From Eledone cirrhosa (Eukaryota), in the NCBI GenBank assembly GCA_964016885.1, contig OZ024743.1, forward strand, positions 89,032,001-89,096,000: DNA of 64,000 nt. Direction: 5' to 3'. Within the stretch, counting starts at the first letter, position 1. Every line of letters starts with the position of its first letter. The notes under the pieces are model-generated. The model was given only the letters and a program-made list of their open reading frames with translations. It did no database searches and had not been told where the DNA came from. Positions 1 through 64,000 of this stretch are shown here, one piece after another. The position numbers were made by a program, and so were the translations under genes.

Positions 1-541
1 GATAGACGGTAGCCACGGAGTAGGCAGACCCAGAAAAACCTGGGACGACTTGATAAATTCCGACCTCACACACTTACACCTCTCCAAGACAATGTCACTG
101 GATTGAGATCTTTGGCGGTACTCAGTAATAGAGAAGACCCGCCTTACCTAAATACAAAGCGAAACCTACTACAGTCAGTAGGCATCTCTAACAAAATACA
201 CCCCCGTCCCACCACCCCCACCCCATCCACACCGCCCCTTTCAATGTAAAGTTATGTTGGTGCCACAACATCCAGGCCGAAACAAATGAGGTCGTGTAGG
301 TGTCACGACAAAAAAACACACAGTCCACGCTGTAATGTGGCCGTGTAGGCAACACGGTAAAAACCTCCCAGCCCCACACTGTAAATGTGGTTGGTGTTAG
401 GAAGGGCATCCAACTGTAGAAAACCCGCCAGACAGTCCTATGCGAGCAGGACAACCACTCTTGCCTCAAGTGGGAAAACTCCCGTCTAAACCCATGCAAG
501 CGTGGAACATGGACGTTAAACGATGATGATGATGATGATGA
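1..541 (+). mobile_element. RTE-clade LINE 3' end (ORF2 C-terminus, 3' UTR, (GAT)n tail)
   Basis: IDGSHGVGRPRKTWDDLINSDL (G.R..GRP..W motif) with an in-frame stop; tail aaacgatgatgat; near-identical to the reverse complement of 57572-58102. Confidence 0.85.
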
Positions 542-1165
542 TATATATATATATATATGTAATGAAAATAACAAGTTACGGGTGAAAGGGGGTAATATCC
601 ATCATCAGTTGTCTGCTAGGCATCATAGATATTTCTTCGTGTTAGAGACAAGATATCTCAACCTAGTGTGATCAATAACTAAAATAAGTTATTGGGATAA
701 AAAAGGAGGGGAGGGAGAGAGAAAAAACCATAAACAGACACGAAAAGAGAGGAAAAATATCAAGTCAACAAACTTTTTTTGGACATAAATCCTGGCAAGT
801 GTGAGAAGAGAACAGACATGTCTTGACTGTAGCAGTGTGAGTGAGAAAAGACACTGCTTGCAGTGGCGGACGAGGGAGGAATTGAGCTAGCGGAGAGAGG
901 GGGACTAGCAGAGAGGGAGGGAGTGAGTGAAAGTAAGAGGAAGCGAGAAAGAGATAGTTATAGTGGCAGGCTAGCAGAGAGAAGGTGACTAGCAGAGGGT
1001 CTGAGCGAAAGTAAGAGGGAGAAAGAGAGAGAAGGGGGGGGGGATGATAGCAACAAGGGAAGAGAAAAGACGGGTCACAGCGGATATTAAAAATTATATG
1101 AATAAAATGGCGGGCTGTGTGGTTGCAATTAAGTATAATGAAAAAAAAAATATATATATATATAG

Positions 1166-1503
1166 AGGCACATGGCTTAGTGGTTAGAGCATTGGCCTTG
1201 CAATCGAAAGGTTGTGAGTTCAATTCTCAGACTGGGTGATGTGTTGTTTCCTTGAGCAAGACACTTTATTTCACATTGCTCCAGTTTACTCAGCTGTAGA
1301 AATGAGATGATAGGGACTGGGGTCCATATCATACCACTGCAAAGTGGTTGTGGAGGTGCCACGGCAAAAAAGCACCCAGCACTCACTGTAAATGAGGTTG
1401 GTGTTAGGAAGGGCATCCAGCTGTAGAAATCAAGCCACCATCAGTTCCCGTCCCACCCTTGCAAGCAAGGAAAAAGCGGACGTAAAATGAAATGATGATG
1501 ATA
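1166..1503 (+). mobile_element. tRNA-derived SINE with CORE-like domain and RTE-type tail
   Basis: A box tggcttagtggttag, B box gagttcaattc, ccttgagcaagacacttt...ctccagtttactcagctgtagaaatgag, then the ggtgttaggaagggcatccag...atgatgat tail shared with the RTE copies. Confidence 0.75.
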
Positions 1504-1554
1504 TATATATATATATTAATTAAAATAACAGATTAAAGTTTAAGCAAAGAATTG

Positions 1555-1614
<60 letters not shown>

Positions 1615-1621
<7 letters not shown>

Positions 1622-1818
1622 ATACTTGGGGAGGGTCATATTTGTGTAATAATATTGCCAGAATTGAGAACAGAACACACTCACTGTTTGGTTGGTTTTC
1701 GCTTCTGTGTCTTTTATATCGGTTAATTTAATTTATTCGGTCCTCAATGTTACCATTGACTGACCAACAGTCAAAAATACAGATACAATATAGACACAAA
1801 CACATATATATATAGTCT
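1615..1818. repeat. Dispersed ~190-bp repeat flanked by (TA)n; second copy at 16657-16848
   Basis: Both copies begin (TA)n-ttgttatacttgg(g)gagggtcata and end aaaatacagata...(TA)n-gtcta. Confidence 0.75.
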
Positions 1819-2390
1819 AACAAAGTTCTTTCATTGCACTTCTGCAACATTGTCAGTGGTGCTATTATGTTTCCTCCCATTGTATTGTATGCCTACGCCA
1901 TCTTTATTTATATATATATATACATATATATGTGTGAATGTATATATTCATTAGTTAAGCAAAACAAGACCACAAATTTCACAAGGAAGACATTATTAAA
2001 GATTGTCAACATAGTTTTAGTTTAATGTAAGGTTCTGCATGAACCCAGCCACCTAGCTGCCTTCAACTGCATATTGCACATTGAGCACATGCCTTTACGC
2101 TTTGGCTTCTAACTAATTCACCAATCTCTCTTCTCCTCTCCTATCTCCATCTCTCTCTTTAAGATTGGTTACTCTTGAACTGTGTATGTATATGTGTATG
2201 TGTGTGTGTGTGTATATATATATGTATGTATATATATTATATCATTTATTCATGTTCATATACGGAATCTCCACAATGTAAGAGGGATCAAAGTTGTGAC
2301 ATAATCTTTAGGCACTTATATATATAATGTACATCATTTCATTTTTCATTTTACCTCCGCTTTTTCCCTGCTTGCATACGTATATATATA

Positions 2391-2742
2391 TACTCTTGGG
2401 TCTCAAATAATGCCCCCACCCCTCCACTTCCTGCTTATTAAATTTTGCTAATCTATCTCCGGCAAAATTTTATTCTAAGTGGTAGCATTCCTGCAACAAT
2501 TAATTGTCTTTATACATTAAAAAACATTATACATGACAAAAAAAATACATTACTAGAAATCCCATATGTTATAAAATAAATAGGATGGGTTGGGGTCTCA
2601 ATATGTAAACTAAACAACTAATTCTGGTTTTAAAAAAAATCAAGAGACAACCTAGAAAAATTACTGATTTTCCACAACCCCCTCTTATTCCACTGATCCC
2701 CTGCTTATTTTAGCTCCCCCTATTGTTTGGGACTCGAGAGTA
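2391..2742. mobile_element. TA-flanked MITE (Tc1/mariner-like)
   Basis: TIR tactcttgggtctcaaataat / attgtttgggactcgagagta (imperfect, ~21 bp). Confidence 0.65.
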
Positions 2743-3487
2743 TGTATAGCTTATCTTTGTCCCTTATCTCCTCTACATTATTATAGCTAATATATTTATA
2801 TATTCTTATTCTCAAGCTGAGGCTTATACCTAGTAGGCATCACCTTCCTCAACCTTCTCCCCTCTCATACACTTCCCTTTGCGGTAACCATCTCTCCCCT
2901 ATTACCTATGTCCGCAATTTCCCCTGCTTCCTCCACCCTCCCTAGTTGCAAGACAAAAGTACCCAGTCCCCACTGCAATGTGGTTGTGTAGGTGACATGT
3001 CAAAAGCACCCAGCACACTCTGTAAATGTGGTTGGTGTTAGGAAGGGCACCCAGCTATATAAACCAAGCCAAAATTTGTCCCGGGTGAGTTAAACATGGT
3101 CTTCTGACCTGATTTTCTCCCTAAGGGTCAATCCGTCCTACCCATGCTAGTGTGGAAGAAGGATGTTAAACAACAACAATGATGATGATATATATATGGT
3201 TTATGCATGGGTATGGTATATGTATATATGCACAAATATGTATATGTATATCATTATCATATGTGTGTGTGTGTGTGCGTATATATGTATATTTATATAT
3301 TATGTTGGTACCACAAAACATACAGCCCTACAAGTGGTCGTGTAAAAGACAAACACCCAACACACTGTAAATGTGGTTGGTGTTAGGAAGGGCACCCAGC
3401 CGTAGAAAACCAGCCAATATATATATATATATACATACACCCTTGCAAGCAGGGAAAAGCGGACGTAAAATGATGATGATGATGATA

Positions 3488-3541
<54 letters not shown>

Positions 3542-3890
3542 GTATGTATATATAAAAAATAAAAAAAAAATGCAAACGAATCGAATATTATTAATATTCG
3601 AAAAACTTGGATTACATTGTATGTATATATATATATATACGCACACACACACTCATATATATGTGCGTATACATATATATATTGATAACATCTTAAAACT
3701 GCCTCATTGAGGTCTTTAGAGAATGACCTTTCTCTATAATCTTGCTGTAACTGTCTGTGGCTTTTCTTGACCTTTTACTTTGTTCACAGTCAAATTGTCT
3801 TATTGTCATGACCATACAGCATCTTGAGATTTCATCAATGTTTATCTTCTTCCACAAGAATGATCTGAGTCTAAACTATTGCTAGACATA

Positions 3891-4275
3891 TAATGGTTTC
3901 TGATTTAGGCACAAGGCCAACAATTTTTTGGGGAAGGGGGAAAGTCGATTAAATTGACCTCAGTGTGTTGCTGGTACTTTATTTTATTGACCCCGTAAGG
4001 ATGAAAAGAAAAGCTAACCCTGGCGGGATTTGAACCCAGAACGTAAAAGGCTGTAACTATATGCCGCAAAGCTGGTTGCCCAACGCTCTGCCAATCCACC
4101 ACCCTAGAAGTTTCTAATTTTGGCTGAGGCCAGCAATTTTTAGGGAGGGAAAACTGATTAAATTGACCCCAGTGTGTTACTGGTGCTTTATTTTATTGAA
4201 CCCCGTAAGGATGAAAGGCAAAGCTAACCTCGGCAGGATTTGAACTCAAAATGTAAAGGACCGTAACTCTATGCT
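3891..4275 (-). mobile_element. Two tandem copies of an abundant tRNA-derived SINE
   Basis: Minus-strand B box ggttcaaatcccg; body ctttcatccttacggggtcaataaaataagtaccag; 3' end ggccttgtgcctaaatcagaaacc. Confidence 0.8.
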
Positions 4276-4520
4276 AGCCATATAATAAAATGTATTATTC
4301 ATCAAGTTTCTCTGTCTATGGAGTTGTGTCTTATACATCTGTTTTATCTTTCTCTGTAGATCTATCTTAAGTCAGCCCCACCCCCTACTTCATCCCAGAC
4401 AACTATTGCTTCTCACTATTACAGTTGACTCAGCTCTTGAGGAAAATTAATTATCTTATTCCATTTTTGGAAGGTATTGTTTAGAGTTTCTTACGTCAGC
4501 CTGGAAAGCTTGTTTGTCTG

Positions 4521-5245
4521 ATAACTATACATAACTATATCTGTCTGTGTGAGTAATATACACCTATGGCTGTCAATGTGGTAACTATACATAACTATAT
4601 CTGTCTGTGTGAGTAATATACACCTATGGCTGTCTATGTGGTAACTATACATAACTATATCTGTCTGTGTGATAACTGTACATAACTATGTTTATCTGTG
4701 TGATAACTGTACATAACTATATTTGTCTGTGTGAGTACATCTATGTCAGTCTGTCTGATAACTAAATACACATATGTCTGTCTGTGTGATGACTATATAT
4801 ACATCTATGGCAGTCTATGTGATAACTAAATACACATATGTCTGTCTGTGTGATGACTATATATACATCTATGGCAGTCTGTGTGATAACTAAATACACA
4901 TATGTCTGTCTGTGTGATGACTATATATACATCTATGGCAGTCTGTGTGATAACTAAATACACATATGTCTGTCTGTGTGATGACTATATATACATCTAT
5001 GGCAGTCTGTGTGATAACTAAATACACATATGTCTGTCTGTGTGATGACTATATATACATCTATGGCAGTCTGTGTGATAACTAAATACACATATGTCTG
5101 TCTGTGTGATGACTATATATACATCTATGGCAGTCTGTGTGATAACTAAATACACATATGTCTGTCTGTGTGATGACTATATATACATCTATGGCAGTCT
5201 GTCTGATAACTAAATACACATATGTCTGTCTGTGTGATAACTATA
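4521..5245. repeat. Minisatellite, 60-bp then 64-bp units
   Basis: gataactaaatacacatatgtctgtctgtgtgatgactatatatacatctatggcagtctgtgt has period 64 (4821 to 4885), ~7 copies; a 60-bp variant lies upstream. Confidence 0.9.
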
Positions 5246-5500
5246 TACAGAGTAGATCTATATATGTATACCTATGTCTGTATGTGATATATATATATAC
5301 ACACTGAGTAGATGTCTATATGCCTAGATGTATGTGATATAATCATCATCATTTCCGTTTAACATCAATTTTTCCACACTTGAATGGGTTAGATGGATTG
5401 TCCCCACTGGGAGGCAAGTCTGGCCAGGGTTGTTCATGTGTCACACCTTGCTCCAGCATGGACTGTCAATTTGGCTGGATCTCCTTCCTAACACCAACCA

Positions 5501-5548
<48 letters not shown>

Positions 5549-5730
5549 TTATGTCCGTTATATATATATTTATGTCCGTTCTTCCACACTAGCATGGGTT
5601 AGACACGTTGTCCTGTTGTGGGCAGTGTCCGGTCGGCTGACCTTCCCTTGCTCATACAGGAACTGATTCTGGCTTGATTTCTACAGCTGGATGCCCTTCC
5701 TAACACCAACCCCATTTACAGTGAGTACTG

Positions 5731-6735
5731 GTAATGGTAATGGTGGTTGTGATGGTGGTGGTTGTGATGGTGATGTTGGTGGTTGTGTTGGTTATGATGG
5801 TAATGGTTGTGATGGTGGTGGTTGTCATGGTGATGGTGGTGGTTGTGATGGTGATGTTGGTGGTTGTGTTGGTTATGATGGTAATGGTTGTGATGGTGGT
5901 GGTTGTCATGGTGATGGTGGTGGTTGTGATGGTGATGGTGGTGGTTGTGTTGGTGGTGGTTGTGATGGTGATGGTGGTGGTTGTGTTGGTGGTGGTTGTC
6001 ATGGTGATGGTGGTGGTTGTGATGGTGATGGTGATGGTGGTGGTTGTGTTGGTTATGATGGTAATGGTTGTGATGGTGGTGGTTCTGATGGTGATGGTGG
6101 TGGTTGTGATGGTGATGGTGGTGGTTGTGTTGGTTATGATGGTAATGGTTGTGATGGTGGTGGTTGTGATGTTGGTGGTTGTGTTGGTTATGATGGTAAT
6201 GGTTGTGATGGTGGTGGTTGTGATGTTGGTGGTTGTGTTGGTTATGATGGTAATGGTTGTGATGGTGGTGGTTGTGATGGTGATGTTGGTGGTTGTGTTG
6301 GTTATGATGGTAATGGTTGTGATGGTGGTGGTTGTGATGTTGGTGGTTGTGTTGGTTATGATGGTAATGGTTGTGATGGTGGTGGTTGTGATGGTGATGT
6401 TGGTGGTTGTGATGGTGATGTTGGTGGTTGTGTTGGTTATGATGGTAATGGTTGTATCATCACTATCACAACCATCAGCATCAGAATCACCATCACCATC
6501 ACAACTATCACCATCACAAATATCATCAGAATCACCATCATCGACATCACCATCAATATCATCATCACCATCACAACCACAACCATCACAACCACAACCA
6601 TCACCATCACAAACATCAACATCAGAACCAACATCAGCATCATCATCATCATCATCATCATCAATATCATCATACAATCAATATCATCATTGCCACCCCA
6701 ACCATCATCATCATCATCATCATCATAACCATCGC
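5731..6735. repeat. Compound trinucleotide low-complexity tract: (GGT/GAT/TGT)n then (CAT/CAC)n
   Basis: Direct reading; strand composition flips at ~6455. Confidence 0.9.
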
Positions 6736-6897
6736 CATCACAGCCATCAATATATCAATCATAACCTTGACCACCACTGTTCAATGGCTAAATATGTGAA
6801 GATCAATACCTTAGTGACAAATCAAGTAAGGGTTACAACCAGGAGGAGTATCTGGTCTATAGAATACTGCCAGGAAAAGTTTCAAGTCCATATCGTC

Positions 6898-8640
6898 AGT
6901 GATATGTGTCACTGTAACAACGCCAGTGACACAGCAGTGATATCTGTGACACAGCAGTGATATCTGTGTCACAGTAGTGATATCTGTGTCACAGTAGTGA
7001 TATATGTGTCACAGTAGTGATATATGTGTCACAGTAGTGATATCTGTGTCACAGTAGTGTTATCTGTGTCACAACAGTGATATCTGTGCACAGTACTGAT
7101 ATCTGTGTCACAGTAGTGATATTTGTGTCACAGTAGTGATATCTGTGTCACAGCAGTGATATGTGTCACAGTAGTGATATCTGTGTCACAGTAGTGTTAT
7201 CTGTGCACAGTACTGATATCTGTGTCACAGTAGTGATATTTGTGTCACAGTAGTGATATCTGTGTCACAGTAGTGATATCTGTGTCACAGTAGTGATATC
7301 TGTGTCACAGTAGTGATATCTGTGTCACAGTAGTGATATCTGTGCACAGTAGTGTTATCTGTGTCACAGTAGTGATATATGTGTCACAGTAGTGATATCT
7401 GTGTCACAGTAGTGTTATCTGTGCACAGTACTGATATCTGTGTCACAGTAGTGATATTTGTGTCACAGTAGTGATATATGTGTCACAGTAGTGATATCTG
7501 TGTCACAGTAGTGATATCTGTGTCACAGTAGTGATATCTGTGCACAGTACTGATATCTGTGTCACAGTAGTGATATTTGTGTCACAGTAGTGATATCTGT
7601 GTCACAGCAGTGATATGTGTGACAGTAGTGATATCTGTGTCACAGTAGTGATATCTGTGTCACAGCTGTGATATCTGTGTCACAGTAGTGATATCTGTGT
7701 CACAGCAGTGATATATGTGACACATCAATGATATCTGCATCATAGTAGTGATATCTGTGACACAGCAGTGATATCTGTGTCACAGCACTGATATGTGTCA
7801 CAGCACTGATATGTGTCACAGCAGTTATATCTGTGTCACAGTAGTAATATCTGTGACACGGCAGTGATTCATGTGACACAAATGATATCTGTGTCACAGT
7901 AGTGATATCTGTGTCACAGCAGTGATACTTTGTCACAGTAGTGATTCATGTGACACAGTAGTGATATCTGTGTCACAGTAGAGATATCTGTGTCACAGTA
8001 GAGATATCTGTGACACAGTAGTGATATCTGTGACACAGTAGTGATATCTGTGTCACAACAGTGAGACTGTGTCACAGCAGTGATATCTGACACATCAGTG
8101 ATATCTGTGACACAGTAGTGATATCTGTGATACAGCAGTGATATCTGAGTCACAGCAGTGATGTCTGTGTCACAGTAGCAATATCTGTGACACAGTAGTG
8201 ATATATGTGTCACAGTAGTGATATGTGTCACAGCAGTGATGTCTGTGACACAGCAGTTATATCACTGCCACAGCAGTGATATCTGTGTCATAGCAGTGAT
8301 ACATGTGACACAGCAGTGATATTTGTGTCACAGTAGTGATACCTGTGTTACAGTAGTGATACTTGTGTCACAGTAGTGAAACTTGTGTCACAGTAGTGAC
8401 ACTTGTTCTACAGCAGCAACATCTGTCACTGCAGTGGTACATGTGTGTCACCACAGCCCCACTTGTGCCTCAGTAGTGTGACAACTGCTCCACAGTATCA
8501 ACACCCTTATCACAGTATCAACATCTGTGTCACAGCAGCACCACTTGTGTCACAGCAGCAACACATGTGTCACAGTAATATCTGTGTCACAGTATCAACA
8601 TCTGTGTCACATTAACATCTGTCACAGTAGTGACACCTGT
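6898..8640. repeat. 20-bp minisatellite CAGTAGTGATATCTGTGTCA, decaying towards the 3' side
   Basis: Clear 20-bp period at 6961-7700, increasingly divergent to 8640. Confidence 0.93.
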
Positions 8641-8659
8641 GTGTCTTTCTATTGGTTGT

Positions 8660-10665
8660 GGTGATGATGATAATGGTGATGATGATGATGGTAGTGATGG
8701 TAATGGTGATGATGGTTACAGTATGGTGATGGTGATGATGGTAGTGATGGTAATAGTGATGATGGCTACAGTATGGTGATGGTGATGATGGTAGTGATGG
8801 TAATGGTGATGATGGTTACAGTATGGTGATGATGGTAGTGATGGTAATGGTGATGATGGTTACAGTATGGTGATGGTGATAGTGATGGTAATAGTGATGA
8901 TGGCTACAGTATGGTGATGGTGATGATGGTAGTGATGGTAATGGTGATGATGGTTACAGTATGGTGATGATGGTAGTGATGGTAATGGTGATGATGGTTA
9001 CAGTATGGTGATGGTGATGATGGTAGTGATGGTAATAGTGATGATGGTTACAGTATGGTGATGGTGATGATGGTAGTGATGGTAATGGTGATGATGGTTA
9101 CAGTATGGTGATGATGGTAGTGATGGTAATGGTGATGATGGTTACAGTATGGTGATGGTGATGATGGTAGTGATGGTAATAGTGATGATGGCTACAGTAT
9201 GGTGATGGTGATGATGGTAGTGATGGTAATGGTGATGATGGTTACAGTATGGTGATGATGGTAGTGATGGTAATGGTGATGATGGTTACAGTATGGTGAT
9301 GGTGATGATGGTAGTGATGGTAATAGTGATGATGGTTACAGTATGGTGATGGTGATGATGGTAGTGATGGTAATGGTGATGATGGTTACAGTATGGTGAT
9401 GATGGTAGTGATGGTAATGGTGATGATGGTTACAGTATGGTGATGGTGATGATGGTAGTGATGGTAATAGTGATGATGGTTACAGTATGGTGATGGTGAT
9501 GATGGTAGTGATGGTAATAGTGATGATGGTTACAGTATGGTGATGGTGATGATGGTAGTGATGGTAATGGTGATGATGGTAGTGATGGTAATGGTGGTGA
9601 TGGTAGTGATGGTAATAGTGATGATGGTTACAGTATGGTGATGGTGATGATGGTAGTGATGGTAATGGTGATGATGGTTACAGTATGGTGATGATGGTAG
9701 TGATGGTAATGGTGATGATGGTTACAGTATGGTGATGGTGATGATGGTAGTGATGGTAATAGTGATGATGGTTACAGTATGGTGATGGTGGTGATGGTAG
9801 TGATGGTAATGGTGATGATGGTTACAGTATGGTGATGGTGATGATGGTAGTGATGGTAATGGTGATGATGGTTACAGTATGGTGATGATGATGGTAGTGA
9901 TGGTAATGGTGATGATGGTTACAGTATGGTGATGGTGGTGATGGTAGTGATGGTAATGGTGATGATGGTTACAGTATGGTGATGGTGGTGATGGTAGTGA
10001 TGGTAATGGTGATGATGGTTACAGTATGGTGATGATGGTAGTGATGGTAATGGTGATGATGGTTACAGTATGGTGATGGTGGTGATGGTAGTGATGGTAA
10101 TGGTGATGATGGTTACAGTATGGTGATGGTGGTGATGGTAGTGATGGTAATGGTGATGATGGTTACAGTATGGTGATGATGGTAGTGATGGTAATGGTGA
10201 TGATGGTTACAGTATGGTGATGGTGATGATGGTAGTGATGGTAATGGTGATGATGGTTACAGTATGGTGATGGTGATGATGGTAGTGATGGTAATGGTGA
10301 TGATGGTTACAGTATGGTGATGATGGCTACTGTATGGTGGTGGTGATGGTGGCTACAGTATGGTAATGGTGATGGTGGCTACTGTATGGTGGTGGTGATG
10401 GTGGCTACTGTATGGTGGTGGTGATGGTGGCTACTGTATGGTGGTGGTGATGGTGGCTACTGTATGGTGGTGGTGACGGTGGCTACTGTATGGTGGTGGT
10501 GACGGTGGCTACTGTATGGTGGTGGTGATGGTGGCTACTGTACGGTGGTGGTGGTGATGGTGGCTACTGTATGGTGGTGGTGATGGTGGCTACTGTATGG
10601 TGGTGGTGATGGTGGCTACTGTATGGTGGTGGTGATGGTGGCTACTGTATGGTGGTGGTGATGGG
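8660..10665. repeat. GAT/GGT-derived minisatellites: 50/44-bp units (to ~10320) then 26-bp units
   Basis: gatggttacagtatggtgat... has period 50 (8711 to 8761); then ggctactgtatggtggtggtgatggt x ~12. Confidence 0.92.
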
Positions 10666-12517
10666 TATTTTACTGTAGTGATGATTATGATGCTGTTGGT
10701 GATGACGAAGGTGGTGATAACAATGACAAGATGGCAATGGTGATGATGACACTCGAAGACAAAGTCAACAATTGTGTTAAAGAACACATCAACTGTTGAC
10801 TGTGACATGAGGAGACAGATGGCAGGAAATGAAAGACTTTACAGTTGTGGTTGTTGTTGTTGTAACTGTTGTTGTTGTACATGCTGTTGTTGTTGTTGTT
10901 GTTATTGTTGTAAGTGATGCACCATATTGCTGTTAAAGGAGACAACATTGATATGACTCCATTAGAGGATGTTGCCAAGGTTTCTCTGTTCAGGGACTCA
11001 GTGTAAACTTGATGTGAGGTGTTTAGGTTGTCTGTGGAAGGTTCAGGGGGTATGTAGGGGGGTGTCATCCTTGTAGAAGGGGACACTGCTGGTGGTGATG
11101 GTCTCGGAGTAAGTGTGTGGGGGGACACAACCTAACTTTGAGGTATGCCACAGTGGAGTAGTAGAGTGTGGCTATAGAGAGAGAGAGAGAGAGTGAGTGA
11201 GAGAGAGTGAGAACTCCATCAGCATGATATTGGGATCTCACAGGAAGAGTAGTCCATCTGTATAGGTGTATGGGGGTGTTTTTCTTGATGACAGAAAGTA
11301 GGTTATACAATATAGCCAACATCAACACCATAATCATCATCATCATCAACATCACCATCATCATCAACATCACCATCATCATCACCATATAATATAGCCA
11401 TCATCATCATCAACATCACCATCACCATACAATATAGCCAACATCATCATCAACATCATCAATACTATATAATATCCATCTTCACCATCATCAGTATCAG
11501 CATATAGTAGCATTCATCACCACCACCACCACCACCACCACCACCACCACCACCACCACCACGCCACCACCTCGCCACCACCACGCCACCCCCCACGCCC
11601 CCCAACCACCCCCACACCACCACCACCACGCCACCACCTCCACGTAACCACCACCACCACGCCACCTCCACGCCACCATCATCATCACCACGGCCACTAC
11701 CAGTATATATAGCATCCACCACCACCACTATTATATATACCACTCATCATCACCATCATCTTCAACATTATTAGTCATCATCATCATCATTGTTCCCCCC
11801 GCCCTCTCTCTCCTTATAAACCAATCTATCTTGGCAGATTGTCCACTGTTTCTCCAATGACTGACCCTGCTCACCGTCCCTTGTGTGTGTACATATATAT
11901 GTGTGTATATCTATATGTGTGTGTGTGTCTCATAGTGTGTGTATGAGTCACTTTGAGAGTCTGTGTCTGTCTGTATGTGTGTGTATGTTTTTGTGTGACT
12001 GTCTGTATGTGTGTATCTTTCTATATGTGTGACTGTATCTGTATGTGTACACATGTCTGTGTATATGTTTGTGTCTGTGTGTGTGTGTGTGTGTATCCGT
12101 ATGTATATGTATGTGTGACTCTGTGTGTATGTATGTCTGTGTATATATTTGTGTCTGTATGTGTGCATGTATATGTATGTGTGATTGTGTCTGTATGCAT
12201 CTCTGTGTCTGTATGTGTGTATAATATCCAGCTTTATCATTTCAACTCCTCTCCTCCCATCCCCCCCTCCTCCCATCCCATCCTCCCAAACCCCTTCCTT
12301 CTTGACCAACCATAATATCTTGCCAACTGTCAATATTTCACTGGTCTTATTTTCCTTCTGTATTTAGACAGATTTTAAAAAAGAGTTTATATTTGTCTGC
12401 AGATTAACATGTATTTGTTTCCTCTGTTCAGCTGTTAGGTTACTGATATAGAGGCCACCAGTGACCTTGGGGTGATGGACAGATGGACAATATCGGGAGG
12501 AAGGTATCTTATCCGAG

Positions 12518-13015
12518 GAAGGAATGGCTGATGTAGTAGATATTGCTGGCTCTTCTCTGCAGCAATTTGTGCAATATCTTTGTCGACAGGGTGCAGCTGC
12601 AGCTGAGATATATTGTCCTGCCAAGAGTGTGTAGAATATGTCCCATGAGGTGGTATGGCTGGTGTAGAAGGTATTGCTGGCTCTTCTCCACAGCAATTCT
12701 TTCACCATCATGTCTGTGGGGCATAGCTGAGATATATTGTCCAGTGAAGGGTGTAAAATTTATTCTTCATCATGGAATGGCCGATGCAGTGGATATTGCT
12801 GGCTCTTCTCAGTGGCAATTATTTTGCTATTTTGTTCACAAGGGGCAGCTGATGCATTGTCCTAGGGTGTGGGGTGTAGGATTTATCTCATAAGGTGAAA
12901 TGGTTAATGCAGTGTGTCTCACTAACTGTTCTCTTTGGTAATGCTTTCTCCATCTTGTCCACGTGGCACAGCTAAGATATACCACCCAGTCAAGAGTGAA
13001 GAGTTTTTTTATCTT
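12518..13015. repeat. Degenerate ~125-bp tandem repeat, ~4 copies
   Basis: Recurrent atggctgatg.agt.gatattgctggctcttctc...gcagctgagatatattgtcc. Confidence 0.7.
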
Positions 13016-13194
13016 TCTCAATCTACCCCTTATTCTTTCTTCACCCCACCCCTCTTCTGTTGTCCCACTCTTCCTCTTCTAAATATATACAACTGAATAT
13101 AAAATACTGAATCAATAAAATATTTTCTTTTATTGGTTTACAAATGTCATAACAACCTGGCCTCTATCACATATGATGACATTAACCATGGGTT

Positions 13195-13622
13195 TGTTTG
13201 TGATGGTGATGGTGGTGGTGGTGATGGTTGTGATAGTGGTGATGGTTGTGATGGTGGTGATGATGGTGGTGATAGTGTTGGTGGTGGTGATGGTTGTGAT
13301 AGTGGTGATGGTTGTGTTGGTGGTGATGTTTGTGGTGGTGATGGTTGTGATGGTGATGGTGGTGATAGTGGTGGTGGTGGTGGTGGTGATGGTTGTGATA
13401 ATGGTGATAGTGTTGATGGCGGTGATGGCGGTGATGGTGGTGATGGTTGTGATAGTGGTGATGGTGGTGATGGTTGTGATGGTGGTGGTAGGTGTGGCAG
13501 TAATGAGGGATAGGTGTGGTGGTGGTAGTAAAAAAGCAACAACACCAGCAGTTACAACAATAACAACCACAACAACAACAACAACAATAACAACAACAAC
13601 AAAAATAACAACAACAACAACA
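13195..13622. repeat. (GGT/GAT)n and (AAC)n low-complexity tract
   Basis: Direct reading. Confidence 0.85.
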
Positions 13623-13828
13623 GTTGTTTTTATGATTGCTTGGTTCAAGAACCTGAACTACATTGAGCAATCACAACTTGGCTGACAGCTTCACAAATAG
13701 TCTAGTATAAAAACAGAATCTTGATAACAATACTGAGAATTGATTGTGATTGCTTATTAAGATGGTTGTTGTCTAATCTTATATTATCTTCTTATTCTGA
13801 TAAGATTTGCCTAATATAGCCATCTATT

Positions 13829-13975
13829 TAGTGCTGGATCTAGGTCAAAATGAGGCCCCTGTGCTAGTTAAATTTGGAGGCCCTTACTTGGGATCTGGTA
13901 GGAAGATGCCCCCCATCCTGGCCAATTGGGCCCTGTGCTTAAGCACACCTAAGCACAATAGTAAATACGGCCCTG
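13829..13975. mobile_element. hAT-type MITE
   Basis: Perfect 8-bp TSD CATCTATT at 13821-13828 and 13976-13983; imperfect TIR tagtgctggatcta / taaatacggccctg. Confidence 0.8.
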
Positions 13976-15360
13976 CATCTATTGTATTAAGGCTTACCTT
14001 ATATAGCGGCTCTCTTATAATAAGGTTATAGTCTCTTCCCACCATCATTACTGAGGGTCGAGGACCCTGGACAATAGTCCCCGATTCTAATCTATATGTG
14101 GCTTTATGTTAATAATTCACATCGAGGGGAAACGTGATGTTTGTTTGTAGGTCCCGAATCCTAATCCGACCATTACTCAGAAGCTGGCTATCGAGGTGCT
14201 CCTCACCCATCTTATATATTACACCTTGTCTATTGAGAGAACACTTATATATTTGCATATCGTGATAAACCTTGCTTTGATATACAGCTACTTATTGGTC
14301 CAATAGGACTTTCTTCTATTGGAGGAGTAACATTGCTAGATTATGTAACTTCCTATCGTAACAAAGCTTGTTCTATATAGCTACCTATTGTAATAAACCA
14401 TGTACTGTATAGTTTCTTATTGTATTTACATTTTGGACTGCTTTCCTACCTCTGTTAATACATCTTATTCTTTACACTACCTATTTAAATATGCCTTGTT
14501 CTATATAACTACCTATATAGTAATACATCTGTCCTCCTCCTCCAACACCAACCAATATATTTACAATACTATTACAACACATTATCAGAGATATATGCAT
14601 ACAATACTATAACATCATTAGAAGCATTAGCCCTTTTGATAACAACTTGCCCCAAACGGCTCTGGTTCTATGAAACAAAACCACCTATTTTAAAGGGTTC
14701 CTATTTAAATTAAAATCTTCTAACATAATTTTATACAAGAACCATCATCATCATCATCATCGTTTAATGTCTATCTTCCATGCTAGCATGGGTTTAGACG
14801 GGAATTGTCCCACGTGAGGCAAGATTGGTTGTCTTGCTCATATAGGACTGTCTGGCAGGTTTTCTACGGCTGGATGCCCTTCCTAACACCAACCACATTT
14901 ACAGTGTGGACATATGTTAAGATACTATTTTAGTAATGAAATAATATTCTCCTTCTATCGCTCTTTGGAAGAAATTGGCTATATTCAGACCAGGAGATGG
15001 ATGGGCTCCATTAAGTTTAAAATGCCCAAGACATGCCATACGTCACTGCAGTGCTCCTATGACTCCAACAGTTGAGGGTCAATGGATGGAATGAAATGAT
15101 GAATATTTGTTTTTGTAAATCCTTTAAAGTTCTTCATTAAACAATTAGAATAGCGTGTATTTCATTAAAAATATGGCCACAAAGGTTTTATGTGTCAATA
15201 TATATATATAATTGAATGTACCCATTTAAATGTGTTGTATTGAAGCAAATAATTATGTGTATACTCTGGGAGTTTATTTAATATTACCTATTTTGTACGC
15301 TGAGATGCAATCGGTACTAGCAGTGATACCTATGCTAGTTCCATCAACTTATTATATATA

Positions 15361-16575
15361 CTAGCTGGCCCGTTTGGCTGGCGCCTAGCTAGGTATACCG
15401 GCATTTTATCTTTTCAGGATTCCCCCCTCCACTCCAGTGCAAAGATACCGCATTCCCTCTCAAGTCAGCTAGGGTGGGGTGGGGGTGGGGGGTTAACGTG
15501 CTCTGATGTTGGGTTTGAATAGTTTTTAAGATTCCCCAGTTCAGCAGTCAGTACATTAAAGAAAATTGATAGTTACAACAATAAAGGCTGAACAGAGAAC
15601 ACATTTTTTAACAAACTTTACAATAATTTGTACAACCATGATGGAAATTCCAAGTAACAGAAAATACATAAATTACATTGTTAGAGCATCAAAGTATACA
15701 ATATTTTTTGTTCGGCCCTCAGGAGCAAAGATGAAGAGATTGTTTGGCGAGCTCACCCTAGAGCATCCTACATACAATTGACCATGGGAGAAGCATGGTT
15801 TACCCAGATGAAGGCCAGCCACTTTTAGAGTTTGACCCTGAGCTTTGTTGATGGTAATTGCGAAGCTTAGTCTCTCTGCTCTAGTAACATTTTTTCTTCT
15901 GGAAAATCTGATCTTGTGGCCAGGCTGGGACTTTTTGGGTGGCATATCGGCAGTAACAATGATGATAAGCCGTCTGAGCTTTCCCGAAATAAATACGTTT
16001 TTTTTTATATTTTGTTTTTGTGTATGCAAAAATATCTGTACACGAATATATAATTATATATATATTAAAATAACAGATTAAAGTTTAAGCAAAGAATCGT
16101 TGCTTTCACCCTTAACGGGATCTTCTGAAACTAAAAAAAATCAATCTGTGAATGCAGAAGTAAATATTTCGAAAAACATTGCAACCGAAGGAAAACAGGA
16201 AGACGATACTTTGGTTCGTGAAGACAGATAGATATTATAAGTGTGTGACGTTATAGCTATGTATCTAATGCAGACAGCCAGACATACAGAGACATATTAT
16301 AAGGGCGCGACGTTAAAGCTATGTATCTATCTAAAAAGACAAAGAAAGAGAGGGGAATGTCGTATAACCGGAAGTGTTGACATTTGAAAATTTTAGAGAA
16401 GTGAATATTTAAATAAACGATAAAATATCTTTAATCTTTTAACGAAATTTAGAAGACAAAAATACTTTCTTACTTGGAAAAAGTTACATCTATGGTGCAA
16501 ATTTGGTGCTTTTTGGTCCAGCCATTTGGCGAAAAGTTTGTTACATACATACGGCCGTCAGCTTTATAATATAGA
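15361..16575 (-). mobile_element. Non-autonomous Helitron with PIF1 helicase C-terminal remnant
   Basis: Minus-strand 5' TC (tctatattataaagc) at 16575, 3' CTAG at 15361, inserted between A and T; encodes RLSFAITINKAQGQTLKVAGLHLGKPCFSHGQLYVGCSRV (PIF1/RepHel motifs V-VI). Confidence 0.9.
15673..15945 (-). pseudogene. Internally deleted Helitron RepHel ORF (90 aa: basic N-terminus fused to PIF1 C-terminus)
   Basis: MPPKKSQPGHKIRFSRRKNVTRAE joined in frame to RLSFAITINKAQGQ...TKNIVYFDALTM*. Confidence 0.75.
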
Positions 16576-16606
16576 TATATATTGACACATAAAACTTTTG
16601 TCACCA

Positions 16607-16663
<57 letters not shown>

Positions 16664-17234
16664 ATACTTGGGAGGGTCATATTGTTGTAATATTGCCAGA
16701 AATGATAACAGAGCACACTCAGTTTTGGGTTGGTTTTCGCTTCTGTATCTTTTATATCTCCATAGTTAATTTATTTGGCAATCAATGTTTATCATTGATT
16801 GACCAGTGGTTAAAAATACAGATATAAATATATATATATATAGTCTATCAATTAGAATTTAGCTTCGAACACAGCTGTATACAAATATGTATTTGAATTT
16901 CTAAAGAAATACAGTATGTTTATAATTAAACATTTAGAAAGCCATATGACACTGGCAGCTATACTTGGGATAGTAGAGTGGGTCCTGAATTTGACATATA
17001 TATATAGGTTATTATGTGAATAACTTGTAGTTACTAGTGGCGATGCTGGTCAAAGAACTCGATGCTGTTACTGTGTCCATCTCTTGTTAGGTTGTGCTCC
17101 AGGTTTAAGCTGTAGTTACTAGTGGCAATATAGAAACAATTGTAATATGGAATAAAGTTTACAAAAAGCTGCAATTCTTATTGTCACTTTATATATATGT
17201 ATGATATATATATATCTGATTAATTTCTTTGTAG

Positions 17235-17399
17235 ATAATATTGAAAAAGGCGTCTATGATGACAGAGATTTGGAAAAAATTAAGACCAATGATGCTCTTT
17301 TGGAACTCTATTGTAGGCATCAGCCCAAAGCCAAAATTGAAGAGGTTGCCTCCTTAATTAACGAGTCATTAAAATGGAGGATGGATTACCAAATAAATG
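17235..17399 (+). CDS. MOSPD2: MOSPD2-like internal exon A (N-terminal part preceding/starting the CRAL-TRIO domain)
   Basis: Acceptor tttctttgtag|; reads (D)NIEKGVYDDRDLEKIKTNDALLELYCRHQPKAKIEEVASLINESLKWRMDYQIN, matching the MOSPD2 pattern YD.RD.E......D...ES..WR; ends in phase 1 at aatg|GCAAGT. Confidence 0.88.
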
Positions 17400-18639
17400 G
17401 CAAGTATCATTACATCATCATCATCATTTAATATCTGCTTTCTTTGCTAGCAAGGGTTGGATGAGTCATAACAGCCCAAGTCATTACTCAGTTAGTCACT
17501 GATCTTACACTCAACAGACTGCACCATGTATTTCATGATGGCACCAGAGAGATTGTTGTACCTGTGGCACTATTAACAAGTCCTCTTTACTCTTCATTTG
17601 GCAAGTTTTCTACATTTGGATACACTTCCTATCACCAACCACTTTACAGAGTGTACTGGGTGCAATTTACTATGTCATCATCTCTAGAGAGGTTGTTGTA
17701 CCCTTGGCACTACTAAGGAGTCCTTTCTACCTTTTGTTTGGCAAGTTCTCTACAGCTGGATACTCTTCCTATCACCAACCACTTTACAGAGTGTATTGGA
17801 AATGATTTATTGACAACAACACTAGGGAGAGTGTTGTACCCTTGGCACAAATGAAGTGTCTTCTTGGCAAGGTTTCTACTGCTGGATGCCTTTCCTATCA
17901 CCAACAACTTAACATATTTCATGCTATAAGCACTAGAGAGGTGATTGTGCCATGACTGAAGGATTCTCTCAACCCCTTTTGGCATGGTTTCTAATGCTGG
18001 AAGCCCTTCCTATCACAGATTTTACTTTAGCATCAGCACTATAGAAGTTGTTAGTTGTTGTAATTAAATATATTGATTTATAAGGAAAGGTGTTCAGGTA
18101 TGGCCATGTGGCTTTATAGCCGCCTGGTTTGGGGATTGGGGTGTCAATCCCATACTTGACACCTTTGGGATAAGATCTTCTACCACTGTCTTGTGAGTAG
18201 AATTTAGTTGATGGAAACTGCAGAAGCTTGTCACGTGTGTGTGTGTGTTTTACATATGTGTATTGTTAAGAATCAAGGAAACTGAAAACATTGGTTATTT
18301 TGAACAAAAATGCTCAGCATGGTATTTGTTCTATCTAAATTATATTAGTACTCTGTTGTCACTCTCACCATCTGAAATATAGTGAACCATTGATTCACTC
18401 ATTAGAAACCTATAATCAATAATGCTATTGTTTATCAAATTAAAATATTGTATTGATCTTAGAACCTTGTCTATTCAGCCTTAACTCTTAACATCTTGTA
18501 ATAATTTAGCAGAAAACATTTTCAAAAGGGTTTGTTTATAACATCTTTACTATTGAACAAATCATTGGGAAAATTTGCAGCTGTTAGAGTGAAGTAAAAC
18601 TTTAATACTTAATGTGGTACAGGGTCTTAAGACTTCTTT

Positions 18640-18864
18640 TATTTTATTTTTCTCCTTTTTCTTTTCTTCTTTTTCTTTTTCTTTTTTTTCTTCTTTTTCT
18701 TTTCTTTTTCTTCTTCTTCCTTTTCTTCTTCCCTTTCTTCTTCTTCATTTTCTCCTTTTTCTTTTTTCCTTTTTCTTTTTTCTTTTTTCTTTTTTCTTTT
18801 TTCTTTTTTCTTTTTTCTTTTTTTTTCTTTTTTCTTCTTTTTTCTTCTTTTTTCTTCTTCTTCT
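18640..18864. repeat. Polypyrimidine (CTT/CTTTT) tract
   Basis: ~220 bp of almost exclusively C/T. Confidence 0.9.
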
Positions 18865-19920
18865 GGGGGCAGTGTCCTCAAACACTCCCCCCAGAGGATC
18901 CTGTCAGAAGCAACCATCTCCAATTGATCCAGCTGGATCCACAAGAGAGACCAACCAAGCTCATGGATGTTATCCAACCATCTTGTTTGGTGTCGACACC
19001 TGTCAGTTGGTTTTGCCCGTAAAATCTGTCCAACGATTCTGTCCTCAGACATTCTAACCACAAGCCCTTAGTATCGGAGCTTTGATCTCTCAATTCAGAG
19101 AAAAGATGAAATTCCTAGTGAGATTTGAACATACATTACTCTGATTTCTGTATTTATAAACCAAGTCTTAATCAGATTAATATGTGTGACTTTTCCTCCT
19201 ATTAACCTCATCTGTTCTGTTTCAAGCTCCATTATATTTGATCTGAATTGATAGAGCATCACATAGAATATTTTGTAATATTTATTCTGGCTGGTGTATT
19301 GGTAGAATTGGTAGAGCATCGGATAACATGCCATTTTGATATATATTCTGGCTTTTGACATTTTGATTTCAAATCTGTCGAAGTCAAGTTTGATTTTCAT
19401 CCTTCCAGTCTCTATAAAATAAGATACCAGTCAAGTACTCGGGTTGATTTAATCAACTTTGCCATTCTTCCAGTTTTGCTGGCCTTGGGCCTACATTAGA
19501 AATCAGTATTTGTTCCAGCTCTTTGCACTCTTTGTTTCAGCTTCACAGGAAATATTGGTTCAAACCAGTTGTTTTAATGAATTAAGTTGCTTTCATCACA
19601 AAATCCTTTTTGAGGCAATGTTTTATAGCTGGATGCCCTTCCTAGTGTCAACTCATTTAGTCACTTATGACATGCAGAGATATAGTGTACCTATTCTAAA
19701 TTGGATACACCCAGTTAAAAATTATGGGATCAAGAATCACATGGCTAAAGATGATGGGGAGGGGGATGCAGATGATAGGACAAAATGGAGAAGCTTGTCA
19801 TAGTGCCTGCAAGTTTAACCCTTGCTTTAGCAGGAAAAATGACCTTAAAATGAAATTAGAATTTAATTTTTCCCTCTAACATAACGGATAAGTAAATGTA
19901 TTTGTGAGTTTTATATTGAA

Positions 19921-20542
19921 CTAGCAGAATTGCCCGGCGTTGCTCGGGATTTGCTCTAGGGTTCTTATATATTTGATATATATTTATCCTTATCGAGCCT
20001 TGTGAAATAAATACGTTTGCTTATATTTTGTAATTGTGTATGCAAAACTATCTGTACACGAATATATAATTATATATATATATATTAAAATAACAGATTA
20101 AAGTTTAAGCAAAGAATCGCTGCTTTCACCCTTAACGGGATCTTCTGAAACTAAAAAAATCAATCTGTGAACGCAGAAGTAAATATTTCGAAAAACGTTA
20201 CACACTATATATATATATATATACACACACTATATACACACATATACACACACACAGATGGCGTCATAATGTCATAATGCAGACAACCAGACATACAGAC
20301 AGATACTATAAGGGCGCGACGTCGTAGCTATGTATCTATCTAAAAAGAAAGACTAAGAATTATAGAGAGAGATCGCTAAATCGCCGAATGCAGTCCATAG
20401 GGCATTGAAAATTTAAAATTTCTTTTGCTCAAAACATTCACACGACCATAAGTATTACATGTGTAAAGTTTGAAAACAATCGGTTGGGTGGTTCTCTAGT
20501 TTTAGGGAGTCAGACAGACATTCTCTATTTTAGATATATAGA
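19921..20542 (-). mobile_element. Non-autonomous Helitron
   Basis: Minus 5' tctatatatctaaaatagag; 3' hairpin cccg-agcaacgc-cggg followed by CTAG at 19921; internal block shared with 15988-16340. Confidence 0.85.
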
Positions 20543-20545
20543 TAA

Positions 20546-21182
20546 CTAGCAGTGGTATCCGGCGTTGCACGGGATAAGGTATTTTGGAACGCGGGCCGCC
20601 AACAGACGTAATCGTGGAAAAACTGCATGCCTGGACAATATGTAAAGAAAATAAACCGAATACTCTGATGGCTGGATAATCTTTAATATTTTCCTCGATG
20701 AAGCAGGAAAAGTGCAGGTTTTCACCTAGGGGATCAAGAAAATGAATTTTTTTATCTGCATAATATACCTTGAAATTTCGGGAAAATCGGCTAGACATAA
20801 CGCCTCAAAAGAGCCCTAAAAAGCTGAAAAAATGAAGTTTTTCACCTAATGCAGGCCCTAGGCCATAAAAAAGTTGGATTTTCTTTGCTCACGGTATGAA
20901 GAAAAGACTGACTAATACATAGTTACAATTTCAAGGAAATTGGTCTGACGTAACGCCTAAAAAAAAACCTAAAAAGCTGAAAAAAACGCAGTTTTTCGTC
21001 TAATGCGGGCCCTAGGGGATGAAAAAGTTGAATTTTTGTATGTGCATACCACTTCCTGAAACATAAGTAATACACATGTAAAGTTTGAAAAAATCGGTTG
21101 GGTACTTCTCGAGTTTTAAGGATTCAAACTGACAGACTCACACACACACACAGACAGACATCCTCAGTTTTATATATATAGA
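20546..21182 (-). mobile_element. Non-autonomous Helitron, head-to-tail with the previous one
   Basis: Minus 5' tctatatatatataaaactgagg; 3' ccg-tgcaacgc-cgg hairpin then ...ctgCTAG at 20546. Confidence 0.85.
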
Positions 21183-21606
21183 TAATTGTTTCTACTTTAG
21201 GCACAAGGCCAGCAATTACCCAGTGCATTACTGGTACTTTATTTTATTGACCCCGTAAGGATGAAAGGCAAAGTCAACCTCGGTGGGATTTGAACTCAGA
21301 TCGTAAAGGGACGTAACTATGCTGGAAAGCATGGCATCCGACCCTCTACCGATACTGCCAATCCACCGCCTTTATATATATAGATAATGATTTCTACTAT
21401 AGGCACAAAGCCAGCAATCTTTTGGGAAAGGGAAAGTCGATTAAATTGATCCCAGTGCATTACTGGTACTTTATTTTATCGACCTCATAAGGATGGAATG
21501 CAAAACTAACCTCGTCGGGATTTGAACTCAGAACGCTATGGGCCATAACTGTATTCCGCTAAGCATGTTGTCTGATGCTCTACTGATTCTGCCAATCCAC
21601 CAGCCT
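21183..21606 (-). mobile_element. Two tandem copies of the same tRNA-derived SINE
   Basis: Copies at 21183-21371 and 21384-21606 with A/B boxes; abut the Helitron 5' end. Confidence 0.82.
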
Positions 21607-21857
21607 TTTATATCGAATAATAATGATATTCAATTCAGAAATGCACAATCTTGACAAAGGGCAATAACCCAGAAACAATAATATTGTCAGCTGTTTCTCT
21701 CTCTCACTACTAAAACAAAAGGATGGTCATCTAAAACATATCATAATGGGGCTGTTTGCTTGCAAACGAATAAAATATTATTATTATTCAATATAAAACT
21801 CTCGAATGACCTTAAAATGTTCTTTGTTGTTAATTTCCTCTCGTTTTATATTTCCAG

Positions 21858-21944
21858 ATTTATCGGATGATAGTTTTGAAGATAAAATGTGGGAAGATGG
21901 TGCAATATTTTTCCACAACACAGACAAAGATGGACATAAAGTTT
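21858..21944 (+). CDS. MOSPD2: MOSPD2-like internal exon B (87 bp)
   Basis: tatatttccag| acceptor and |gtgagt donor, phase 1 to 1; reads (D)LSDDSFEDKMWEDGAIFFHNTDKDGHKV, with the CRAL-TRIO G.....G.DK.G motif. Confidence 0.92.
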
Positions 21945-22655
21945 GTGAGTAGACACATAATTTAACAACTGCTCCTGCAGTTATCTGACACTTTTAGGGT
22001 TTTTTATTAATCAATCAGAGAGGGAAAGGCAGTGCCAAGACCTTTTTCATGGCCTCTGAGACTGTTGAGAAGGAGGTATCTTCAAACCAGAGAATTGGCT
22101 TGAATGCTTAACCCTTTACACCGGCCATATCTAGCCAGAATTCTCTCACCTCTATCTGTTCAAATTGGCTGTAACCAGCCACTCATAAATATCAAAATCT
22201 CATAGAATAGATATTATGTGAGATAATTATGTGAGGTAAAACCTTTACTGTGAAAATATAATAGTATATATAGAGTAATATTCCCTGGGGTTAGCTGGTG
22301 GTATTAAACGAAACAGTTCCATTGTTGTAGGATTTCTGTTGTCGCTGTACAATATCATACCTCTAATATATCTGGGCTATGTCAGGACTATATTTGAACC
22401 TTTAGCATTTAAACCAGCTGTATCCCTTCAGAATTGTCTCACCTCTTTCTATTCAAACCAGCCATAACTGACCACTCATACCGATTTTAAGGTATTGTTC
22501 TCAAAATAAATAATATTAAAATCTTATGGATTCTATATTATGTGAGGTAAAGCCTTTACCATGAAAATATTATTGTATATATAGAGCATATGTAAATGGT
22601 AATGGGTTATATATTTATTTATGGATTCATATAATGAATTTAAGCTTCTTTGTTA

Positions 22656-25600
22656 AATAGTAAGTCTTGATAGATATAGAAAGGTATCTAATAACCAATA
22701 GTAAGTCTTGAAAGATATAGAAAGGTATCTAATAACCAATAGTAAGTCTTGACAGACCTACATTGGTATCTAATAACCAATAGTAAGTCTTGACAGACCT
22801 ACATTGGTATCTAATAACCAATAGTAAGTCATGATAGATATAGAAAGGTATCTAATAACCAATAGTAAGTCTTGACAGACCTACAATGGTATCTAATAAC
22901 CAGTAGTAAGTCTTGATAGATATAGAAAGGTATCTAATAATCAATAGTAAGTCTTGATAGACCTACAATGGTATCTAATAACCAATAGTAAGTCATGATA
23001 GACCTACAATGGTATCTAATAATCAATAGTAAGTCTTGATAGATATAGAAAGGTATCTAATAACCAATTGTAAGTCTTGATAGATATAGAAAGGTATCAA
23101 ATAATCAATAGTAAGTCTTGATAGATATAGAAAGGTATCAAATAATCAATAGTTAATCTTGATAGATATAGAAAGGTATCTAATAACCAATAGTAAGCCA
23201 TGATAGATATAGAAAGGTATCTAATAATCAATAGTAAGTCTGGACAGACCTACATTGGTATCTAATAACCAATAGTAAGTCTTGACAGACCTACAATGGT
23301 ATCTAATAACCAATAGTAAATCTTGATAGATATAGAAAGGTATCTAATAACCAATAGTAAGTCTTGATAGATATAGAAAGGTATCTAATAACCAATAGTA
23401 AGTCATGATAGATATAGAAAGGTATCTAATAACCAATAGTAAGTCTTGATAGATATAGAAAGGTATCTAATAACCAATAGTAAGTCTTGATAGATATAGA
23501 AAGGTATCTAATAATCAATAATAAGTCTAGATAGATATAGAAAGGTATCTAATAACCAATAGTAAGTCTTGACAGACCTACAATGGTATCTAATAACCAA
23601 TAGTAAGTCTTGATAGATATAGAAAGGTATCTAATAACCAATAGTAAGTCTTGACAGACCTACAATGGTATCTAATAACCAATAGTAAGTCTTGACAGAC
23701 CTACAATGGTATCTAATAACCAATAGTAAGTCTTGATAGATACAGAAAGGTATCTAATAACCAATAGTAAGTCTTGATAGATATAGAAAGGTATCTAATA
23801 ACCAATAGTAAGTCTTGAAAGATATAGAAAGGTATCTAATAATCAATAGTAAGTCTTGATAGATATAGAAAGGTATCTAATAACCAATAGTAAGTCATGA
23901 TAGACCTACAATGGTATCAAATAATCAATAGTAAGTCATGATAGACCTACAATGGTATCTAATAATCAATAGTAAGTTTTGATAGATATAGAAAGGTATC
24001 TAATAATCAATAGTAAGTCATGATAGACCTACAATGGTATCTAATAACCAATAGTAAGTCTTGATAGACCTACAATGGTATCTAATAACCAATAGTAAGT
24101 CTTGACAGACCTACATTGGTATCTAATAACCAATAGTAAGTCTTGACAGACCTACAATGGTATCTAATAACCAATAGTAAGTCTTGACAGACCTACATTG
24201 GTATCTAATAACCAATAGTAAGTCTTGACAGACCTACAATGGTATCTAATAACCAATAGTAAGTCTTGACAGACCTACATTGGTATCTAATAACCAATAG
24301 TAAGTCTTGATAGATATAGAAAGGTATCTAATAACCAATAGTAAGTCATGATAGATATAGAAAGGTATCTAATAACCAATAGTAAGTCTTGACAGACCTA
24401 CATTGGTATCTAATAACCAATAGTAAGTCTTGACAGACCTACATTGGTATCTAATAACCAATAGTAAGTCATGATAGATATAGAAAGGTATCTAATAACC
24501 AATAGTAAGTCTTGACAGATCTACAATGGTATCTAATAACCAATAGTAAGTCTTGATAGATATAGAAAGGTATCTAATAACCAATAGTAAGTCATGATAG
24601 ATATAGAAAGGTATCTAATAATCAATAGTAAGTCATGATAGACCTACAATGGTATCTAATAATCAATAATAAGTCTAGATAGATATAGAAAGGTATCTAA
24701 TAACCAATAGTAAGTCTTGACAGACCTACAATGGTATCTAATAACCAATAGTAAGTCTTGATAGATATAGAAAGGTATCTAATAACCAATAGTAAGTCTT
24801 GACAGACCTACAATGGTATCTAATAACCAATAGTAAGTCTTGACAGACCTACAATGGTATCTAATAACCAATAGTAAGTCTTGATAGATACAGAAAGGTA
24901 TCTAATAACCAATAGTAAGTCTTGATAGATATAGAAAGGTATCTAATAACCAATAGTAAGTCTTGAAAGATATAGAAAGGTATCTAATAATCAATAGTAA
25001 GTCTTGATAGATATAGAAAGGTATCTAATAACCAATAGTAAGTCATGATAGACCTACAATGGTATCAAATAATCAATAGTAAGTCATGATAGACCTACAA
25101 TGGTATCTAATAATCAATAGTAAGTTTTGATAGATATAGAAAGGTATCTAATAATCAATAGTAAGTCATGATAGACCTACAATGGTATCTAATAACCAAT
25201 AGTAAGTCTTGATAGACCTACAATGGTATCTAATAACCAATAGTAAGTCTTGACAGACCTACATTGGTATCTAATAACCAATAGTAAGTCTTGACAGACC
25301 TACATTGGTATCTAATAACCAATAGTAAGTCTTGACAGACCTACAATGGTATCTAATAACCAATAGTAAGTCTTGACAGACCTACATTGGTATCTAATAA
25401 CCAATAGTAAGTCTTGATAGATATAGAAAGGTATCTAATAACCAATAGTAAGTCATGATAGATATAGAAAGGTATCTAATAACCAATAGTAAGTCTTGAC
25501 AGACCTACATTGGTATCTAATAACCAATAGTAAGTCTTGACAGACCTACATTGGTATCTAATAACCAATAGTAAGTCATGATAGATATAGAAAGGTATCT

Positions 25601-28600
25601 AATAACCAATAGTAAGTCTTGACAGATCTACAATGGTATCTAATAACCAATAGTAAGTCTTGATAGATATAGAAAGGTATCTAATAACCAATAGTAAGTC
25701 ATGATAGATATAGAAAGGTATCTAATAATCAATAGGAAGTCATGATAGACCTACAATGGTATCTAATAATCAATAGTAAGTCTTGATAGATATAGAAAGG
25801 TATCTAATAACCAATAGTAAGTCTTGAAAGATATAGAAAGGTATCTAATAACCAATAGTAAGTCTTGAAAGATATAGAAAGGTATCTAATAACAAATAGT
25901 AAGTCTTGACAGACAGACCTACAATGGTATCTAATAACCAATAGTAAGTCTTGACAGACCTACAATAGTATCTAATAACCAATAGTAAGTCTTGATAGAT
26001 ACAGAAAGGTATCTAATAACCAATAGTAAGTCTTGAAAGATATAGAAAGGTATCTAATAACCAATAGTAAGTCTTGATAGATATAGAAAGGTATCTAATA
26101 ACCAATAGTAAGTCTTGAAAGATATAGAAAGGTATCTAATAATCAATAGTAAGTCTTGATAGATATAGAAAGGTATCTAATAACCAATAGTAAGTCTTGA
26201 CAGATCTACAATGGTATCTAATAACCAATAGTAAGTCTTGATAGATATAGAAAGGTATCTAATAACCAATAGTAAGTCATGATAGATATAGAAAGGTATC
26301 TAATAATCAATAGGAAGTCATGATAGACATACAATGGTATCTAATAATCAATAGTAAGTCTTGATAGATATAGAAATGTATCTAATAATCAATAGTAAGT
26401 CTTGATAGACCTACAATGGTATCTAATAACCAATAGTAAGTCATGATAGACCTACAATGGTATCTAATAATCAATAGTAAGTCTTGATAGATATAGAAAG
26501 GTATCTAATAATCAATAGTAAGTCATGATAGACTTACAATGGTATCTAATAACCAATAGTAAGTCTTGACAGACCTACAATGGTATCTAATAACCAATAG
26601 TAAGTCTTGACAGACCTACATTGGTATCTAATAACCAATAGTAAGTCTTGACAGACCTACAATGGTATCTAATAACCAATAGTAACTCTTGATAGATATA
26701 GAAAGGTATCTAATAACCAATAGTAAGTCATGATAGATATAGAAAGGTATCTAATAACCAATAGTAAGTCTTGACAGACCTACATTGGTATCTAATAACC
26801 AATAGTAAGTCATGATAGATATAGAAAGGTATCTAATAACCAATAGTAAGTCTTGACAGACCTACAATGGTATCTAATAACCAATAGTAAGTCTTGATAG
26901 ATACAGAAAGGTATCTAATAACCAATAGTAAGTCTTGATAGATATAGAAAGGTATCTAATAATCAATAGTAAGTCTTGATAGATATAGAAAGGTATCAAA
27001 TAATCAATAGTAAGTCTTGATAGATATAGAAAGGTATCTAATAACCAATAGTAAGCCATGATAGATATAGAAAGGTATCTAATAACCAATAGTAAGTCTT
27101 GATAGATACAGAAAGGTATCTAATAACCAATAGTAAGTCTTGAAAGATATAGAAAGGTATCTAATAACCAATAGTAAGTCTTGATAGATATAGAAAGGTA
27201 TCTAATAACCAATAGTAAGTCTTGACAGACCTACATTGGTATCTAATAACCAATAGTAAGTCATGATAGATATAGAAAGGTATCTAATAACCAATAGTAA
27301 GTCTTGACAGACCTACAATGGTATCTAATAACCAATAGTAAGTCTTGACAGACCTACAATGGTATCTAATAACCAATAGTAAGTCTTGATAGATACAGAA
27401 AGGTATCTAATAACCAATAGTAAGTCTTGATAGATATAGAAAGGTATCTAATAACCAATAGTAAGTCTTGAAAGATATAGAAAGGTATCTAATAATCAAT
27501 AGTAAGTCTTGATAGATATAGAAAGGTATCTAATAACCAATAGTAAGTCATGATAGACCTACAATGGTATCAAATAATCAATAGTAAGTCATGATAGACC
27601 TACAATGGTATCTAATAATCAATAGTAAGTTTTGATAGATATAGAAAGGTATCTAATAATCAATAGTAAGTCATGATAGACCTACAATGGTATCTAATAA
27701 CCAATAGTAAGTCTTGACAGACCTACATTGGTATCTAATAACCAATAGTAAGTCTTGACAGACCTACAATGGTATCTAATAACCAATAGTAAGTCTTGAC
27801 AGACCTACATTGGTATCTAATAACCAATAGTAAGTCTTGACAGACCTACAATGGTATCTAATAACCAATAGTAAGTCTTGACAGACCTACATTGGTATCT
27901 AATAACCAATAGTAAGTCTTGACAGACCTACATTGGTATCTAATAACCAATAGTAAGTCATGATAGATATAGAAAGGTATCTAATAACCAATAGTAAGTC
28001 TTGACAGACCTACAATGGTATCTAATAACCAGTAGTAAGTCTTGATAGATATAGAAAGGTATCTAATAATCAATAGTAAGTCTTGATAGACCTACAATGG
28101 TATCTAATAACCAATAGTAAGTCATGATAGACCTACAATGGTATCTAATAATCAATAGTAAGTCTTGATAGATATAGAAAGGTATCTAATAACCAATTGT
28201 AAGTCTTGATAGATATAGAAAGGTATCAAATAATCAATAGTAAGTCTTGATAGATATAGAAAGGTATCAAATAATCAATAGTTAATCTTGATAGATATAG
28301 AAAGGTATCTAATAACCAATAGTAAGCCATGATAGATATAGAAAGGTATCTAATAATCAATAGTAAGTCTGGACAGACCTACATTGGTATCTAATAACCA
28401 ATAGTAAGTCTTGACAGACCTACAATGGTATCTAATAACCAATAGTAAATCTTGATAGATATAGAAAGGTATCTAATAACCAATAGTAAGTCTTGATAGA
28501 TATAGAAAGGTATCTAATAACCAATAGTAAGTCATGATAGATATAGAAAGGTATCTAATAACCAATAGTAAGTCTTGATAGATATAGAAAGGTATCTAAT

Positions 28601-31600
28601 AACCAATAGTAAGTCTTGATAGATATAGAAAGGTATCTAATAATCAATAATAAGTCTAGATAGATATAGAAAGGTATCTAATAACCAATAGTAAGTCTTG
28701 ACAGACCTACAATGGTATCTAATAACCAATAGTAAGTCTTGATAGATATAGAAAGGTATCTAATAACCAATAGTAAGTCTTGACAGACCTACAATGGTAT
28801 CTAATAACCAATAGTAAGTCTTGACAGACCTACAATGGTATCTAATAACCAATAGTAAGTCTTGATAGATACAGAAAGGTATCTAATAACCAATAGTAAG
28901 TCTTGATAGACATAGAAAGGTATCTAATAACCAATAGTAAGTCTTGAAAGATATAGAAAGGTATCTAATAATCAATAGTAAGTCTTGATAGATATAGAAA
29001 GGTATCTAATAACCAATAGTAAGTCATGATAGACCTACAATGGTATCAAATAATCAATAGTAAGTCATGATAGACCTACAATGGTATCTAATAACCAATA
29101 GTAAGTCTTGATAGACCTACAATGGTATCTAATAACCAATAGTAAGTCTTGACAGACCTACATTGGTATCTAATAACCAATAGTAAGTCTTGACAGACCT
29201 ACAATGGTATCTAATAACCAATAGTAAGTCTTGACAGACCTACATTGGTATCTAATAACCAATAGTAAGTCTTGACAGACCTACAATGGTATCTAATAAC
29301 CAATAGTAAGTCTTGACAGACCTACATTGGTATCTAATAACCAATAGTAAGTCTTGATAGATATAGAAAGGTATCTAATAACCAATAGTAAGTCATGATA
29401 GATATAGAAAGGTATCTAATAACCAATAGTAAGTCTTGACAGACCTACATTGGTATCTAATAACCAATAGTAAGTCTTGACAGACCTACATTGGTATCTA
29501 ATAACCAATAGTAAGTCTTGACAGACCTACAATGGTATCTAATAACCAATAGTAAGTCTTGACAGACCTACATTGGTATCTAATAACCAATAGTAAGTCT
29601 TGACAGACCTACATTGGTATCTAATAACCAATAGTAAGTCATGATAGATATAGAAAGGTATCTAATAACCAATAGTAAGTCTTGACAGACCTACAATGGT
29701 ATCTAATAACCAGTAGTAAGTCTTGATAGATATAGAAAGGTATCTAATAACCAATAGTAAGTCATGATAGATATAGAAAGGTATCTAATAATCAATAGGA
29801 AGTCATGATAGACCTACAATGGTATCTAATAATCAATAGTAAGTCTTGATAGATATAGAAAGGTATCTAATAACCAATAGTAAGTCTTGAAAGATATAGA
29901 AAGGTATCTAATAACCAATAGTAAGTCTTGAAAGATATAGAAAGGTATCTAATAACAAATAGTAAGTCTTGACAGACAGACCTACAATGGTATCTAATAA
30001 CCAATAGTAAGTCTTGACAGACCTACAATAGTATCTAATAACCAATAGTAAGTCTTGATAGATACAGAAAGGTATCTAATAACCAATAGTAAGTCTTGAA
30101 AGATATAGAAAGGTATCTAATAACCAATAGTAAGTCTTGATAGATATAGAAAGGTATCTAATAACCAATAGTAAGTCTTGAAAGATATAGAAAGGTATCT
30201 AATAATCAATAGTAAGTCTTGATAGATATAGAAAGGTATCTAATAACCAATAGTAAGTCTTGACAGATCTACAATGGTATCTAATAACCAATAGTAAGTC
30301 TTGATAGATATAGAAAGGTATCTAATAACCAATAGTAAGTCATAATAGATATAGAAAGGTATCTAATAATCAATAGGAAGTCATGATAGACATACAATGG
30401 TATCTAATAATCAATAGTAAGTCTTGATAGATATAGAAAGGTATCTAATAATCAATAGTAAGTCTTGATAGACCTACAATGGTATCTAATAACCAATAGT
30501 AAGTCATGATAGACCTACAATGGTATCTAATAATCAATAGTAAGTCTTGATAGATATAGAAAGGTATCTAATAATCAATAGTAAGTCATGATAGACTTAC
30601 AATGGTATCTAATAACCAATAGTAAGTCTTGACAGACCTACAATGGTATCTAATAACCAATAGTAAGTCTTGACAGACCTACATTGGTATCTAATAACCA
30701 ATAGTAAGTCTTGACAGACCTACAATGGTATCTAATAACCAATAGTAACTCTTGATAGATATAGAAAGGTATCTAATAACCAATAGTAAGTCATGATAGA
30801 TATAGAAAGGTATCTAATAACCAATAGTAAGTCTTGACAGACCTACATTGGTATCTAATAACCAATAGTAAGTCATGATAGATATAGAAAGGTATCTAAT
30901 AACCAATAGTAAGTCTTGACAGACCTACAATGGTATCTAATAACCAATAGTAAGTCTTGATAGATACAGAAAGGTATCTAATAACCAATAGTAAGTCTTG
31001 ATAGATATAGAAAGGTATCTAATAATCAATAGTAAGTCTTGATAGATATAGAAAGGTATCAAATAATCAATAGTAAGTCTTGATAGATATAGAAAGGTAT
31101 CTAATAACCAATAGTAAGCCATGATAGATATAGAAAGGTATCTAATAACCAATAGTAAGTCTTGATAGATACAGAAAGGTATCTAATAACCAATAGTAAG
31201 TCTTGAAAGATATAGAAAGGTATCTAATAACCAATAGTAAGTCTTGATAGATATAGAAAGGTATCTAATAACCAATAGTAAGTCTTGACAGACCTACATT
31301 GGTATCTAATAACCAATAGTACGTCATGATAGATATAGAAAGGTATCTAATAACCAATAGTAAGTCTTGACAGACCTACAATGGTATCTAATAACCAATA
31401 GTAAGTCTTGACAGACCTACAATGGTATCTAATAACCAATAGTAAGTCTTGATAGATACAGAAAGGTATCTAATAACCAATAGTAAGTCTTGATAGATAT
31501 AGAAAGGTATCTAATAACCAATAGTAAGTCTTGAAAGATATAGAAAGGTATCTAATAATCAATAGTAAGTCTTGATAGATATAGAAAGGTATCTAATAAC

Positions 31601-34600
31601 CAATAGTAAGTCATGATAGACCTACAATGGTATCAAATAATCAATAGTAAGTCATGATAGACCTACAATGGTATCTAATAATCAATAGTAAGTTTTGATA
31701 GATATAGAAAGGTATCTAATAATCAATAGTAAGTCATGATAGACCTACAATGGTATCTAATAACCAATAGTAAGTCTTGATAGACCTACAATGGTATCTA
31801 ATAACCAATAGTAAGTCTTGACAGACCTACATTGGTATCTAATAACCAATAGTAAGTCTTGACAGACCTACAATGGTATCTAATAACCAATAGTAAGTCT
31901 TGACAGACCTACATTGGTATCTAATAACCAATAGTAAGTCTTGACAGACCTACAATGGTATCTAATAACCAATAGTAAGTCTTGACAGACCTACATTGGT
32001 ATCTAATAACCAATAGTAAGTCTTGACAGACCTACATTGGTATCTAATAACCAATAGTAAGTCATGATAGATATAGAAAGGTATCTAATAACCAATAGTA
32101 AGTCTTGACAGACCTACAATGGTATCTAATAACCAGTAGTAAGTCTTGATAGATATAGAAAGGTATCTAATAATCAATAGTAAGTCTTGATAGACCTACA
32201 ATGGTATCTAATAACCAATAGTAAGTCATGATAGACCTACAATGGTATCTAATAATCAATAGTAAGTCTTGATAGATATAGAAAGGTATCTAATAACCAA
32301 TTGTAAGTCTTGATAGATATAGAAAGGTATCAAATAATCAATAGTAAGTCTTGATAGATATAGAAAGGTATCAAATAATCAATAGTTAATCTTGATAGAT
32401 ATAGAAAGGTATCTAATAACCAATAGTAAGCCATGATAGATATAGAAAGGTATCTAATAATCAATAGTAAGTCTGGACAGACCTACATTGGTATCTAATA
32501 ACCAATAGTAAGTCTTGACAGACCTACAATGGTATCTAATAACCAATAGTAAATCTTGATAGATATAGAAAGGTATCTAATAACCAATAGTAAGTCTTGA
32601 TAGATATAGAAAGGTATCTAATAACCAATAGTAAGTCATGATAGATTTAGAAAGGTATCTAATAACCAATAGTAAGTCTTGATAGATATAGAAAGGTATC
32701 TAATAACCAATAGTAAGTCATGATAGATATAGAAAGGTATCTAATAACCAATAGTAAGTCTTGACAGACCTACATTGGTATCTAATAACCAATAGTAAGT
32801 CTTGACAGACCTACATTGGTATCTAATAACCAATAGTAAGTCATGATAGATATAGAAAGGTATCTAATAACCAATAGTAAGTCTTGACAGATCTACAATG
32901 GTATCTAATAACCAATAGTAAGTCTTGATAGATATAGAAAGGTATCTAATAACCAATAGTAAGTCATGATAGATATAGAAAGGTATCTAATAATCAATAG
33001 GAAGTCATGATAGACCTACAATGGTATCTAATAATCAATAGTAAGTCTTGATAGATATAGAAAGGTATCTAATAACCAATAGTAAGTCTTGAAAGATATA
33101 GAAAGGTATCTAATAACCAATAGTAAGTCTTGAAAGATATAGAAAGGTATCTAATAACAAATAGTAAGTCTTGACAGATAGACCTACAGTGGTATCTAAT
33201 AACCAATAGTAAGTCTTGACAGACCTACAATAGTATCTAATAACCAATAGTAAGTCTTGATAGATACAGAAAGGTATCTAATAACCAATAGTAAGTCTTG
33301 AAAGATATAGAAAGGTATCTAATAACCAATAGTAAGTCTTGATAGATATAGAAAGGTATCTAATAACCAATAGTAAGTCTTGAAAGATATAGAAAGGTAT
33401 CTAATAATCAATAGTAAGTCTTGATAGATATAGAAAGGTATCTAATAACCAATAGTAAGTCTTGACAGATCTACAATGGTATCTAATAACCAATAGTAAG
33501 TCTTGATAGATATAGAAAGGTATCTAATAACCAATAGTAAGTCATGATAGATATAGAAAGGTATCTAATAATCAATAGGAAGTCATGATAGACATACAAT
33601 GGTATCTAATAATCAATAGTAAGTCTTGATAGATATAGAAAGGTATCTAATAATCAATAGTAAGTCTTGATAGACCTACAATGGTATCTAATAACCAATA
33701 GTAAGTCATGATAGACCTACAATGGTATCTAATAATCAATAGTAAGTCTTGATAGATATAGAAAGGTATCTAATAATCAATAGTAAGTCATGATAGACTT
33801 ACAATGGTATCTAATAACCAATAGTAAGTCTTGACAGACCTACATTGGTATCTAATAACCAATAGTAAGTCTTGACAGACCTACAATGGTATCTAATAAC
33901 CAATAGTAACTCTTGATAGATATAGAAAGGTATCTAATAACCAATAGTAAGTCATGATAGATATAGAAAGGTATCTAATAACCAATAGTAAGTCTTGACA
34001 GACCTACATTGGTATCTAATAACCAATAGTAAGTCATGATAGATATAGAAAGGTATCTAATAACCAATAGTAAGTCTTGACAGACCTACAATGGTATCTA
34101 ATAACCAATAGTAAGTCTTGATAGATACAGAAAGGTATCTAATAACCAATAGTAAGTCTTGATAGATATAGAAAGGTATCTAATAATCAATAGTAAGTCT
34201 TGATAGATATAGAAAGGTATCAAATAATCAATAGTAAGTCTTGATAGATATAGAAAGGTATCTAATAACCAATAGTAAGCCATGATAGATATAGAAAGGT
34301 ATCTAATAACCAATAGTAAGTCTTGATAGATACAGAAAGGTATCTAATAACCAATAGTAAGTCTTGAAAGATATAGAAAGGTATCTAATAACCAATAGTA
34401 AGTCTTGATAGATATAGAAAGGTATCTAATAACCAATAGTAAGTCTTGACAGACCTACATTGGTATCTAATAACCAATAGTACGTCATGATAGATATAGA
34501 AAGGTATCTAATAACCAATAGTAAGTCTTGACAGACCTACAATGGTATCTAATAACCAATAGTAAGTCTTGACAGACCTACAATGGTATCTAATAACCAA

Positions 34601-37600
34601 TAGTAAGTCTTGATAGATACAGAAAGGTATCTAATAACCAATAGTAAGTCTTGATAGATATAGAAAGGTATCTAATAACCAATAGTAAGTCTTGAAAGAT
34701 ATAGAAAGGTATCTAATAATCAATAGTAAGTCTTGATAGATATAGAAAGGTATCTAATAACCAATAGTAAGTCATGATAGACCTACAATGGTATCAAATA
34801 ATCAATAGTAAGTCATGATAGACCTACAATGGTATCTAATAATCAATAGTAAGTTTTGATAGATATAGAAAGGTATCTAATAATCAATAGTAAGTCATGA
34901 TAGACCTACAATGGTATCTAATAACCAATAGTAAGTCTTGATAGACCTACAATGGTATCTAATAACCAATAGTAAGTCTTGACAGACCTACATTGGTATC
35001 TAATAACCAATAGTAAGTCTTGACAGACCTACAATGGTATCTAATAACCAATAGTAAGTCTTGACAGACCTACATTGGTATCTAATAACCAATAGTAAGT
35101 CTTGACAGACCTACAATGGTATCTAATAACCAATAGTAAGTCTTGACAGACCTACATTGGTATCTAATAACCAATAGTAAGTCTTGATAGATATAGAAAG
35201 GTATCTAATAATCAATAGTAAGTCTTGATAGATATAGAAAGGTATCAAATAATCAATAGTAAGTCTTGATAGATATAGAAAGGTATCTAATAACCAATAG
35301 TAAGCCATGATAGATATAGAAAGGTATCTAATAACCAATAGTAAGTCTTGATAGATACAGAAAGGTATCTAATAACCAATAGTAAGTCTTGAAAGATATA
35401 GAAAGGTATCTAATAACCAATAGTAAGTCTTGATAGATATAGAAAGGTATCTAATAACCAATAGTAAGTCTTGACAGACCTACATTGGTATCTAATAACC
35501 AATAGTACGTCATGATAGATATAGAAAGGTATCTAATAACCAATAGTAAGTCTTGACAGACCTACAATGGTATCTAATAACCAATAGTAAGTCTTGACAG
35601 ACCTACAATGGTATCTAATAACCAATAGTAAGTCTTGATAGATACAGAAAGGTATCTAATAACCAATAGTAAGTCTTGATAGATATAGAAAGGTATCTAA
35701 TAACCAATAGTAAGTCTTGAAAGATATAGAAAGGTATCTAATAATCAATAGTAAGTCTTGATAGATATAGAAAGGTATCTAATAACCAATAGTAAGTCAT
35801 GATAGACCTACAATGGTATCAAATAATCAATAGTAAGTCATGATAGACCTACAATGGTATCTAATAATCAATAGTAAGTTTTGATAGATATAGAAAGGTA
35901 TCTAATAATCAATAGTAAGTCATGATAGACCTACAATGGTATCTAATAACCAATAGTAAGTCTTGATAGACCTACAATGGTATCTAATAACCAATAGTAA
36001 GTCTTGACAGACCTACATTGGTATCTAATAACCAATAGTAAGTCTTGACAGACCTACAATGGTATCTAATAACCAATAGTAAGTCTTGACAGACCTACAT
36101 TGGTATCTAATAACCAATAGTAAGTCTTGACAGACCTACAATGGTATCTAATAACCAATAGTAAGTCTTGACAGACCTACATTGGTATCTAATAACCAAT
36201 AGTAAGTCTTGACAGACCTACATTGGTATCTAATAACCAATAGTAAGTCATGATAGATATAGAAAGGTATCTAATAACCAATAGTAAGTCTTGACAGACC
36301 TACAATGGTATCTAATAACCAGTAGTAAGTCTTGATAGATATAGAAAGGTATCTAATAATCAATAGTAAGTCTTGATAGACCTACAATGGTATCTAATAA
36401 CCAATAGTAAGTCATGATAGACCTACAATGGTATCTAATAATCAATAGTAAGTCTTGATAGATATAGAAAGGTATCTAATAACCAATTGTAAGTCTTGAT
36501 AGATATAGAAAGGTATCAAATAATCAATAGTAAGTCTTGATAGATATAGAAAGGTATCAAATAATCAATAGTTAATCTTGATAGATATAGAAAGGTATCT
36601 AATAACCAATAGTAAGCCATGATAGATATAGAAAGGTATCTAATAATCAATAGTAAGTCTGGACAGACCTACATTGGTATCTAATAACCAATAGTAAGTC
36701 TTGACAGACCTACAATGGTATCTAATAACCAATAGTAAATCTTGATAGATATAGAAAGGTATCTAATAACCAATAGTAAGTCTTGATAGATATAGAAAGG
36801 TATCTAATAACCAATAGTAAGTCATGATAGATATAGAAAGGTATCTAATAACCAATAGTAAGTCTTGATAGATATAGAAAGGTATCTAATAACCAATAGT
36901 AAGTCTTGATAGATATAGAAAGGTATCTAATAATCAATAATAAGTCTAGATAGATATAGAAAGGTATCTAATAACCAATAGTAAGTCTTGACAGACCTAC
37001 AATGGTATCTAATAACCAATAGTAAGTCTTGATAGATATAGAAAGGTATCTAATAATCAATAGTAAGTCATGATAGACCTACAATGGTATCAAATAATCA
37101 ATAGTAAGTCATGATAGACCTACAATGGTATCTAATAACCAATAGTAAGTCTTGATAGACCTACAATGGTATCTAATAACCAATAGTAAGTCTTGACAGA
37201 CCTACATTGGTATCTAATAACCAATAGTAAGTCTTGACAGACCTACAATGGTATCTAATAACCAATAGTAAGTCTTGACAGACCTACATTGGTATCTAAT
37301 AACCAATAGTAAGTCTTGACAGACCTACAATGGTATCTAATAACCAATAGTAAGTCTTGACAGACCTACATTGGTATCTAATAACCAATAGTAAGTCTTG
37401 ATAGATATAGAAAGGTATCTAATAACCAATAGTAAGTCATGATAGATATAGAAAGGTATCTAATAACCAATAGTAAGTCTTGACAGACCTACAATGGTAT
37501 CTAATAACCAGTAGTAAGTCTTGATAGATATAGAAAGGTATCTAATAATCAATAGTAAGTCTTGATAGACCTACAATCGTATCTAATAACCAATAGTAAG

Positions 37601-40600
37601 TCATGATAGACCTACAATGGTATCTAATAATCAATAGTAAGTCTTGATAGATATAGAAAGGTATCTAATAACCAATTGTAAGTCTTGATAGATATAGAAA
37701 GGTATCAAATAATCAATAGTAAGTCTTGATAGATATAGAAAGGTATCAAATAATCAATAGTTAATCTTGATAGATATAGAAAGGTATCTAATAACCAATA
37801 GTAAGCCATGATAGATATAGAAAGGTATCTAATAATCAATAGTAAGTCTGGACAGACCTACATTGGTATCTAATAACCAATAGTAAGTCTTGACAGACCT
37901 ACAATGGTATCTAATAACCAATAGTAAATCTTGATAGATATAGAAAGGTATCTAATAACCAATAGTAAGTCTTGATAGATATAGAAAGGTATCTAATAAC
38001 CAATAGTAAGTCATGATAGATATAGAAAGGTATCTAATAACCAATAGTAAGTCTTGATAGATATAGAAAGGTATCTAATAACCAATAGTAAGTCTTGATA
38101 GATATAGAAAGGTATCTAATAATCAATAATAAGTCTAGATAGATATAGAAAGGTATCTAATAACCAATAGTAAGTCTTGACAGACCTACAATGGTATCTA
38201 ATAACCAATAGTAAGTCTTGATAGATATAGAAAGGTATCTAATAATCAATAGTAAGTCATGATAGACCTACAATGGTATCAAATAATCAATAGTAAGTCA
38301 TGATAGACCTACAATGGTATCTAATAATCAATAGTAAGTTTTGATAGATATAGAAAGGTATCTAATAATCAATAGTATGTCATGATAGACCTACAATGGT
38401 ATCTAATAACCAATAGTAAGTCTTGATAGACCTACAATGGTATCTAATAACCAATAGTAAGTCTTGACAGACCTACATTGGTATCTAATAACCAATAGTA
38501 AGTCTTGACAGACCTACAATGGTATCTAATAACCAATAGTAAGTCTTGACAGACCTACATTGGTATCTAATAACCAATAGTAAGTCTTGACAGACCTACA
38601 ATGGTATCTAATAACCAATAGTAAGTCTTGACAGACCTACATTGGTATCTAATAACCAATAGTAAGTCTTGACAGACCTACAATGGTATCTAATAACCAG
38701 TAGTAAGTCTTGATAGATATAGAAAGGTATCTAATAATCAATAGTAAGTCTTGATAGACCTACAATGGTATCTAATAACCAATAGTAAGTCATGATAGAC
38801 CTACAATGGTATCTAATAATCAATAGTAAGTCTTGATAGATATAGAAAGGTATCTAATAACCAATAGTAAGTCTTGATAGATATAGAAAGGTATCTAATA
38901 ATCAATAGTAAGTCTTGATAGATATAGAAAGGTATCTAATAACCAATAGTAAGTCTTGATAGATATAGAAAGGTATCTAATAACCAATAGTAAGTCATGA
39001 TAGATATAGAAAGGTATCTAATAATCAATAGTAAGTCATGATAGACCTACAATGATATCAAATAATCAATAGTAAGTCATGATAGACCTACAATGGTATC
39101 TAATAATCAATAGTAAGTCATGATAGACCTACAATGGTATCTAATAATCAATAGTAAGTTTTGATAGATATAGAAAGGTATCTAATAACCAATAGTAAGT
39201 CTTGACAGACCTACATTGGTATCTAATAACCAATAGTAAGTCTTGACAGACCTACAATGGTATCTAATAACCAATAGTAAGTCTTGATAGATATAGAAAG
39301 GTATCTAATAACCAATAGTAAGTCATGATAGATATAGAAAGGTATCTAATAACCAATAGTAAGTCTTGACAGACCTACATTGGTATCTAATAACCAATAG
39401 TAAGTCTTGACAGACCTACATTGGTATCTAATAACCAATAGTAAGTCATGATAGATATAGAAAGGTATCTAATAATCAATAGTATGTCTTGATAGATATA
39501 GAAAGGTATCTAATAACCAATAGTAAGTCATGATAGATATAGAAAGGTATCTAATAACCAATAGTAAGTCTTGACAGACCTACAATGGTATCTAATAACC
39601 AATAGTAAGTCTTGATAGATATAGAAAGGTATCTAATAATCAATAGTAAGTCTTGATAGATATAGAAAGGTATCCAATAACCAATAGTAAGTCTTGATAG
39701 ATATAGAAAGGTATCTAATAATCAATAGTAAGTCTTGATAGATATAGAAAGGTATCTAATAACCAATAGTAAGTCTTGATAGATATAGAAAGGTATCTAA
39801 TAACCAATAGTAAGTCATGATAGATATAGAAAGGTATCTAATAATCAATAGTAAGACTGGACAGACCTACATTGGTATCTAATAACCAATAGTAAGTCTT
39901 GACAGACCTACAATGGTATCTAATAACCAATAGTAAGTCTTCATAGATATAGAAAGGTATCTAATAACCAATAGTAAGTCTTGATAGATATAGAAAGGTA
40001 TCTAATAACCAATAGTAAGTCATGATAGATATAGAAAGGTATCTAATAACCAATAGGAAGTCTTGATAGATATAGAAAGGTATCTAATAATCAATAGTAA
40101 GTCTTGATAGATATAGAAAGGTATCTAATAACCAATAGTAAGTCATGATAGATATAGAAAGGTATCTAATAACCAATAGTAAGTCTTGATAGATATAGAA
40201 AGGTATCTAATAACCAATAGTAAGTCTTGACAGACCTACAATGGTATCTAATAACCAATAGTAAGTCTTGATAGATATAGAAAGGTATCTAATAACCAAT
40301 AGTAAGTCATGATAGATATAGAAAGGTATCTAATAATCAATAGTAAGTCATGATAGACCTACAATGGTATCAAATAATCAATAGTAAGTCATGATAGACC
40401 TACAATGGTATCTAATAATCAATAGTAAGTTTTGATAGATATAGAAAGGTATCTAATAATCAATAGTAAGTCATGATAGACCTACAATGGTATCTAATAA
40501 CCAATAGTAAGTCTTGATAGACCTACAATGGTATCTAATAACCAATAGTAAGTCTTGACAGACCTACATTGGTATCTAATAACCAATAGTAAGTCTTGAC

Positions 40601-43600
40601 AGACCTACATTGGTATCTAATAACCAATAGTAAGTCTTGACAGACCTACAATGGTATCTAATAACCAATAGTAAGTCTTGACAGACCTACATTGGTATCT
40701 AATAACCAATAGTAAGTCTTGACAGACCTACAATGGTATCTAATAACCAATAGTAAGTCTTGACAGACCTACATTGGTATCTAATAACCAATAGTAAGTC
40801 TTGACAGACCTACATTGGTATCTAATAACCAATAGTAAGTCATGATAGATATAGAAAGGTATCTAATAACCAATAGTAAGTCTTGACAGACCTACAATGG
40901 TATCTAATAACCAGTAGTAAGTCTTGATAGATATAGAAAGGTATCTAATAATCAATAGTAAGTCTTGATAGACCTACAATGGTATCTAATAACCAATAGT
41001 AAGTCATGATAGACCTACAATGGTATCTAATAATCAATAGTAAGTCTTGATAGATATAGAAAGGTATCTAATAACCAATAGTAAGTCTTGATAGATATAG
41101 AAAGGTATCTAATAATCAATAGTAAGTCTTGATAGATATAGAAAGGTATCTAATAACCAATAGTAAGTCTTGATAGATATAGAAAGGTATCTAATAACCA
41201 ATAGTAAGTCATGATAGATATAGAAAGGTATCTAATAATCAATAGTAAGTCATGATAGACCTACAATGATATCAAATAATCAATAGTAAGTCATGATAGA
41301 CCTACAATGGTATCTAATAATCAATAGTAAGTCATGATAGACCTACAATGGTATCTAATAATCAATAGTAAGTTTTGATAGATATAGAAAGGTATCTAAT
41401 AACCAATAGTAAGTCTTGACAGACCTACATTGGTATCTAATAACCAATAGTAAGTCTTGACAGACCTACAATGGTATCTAATAACCAATAGTAAGTCTTG
41501 ATAGATATAGAAAGGTATCTAATAACCAATAGTAAGTCATGATAGATATAGAAAGGTATCTAATAACCAATAGTAAGTCTTGACAGACCTACATTGGTAT
41601 CTAATAACCAATAGTAAGTCTTGACAGACCTACAATGGTATCTAATAACCAATAGTAAGTCTTGATAGATATAGAAAGGTATCTAATAATCAATAGTAAG
41701 TCTTGATAGATATAGAAAGGTATCCAATAACCAATAGTAAGTCTTGATAGATATAGAAAGGTATCTAATAATCAATAGTAAGTCTTGATAGATATAGAAA
41801 GGTATCTAATAACCAATAGTAAGTCTTGATAGATATAGAAAGGTATCTAATAACCAATAGTAAGTCATGATAGATATAGAAAGGTATCTAATAATCAATA
41901 GTAAGACTGGACAGACCTACATTGGTATCTAATAACCAATAGTAAGTCTTGACAGACCTACAATGGTATCTAATAACCAATAGTAAGTCTTCATAGATAT
42001 AGAAAGGTATCTAATAACCAATAGTAAGTCTTGATAGATATAGAAAGGTATCTAATAACCAATAGTAAGTAATGATAGATATAGAAAGGTATCTAATAAC
42101 CAATAGGAAGTCTTGATAGATATAGAAAGGTATCTAATAATCAATAGTAAGTCTTGATAGATATAGAAAGGTATCTAATAACCAATAGTAAGTCATGATA
42201 GATATAGAAAGGTATCTAATAACCAATAGTAAGTCTTGATAGATATAGAAAGGTATCTAATAACCAATAGTAAGTCTTGACAGACCTACAATGGTATCTA
42301 ATAACCAATAGTAAGTGTTGATAGATATAGAAAGGTATCTAATAACCAATAGTAAGTCATGATAGATATAGAAAGGTATCTAATAATCAATAGTAAGTCA
42401 TGATAGACCTACAATGGTATCAAATAATCAATAGTAAGTCATGATAGACCTACAATGGTATCTAATAATCAATAGTAAGTTTTGATAGATATAGAAAGGT
42501 ATCTAATAATCAATAGTATGTCATGATAGACCTACAATGGTATCTAATAACCAATAGTAAGTCTTGACAGACCTACAATGGTATCTAATAACCAATAGTA
42601 AGTCTTGACAGACCTACATTGGTATCTAATAACCAATAGTAAGTCTTGACAGACCTACATTGGTATCTAATAACCAATAGTAAGTCATGATAGATATAGA
42701 AAGGTATCTAATAACCAATAGTAAGTCTTGACAGACCTACAATGGTATCTAATAACCAGTAGTAAGTCTTGATAGATATAGAAAGGTATCTAATAATCAA
42801 TAGTAAGTCTTGATAGACCTACAATGGTATCTAATAACCAATAGTAAGTCATGATAGACCTACAATGGTATCTAATAATCAATAGTAAGTCTTGATAGAT
42901 ATAGAAAGGTATCTAATAACCAATAGTAAGTCTTGATAGATATAGAAAGGTATCTAATAATCAATAGTAAGTCTTGATAGATATAGAAAGGTATCTAATA
43001 ACCAATAGTAAGTCTTGACAGACCTACAATGGTATCTAATAACCAATAGTAAGTCTTGATAGATATAGAAAGGTATCTAATAACCAATAGTAAGTCATGA
43101 TAGATATAGAAAGGTATCTAATAATCAATAGTAAGTCATGATAGACCTACAATGATATCAAATAATCAATAGTAAGTCATGATAGACCTACAATGGTATC
43201 TAATAATCAATAGTAAGTCATGATAGACCTACAATGGTATCTAATAATCAATAGTAAGTTTTGATAGATATAGAAAGGTATCTAATAACCAATAGTAAGT
43301 CTTGACAGACCTACATTGGTATCTAATAACCAATAGTAAGTCTTGACAGACCTACAATGGTATCTAATAACCAATAGTAAGTCTTGATAGATATAGAAAG
43401 GTATCTAATAACCAATAGTAAGTCATGATAGATATAGAAAGGTATCTAATAACCAATAGTAAGTCTTGACAGACCTACATTGGTATCTAATAACCAATAG
43501 TAATTCATGACAGACCTACATTGGTATCTAATAACCAATAGTAAGTCATGATAGATATAGAAAGGGATCTAATAATCAATAGTATGTCTTGATAGATATA

Positions 43601-44272
43601 GAAAGGTATCTAATAACCAATAGTAAGTCATGATAGATATAGAAAGGTATCTAATAACCAATAGTAAGTCTTGTCAGACCTACAATGGTATCTAATAACC
43701 AATAGTAAGTCTTGATAGATATAGAAAGGTATCTAATAATCAATAGTAAGTCTTGATAGATATAGAAAGGTATCCAATAACCAATAGTAAGTCTTGATAG
43801 ATATAGAAAGGTATCTAATAATCAATAGTAAGTCTTGATAGATATAGAAAGGTATCTAATAACCAATAGTAAGTCTTGACAAACCTACAATGGTATTTAA
43901 TAACCAATAGTAAGTATTGACAGACCTACATTGGTATCTAATAACCAATAGTAAGTCATGACAGACCTACATTGGTATCTAATAACCAATAGTAAGTCAT
44001 GACAGACCTACATTGGTATCTAATAACCAATAGTAAGTCATGATAGACCTACATTGGTATCTAATAACCAATAGTAAGTCATGATAGACCTACATTGGTA
44101 TCTAATAACCAATAGTAAGTCATGATAGACCTACATTGGTATCTAATAACCAATAGTAAGTCATGATAGACCTACATTGGTATCTAATAACCAATAGTAA
44201 GTCATGATAGACCTACATTGGTATCTAATAACCAATAGTAAGTCATGATAGACCTACATTGGTATCTAATAA
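22656..44272. repeat. Intronic 41-bp satellite array, ~527 units, two major unit types with higher-order duplications
   Basis: Unit AATAGTAAGTC(T/A)TGA(T/C)A-[GATATAGAAAG or GACCTACA(A/T)TG]-GTATCTAATAA(C/T)C; 41-bp period measured at 22681 to 22722; continuous to 44272. Confidence 0.98.
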
Positions 44273-44428
44273 ACAACAAAACAAAAGCAAGAGTAAAGAA
44301 AAGTAAAACTGGTTAGTTGATCCATGAAAATATTGCAACTCCAACATTGGCAGCTCCTTTAAAACCTGTTACAAAATGCCCCCACCCTCTCTCCTAAGAG
44401 TTGTACATATGTACACATTTATACATAT

Positions 44429-45035
44429 ATCATCATCATCATCATCATCGTCGTTTAATGTCCATCTTCCACGCTAGCATGGGTTAGATGGGAATTGTCC
44501 CACTTGAGGCAAGGTTGGTCGGGTGACCGTGTCTCGCTCATATAGGACTATCTGGCAGGTTTTCTATGGCTGGATGCCCTTCCTAACATCAACCACATTT
44601 ACAGTGTGGTACTGGGAATTTTTTACAGTGTTACCTACACGGCCACATTACAGCGTGGACTGTGTGTTTTTTTGTTGTGACACCTACATGATCTCAATCT
44701 CGATCTCATTATCTCATTTATTTGGACTGGATGTTGTGGTACCAACTTTACAGAGAGAGGGTGGTGTTGGTGGGAGTGGGAGGATGGAGGAGGGGTAGTA
44801 GATTGGGGTGTATATTTGGTTAAGAGGTGCCTACTGACTGTAGGTTTTGCTTTGTACATAGGCAAGGCGGGTCTTCTGTATTACTGCATCGCGCCAAAGA
44901 CCTCGGTCCAGTGACATTGTCTTAGAGAGGTGCAAGTGTGTAAGGTCGGAATTTATCAAGTCGTCCCAGGTTTTTCTGGGTCTACCTACTCCGTAACTTC
45001 CATCAATTTTGATCGCCCTGAACTTTTTTATACAT
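44429..45035 (-). mobile_element. RTE-clade LINE 3' fragment
   Basis: Same family as 1-541 in reverse orientation; (ATC)n tail at 44429. Confidence 0.85.
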
Positions 45036-45348
45036 CTTCGCCATTGTCAATCAAGATGTGCCTCACACCACCTGTATTTTTCTACTAACACTGCTACCAT
45101 ATCTCTCATCCTCCATCTTCACCATTGTCAATAAAGATACATCACTCCTCAATATCGCTGTATTTAAATAGCTCCAGAACTCTGCTATTTTAGGGGAGAG
45201 CAAGATTTAAACTATATGTTGACATGCACCAGGAGCTAAATAACCTATGTATCAATTTTGAACAAAATCTGATGGAAATTGTGGAAATGCATCACCTGCA
45301 TACAGTCAGACAGACAAACTTTTTCGTTTATATATATATATATTTATA

Positions 45349-46208
45349 TCCAACATATTGTAGTCGAAGGAGTAAAATCCAGCCCAGCCAAAGTCAGTAG
45401 TGGTGTCCCACAAGGTACTGTATTGGGCCCACTTCTTTTCATTATCTATATTAATGACATTACTGACATCAACAAGCACAGCAGCATAAAAATCTTTGCA
45501 GATGATTCCAAATTCCAGGTCATCAATGGTGTGGGTGACCGGATATGCCTCTAATCTGATCTACTGGCTGTTAACCAATGGGTGGAAAAGAACAATATGC
45601 TGCTGAATGAGGATAAATTTGAGTTAATCCACTTTGGAAAAGAGGAAACCATGAAACTCCCATACTCCGTTCGTTCGGGTGAAACTTTCGTGGTATCCAA
45701 CAACATCAGAAACTTGGGAGTAATTGTGGACAACAGCATAGGCTGGGCCACTCATATAAACAGCAAAGTTGACATGGGCTGCAGAATATGTTCCTGTATC
45801 CTCAGAACTTTCCAGTCGAGAGATATCCACACTTCTCCACTTTTGCTTGACTCCACCTTGAATACTGTTGTCCACTGTGGTCACCCCACACGAAACAAAG
45901 TATCATGAAAATTGAAGCACCTCAAAGGTCAATTATAAAAAAAGATAGATGGTATGACAGGCCTTGACTACTGGGGTCGACTAGAAAATTTCAAACTTTA
46001 TTCTCGCCAATGCCACTGTGAGCGCTACATCATCTGCATGATGTGGAAAATATTCCATCAACATTGCCCAAATGATGTTAACATCACCTGTAAGGTATAC
46101 CCAAGGCTTGGCCCCGTGCTATCCGCCCACAACAAAAGTCACACTCGCATCTCATAACAATATGGCACAATTATTTCACCTCAATTGCCTCTGCTCTCTT
46201 CAACATTC
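45349..46208 (+). mobile_element. 5'-truncated, degenerate CR1/L2-group LINE reverse transcriptase fragment
   Basis: [20 protein letters not shown]...FADDSK (RT motifs), LLNEDKFELIHFG, RNLGVIVD, LDYWGRL; broken by stops and frameshifts. Confidence 0.9.
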
Positions 46209-46261
46209 TAATGATTATGCCAACTTGCATTGAAACACCATATAAGACCAAAAGTACAACA

Positions 46262-46738
46262 TACAAGACCAAAAAGTATGAGAGAGAGATCTGTCAGTTT
46301 ATCTCCCCTGTTTGCTGAAAATCTAAATAAGTGACATTGTCACTATTTTAAAACAATAGCGTATGGTCTTCAAAATGCTTTTAATTAAGCATACAGTATA
46401 TTGCAAAAAACACTATATATACATTCATATATATATCGCTATTTCAGAGCACCAATTCTAATTTTCAATTTCTGCTGGACCGGCAATTGCTCTGTATAAT
46501 CAGTTCCTGATTATTACTGGAATTCTATAAGAATCCAACACACATAATTTTCAGCAAACAGGAGTAGTGAATTTTGATAAGTACCAAAAAGTACGAAACA
46601 GAGCTCTGTCAGTTTATCTCCCCTGTTTGCTGAAAATCTAAATAAGTGACATTGTCACTATTTTAAAACAATAGCGTATGGTCTTCAAAATGCTTTTAAT
46701 TAAGCATACAGTCTATTGCAAAATACACTATATATACA

Positions 46739-46750
<12 letters not shown>
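46262..46750. repeat. Direct duplication of ~165 bp (~46262-46435 and ~46578-46750)
   Basis: tctgtcagtttatctcccctgtttgctgaaa...gcatacagt.tattgcaaaa is repeated almost exactly. Confidence 0.85.
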
Positions 46751-46789
<39 letters not shown>

Positions 46790-46854
46790 GTATATAAAAA
46801 TGCCCAACTCTTGCTAGCAAAAACCTGTTACACAAAGGGTTAAGTTGGGGACTA

Positions 46855-46903
<49 letters not shown>

Positions 46904-47160
46904 TGAAACAGAGTGTATTTCATGAAAAATATTATCCTGAAAGGGTTAAGCCAGGGTCTACCTGTGTATAGCAAATCTGTAACACCATATATAGATACCT
47001 TTATAGGAAGTTGAAATAATTTTCGGTGCTTTAATAATCACAACAAGTTGTTATTAATATCTACATGTGGATTGAGAAATAAAGATGTTTGTAGGAATTA
47101 TCTGTATATATATCATTTTAGTATTTCTTTGATGGAGTAAATTCTCTTCTCTTTACACAG

Positions 47161-47318
47161 TGATTGTACAAATTAAGCTGCACCGCAAAGGTGACAGCCA
47201 CTCTCTGCTGACAGTGAAAAAATTCTTTGCTTGGCATATAGAGAAAGCTTTTCAAGAAAATCCTGGTGAACCAATTGTGATTTTATTTGATATGGATGGT
47301 GCTGGGCTTGCAAATTTG
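47161..47318 (+). CDS. MOSPD2: MOSPD2-like internal exon C (158 bp)
   Basis: ctcttctctttacacag| acceptor and |gtaatt donor, phase 1 to 0; reads (L)IVQIKLHRKGDSHSLLTVKKFFAWHIEKAFQENPGEPIVILFDMDGAGLANL. Confidence 0.93.
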
Positions 47319-47424
47319 GTAATTTAATTTTTTAATCTACAGTTTATATTTTCTGCAACTTCAGATAATTTCATATAATTTTTAGATGACTCTTAGCTTC
47401 GGTCATTATCTGTTATCTATTTTG

Positions 47425-47920
47425 TTGTTGACATCTGTTTAATATCTGTTTTGCTGTCTACATATGGTCAGTATGTTTTGTGATTACTTAAATGTTATCT
47501 GTTTTGCTGTCTACATATGGTCAGTATATGTTTTGTGACTACTTAAATGTTATCTGTTTTGCTGTCTACATATGGTCAGTATATGTTTTGTAACTACTTA
47601 AATGTTATCTGTTTTGCTGTCTACATATGGTCAGTAAATGCTTTGTGACTACCTATATGTTATCTGTTTGTTGTTGTTACCTACATCTGTACAGTATCTG
47701 TTTGTTGTTGTTACCTACATCTGTACAGTATCTATTTGTTGTCTGTCTCAGTACAATATCTGTTTTGATATTGTCTACATCTGTTCAGTATCAATTTTGT
47801 TGCTACATGCATCTGTTACCTGTTTTGCTGCTGCCTACATCTGTTCTGTATTTGTTTTGTTGATATATTATACATCTGTTAACTTTTTGTTGCTGTATAC
47901 ATCTGTTTGGTGTCTGTTTT
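47425..47920. repeat. ~55-bp tandem repeat decaying into ~30-bp subunits
   Basis: gttatctgttttgctgtctacatatggtcagta.atg.tttgtgactact x ~4. Confidence 0.8.
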
Positions 47921-48038
47921 GTTGCCATCTGGTGGTAGTTTGTGTCAATAAGGGGAGGTTTGATTGCTGTTACCACCACCACCACCACTACAACAACAAC
48001 AACAACAACAACAACATGATATTTCAATTTTATTTCAG

Positions 48039-48099
48039 GACATGGACTTCATCAGGTTCTGCATAAACTGTTTCAAATCTAACTACCCATGTATTTTAA
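48039..48099 (+). CDS. MOSPD2: MOSPD2-like internal exon D (61 bp)
   Basis: ttttatttcag| acceptor and |gtaagt donor, phase 0 to 1; reads DMDFIRFCINCFKSNYPCIL, close to vertebrate MOSPD2 DMDFVRFIINCFKVYYP (recalled). Confidence 0.95.
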
Positions 48100-48343
48100 G
48101 TAAGTACTTTTGATCTTAATAACCCTTTAATCATTTCATCTCCTATACATGACTACTGTTTCATATCTATCATCATCATTTTATGTCTGTTTCATGCTGG
48201 CATTGTTTTTGGAAATACAATTTTTTTGATAAATGACTTGATTTGAAACTGTATATAATAAGACTGAAGCAGTTATATTTTAGTTACTAAAAAACATTTT
48301 AGCTACTAAAAAACATTTTAACTTTGAAAAAACTTTTAACTGT

Positions 48344-48528
48344 TTAATCCTTTAGCATTTAAACTGGCTGTAACTGGCCGCTCATGCTGATGTTAAGGTA
48401 TTTTTCTCAAAATAAATAACATCAAAATCTCATAGATTCAATAATATGTGAGATAATTATGTGAGATAAAGCCTTTACCACAAAAATACAATAGTAAATA
48501 TAGAGTAATGTAAATGTTAAAGTGTTAA
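48344..48528. mobile_element. piggyBac-like (TTAA) MITE; related copies at ~22108-22280 and ~22397-22610
   Basis: ttaatcctttagcattta ... taaatgttaaagtgttaa termini; internal ttatgtgagataattatgtgag.taaa.ccttta shared among the three copies. Confidence 0.65.
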
Positions 48529-48799
48529 AAAACATTTTAGCTGTTTAAAAAATATTTTATTTGTTAAAAAATATTTTATCTCTTAGAAAACTCACACAAA
48601 AACTGTTATGTTCACCTTACATCAATTTCCGGGTGTCAAAATTTTCATGGCACTCTTCACAACCTGGTCACTTACAGAATTCCACTGTAACTCAACTGAG
48701 TTACAGTAGAATTGTGTCAGTGAACAGGTCGCAAAGAGTGTGATGGCAATTTTAACACTAGTGATGTTGATGTGATGTTGGAACTCTGTTGCTTTCGAC

Positions 48800-49085
48800 A
48801 ATGAGTGCACAAGTTTGTCAAACAACAGAACAGCTTGCTTGTTAAATTAATTGCAAGTGACTGAGCATTCCACAGACAAATGTACCCCTAATGTAGTTCT
48901 CAGGGAGATTCAGCATGATACAAATGTGTGACAATTACAGGTACAATTCAATTTTGCCAGCTGAGTGGACTGGAGCAACGTGAAATAAAATCTCTTGCTT
49001 AAGGACATAGCACACCACTAGGAATTGAGCTCACCACTTTATAATCATGAGCTGAACATCTTAACTAGTTATCACCTTGTCTTCA
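48800..49085 (-). mobile_element. tRNA-derived SINE related to 1166-1310
   Basis: cagctgagtggactggagcaacgtgaaataaa...cttgcttaagga is the reverse complement of the same central domain. Confidence 0.65.
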
Positions 49086-49245
49086 CTCGTGAAGAATTAT
49101 ATGAAAAGTGAATATAACAATTTTGGGTATATTTTTAAATGGTTAAAATGACTTTCACAATGTAATTGTTTCTCTTTATTGGAGATAAGTTATTTCTGCC
49201 CAGTTCTGTTTAACATGATTCTCCTTTTCTTTGTATTTCTGACAG

Positions 49246-49284
49246 GTTTGATGTTGGTTTATGAAATGCCTTGGATTTTTAATG
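49246..49284 (+). CDS. MOSPD2: MOSPD2-like internal exon E (39 bp)
   Basis: Long polypyrimidine tract plus gacag| acceptor, |gtaagt donor, phase 1 to 1; reads (S)LMLVYEMPWIFN, the CRAL-TRIO PW.F motif. Confidence 0.93.
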
Positions 49285-49527
49285 GTAAGTTACAATATCC
49301 AATTTCAATGTAGTTATATCATGGTTTTGTCATCGTGATCATCACTGTTTAACACCTATCTATTTTCCATGTTTGCATATGTTAAACAGGTAGTCAAGTA
49401 CTGAAGTCTGACTAGTCAGGTGACTATGTCCTGTTCATACACTCCATTTTTGCTTTGGATTCTATGGATGGATGCCCTTCCTATTGTCAACCACTTTACA
49501 GTGTAAACAAGGAGCAATTTATGATGA

Positions 49528-49722
49528 CACCAGTACTACCACCTTATAGGGTGGACTGGGTGCTAGTTTTATCGTGGCACCAGTACTACCACCTTACAGG
49601 GTGGACTGGGTGCTAGTTTTATCGTGGCACCAGTACTACCACCTTACAGGGTGGACTGGGTGCTAGTTTTATCATAGCACCAGTACTACCACCTAACAAG
49701 GTGGACTGGGTACTTTTTATCA
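49528..49722. repeat. 50-bp tandem repeat x4 derived from the SINE/RTE tail
   Basis: caccagtactaccaccttacagggtggactgggtgctagttttatcgtgg, period 50. Confidence 0.88.
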
Positions 49723-49941
49723 TGTCAAAATCTTTTAATGTGATTATATTTTGAACACCACAGAGACAGAGAAAATAATGGTTGGTCTGTTGAGTCATAT
49801 GTCATCTGTTTAACCATTATAGAACTGCAATGCCGATATAGTAATCTTGTAGAGTATATGTATGTATATATACACACACACACATCCACATACATATAAA
49901 CACACCACAGTGCAGAAAAGGTTAAAACATAATCACGTGTA

Positions 49942-50134
49942 ATAATTGTTTCTACTTTTGGCACAAGGCCAGCAATTATACCAGTGTATTACTAGTACTT
50001 TATTTTATCGACCCCGTAAGGATGAAAGGCAAAGTTAACCTCGGCGGGATTTGAACTCAGGCCGTAAAGGGCCGTAACTCTACGCTGCAAAGCATGGCGT
50101 TCGACTCTCTACCGATACTGCCAATCCATCGCCT
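49942..50134 (-). mobile_element. tRNA-derived SINE, full length
   Basis: Same family: ggcgatggattggcagtatcggtagag...gagttcaaatcccgccgagg. Confidence 0.82.
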
Positions 50135-50232
50135 TGGTAATATTGCAAGATGTTTAGGTAAGGGAGATAATTCTACTTGACTTTAATGAAGTTAGCTTAT
50201 CGTATTTTCGAACTGTGAAAGATATCTGCTGT

Positions 50233-51207
50233 TTAACTCTTTTGATACTAAACCGCTCCTAAATCTACGATACAAAGCTATTTATTTAAAAACTTTCCAT
50301 CCTATGTTTATATAAGAAACTTTGTTATTCATTAACATCCTTTAATGAATTTGAAAATATTAAAAATATGTCCTACGATACAAAAAATTGTTATTTATCT
50401 AAATTCTTTCTATCCTATTTTTATATAAGAAATTTCGTTAGCTGTTAACATCTAGTAATGATTTAGTAGAACATATTTAAAATAGGTTTGATAATTCAAA
50501 TTTTTATAGTATCTTTACTCGTGGACAGATCGTTGTGAACATTTACAGAATTAGAGCAAAGACTTTAATTTATAATGTGATGCAGTCATAGTGCTGTTTT
50601 TTACTTTTCAAGAATGTTTTGAATTTCTTTTAACATCCTGTACGACATGAAATCTTAGTATAATTGATTTCATATGGTATAGGATGTTAAGAGTTAATTT
50701 ATGTTCCTAATATCAGAGTAATAATGGTTTCTGATTTTGGCACAAGGCCAACAATTTTAGGGGAGGAGGAAAGTCGATTAAACCTGCTCCAGTGTGTTAC
50801 TGGTACTTTATTTTATCAAACCCGTAAGGATGATAGGCAAAGCTGAACTCAGAACATAAAGGGCCGTAACTCGGTGCCGCAAAGCATATCCAACGGCCAA
50901 CCGATACTGCTTATCAGTGTAATAATTGTTTCTACTATTGGCACAAGGCCAGCAATTATCCCAGTGCAACACTGGTACTTTATTTTATCGACCCCGTAAG
51001 GATGAAAGGCAAAGTTAACCTCGGCGGTATTTGAACTCAGATCATAAAGGGGCGTAACTCTATGCTGCACACCAATGTGTCAGACCCCCTACCGCCAATT
51101 CTAATGAAGGTTTTTACTAAATGCCTCCAAATTCCTGATTATTTTCAAAATGATTTGAAAACCATAGAGAGTGTCTTTCATTAGAAATATGGTAACAAAA
51201 GGGTTAA
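50233..51207. mobile_element. Interrupted piggyBac-like (TTAA) MITE; related interrupted copy at ~14627-15190
   Basis: ttaactcttttgatac ... ggtaacaaaagggttaa termini enclosing an internal ~110-bp duplication, a hairpin and SINEs. Confidence 0.5.
50720..51096 (-). mobile_element. Two further tandem SINE copies nested in a MITE
   Basis: Copies at ~50720-50910 and ~50922-51096. Confidence 0.78.
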
Positions 51208-52314
51208 ACATTATAATAGGGTATCACGTAAAGGGCTCTTAACACCTGATGGCATCAGAATCGACCCCAGTATTTAATTGGTACTTTATTGACTTTGGGA
51301 GGACGAAAGGCAAAGTTGGTGGTGTATATCTTGGGATTGTGTCAGATGACATTGATACCAAGCTGTATCAGCCTTTCTCTTTCTCGTTGACAACATCGGT
51401 AGTGTGGAGAGGAGAGGAGAGTCTGGCAGTCATGGGCGACTGTTGGTCTTCCACAAATAATCTTGCTCGGACTTGTGCCTCGAAGGGGGAACTTTCTAGG
51501 CACAAATCCCATGGTCATTTGTGACTGAAGGGGATCTTTATGTATGAATAAAAGCTTGAGAGTGTTTGAAGAATAGGAGGGAGGGCTGTTTCTGACCCAG
51601 AAAGGAACTTTCCAGGGTCCCTCTCTTAGTCAGTCATAGCTGAAGAGGACGGTGCTTCCGATTTTCTTTGCTATTCTATTGTTTTGTTGTTTGATATGAC
51701 ATTATCACTATTGTTGTTTAGCCCCAAGTCAGCCTTGATTGAGCAGGCCTATATCAAAGTCATGCTCGCCATGATTATCTTGTCTGATTTTTCCAGACAT
51801 AGTATATCTAGGTTTACATTATCTAATGTGTTCATAAGTCAGCAGTGTGTCTCGGTCGAGGGAGCTTTGGCTGCTATTTCTAACATTCTTAACTTTGTTG
51901 GCTTGTATCCTGTCTTCAGCGATGGTGGATGATGTTGTTTAATCCCAGGTCAACCCTGATCAGACAGACCTATAATCAAAGACATTCCAGTCATGACCAC
52001 CTCATATTTTTAGGATATGTAGGAGTCGATTCACCCATTCATCTATTCATGGCTTTTAACTCATGATGGAGTCATAAGCTACCGTTGTGACATACATCAT
52101 TTAAACCTGTCATCTTTGGCATTTAAATTTGGTAGAGCCTACCCATCTCCAGTATGGAACACAGCCGATTTCTTTTAGAGAGGGAGGGAGAGAGAGAGAG
52201 AATCGAGTCCAGTGTTGAACTAGTACTATATTTATCAACTTTAAAAATTGACAGGATTTGAACTTATCTGTCGATGTTTTAACAACTCTGCCACATTACT
52301 GCCATTATTTAATG

Positions 52315-52695
52315 GCCCTTGCCATTCTGAGTTCAAATCCCGCCTTAGCTTTGCCTTACATCCTTATGGGGTCGATAAAATAAAGTACCAGTAATGCACT
52401 GGGTAATTGCTGGCCTTGTGCCAAAATTAGAAACAATTATTTAATGTGTTCTGTCCTTATATAAGACAATAAGGTGTGCTTTTTGAGAGAGATGTAACTG
52501 CTATTTCTGGCAAGTCAAGTGACCATGTAGAAGATGCAGAGAGCCAGAAAAAATACCACAAAGCTTTCTAGTTAACGTTCTAACGACTCTGCTACATTAC
52601 TGTCATTAAAGCACTAGTAACGCACTGGGGTCAATTTAATCGACTTTTCCCTCCCCTAAAATTGTTGGCCCTGTGCCTAAATCAGAAACCATTAT
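52315..52695 (+). mobile_element. Plus-strand partial SINE copies
   Basis: gagttcaaatcccgcc...ggggtcgataaaataaagtaccag...ggccttgtgcc at 52315-52441; 3' half at 52612-52695. Confidence 0.7.
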
Positions 52696-53654
52696 CTAAT
52701 GTGATATGTCCTTACATAAAACAATAGGGTGTGCTTTTTGAGGGAGATGTGACTGCAATTTCTGGTAAACCGAGTGACCATGTAGATGATGTTGGGTGTT
52801 GAGAGAAAGCTGTTGAGGAAGGGACCATTGACTGAATGCATTTCCTTTGGTTTTAGCACTGGGACCTCCTTCCTTCCTTTCTACCCTACCACCCTCAGGA
52901 GATACATTTTATCTTACCTGACTGAGGAACTCATAGGAATCACTGCCAACATCTTCCTACCCCCTGCCTCCAGGATGGTGTATGTGAGCAGTGGGGAGAA
53001 TGGTATAAGGGGTAGAAGTATGAATATAGGGTATGATAAAGGGGTGGTGAATTTGTCTACAACCCTTCATTATCATCATCATCATGAGTATCATCACCAT
53101 ACAAATTTACTACTCTGCCCCCTCCCTCGCACTGATTTTATTTGTTCCCCCCAACCGCCACATTCCACACTTTCTCATCACACCCTTTCATCGCCCTACC
53201 GACTCTCATCACCCCCGCATTCATCACCTCTTTTTCTCATCACACCTTATTTAATCCCCCCGCCGAACGTATTTCCTTCTGTCATCCTCCACCCTCACCC
53301 CTCGTTCGCCCCTATTTCATCTCCTCCATCCTCACCCACCACATTCTCCCCCCTCCCTCCTTCGTTCTCTCAACTACGGGTGCATGTCATGTGTAAAATA
53401 TTACCGTAGTTAATCGTTCAGTCATGTTGTCTCACCCTTGCCCCTGCTTCTCTATGGAAATCTCTTTCTATTGTTATCTTCCCTTCCTCTCTCCCTCTCT
53501 ATTGTTGTCTTTCCCTCCTCCCTTCCTCTCTCTTTATATTGTTGTCTTCCTCCCCTCCCTCCGTTTCTATTCTGTTCAGAGAGTAACCATTAAGTAACCA
53601 TCTCTCCTCTTCTTGGTAACATCTCATCCTCATTCAAACGATATATTATTACGC

Positions 53655-54000
53655 ACTGTGGCGTTATCACTGCTATAGTGGCTCCACCTTACATCGGAGT
53701 GTAAACACTGCAGCAGTAACTTCCCCTTACATCGGAGTGCAGCCACTGTTACGGTGATTTCCCCTCTACATCGGAGTGCAGTGGTTACTTAAGTGGCCCT
53801 CCTACCTCCTTCTACACCGAGGTGCTGTATATAAAGCTACACTACTATATAACCTTCGCACAAGGCCGGAGTGCACCCTTCCCCCCCCAAACTCCACGAT
53901 CGAGTCAAAGTACAGTCGTTGCAGGCACACTATTATTGGCAGTGGCTCCCTCATACGCCGGAGTGCAGACATCACAGCTACACTTGTATAACTTCCCCCC
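53655..54000. repeat. Degenerate ~35-40-bp tandem repeat
   Basis: Recurrent ttcccct.tacatcggagtgcag. Confidence 0.65.
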
Positions 54001-54154
54001 TATTTAAGGTAATTCATGTTTCCTTTTCTCTCTCTCTCTCTCACACCATCTTCATTCATCGGTGACAATTGTTTTGATAACACACCCTGTTATTAACTGT
54101 ATGTGTGTATATACACATACATACATACATACACATGATGCAGTAATTTCATGG

Positions 54155-54185
<31 letters not shown>

Positions 54186-54883
54186 TGTATGTATGTATGT
54201 ATGTATGTTTATGTATGCATGTTTATGTATGCATGCATGCATGCATGTGTGTGTTGTTTATCACTCTAACGTATTTCCTGTCACTGTTTTAACCTTCGTT
54301 GTGGCGCGACATTACATGCGGACCACGACATTGCGGAGCTACAACAACAACAGCTACTACTACTACTACTACTACTGCTGCTGCTGCTAAAACCATAGTG
54401 TCCAAAGTCTGATCTCAGAAAACCAAACCCGGAATGAGAAAGCTTCTACCAACACCACAGCAGATATATAACATTGCTATGTGTATATTCTATAGTGTTG
54501 CTGTTGTTGCTGTTCATTAGATTAAATAGCAGGTGCATCTCCGAATAAGTTGGTGCAGTAATAGCTAGTTCTTGCTGACGTAGCTGCACAAGGCACAAAA
54601 TTATATAATACTTCATCTGCATACAAATAACACCACATTTATAGAACTGCATTCAGCTGCACTTATAGCTAACCTATTTGCACAATGCAGACTTCATGCA
54701 TGCATGCATGTTTTATTCTTTTAGACTGTAGCCATACTGGTGCACCACCTCCATTTAGTCGGTCACATCGACCCCAGAACTTATTTTTTTAAAGTCTAGT
54801 ACTTATTTTATAGATCTCTTTTTTTTTTTGTCGAACCGCTGATAAACACAGACACACACACACGTACATCATTGTTTAATATA

Positions 54884-54944
54884 GAAATGACTTCTACAGG
54901 ACTAGAACTGTTTCATTCGTATGAAATCATCAGGAATTACACTC
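54884..54944 (-). ncRNA. Type I hammerhead ribozyme
   Basis: Reverse complement GAGUGUAAUUC-CUGAUGA-U-UUC-AUAC-GAA-U-GAAA-CAG-UUCUAGUC-CUG-UA-GAAGUCAUUUC: intact core, stem II UUC/GAA, stem III CAG/CUG, stem I UUC/GAA with imperfect extension. Confidence 0.72.
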
Positions 54945-55438
54945 TACTAATGTATTGCGTACCTTATTAACTGTGGTTACCTCCCATTAACTCGGGATCT
55001 ATACACCCCCCCCCCCCCACACACACACATATATATATATATATGGACGTTAAATGGTGATCACACGAGCGGGTGTTGTTTCATTTCTTTCCGGCTTTTA
55101 CTTAATTCTCCACATCCTATGTTCACGTCTCGCCATTGTGCAGCTTTACAATTCTTACACAAACACCATACAATCTACTTCTCCCCCAACATTCTCGCCC
55201 ACACACACATGTAGATAGATAGATGGATAGAGAGAGAATCTTTATTCTTAATGTTGTTTAACCTCAGGCCAGCCCTGATCGAGAAAACCTACAATGCATT
55301 TCAGCACATCTTCTGCTAAGACTATATAGGATGCGACTTTAAGCAGAACTGTCAACCTCTAAAAACCCAAACAGGGAGTACCATGAAAAAAAGTGCCCCA
55401 AAACGGAGAGAAATAAGACAAAGTGGGGAGAATTTAAA

Positions 55439-55621
55439 TAATTGTTTCTACTTTAGGCACAAGGCCAGCAATTACCCAGTGCATTACTGGTACTTTATTT
55501 TATCGACCCCGTAAGGATGAAAGGCAAAGTCAACCTCGGCGGGATTTGAACTCAGATTGTAAAGGGACGTAACTATACTGGAAAGCATGACGTCCGACCC
55601 TCCACCGATACTGCCAATCCA
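55439..55621 (-). mobile_element. tRNA-derived SINE
   Basis: Near-identical to 21183-21365. Confidence 0.82.
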
Positions 55622-56120
55622 CAATGAAAGCTATACCCATTTTTCAAGAGAAGACATCTCTCACTCATCCCAATGTGGGTAGGAGATCTCCCCGTACAAC
55701 GGGGAGAGTTGACAGGTCTGCTTTAAGGGAGATTTAGCTGCTGTTGACCACGTAGAGACACCTTCGTTAGCTGGTAGATACTTTTGTTACCAGCTATTGT
55801 AACATCTTTCACCCCATCTTTACTCTGTTTACTTATTAAACTGTCAGATAGTTCTCCCACCACTGTCAGTTACGACACCTAGGCAACAAAAGCTATCAAC
55901 TACTTCTACAGATCTTTCTGAACAATTGAAAGAAAGCTACGTACGACGTCTCCCTTCTCTGTCAGCCTGTCTGTTATTCCACTACACCTCTTGTGTACCC
56001 CATAGCTTACATTACCTACAATACGGAGTTCTTGCCCATTTACAACATGACACCCACTCTGATGATATCAGGGTCTTGCTTTGTTTCCTGTGAATTATAC
56101 ACACACACTGCTTACATATA

Positions 56121-56169
<49 letters not shown>

Positions 56170-56337
56170 GTTTCTATTTTTGTACTCCTGAAGAAGGGCT
56201 AAAGCCCAACACGTCGAACTTTCTTTCCCCTTTTCCATATAAAGCGTGAAACTAATAAGACTTTTTGTACCTCTGTTGTTTCCTTGAACTGTTGAGTAAT
56301 GGTTTAACCAGTTTCAAACTGAATCCACCCTGATATA

Positions 56338-56787
56338 TCTATATATCTAAAACAGAGAATGTCTGCCTGTCTGTCCCCCTAAAACTCGAAAACCAACCAA
56401 CCGATTTTTTTCAAACTTTACACATGTAATACTTATGGTCGTGTGAGTGTTTTGAGCAAAAAATATTTCAAATTTTCAATGCCGTAGGGACAGCATTAGG
56501 CGAAAAACCGCATATTTTAGGCATAACGGAACAATAATCCAGGCGATTTCTTCAAAATTTGCATTACTTATGTCGTTTAAAGTGTTTTGAGCAAAAAAGA
56601 TTTTCTCATTTTTTGCCCCAGGGAAATTAGGCTAAAAACCGATTTTTGAAGCATTTTGGTTGCGTTAGGGCCTGTAACTCGAGAAGTACCCAACCGATAT
56701 TTTTAAAACTTTGCATATGCATTACTTATGTTTCACAAATTTTCTTGACTGAAAAAGATTTTTAATTTTTGCCCGGGGACCGCATTG
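56338..56787 (+). mobile_element. Helitron 5' fragment (same family as 19921-21182, opposite orientation)
   Basis: Starts a|TCtatatatctaaaacagagaatgtctg; closely matches the reverse complement of 20400-20542 and 21040-21115; no 3' CTAG end recognised. Confidence 0.75.
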
Positions 56788-56903
56788 TTTAGCATTTACT
56801 AAATTCCTTCATGCTCTCCACCACTGCAGTCCCACATGCTTACTGCTCTGTAACTATTGCTTTCATTGTACCGTAGCACAACAAATACATGTTCGGTTTG
56901 TAA

Positions 56904-56931
<28 letters not shown>

Positions 56932-56934
<3 letters not shown>

Positions 56935-57048
56935 AGTTGTAATAAAATGAAAACGAAATTTCATTTCTCACTCTTAGTACGGCACTTACTTAAATGTAAG
57001 TATGTATGTATACGTACATACATATATGTATACAGACGTACAGTAGCA

Positions 57049-57092
<44 letters not shown>

Positions 57093-57563
57093 CAGGTACA
57101 CATACATACATATATGCCGTACTAAGAGTGAGAAATGAAATTTCGTTTTCATTTTATTACAACTTATCGTTTTCGGTACGCCTGGCCGACTGAACTCACT
57201 CGATATGCAAATTAGGCTGCTCAGCCGTTAATTTTCATAAGGAAAGTATATACTTTCGAACGTTCAACCATCTGGCAGAAGGGTATACGGTGCTGATGAT
57301 AGCTAACAAGCTTGAAACTAGTACATCGTTCCTGTGTCAGTGTTGAACAAAAAGGTGACGTGGTTGCCTTAACACCGTACGGCATAAATTCAGGCTGTTC
57401 AGTTTGTTTACAAACGAACAAAGCGGGCGTTATAATAAGCGTCCGCTAAATTGATACGTACATATATGTATGTGTACCTGTATGTATATATGTATATATA
57501 TATATGCAAGCTACTGTACGTCTGTATACATATATGTATGTACGTATACATACATACTTACAT
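56932..57563 (+). mobile_element. Non-coding hammerhead-bearing element with inverted partial copy (retrozyme-like or Penelope-derived)
   Basis: Perfect 53-bp inverted repeat 56932-56984/57115-57167; second inverted pair ~56994-57114/~57461-57563; hammerhead at 57287; embedded in (TA)n. Confidence 0.6.
57287..57329 (+). ncRNA. Minimal type I hammerhead ribozyme (Penelope/retrozyme type)
   Basis: ACGGUG-CUGAUGA-U-AGCU-AACA-AGCU-U-GAAA-CUAG-UA-CAUCGU: intact core, 6-bp stem I (one G-U), 4-bp stem II, palindromic ACUAGU stem III, GUA cleavage triplet. Confidence 0.8.
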
Positions 57564-57571
57564 ATATATAT

Positions 57572-58222
57572 ATCATCATCATCGTTTAATGTCCATCTTC
57601 CACGCTTGCATGGGTTTGGGCGGGAATTTTCCCACTTGAGGCAAGATTGGTTGTCTTGCTCGTATAGGACTGTCTGGCGGGTTTTCTACGGCTGGATGCC
57701 CTTCCTAACACCAACCACGTTTACAGTGTGGACTGGGAGGTTTTTACCGTGTTACCTACACAGCCACATTACAGCGTGGACTGTGAGTTTTTTTTGTTGT
57801 GACACCTACACGACCTCATTTATTTCGGACTGGATGTTGTGGTACCAACATAACTTTACATCGAAAGGGGTGGTGTGGATGGGGTGGGGGTAGTGGGGCG
57901 AGTGTGTATTTTGGTTAAGAGGTGCCTACTGACTGTAGGTTTCGCTTTGTACTTAGGCAAGGCGGGTCGTCTGTATTACTGTGTAGCCCCAAAAATCTCG
58001 GTCCAGTGACATTGTCTTGGAGAGGTGTAAGTGTATAAGGTCGGAATTTATCAAGTCGTCCCAGGTTTTTCTGGGTCTGCCTACTCCGTGGCTACCGTCT
58101 ATTTTTATCGCCCTGCACTTTTTTATACAGCTGTCGTCTTTCATGCGCATCACGTGACCATACCAACGTAGTCTTCTCTCGAGTAAACAACATCTGATCC
58201 CTCTTATTCCTAATTTCTCTCT
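57572..58222 (-). mobile_element. RTE-clade LINE 3' fragment
   Basis: ORF 57953-58246 contains ERRLRWYGHVMRM...GRPRKTW, the RTE ORF2 C-terminus; followed by 3' UTR and (ATC)n tail. Confidence 0.9.
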
Positions 58223-58251
58223 CTCTATATATAAATATATATACAATATAT

Positions 58252-58494
58252 TAACAAATGGAAACTATATTTATAAAACCATATTTATTCTATTATACAT
58301 ATTTCAAGGGCCACCAAGACTATCCAGGAAGCTCCAACCGTTAAGGTTGTCTTTTTTTCAGGGTATGTCAATATTTATTTATAAAACTAATCTGTATTAT
58401 ATTTTATGAATGCGCATCATAATTTGCCTTGGTGGCCCTTAAAATATGTATAATAGAATAAATATGGTTTCATAAATATAGTTTCCATTTGTTA
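58252..58494. mobile_element. MITE/foldback with 67-bp terminal inverted repeats
   Basis: 58252-58318 vs 58428-58494 are reverse complements at 65/67 positions; TA ends. Confidence 0.85.
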
Positions 58495-58657
58495 TCATCA
58501 TCATCATTTTATGTCTGCTTTTCCCTGCTTGCAAGGGTGGGACAGGAACTGATTCTGGCTCGATTTCTACAGCTGGATGCCCTTCCTAACACCAACCTCA
58601 TTTACAGTGAGTGCTGGGTGCTTTTTTGCTGTGGCACCTCCACGACCACTTTACATG

Positions 58658-59545
<888 letters not shown>

Positions 59546-59719
59546 CTCTGTCTTTGGTTTTTCGGACCCATGGCTTTTTACATATCCCTTTGTTATTCCA
59601 ATACCCCTAATGATATCACCGGATTCATATGAAACCCGGTCATTGAAATGATCATAGTATAATAAACCTTTCAAGGATTTACACCAGTCTAACCTCCTGT
59701 TATTTCATTTATATATATA

Positions 59720-59852
<133 letters not shown>

Positions 59853-59855
59853 GGA

Positions 59856-60243
59856 AAAAATGAAACGAAATTTCATTTCCCACTCTTTGTACGGCTGTTA
59901 CTTAAATATAAGTATGTACACGTACATACATATATGTATACAGACGTACAGTAGTATGTATATATATATACATACATACATGCACACATATATATATATG
60001 TACGTATGGATTCACCGAACATTTATTATAATGCTCGGTGTATTTGTAAACAAACATCCCGTATTAAGCCGTAGTGTCCAGCAACCATCGTTGCTCGTTT
60101 GTTTACAAACACACCGAGCATTATAATAAATGTTCGGTGAATCCATACGTACATATATATATGTGTGCATGTATGTATGTATATATATACATACTACTGT
60201 ACGTCTGTATACATATATGTATGTACGAGTACATACTTATATA
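59856..60243. mobile_element. Second copy of the same family as a ~150-bp-arm foldback
   Basis: Arms 59906-60055 and 60097-60243 are near-perfect reverse complements; shares atgaaacgaaatttcatttc.cactctt.gtacggc and tatacagacgtacagtag with the 56.9-kb element. Confidence 0.75.
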
Positions 60244-60798
60244 TAAATATATATATATATATACGCATTCATGCGCTCATCTAGAGCTAGATATGAGTAT
60301 GGACTAGTACACACATATACATACATAGAGACAGGGGGGGGGGGTATATATGTGTATATTATGTCGGTTGACATATCTCACCGTAATATTTTAATCTGCA
60401 GCGAGAGTATGTTTATATATTACCACAGCATCTCGACCTCACCTTATAGACTTTAAACACAAATCCCTCTCCACCTCCATTATCACCCCTAACAACAGCA
60501 ACAATATACACGTGTCTATCCATTCTTCTCTTCTGTCTACATTATCTCGCGTGTCCTCCGTTTTTTTTTTTTTATAAGCTGAGGTGGGATAAAATTTACC
60601 TGTTATTTGTGACAAAGGAATTTGGAAAAGCCCGAGCATGTAGTTGTACTATAGAGTGATATTGAGTGACTGGCAATTTTCTGTATCTTCTTTTTTTTCC
60701 TTTACTTTCAGAGTCAGACAAACTTATATTTATTCACAATTGTATAAATAACATTACAATTTATATATATAATTCTTACAGAATGAAAATAGAGACAA

Positions 60799-60987
60799 AT
60801 AATTGTTTCTGCTTTAAGCACTAGGCCAGCAATTTGAAATGAAGGGGAAAGTCGATTAAATCGACCCAAGTGCTTAATGGTATTTTATCGACCCCGTAAT
60901 TATGAAAGGCAAAGCTAACCTCAGCGAGATTCGAACTCAGAACGCAAAGGGCCGTAACTCTATGCCACGAAGATTGGTGTCCGACAC
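60799..60987 (-). mobile_element. tRNA-derived SINE
   Basis: Same family motifs (accccgtaa..atgaaaggcaaagctaacctc..gaactcagaacg). Confidence 0.78.
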
Positions 60988-61011
60988 AAATAGTATATAC
61001 TATACTTAACA

Positions 61012-61265
61012 AATAATAATAATAATAATAATGAAATTATTGTGTACAGTGCTCAGGTGCACCACAACTCATCAAAAAAGTGCATGTACAGTACATAGGG
61101 CAATGCACAAACATCAGTAAAATGAACAGTGCACGAGTCATGATACACACATGTGTGCATGTGTATGGAAGGGGTACATCAGGTGTAGTTTTGGCGTATT
61201 TCGGGAAGCATGAGTGTCTTAAAGGATGCAGTGTCTCGGCAGCTAACAATTGACGCAGGCAGTTT
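61012..61265 (-). mobile_element. CR1/L2-group LINE extreme 3' end with (TAT)n tail
   Basis: Minus frame reads LPASIVSCRDTASFKTLMLPEIRQNYT*, then a 3' UTR ending aataatttcattattattatt. Confidence 0.6.
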
Positions 61266-61539
61266 GAATATATAATATTAAATCGAAGAAAGAAAAAAAG
61301 GGTTGGGAAGCAAAAACTAAAACGACCATCAAAACGACAATCGGTCACACGTCATAGGGTCAACGGAATTTTTTGAGGCAAGCCAATACGCTCGCAACAT
61401 TACCACACATCTAATGACGACACAGGTGAAGGACGATATACAGACACACCGACATACTGGTTATTACTATTGTGGTATTGTGTGGCATTTGTAGCTTTCT
61501 TGTTTACTTTAAGTGAGGAATTGTCAGACACAGGTGTAG

Positions 61540-62378
61540 CTTGATGGTGGCAATAGTGGTGGTGATGATAGTGGTGGTGATAGTGGTGATAGTGGTGGTG
61601 GTGATAGTGGTGGTGGTGGTGGTGGTGATGGTGGTGGTGGTGGTGGTGGTGATAGTGGTGGTGGTAATGGTGATGATGATGGTGGTGGTGGTGGTGGTTA
61701 TGAGATTGTGTGGCGTTTGTGACTTGTCTATTGTAAGTGATGAATTGTCAGACACAGGTGTAGCTTGGTGGTGGTGGTGGTGATAGTGGTGATAGTGGTG
61801 GTGATGATAGTGGTGATGGTGGTGGTGATGGTGATAGTGGTAATGGCGATGGTGGTGGTGGTGATAGTGGTGGTGGTGATGGTAATAGTGGTGTTGGTGA
61901 TGTGGTGGTGGTGATAGTGGTGGTGGTGGTGATGGTGATAGTGGGGGTGGTGATAGTGGTGGTGATAGTGGTAATGGCGATGGTGGTGGTGGTGATAGTG
62001 GGGGTGGTGATAGTGGTGATGGTGATGGTGATAGTGGTAATGGCGATGGTGGTGGTGGTGATAGTGGTGGTGGTGATGGTAATAGTGGTGTTGGTGATGT
62101 GGTGGTGGTGATAGTGGTGGTGGTGATAGTAGTGGTGGTGGTGATAGGGGTGATAGTGGTGGTGGTGGTGATGGTGATAGTGGTGGTGGTGATGGTGGTG
62201 GTGGTGATGGTGATAGTGGTAATGGCGATGGTGGTGGTGGTGATAGTGGTGGTGGTGATGGTAATAGTGGTGTTGGTGATGTGGTGATAGTGGTGGTGGT
62301 GATAGTAGTGGTGGTGGTGATAGTGGTGGTGGTGGTGATAGTGGTGGTGGTGGTGGTGGTGGTGGTGGTGTTGGTGGT
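61540..62378. repeat. (GGT/GAT/AGT)n low-complexity tract
   Basis: Direct reading; includes a duplicated ~60-bp unique spacer (61478-61545 and 61706-61770). Confidence 0.88.
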
Positions 62379-62641
62379 AATTTAATGTTTAACAGGTGTT
62401 CTGTATTCAAACACTGCCAAAGGAGGTCAACTTAGATTCTTTAAATTATTTCATGTCAATAAAATATGCCAGTTATTGTTGCTGTTGTTGAACCTCAGGC
62501 CTCTCTCTCTCTCTCTGTTTTGTCTTTTTAGATAGTTGTATGTTGTTTTAGGGAGATTCAGCTACGATTTCTAGCTGCTATGTTGTCACAGATAAGTACC
62601 TGTTATACATGTGGGGAGAGGACTCGTATAATACTCCTCAT

Positions 62642-62781
62642 TAGGGCTGGATTTAATGAGGAGCGAAGGTGGCAATTGCCTGGGGGTGGTGGTGTATGTA
62701 TTCTATTTTTTTTTTGTATGAGACCCCCCCCCCCCTCCACACGCCTGGGGTGCCCCCCCCCCCGGTCTAAATTCAACCCTG
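62642..62781. mobile_element. hAT-type MITE
   Basis: Perfect 8-bp TSD CTCCTCAT at 62634-62641 and 62782-62789; TIR tagggctggattta / taaattcaaccctg. Confidence 0.82.
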
Positions 62782-62859
62782 CTCCTCATACATGAATACA
62801 TGAATATTGGTCTTGTGTCTAGTTGAGGAACAGTAGTATTAATTATTAGGTGCTTAGTC

Positions 62860-63255
62860 ACTCTAATTAAGTGAAGCCTCCTCTCTGCTCTTACAGTGTA
62901 TGGTATTAGCTCCCTAGTAATTTAGTGAAGGTCTCTCCCTGGTCACACAGTATATGATGTGAGTACTTCAGTGACAGTCCTTCCCTGCTCTTACAGTGGT
63001 ATTAGGTCCTTAATACTTCAGTGAAAGTCCCTCCCTCAGCTGACAGTGGTCTTAACAGCCTGGTAATTTGGTGTAGGTCCTTCCCTGGTCACACAGTGTA
63101 TGGCATCAGCACTTATTACTTCAATGACTGTGCCTCTCTACCCTTATAGTGTATGGTATTAAGTCCCTAATACTTAAATGGAGGTCCCTCCTATGTCTGA
63201 CAGTGTATGGTATTAGCTCCCGAGTAGTTCAGTGAAAGTCCCTCTCTGGTAATAC
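62860..63255. repeat. Degenerate ~55-bp tandem repeat
   Basis: Recurrent gtgaa.gtc.ctc.ctg...acagtgtatggtattag.tccc.a.ta.ttca. Confidence 0.7.
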
Positions 63256-63489
63256 AATAGATCTTATGAGGACCCTAGTTGGTGTTTCTGTCCTGTAACA
63301 TAGTAGTTTGACAAAAAATAGATTGTTAACATAAGTAGCTGATTTGACAAAGAAATAATACTGGGGTTAATATGATTTGACCAAAGTGGGTTGATGACTC
63401 TGCAATGCAATGACCTGGAACCATTAAAACAATAAGAGAATGCACACTCACACATACACAGGTTCTCTCTCTCTCTCTCTCTATATATA

Positions 63490-64000
63490 TATCATCATCA
63501 TTTTATGTCCGCTTTTCCCTACTTGCAAGGGTGGGACGGGTCCTATTCAGCACAGCATCTCTCCACTTGTCACAGTCCTTTGTCATCTCCACCGTGAGCT
63601 TCAGCGATCTGAGGTTTGCTCTCACCACCTCCACCCATGTTTTTCATGGTCTACCTCTACTACGTCTTCCTTCAACTGCCATTTCTTGGCACTTCTTCAC
63701 CCGTCGGTCATCCTCCATGCGCATCACATGTCCATACCACCTCAGTCTCCTCTCTCGCACACTACATCCTATCCCTCTCAGACACAGTTTCTCTCTCAAC
63801 ACATCCATGCTCAGTCGTTCACGCACATTGACATTGCACATCCAACGGAGCAGGCTTGCCTCATTTCTCTCCAGCATTTGCATATTCTCTACAGTTGCTG
63901 CTCATGTCTCACTACCATGCAGCATCGCGCACCTCAGACAGGCATCATATAACTGGCCTTTCGTACGCAGGGAGAAACCCTTCTTCATAAGCAGAGGAAG
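63490..64000 (-). mobile_element. RTE-clade LINE 3' fragment, third subfamily (runs off window)
   Basis: LERNEASLLRWMCNV...ERRLRWYGHVMRMED...GRRSRGRP; (ATC)n tail at ~63490. Confidence 0.88.

What the first reader, a model, noticed from the sequence alone, without database searches (positions are those of the whole stretch)
57422..57447. Hairpin with three compensatory base-pair changes between two copies of the element
Seen: 57422-57447 is AGCGGGCGUU-AUAAUA-AGCGUCCGCU and 60113-60138 is ACCGAGCAUU-AUAAUA-AAUGUUCGGU. The hexaloop is identical and the G.U wobble is at the same position. There are three double substitutions (C-G/G-C, A-U/G-C twice) and one U-A/U.G change, and no difference breaks pairing. 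Both copies follow the motif gtttgtttacaaac. Inference: selection on an RNA (or ssDNA) structure ~90 nt 3' of the ribozyme, perhaps a recognition or priming signal for the helper reverse transcriptase.
Basis: partly seen in the sequence, partly recalled or inferred. Interest (0 to 1): 0.75.

Follow-up and report, generated by a model that had tools for sequence, protein, structure and literature searches.

The report
Compensated hairpin inside a hammerhead retrozyme
The hairpin and its paired base swaps are real and occur in more than 22,000 genomic copies of a small non-coding ribozyme-bearing repeat, where the stem changed step by step while mostly staying paired; it is likely one structural arm of that repeat's folded RNA rather than the place where copying starts.

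Summary
Observation confirmed letter for letter; an identical third copy lies on the minus strand (60014-60039). The hairpin belongs to a 420-470 nt, ORF-poor unit with a minimal type I hammerhead motif, inserted as tandem and inverted arms into (TA)n, with at least 22,459 hairpin copies in this 3 Gb animal genome. The two window copies represent two subfamilies (83% identical). A tree built without the hairpin shows the double changes arose one base at a time, through G·U wobbles and one amplified G·G mismatch lineage (615 copies). Changes shared by amplified lineages keep pairing (12 of 14) more often than private ones (24 of 47). This supports selection on plus-strand RNA structure over one-step palindrome conversion. 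The hairpin is not unique: other helices also covary, and a 60%-identical sister family keeps the predicted fold with a different stem and loop. It is not the priming site: 171 of 192 ends fall at two sites about 100-185 nt downstream. Loop conservation is not significant. No helper element sharing the hairpin was found. Verdict: one helix of a new member of a known class (Penelope-type retrozyme). The scan noted such elements before elsewhere in this genome.

The parts
57422..57447 (+). 10-bp hairpin with hexaloop, subfamily A form (the finding, copy 1)
60113..60138 (+). same hairpin, subfamily B form (copy 2)
60014..60039 (-). third copy, identical to copy 2, in the inverted arm of element 2
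60097..60110 (+). same small hairpin in element 2 (also 60042-60055 on the minus strand)
57287..57329 (+). minimal type I hammerhead motif: short helix I, 4-bp helix II, palindromic helix III; predicted cut after 57323
   Evidence: Rfam hit only sub-threshold (E 0.89); features as in PMC4209133
57117..57560 (+). element 1, forward arm: almost one full unit, ending at end site 1 next to (TA)n
56933..57116 (-). element 1, inverted 5'-truncated arm, ending at end site 2 next to (TA)n
59849..60096 (-). element 2, inverted arm (subfamily B), ending at end site 2
60097..60239 (+). element 2, forward arm, 5'-truncated, ending at end site 1
56987..57002 (-). small stem-loop in which end site 1 falls (seen whole here in the inverted arm)
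57132..57150 (+). stem-loop about 15 nt upstream of end site 2
57205..57212 (+). octamer-like box ATGCAAAT, kept in representatives of families A, B and Z; promoter role not tested

Best explanation
The hairpin is one helix of the predicted whole-unit RNA fold of a high-copy, non-coding hammerhead repeat (a Penelope-type retrozyme), and its stem likely stays paired because only units whose RNA folds well are copied onward, while copying is inferred to start at two other sites 100-185 nt downstream. Shown here: more than 22,000 hairpin copies; tandem and inverted arms in (TA)n; two fixed end sites, one per arm; stepwise stem changes along the tree; and pair-keeping changes enriched in amplified lineages. 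Inferred: the unit is transcribed on the plus strand and perhaps cut by paired hammerheads into linear or circular monomers. It is then reverse-transcribed in trans by a Penelope-like RT-endonuclease that nicks (TA)n and primes once on each strand. Selection acts only on the few source copies during this RNA phase, and inserted copies then decay neutrally. The hairpin's stem sequence is free but its shape is not. That fits a scaffold or stability role more than a sequence-read signal.
For: Genome counts at pair 2: C-G 19,317, G-C 2,361, G·G 615, C·C 166 of 22,459, so 96.5% are paired. At pair 5, G·U 436 against A·C 160. A tree of 129 units built without the hairpin orders B, then the G·G lineage, then restored G-C forms, then A, then a further form with C-G at pair 9. 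Shared against private changes, keep:break: hairpin 12:2 against 24:23 (p=0.03); 52 other pairs 12:7 against 53:114 (p=0.01). Private changes are near-symmetric, G·U 14 and A·C 12. Double changes also occur in hammerhead helix I and in two long-range helices whose arms lie 260-460 columns apart. Plus-strand units fold better than their reverse complements: -166.8/-124.2, -143.7/-121.4 and -160.3/-126.7 kcal/mol. The sister family Z (60% identical) has the same order of predicted helices. Ends: 88 + 83 of 192 at two sites and 0 near the ribozyme cut; 45 of 46 classifiable two-armed insertions use one site per arm.
Against: Pairing is not strict. Lineages with a G·G at pair 2 (615 copies), an A·C at pair 5, and a one-base bulge were each amplified. 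My loci were enriched for hairpin variants by hairpin-pattern searches, which inflates the hairpin's count of shared changes. Subfamily recombination can mimic intermediates. The structure was derived from these same sequences, and the shuffle controls ignore relatedness. In family Z the equivalent hairpin is shorter and less certain (inner pairs 0.6-0.8, outer about 0.4). Transcription, cleavage, circles and the helper enzyme are all undemonstrated. The Rfam hammerhead match is sub-threshold.
Confidence: 0.72

Rival explanations
1. The hairpin, with the small hairpin beside it, is the docking site for the helper Penelope-like protein, placed upstream of the priming sites, as the protein-binding region is inferred to be for the anole Poseidon element.
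For: The hairpin holds 4 of the 9 doubly changed pairs among 89 counted. Its loop and closing pair show no shared change in A/B. The neighbouring small hairpin keeps its loop in family Z. In PAc the RNA needed for activity lies 3' of the hammerhead (PMC11167929).
Against: The loop differs at 3 of 6 bases in Z, and loop constancy in A/B is within chance. Mismatched and bulged stems were amplified. The two-hairpin motif was not seen in the Penelope-like ends or other hammerhead families in the loci held (limited sample).
Confidence: 0.2
2. The hairpin is the reverse-transcription priming site.
For: It sits about 90-100 nt 3' of the hammerhead cut, like the PAc start site in a stem-loop 85-92 nt past its cut.
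Against: 171 of 192 ends lie at two sites well downstream. Of 244 hairpin copies, 21 lack the downstream anchor, and at most 3 of those break off within about 25 nt of the hairpin. Arms use the two downstream sites in 45 of 46 cases.
Confidence: 0.03
3. The symmetry is produced mechanically, by template switching or gene conversion between the two arms of a DNA palindrome, without selection.
For: Short inverted repeats are prone to such correction (general knowledge, recalled). Parsimony put one hairpin change (pair 8, A-U to G-C) on a single branch.
Against: Conversion should perfect the palindrome, yet G·U pairs persist and recur on one strand. Single-sided intermediates exist as multi-locus lineages for pairs 2, 5 and 9. 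Long-range helices also covary.
Confidence: 0.05

Closest known systems
Metazoan non-LTR retrozymes (Cervera and de la Pena 2020, PMC7229834; parts 2-3 of 6 read)
   Same: Short tandem non-coding units with a type I hammerhead, GC under 50%, predicted highly self-paired RNA, thousands of copies.
   Different: The unit is at or above the upper size range given there (150-450 bp). It has Penelope-style inverted arms and two fixed ends, which the parts read do not describe. Expression and circles are not shown here.
Animal retrozymes as non-autonomous PLE derivatives (Li, Clavereau, Pollet 2026, bioRxiv 10.64898/2026.07.22.740005; parts 1-3 of 5 read)
   Same: Hammerhead-bearing tandem units in a genome that also holds Penelope-like elements.
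   Different: There, homology to PLE pLTRs was found; here no homologous pLTR was found in the loci held. The parts read contain no analysis of covariation or end sites.
Penelope-like element pLTR, 'tail' and internal RT initiation (Frangieh et al. 2024, PMC11167929, parts 1-2 of 4 read; Craig et al. 2021, PMC8557442, passages read)
   Same: Inverted 5'-truncated arm, two end sites with a tail on one side, (TA)n targets, ends not at the hammerhead cut, one end site inside a small stem-loop.
   Different: No ORF; the tail is about 60 nt rather than 30-40; the finding's hairpin is not at either start site.
Minimal type I hammerheads of PLEs (Cervera and de la Pena 2014, PMC4209133; part 1 of 4 read)
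   Same: Short helix I, extra base before helix II, palindromic helix III suited to dimeric cleavage.
   Different: Helix II is 4 bp, shorter than the 7-8 bp given for Schistosoma motifs; cleavage is untested.

Membership tests
Metazoan non-LTR retrozyme | Short tandem repeat units of a few hundred bases | tested here: met
   Tandem arrays with 420-520 nt units
Metazoan non-LTR retrozyme | Type I hammerhead motif in each unit | tested here: met
   Core, helices I-III and covarying helix I; Rfam only sub-threshold
Metazoan non-LTR retrozyme | No protein-coding capacity, GC under 50% | tested here: met
   In array L015 the longest ATG ORF inside the units is 70 aa, and 46 aa on the ribozyme strand, low-complexity; GC 37-38%
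Metazoan non-LTR retrozyme | Highly self-paired predicted RNA | tested here: met
   (prediction plus covariation only)
Metazoan non-LTR retrozyme | Transcribed, self-cleaving, accumulates as circular RNA | not testable with these tools
   Needs RNA data and a cleavage assay
Non-autonomous Penelope-like element | Inverted 5'-truncated arm and a tail at one end only | tested here: met
   45 of 46 classifiable two-armed insertions have one end of each kind; 12 more of 58 were unclassifiable
Non-autonomous Penelope-like element | Insertion into microsatellites, (TA)n | tested here: met
   Ends at both sites run into (TA)n in the great majority of listed rows
Non-autonomous Penelope-like element | Sequence shared with the pLTR of an autonomous PLE in the same genome | tested here: inconclusive
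   Six PLE endonuclease regions beside fetched loci have different hammerheads and ends; no genome-wide PLE survey was done
PLE RT-initiation stem-loop (PAc type) | Insertion ends map to the stem-loop | tested here: not met
   Ends are about 100-185 nt downstream of this hairpin; site 1 falls in a different small stem-loop
Known Rfam RNA family | Covariance-model match at gathering score over the hairpin | tested here: not met

The most novel reading that the evidence does not exclude
The pair of adjacent hairpins is a shape-read docking module for the Penelope-like RT, set 100-185 nt upstream of two strand-specific priming sites. The genome's 22,000 copies record a near-complete, ordered walk of compensatory RNA evolution through wobble and mismatch intermediates, with copy number as a fitness read-out.
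Probability: 0.2. Interest if true: 0.65.

Novelty: new member of a known kind. Interest (0 to 1): 0.38.

Why it matters
It gives sequence evidence that an animal retrozyme is selected on its RNA fold, which the papers read infer only from energy predictions. It also offers a large natural series in which the intermediates of compensatory base-pair change survive as countable lineages, including a mismatch lineage of 615 copies. And it narrows where the helper enzyme starts: two downstream sites, one per arm, not this hairpin. The class of element, its Penelope link and internal initiation are already known.

Tried and rejected
RNA evidence: no RNA holder listed. Laying contigs of four runs gave only copies in organism A's two runs and nothing in the other two, which proves nothing. 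Rfam: no family at gathering score over the element; sub-threshold miRNA hits are (TA)-rich noise. Helper search: PLE endonuclease pieces with a CX2-5CxxC-type linker lie beside six fetched regions, but their hammerheads and ends differ from this unit. One of them has the same hexamer in a short AT-rich stem about 100 nt after its hammerhead (L051), but close relatives L129 and L137 do not keep the pairing, so I treat it as chance. A pattern for hammerheads with another helix II returned 9 matches, most of them decayed forms of this family's motif by their letters; I did not examine their loci one by one. Pfam gave no hit for the PLE pieces. SECIS was considered and rejected by inspection: no AUGA/GA quartet (recalled definition) and no ORF. 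A helix-by-helix table of A, B and Z was not made, so the correspondence with family Z rests on the folds and alignment only. Literature searches listed no paper on this family or on covariation in animal retrozymes; the library is incomplete and supplements, including Repbase-type lists, were not seen.

Full report
Observation. The two hairpins are exactly where and as described: 7 of 20 stem bases differ, all 10 pairs are kept, and the loop and the pair-6 wobble are identical. Both fold far better than shuffles (z -5.3 and -4.2). Seven random stem changes would keep all pairs about 0.4% of the time. A third copy, identical to the second, lies on the minus strand at 60014-60039. On the minus strand the wobbles become A·C mismatches and folding is weaker, with RNA and with DNA energies, so the informative strand is the one that carries the hammerhead.

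What it sits in. Copy 1 lies in a unit with a minimal type I hammerhead motif at 57287-57329. The motif has the short helix I, extra base before helix II and palindromic helix III described for Penelope-like elements (PMC4209133, part 1 of 4 read); Rfam gives only a sub-threshold hit. The unit occurs at 98-99% identity in many places, often as tandem arrays of about 466 nt and with inverted arms. Copy 2 belongs to a second subfamily, B, of about 420-435 nt that carries the same hammerhead in full units; A and B are 83% identical. A degenerate pattern for the hairpin has 22,459 exact matches and 0 in the reversed control. The unit has no meaningful ORF and 37-38% GC. This matches non-LTR retrozymes (PMC7229834, parts 2-3 of 6 read), recently argued to be non-autonomous PLE derivatives (bioRxiv 10.64898/2026.07.22.740005, parts 1-3 of 5 read; the lead came from earlier notes). 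The inverted arm and one-sided tail are PLE hallmarks (PMC8557442, passages read).

Is the compensation real? At pair 2 the genome holds C-G 19,317, G-C 2,361, G·G 615 and C·C 166; at pair 5, G·U 436 and A·C 160. A tree of 129 units built without the hairpin places B-type stems at the base, then a G·G lineage, then restored G-C forms, then A, then a form in which pair 9 has gone from U-A through U·G to C-G. Parsimony on 127 of these (2 dropped because the hairpin was missing or garbled) gives keep:break counts. For changes shared by three or more loci against private ones, the hairpin shows 12:2 against 24:23 (p=0.03), and 52 other pairs show 12:7 against 53:114 (p=0.01). 'Keep' includes restoring a mismatch, and overlapping loci may have been counted apart. 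In a separate count over 245 hairpin copies from 202 loci (143 independent regions), private stem changes kept pairing in 18 of 49 cases, with G·U 14 and A·C 12 (7 haplotypes skipped), as expected for neutral decay after insertion. Against this: mismatch and bulge lineages were amplified, my sample was enriched for hairpin variants, and recombination between subfamilies could mimic intermediates. One-step palindrome conversion does not explain single-sided intermediates, persistent one-strand wobbles, or covariation in long-range helices.

Is the hairpin special? In an 18-unit alignment it holds 4 of 9 doubly changed pairs among 89 pairs in 13 helices, so it is the fastest-changing helix that stays paired, but not the only one. 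Hammerhead helix I and two long-range helices also covary. A sister family Z, found beside one locus, has about 500 search candidates and is 60% identical. It has the same order of predicted helices. Its equivalent hairpin has a different, shorter, less certain stem and the loop AGUAAA instead of AUAAUA, while the small upstream hairpin keeps its loop. Within A/B the hexaloop shows no shared change, but neither do 58 of 291 six-base windows, so loop conservation is not evidence of sequence-specific recognition.

Is it the priming site? Of 280 anchored segments, 88 run on into the next unit and 192 end. Of those 192, 88 end at site 1, 83 at site 2 about 60 nt further on, and none within 15 nt of the ribozyme cut. 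In the window, site 1 is 113 and 101 nt after the hairpin. Site 1 falls in a different small stem-loop and site 2 about 15 nt after another. Of 244 hairpin copies, 21 lack the downstream anchor, mostly ending in the internal (TA)n run, and at most 3 break off right after the hairpin. In 45 of 46 classifiable two-armed insertions one arm ends at each site (12 more of 58 unclassifiable); both window elements follow this.

Helper. PLE endonuclease pieces lie next to six fetched regions, share (TA)n targets, and in two cases (L051, L137) show a similar 60-nt tail. Their hammerheads and ends differ in sequence and lack the two-hairpin motif. The helper is therefore unidentified, and a recognition role is neither shown nor excluded.

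Mechanism and verdict. Most likely (0.72), plus-strand RNA of source copies folds into a conserved multi-helix structure and is perhaps processed by dimeric hammerheads (inferred). It is then copied by a PLE RT-endonuclease that primes at two downstream sites (ends shown, enzyme inferred). Lineages whose stem stays paired propagate preferentially (pattern shown, selection inferred). Docking site 0.2, mechanical conversion 0.05, priming site 0.03. Six literature searches listed no description of this family or of covariation in animal retrozymes; supplements were not seen. New member of a known kind; interest 0.38.

Noticed in passing
L004:890-1310 (+); L178-L202: Sister family Z, 466-nt tandem hammerhead unit, 60% identical to A, with the same predicted architecture and ends at the two equivalent sites; helix II differs between Z copies by a paired change.
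   Followed up: partly
L152, L153: A third, 310-nt tandem hammerhead family with inverted arm, inserted in the same (TA)n tract as an A copy.
   Followed up: no
   Followed up: partly
L011:2566-3345 (-); L070/L129, L137, L039, L050/L051, L018: Penelope-like ORF ends (GIY-YIG with a CX2-5CxxC-type linker) with their own hammerheads and two end sites about 60 nt apart, next to retrozyme copies in shared (TA)n tracts.
   Followed up: partly
window 58250-58495: Another inverted-arm repeat resembling the short hammerhead-tail modules seen in L039, L054, L079 and L171; the hammerhead core looks decayed here.
   Followed up: no
window 54933 (-) and 1171-1234 (+): A further hammerhead-core-like match at 54933 and a tRNA-like, probably SINE-derived, match at 1171-1234.
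   Followed up: no
window 22000-44000: A 22-kb block of uniform composition (GC about 29%, AT skew about +0.19), suggesting a satellite array.
   Followed up: no
L121: An 11-unit head-to-head array (3 inverted plus 8 forward hairpin copies) whose inversion point lies inside the small upstream hairpin.
   Followed up: no
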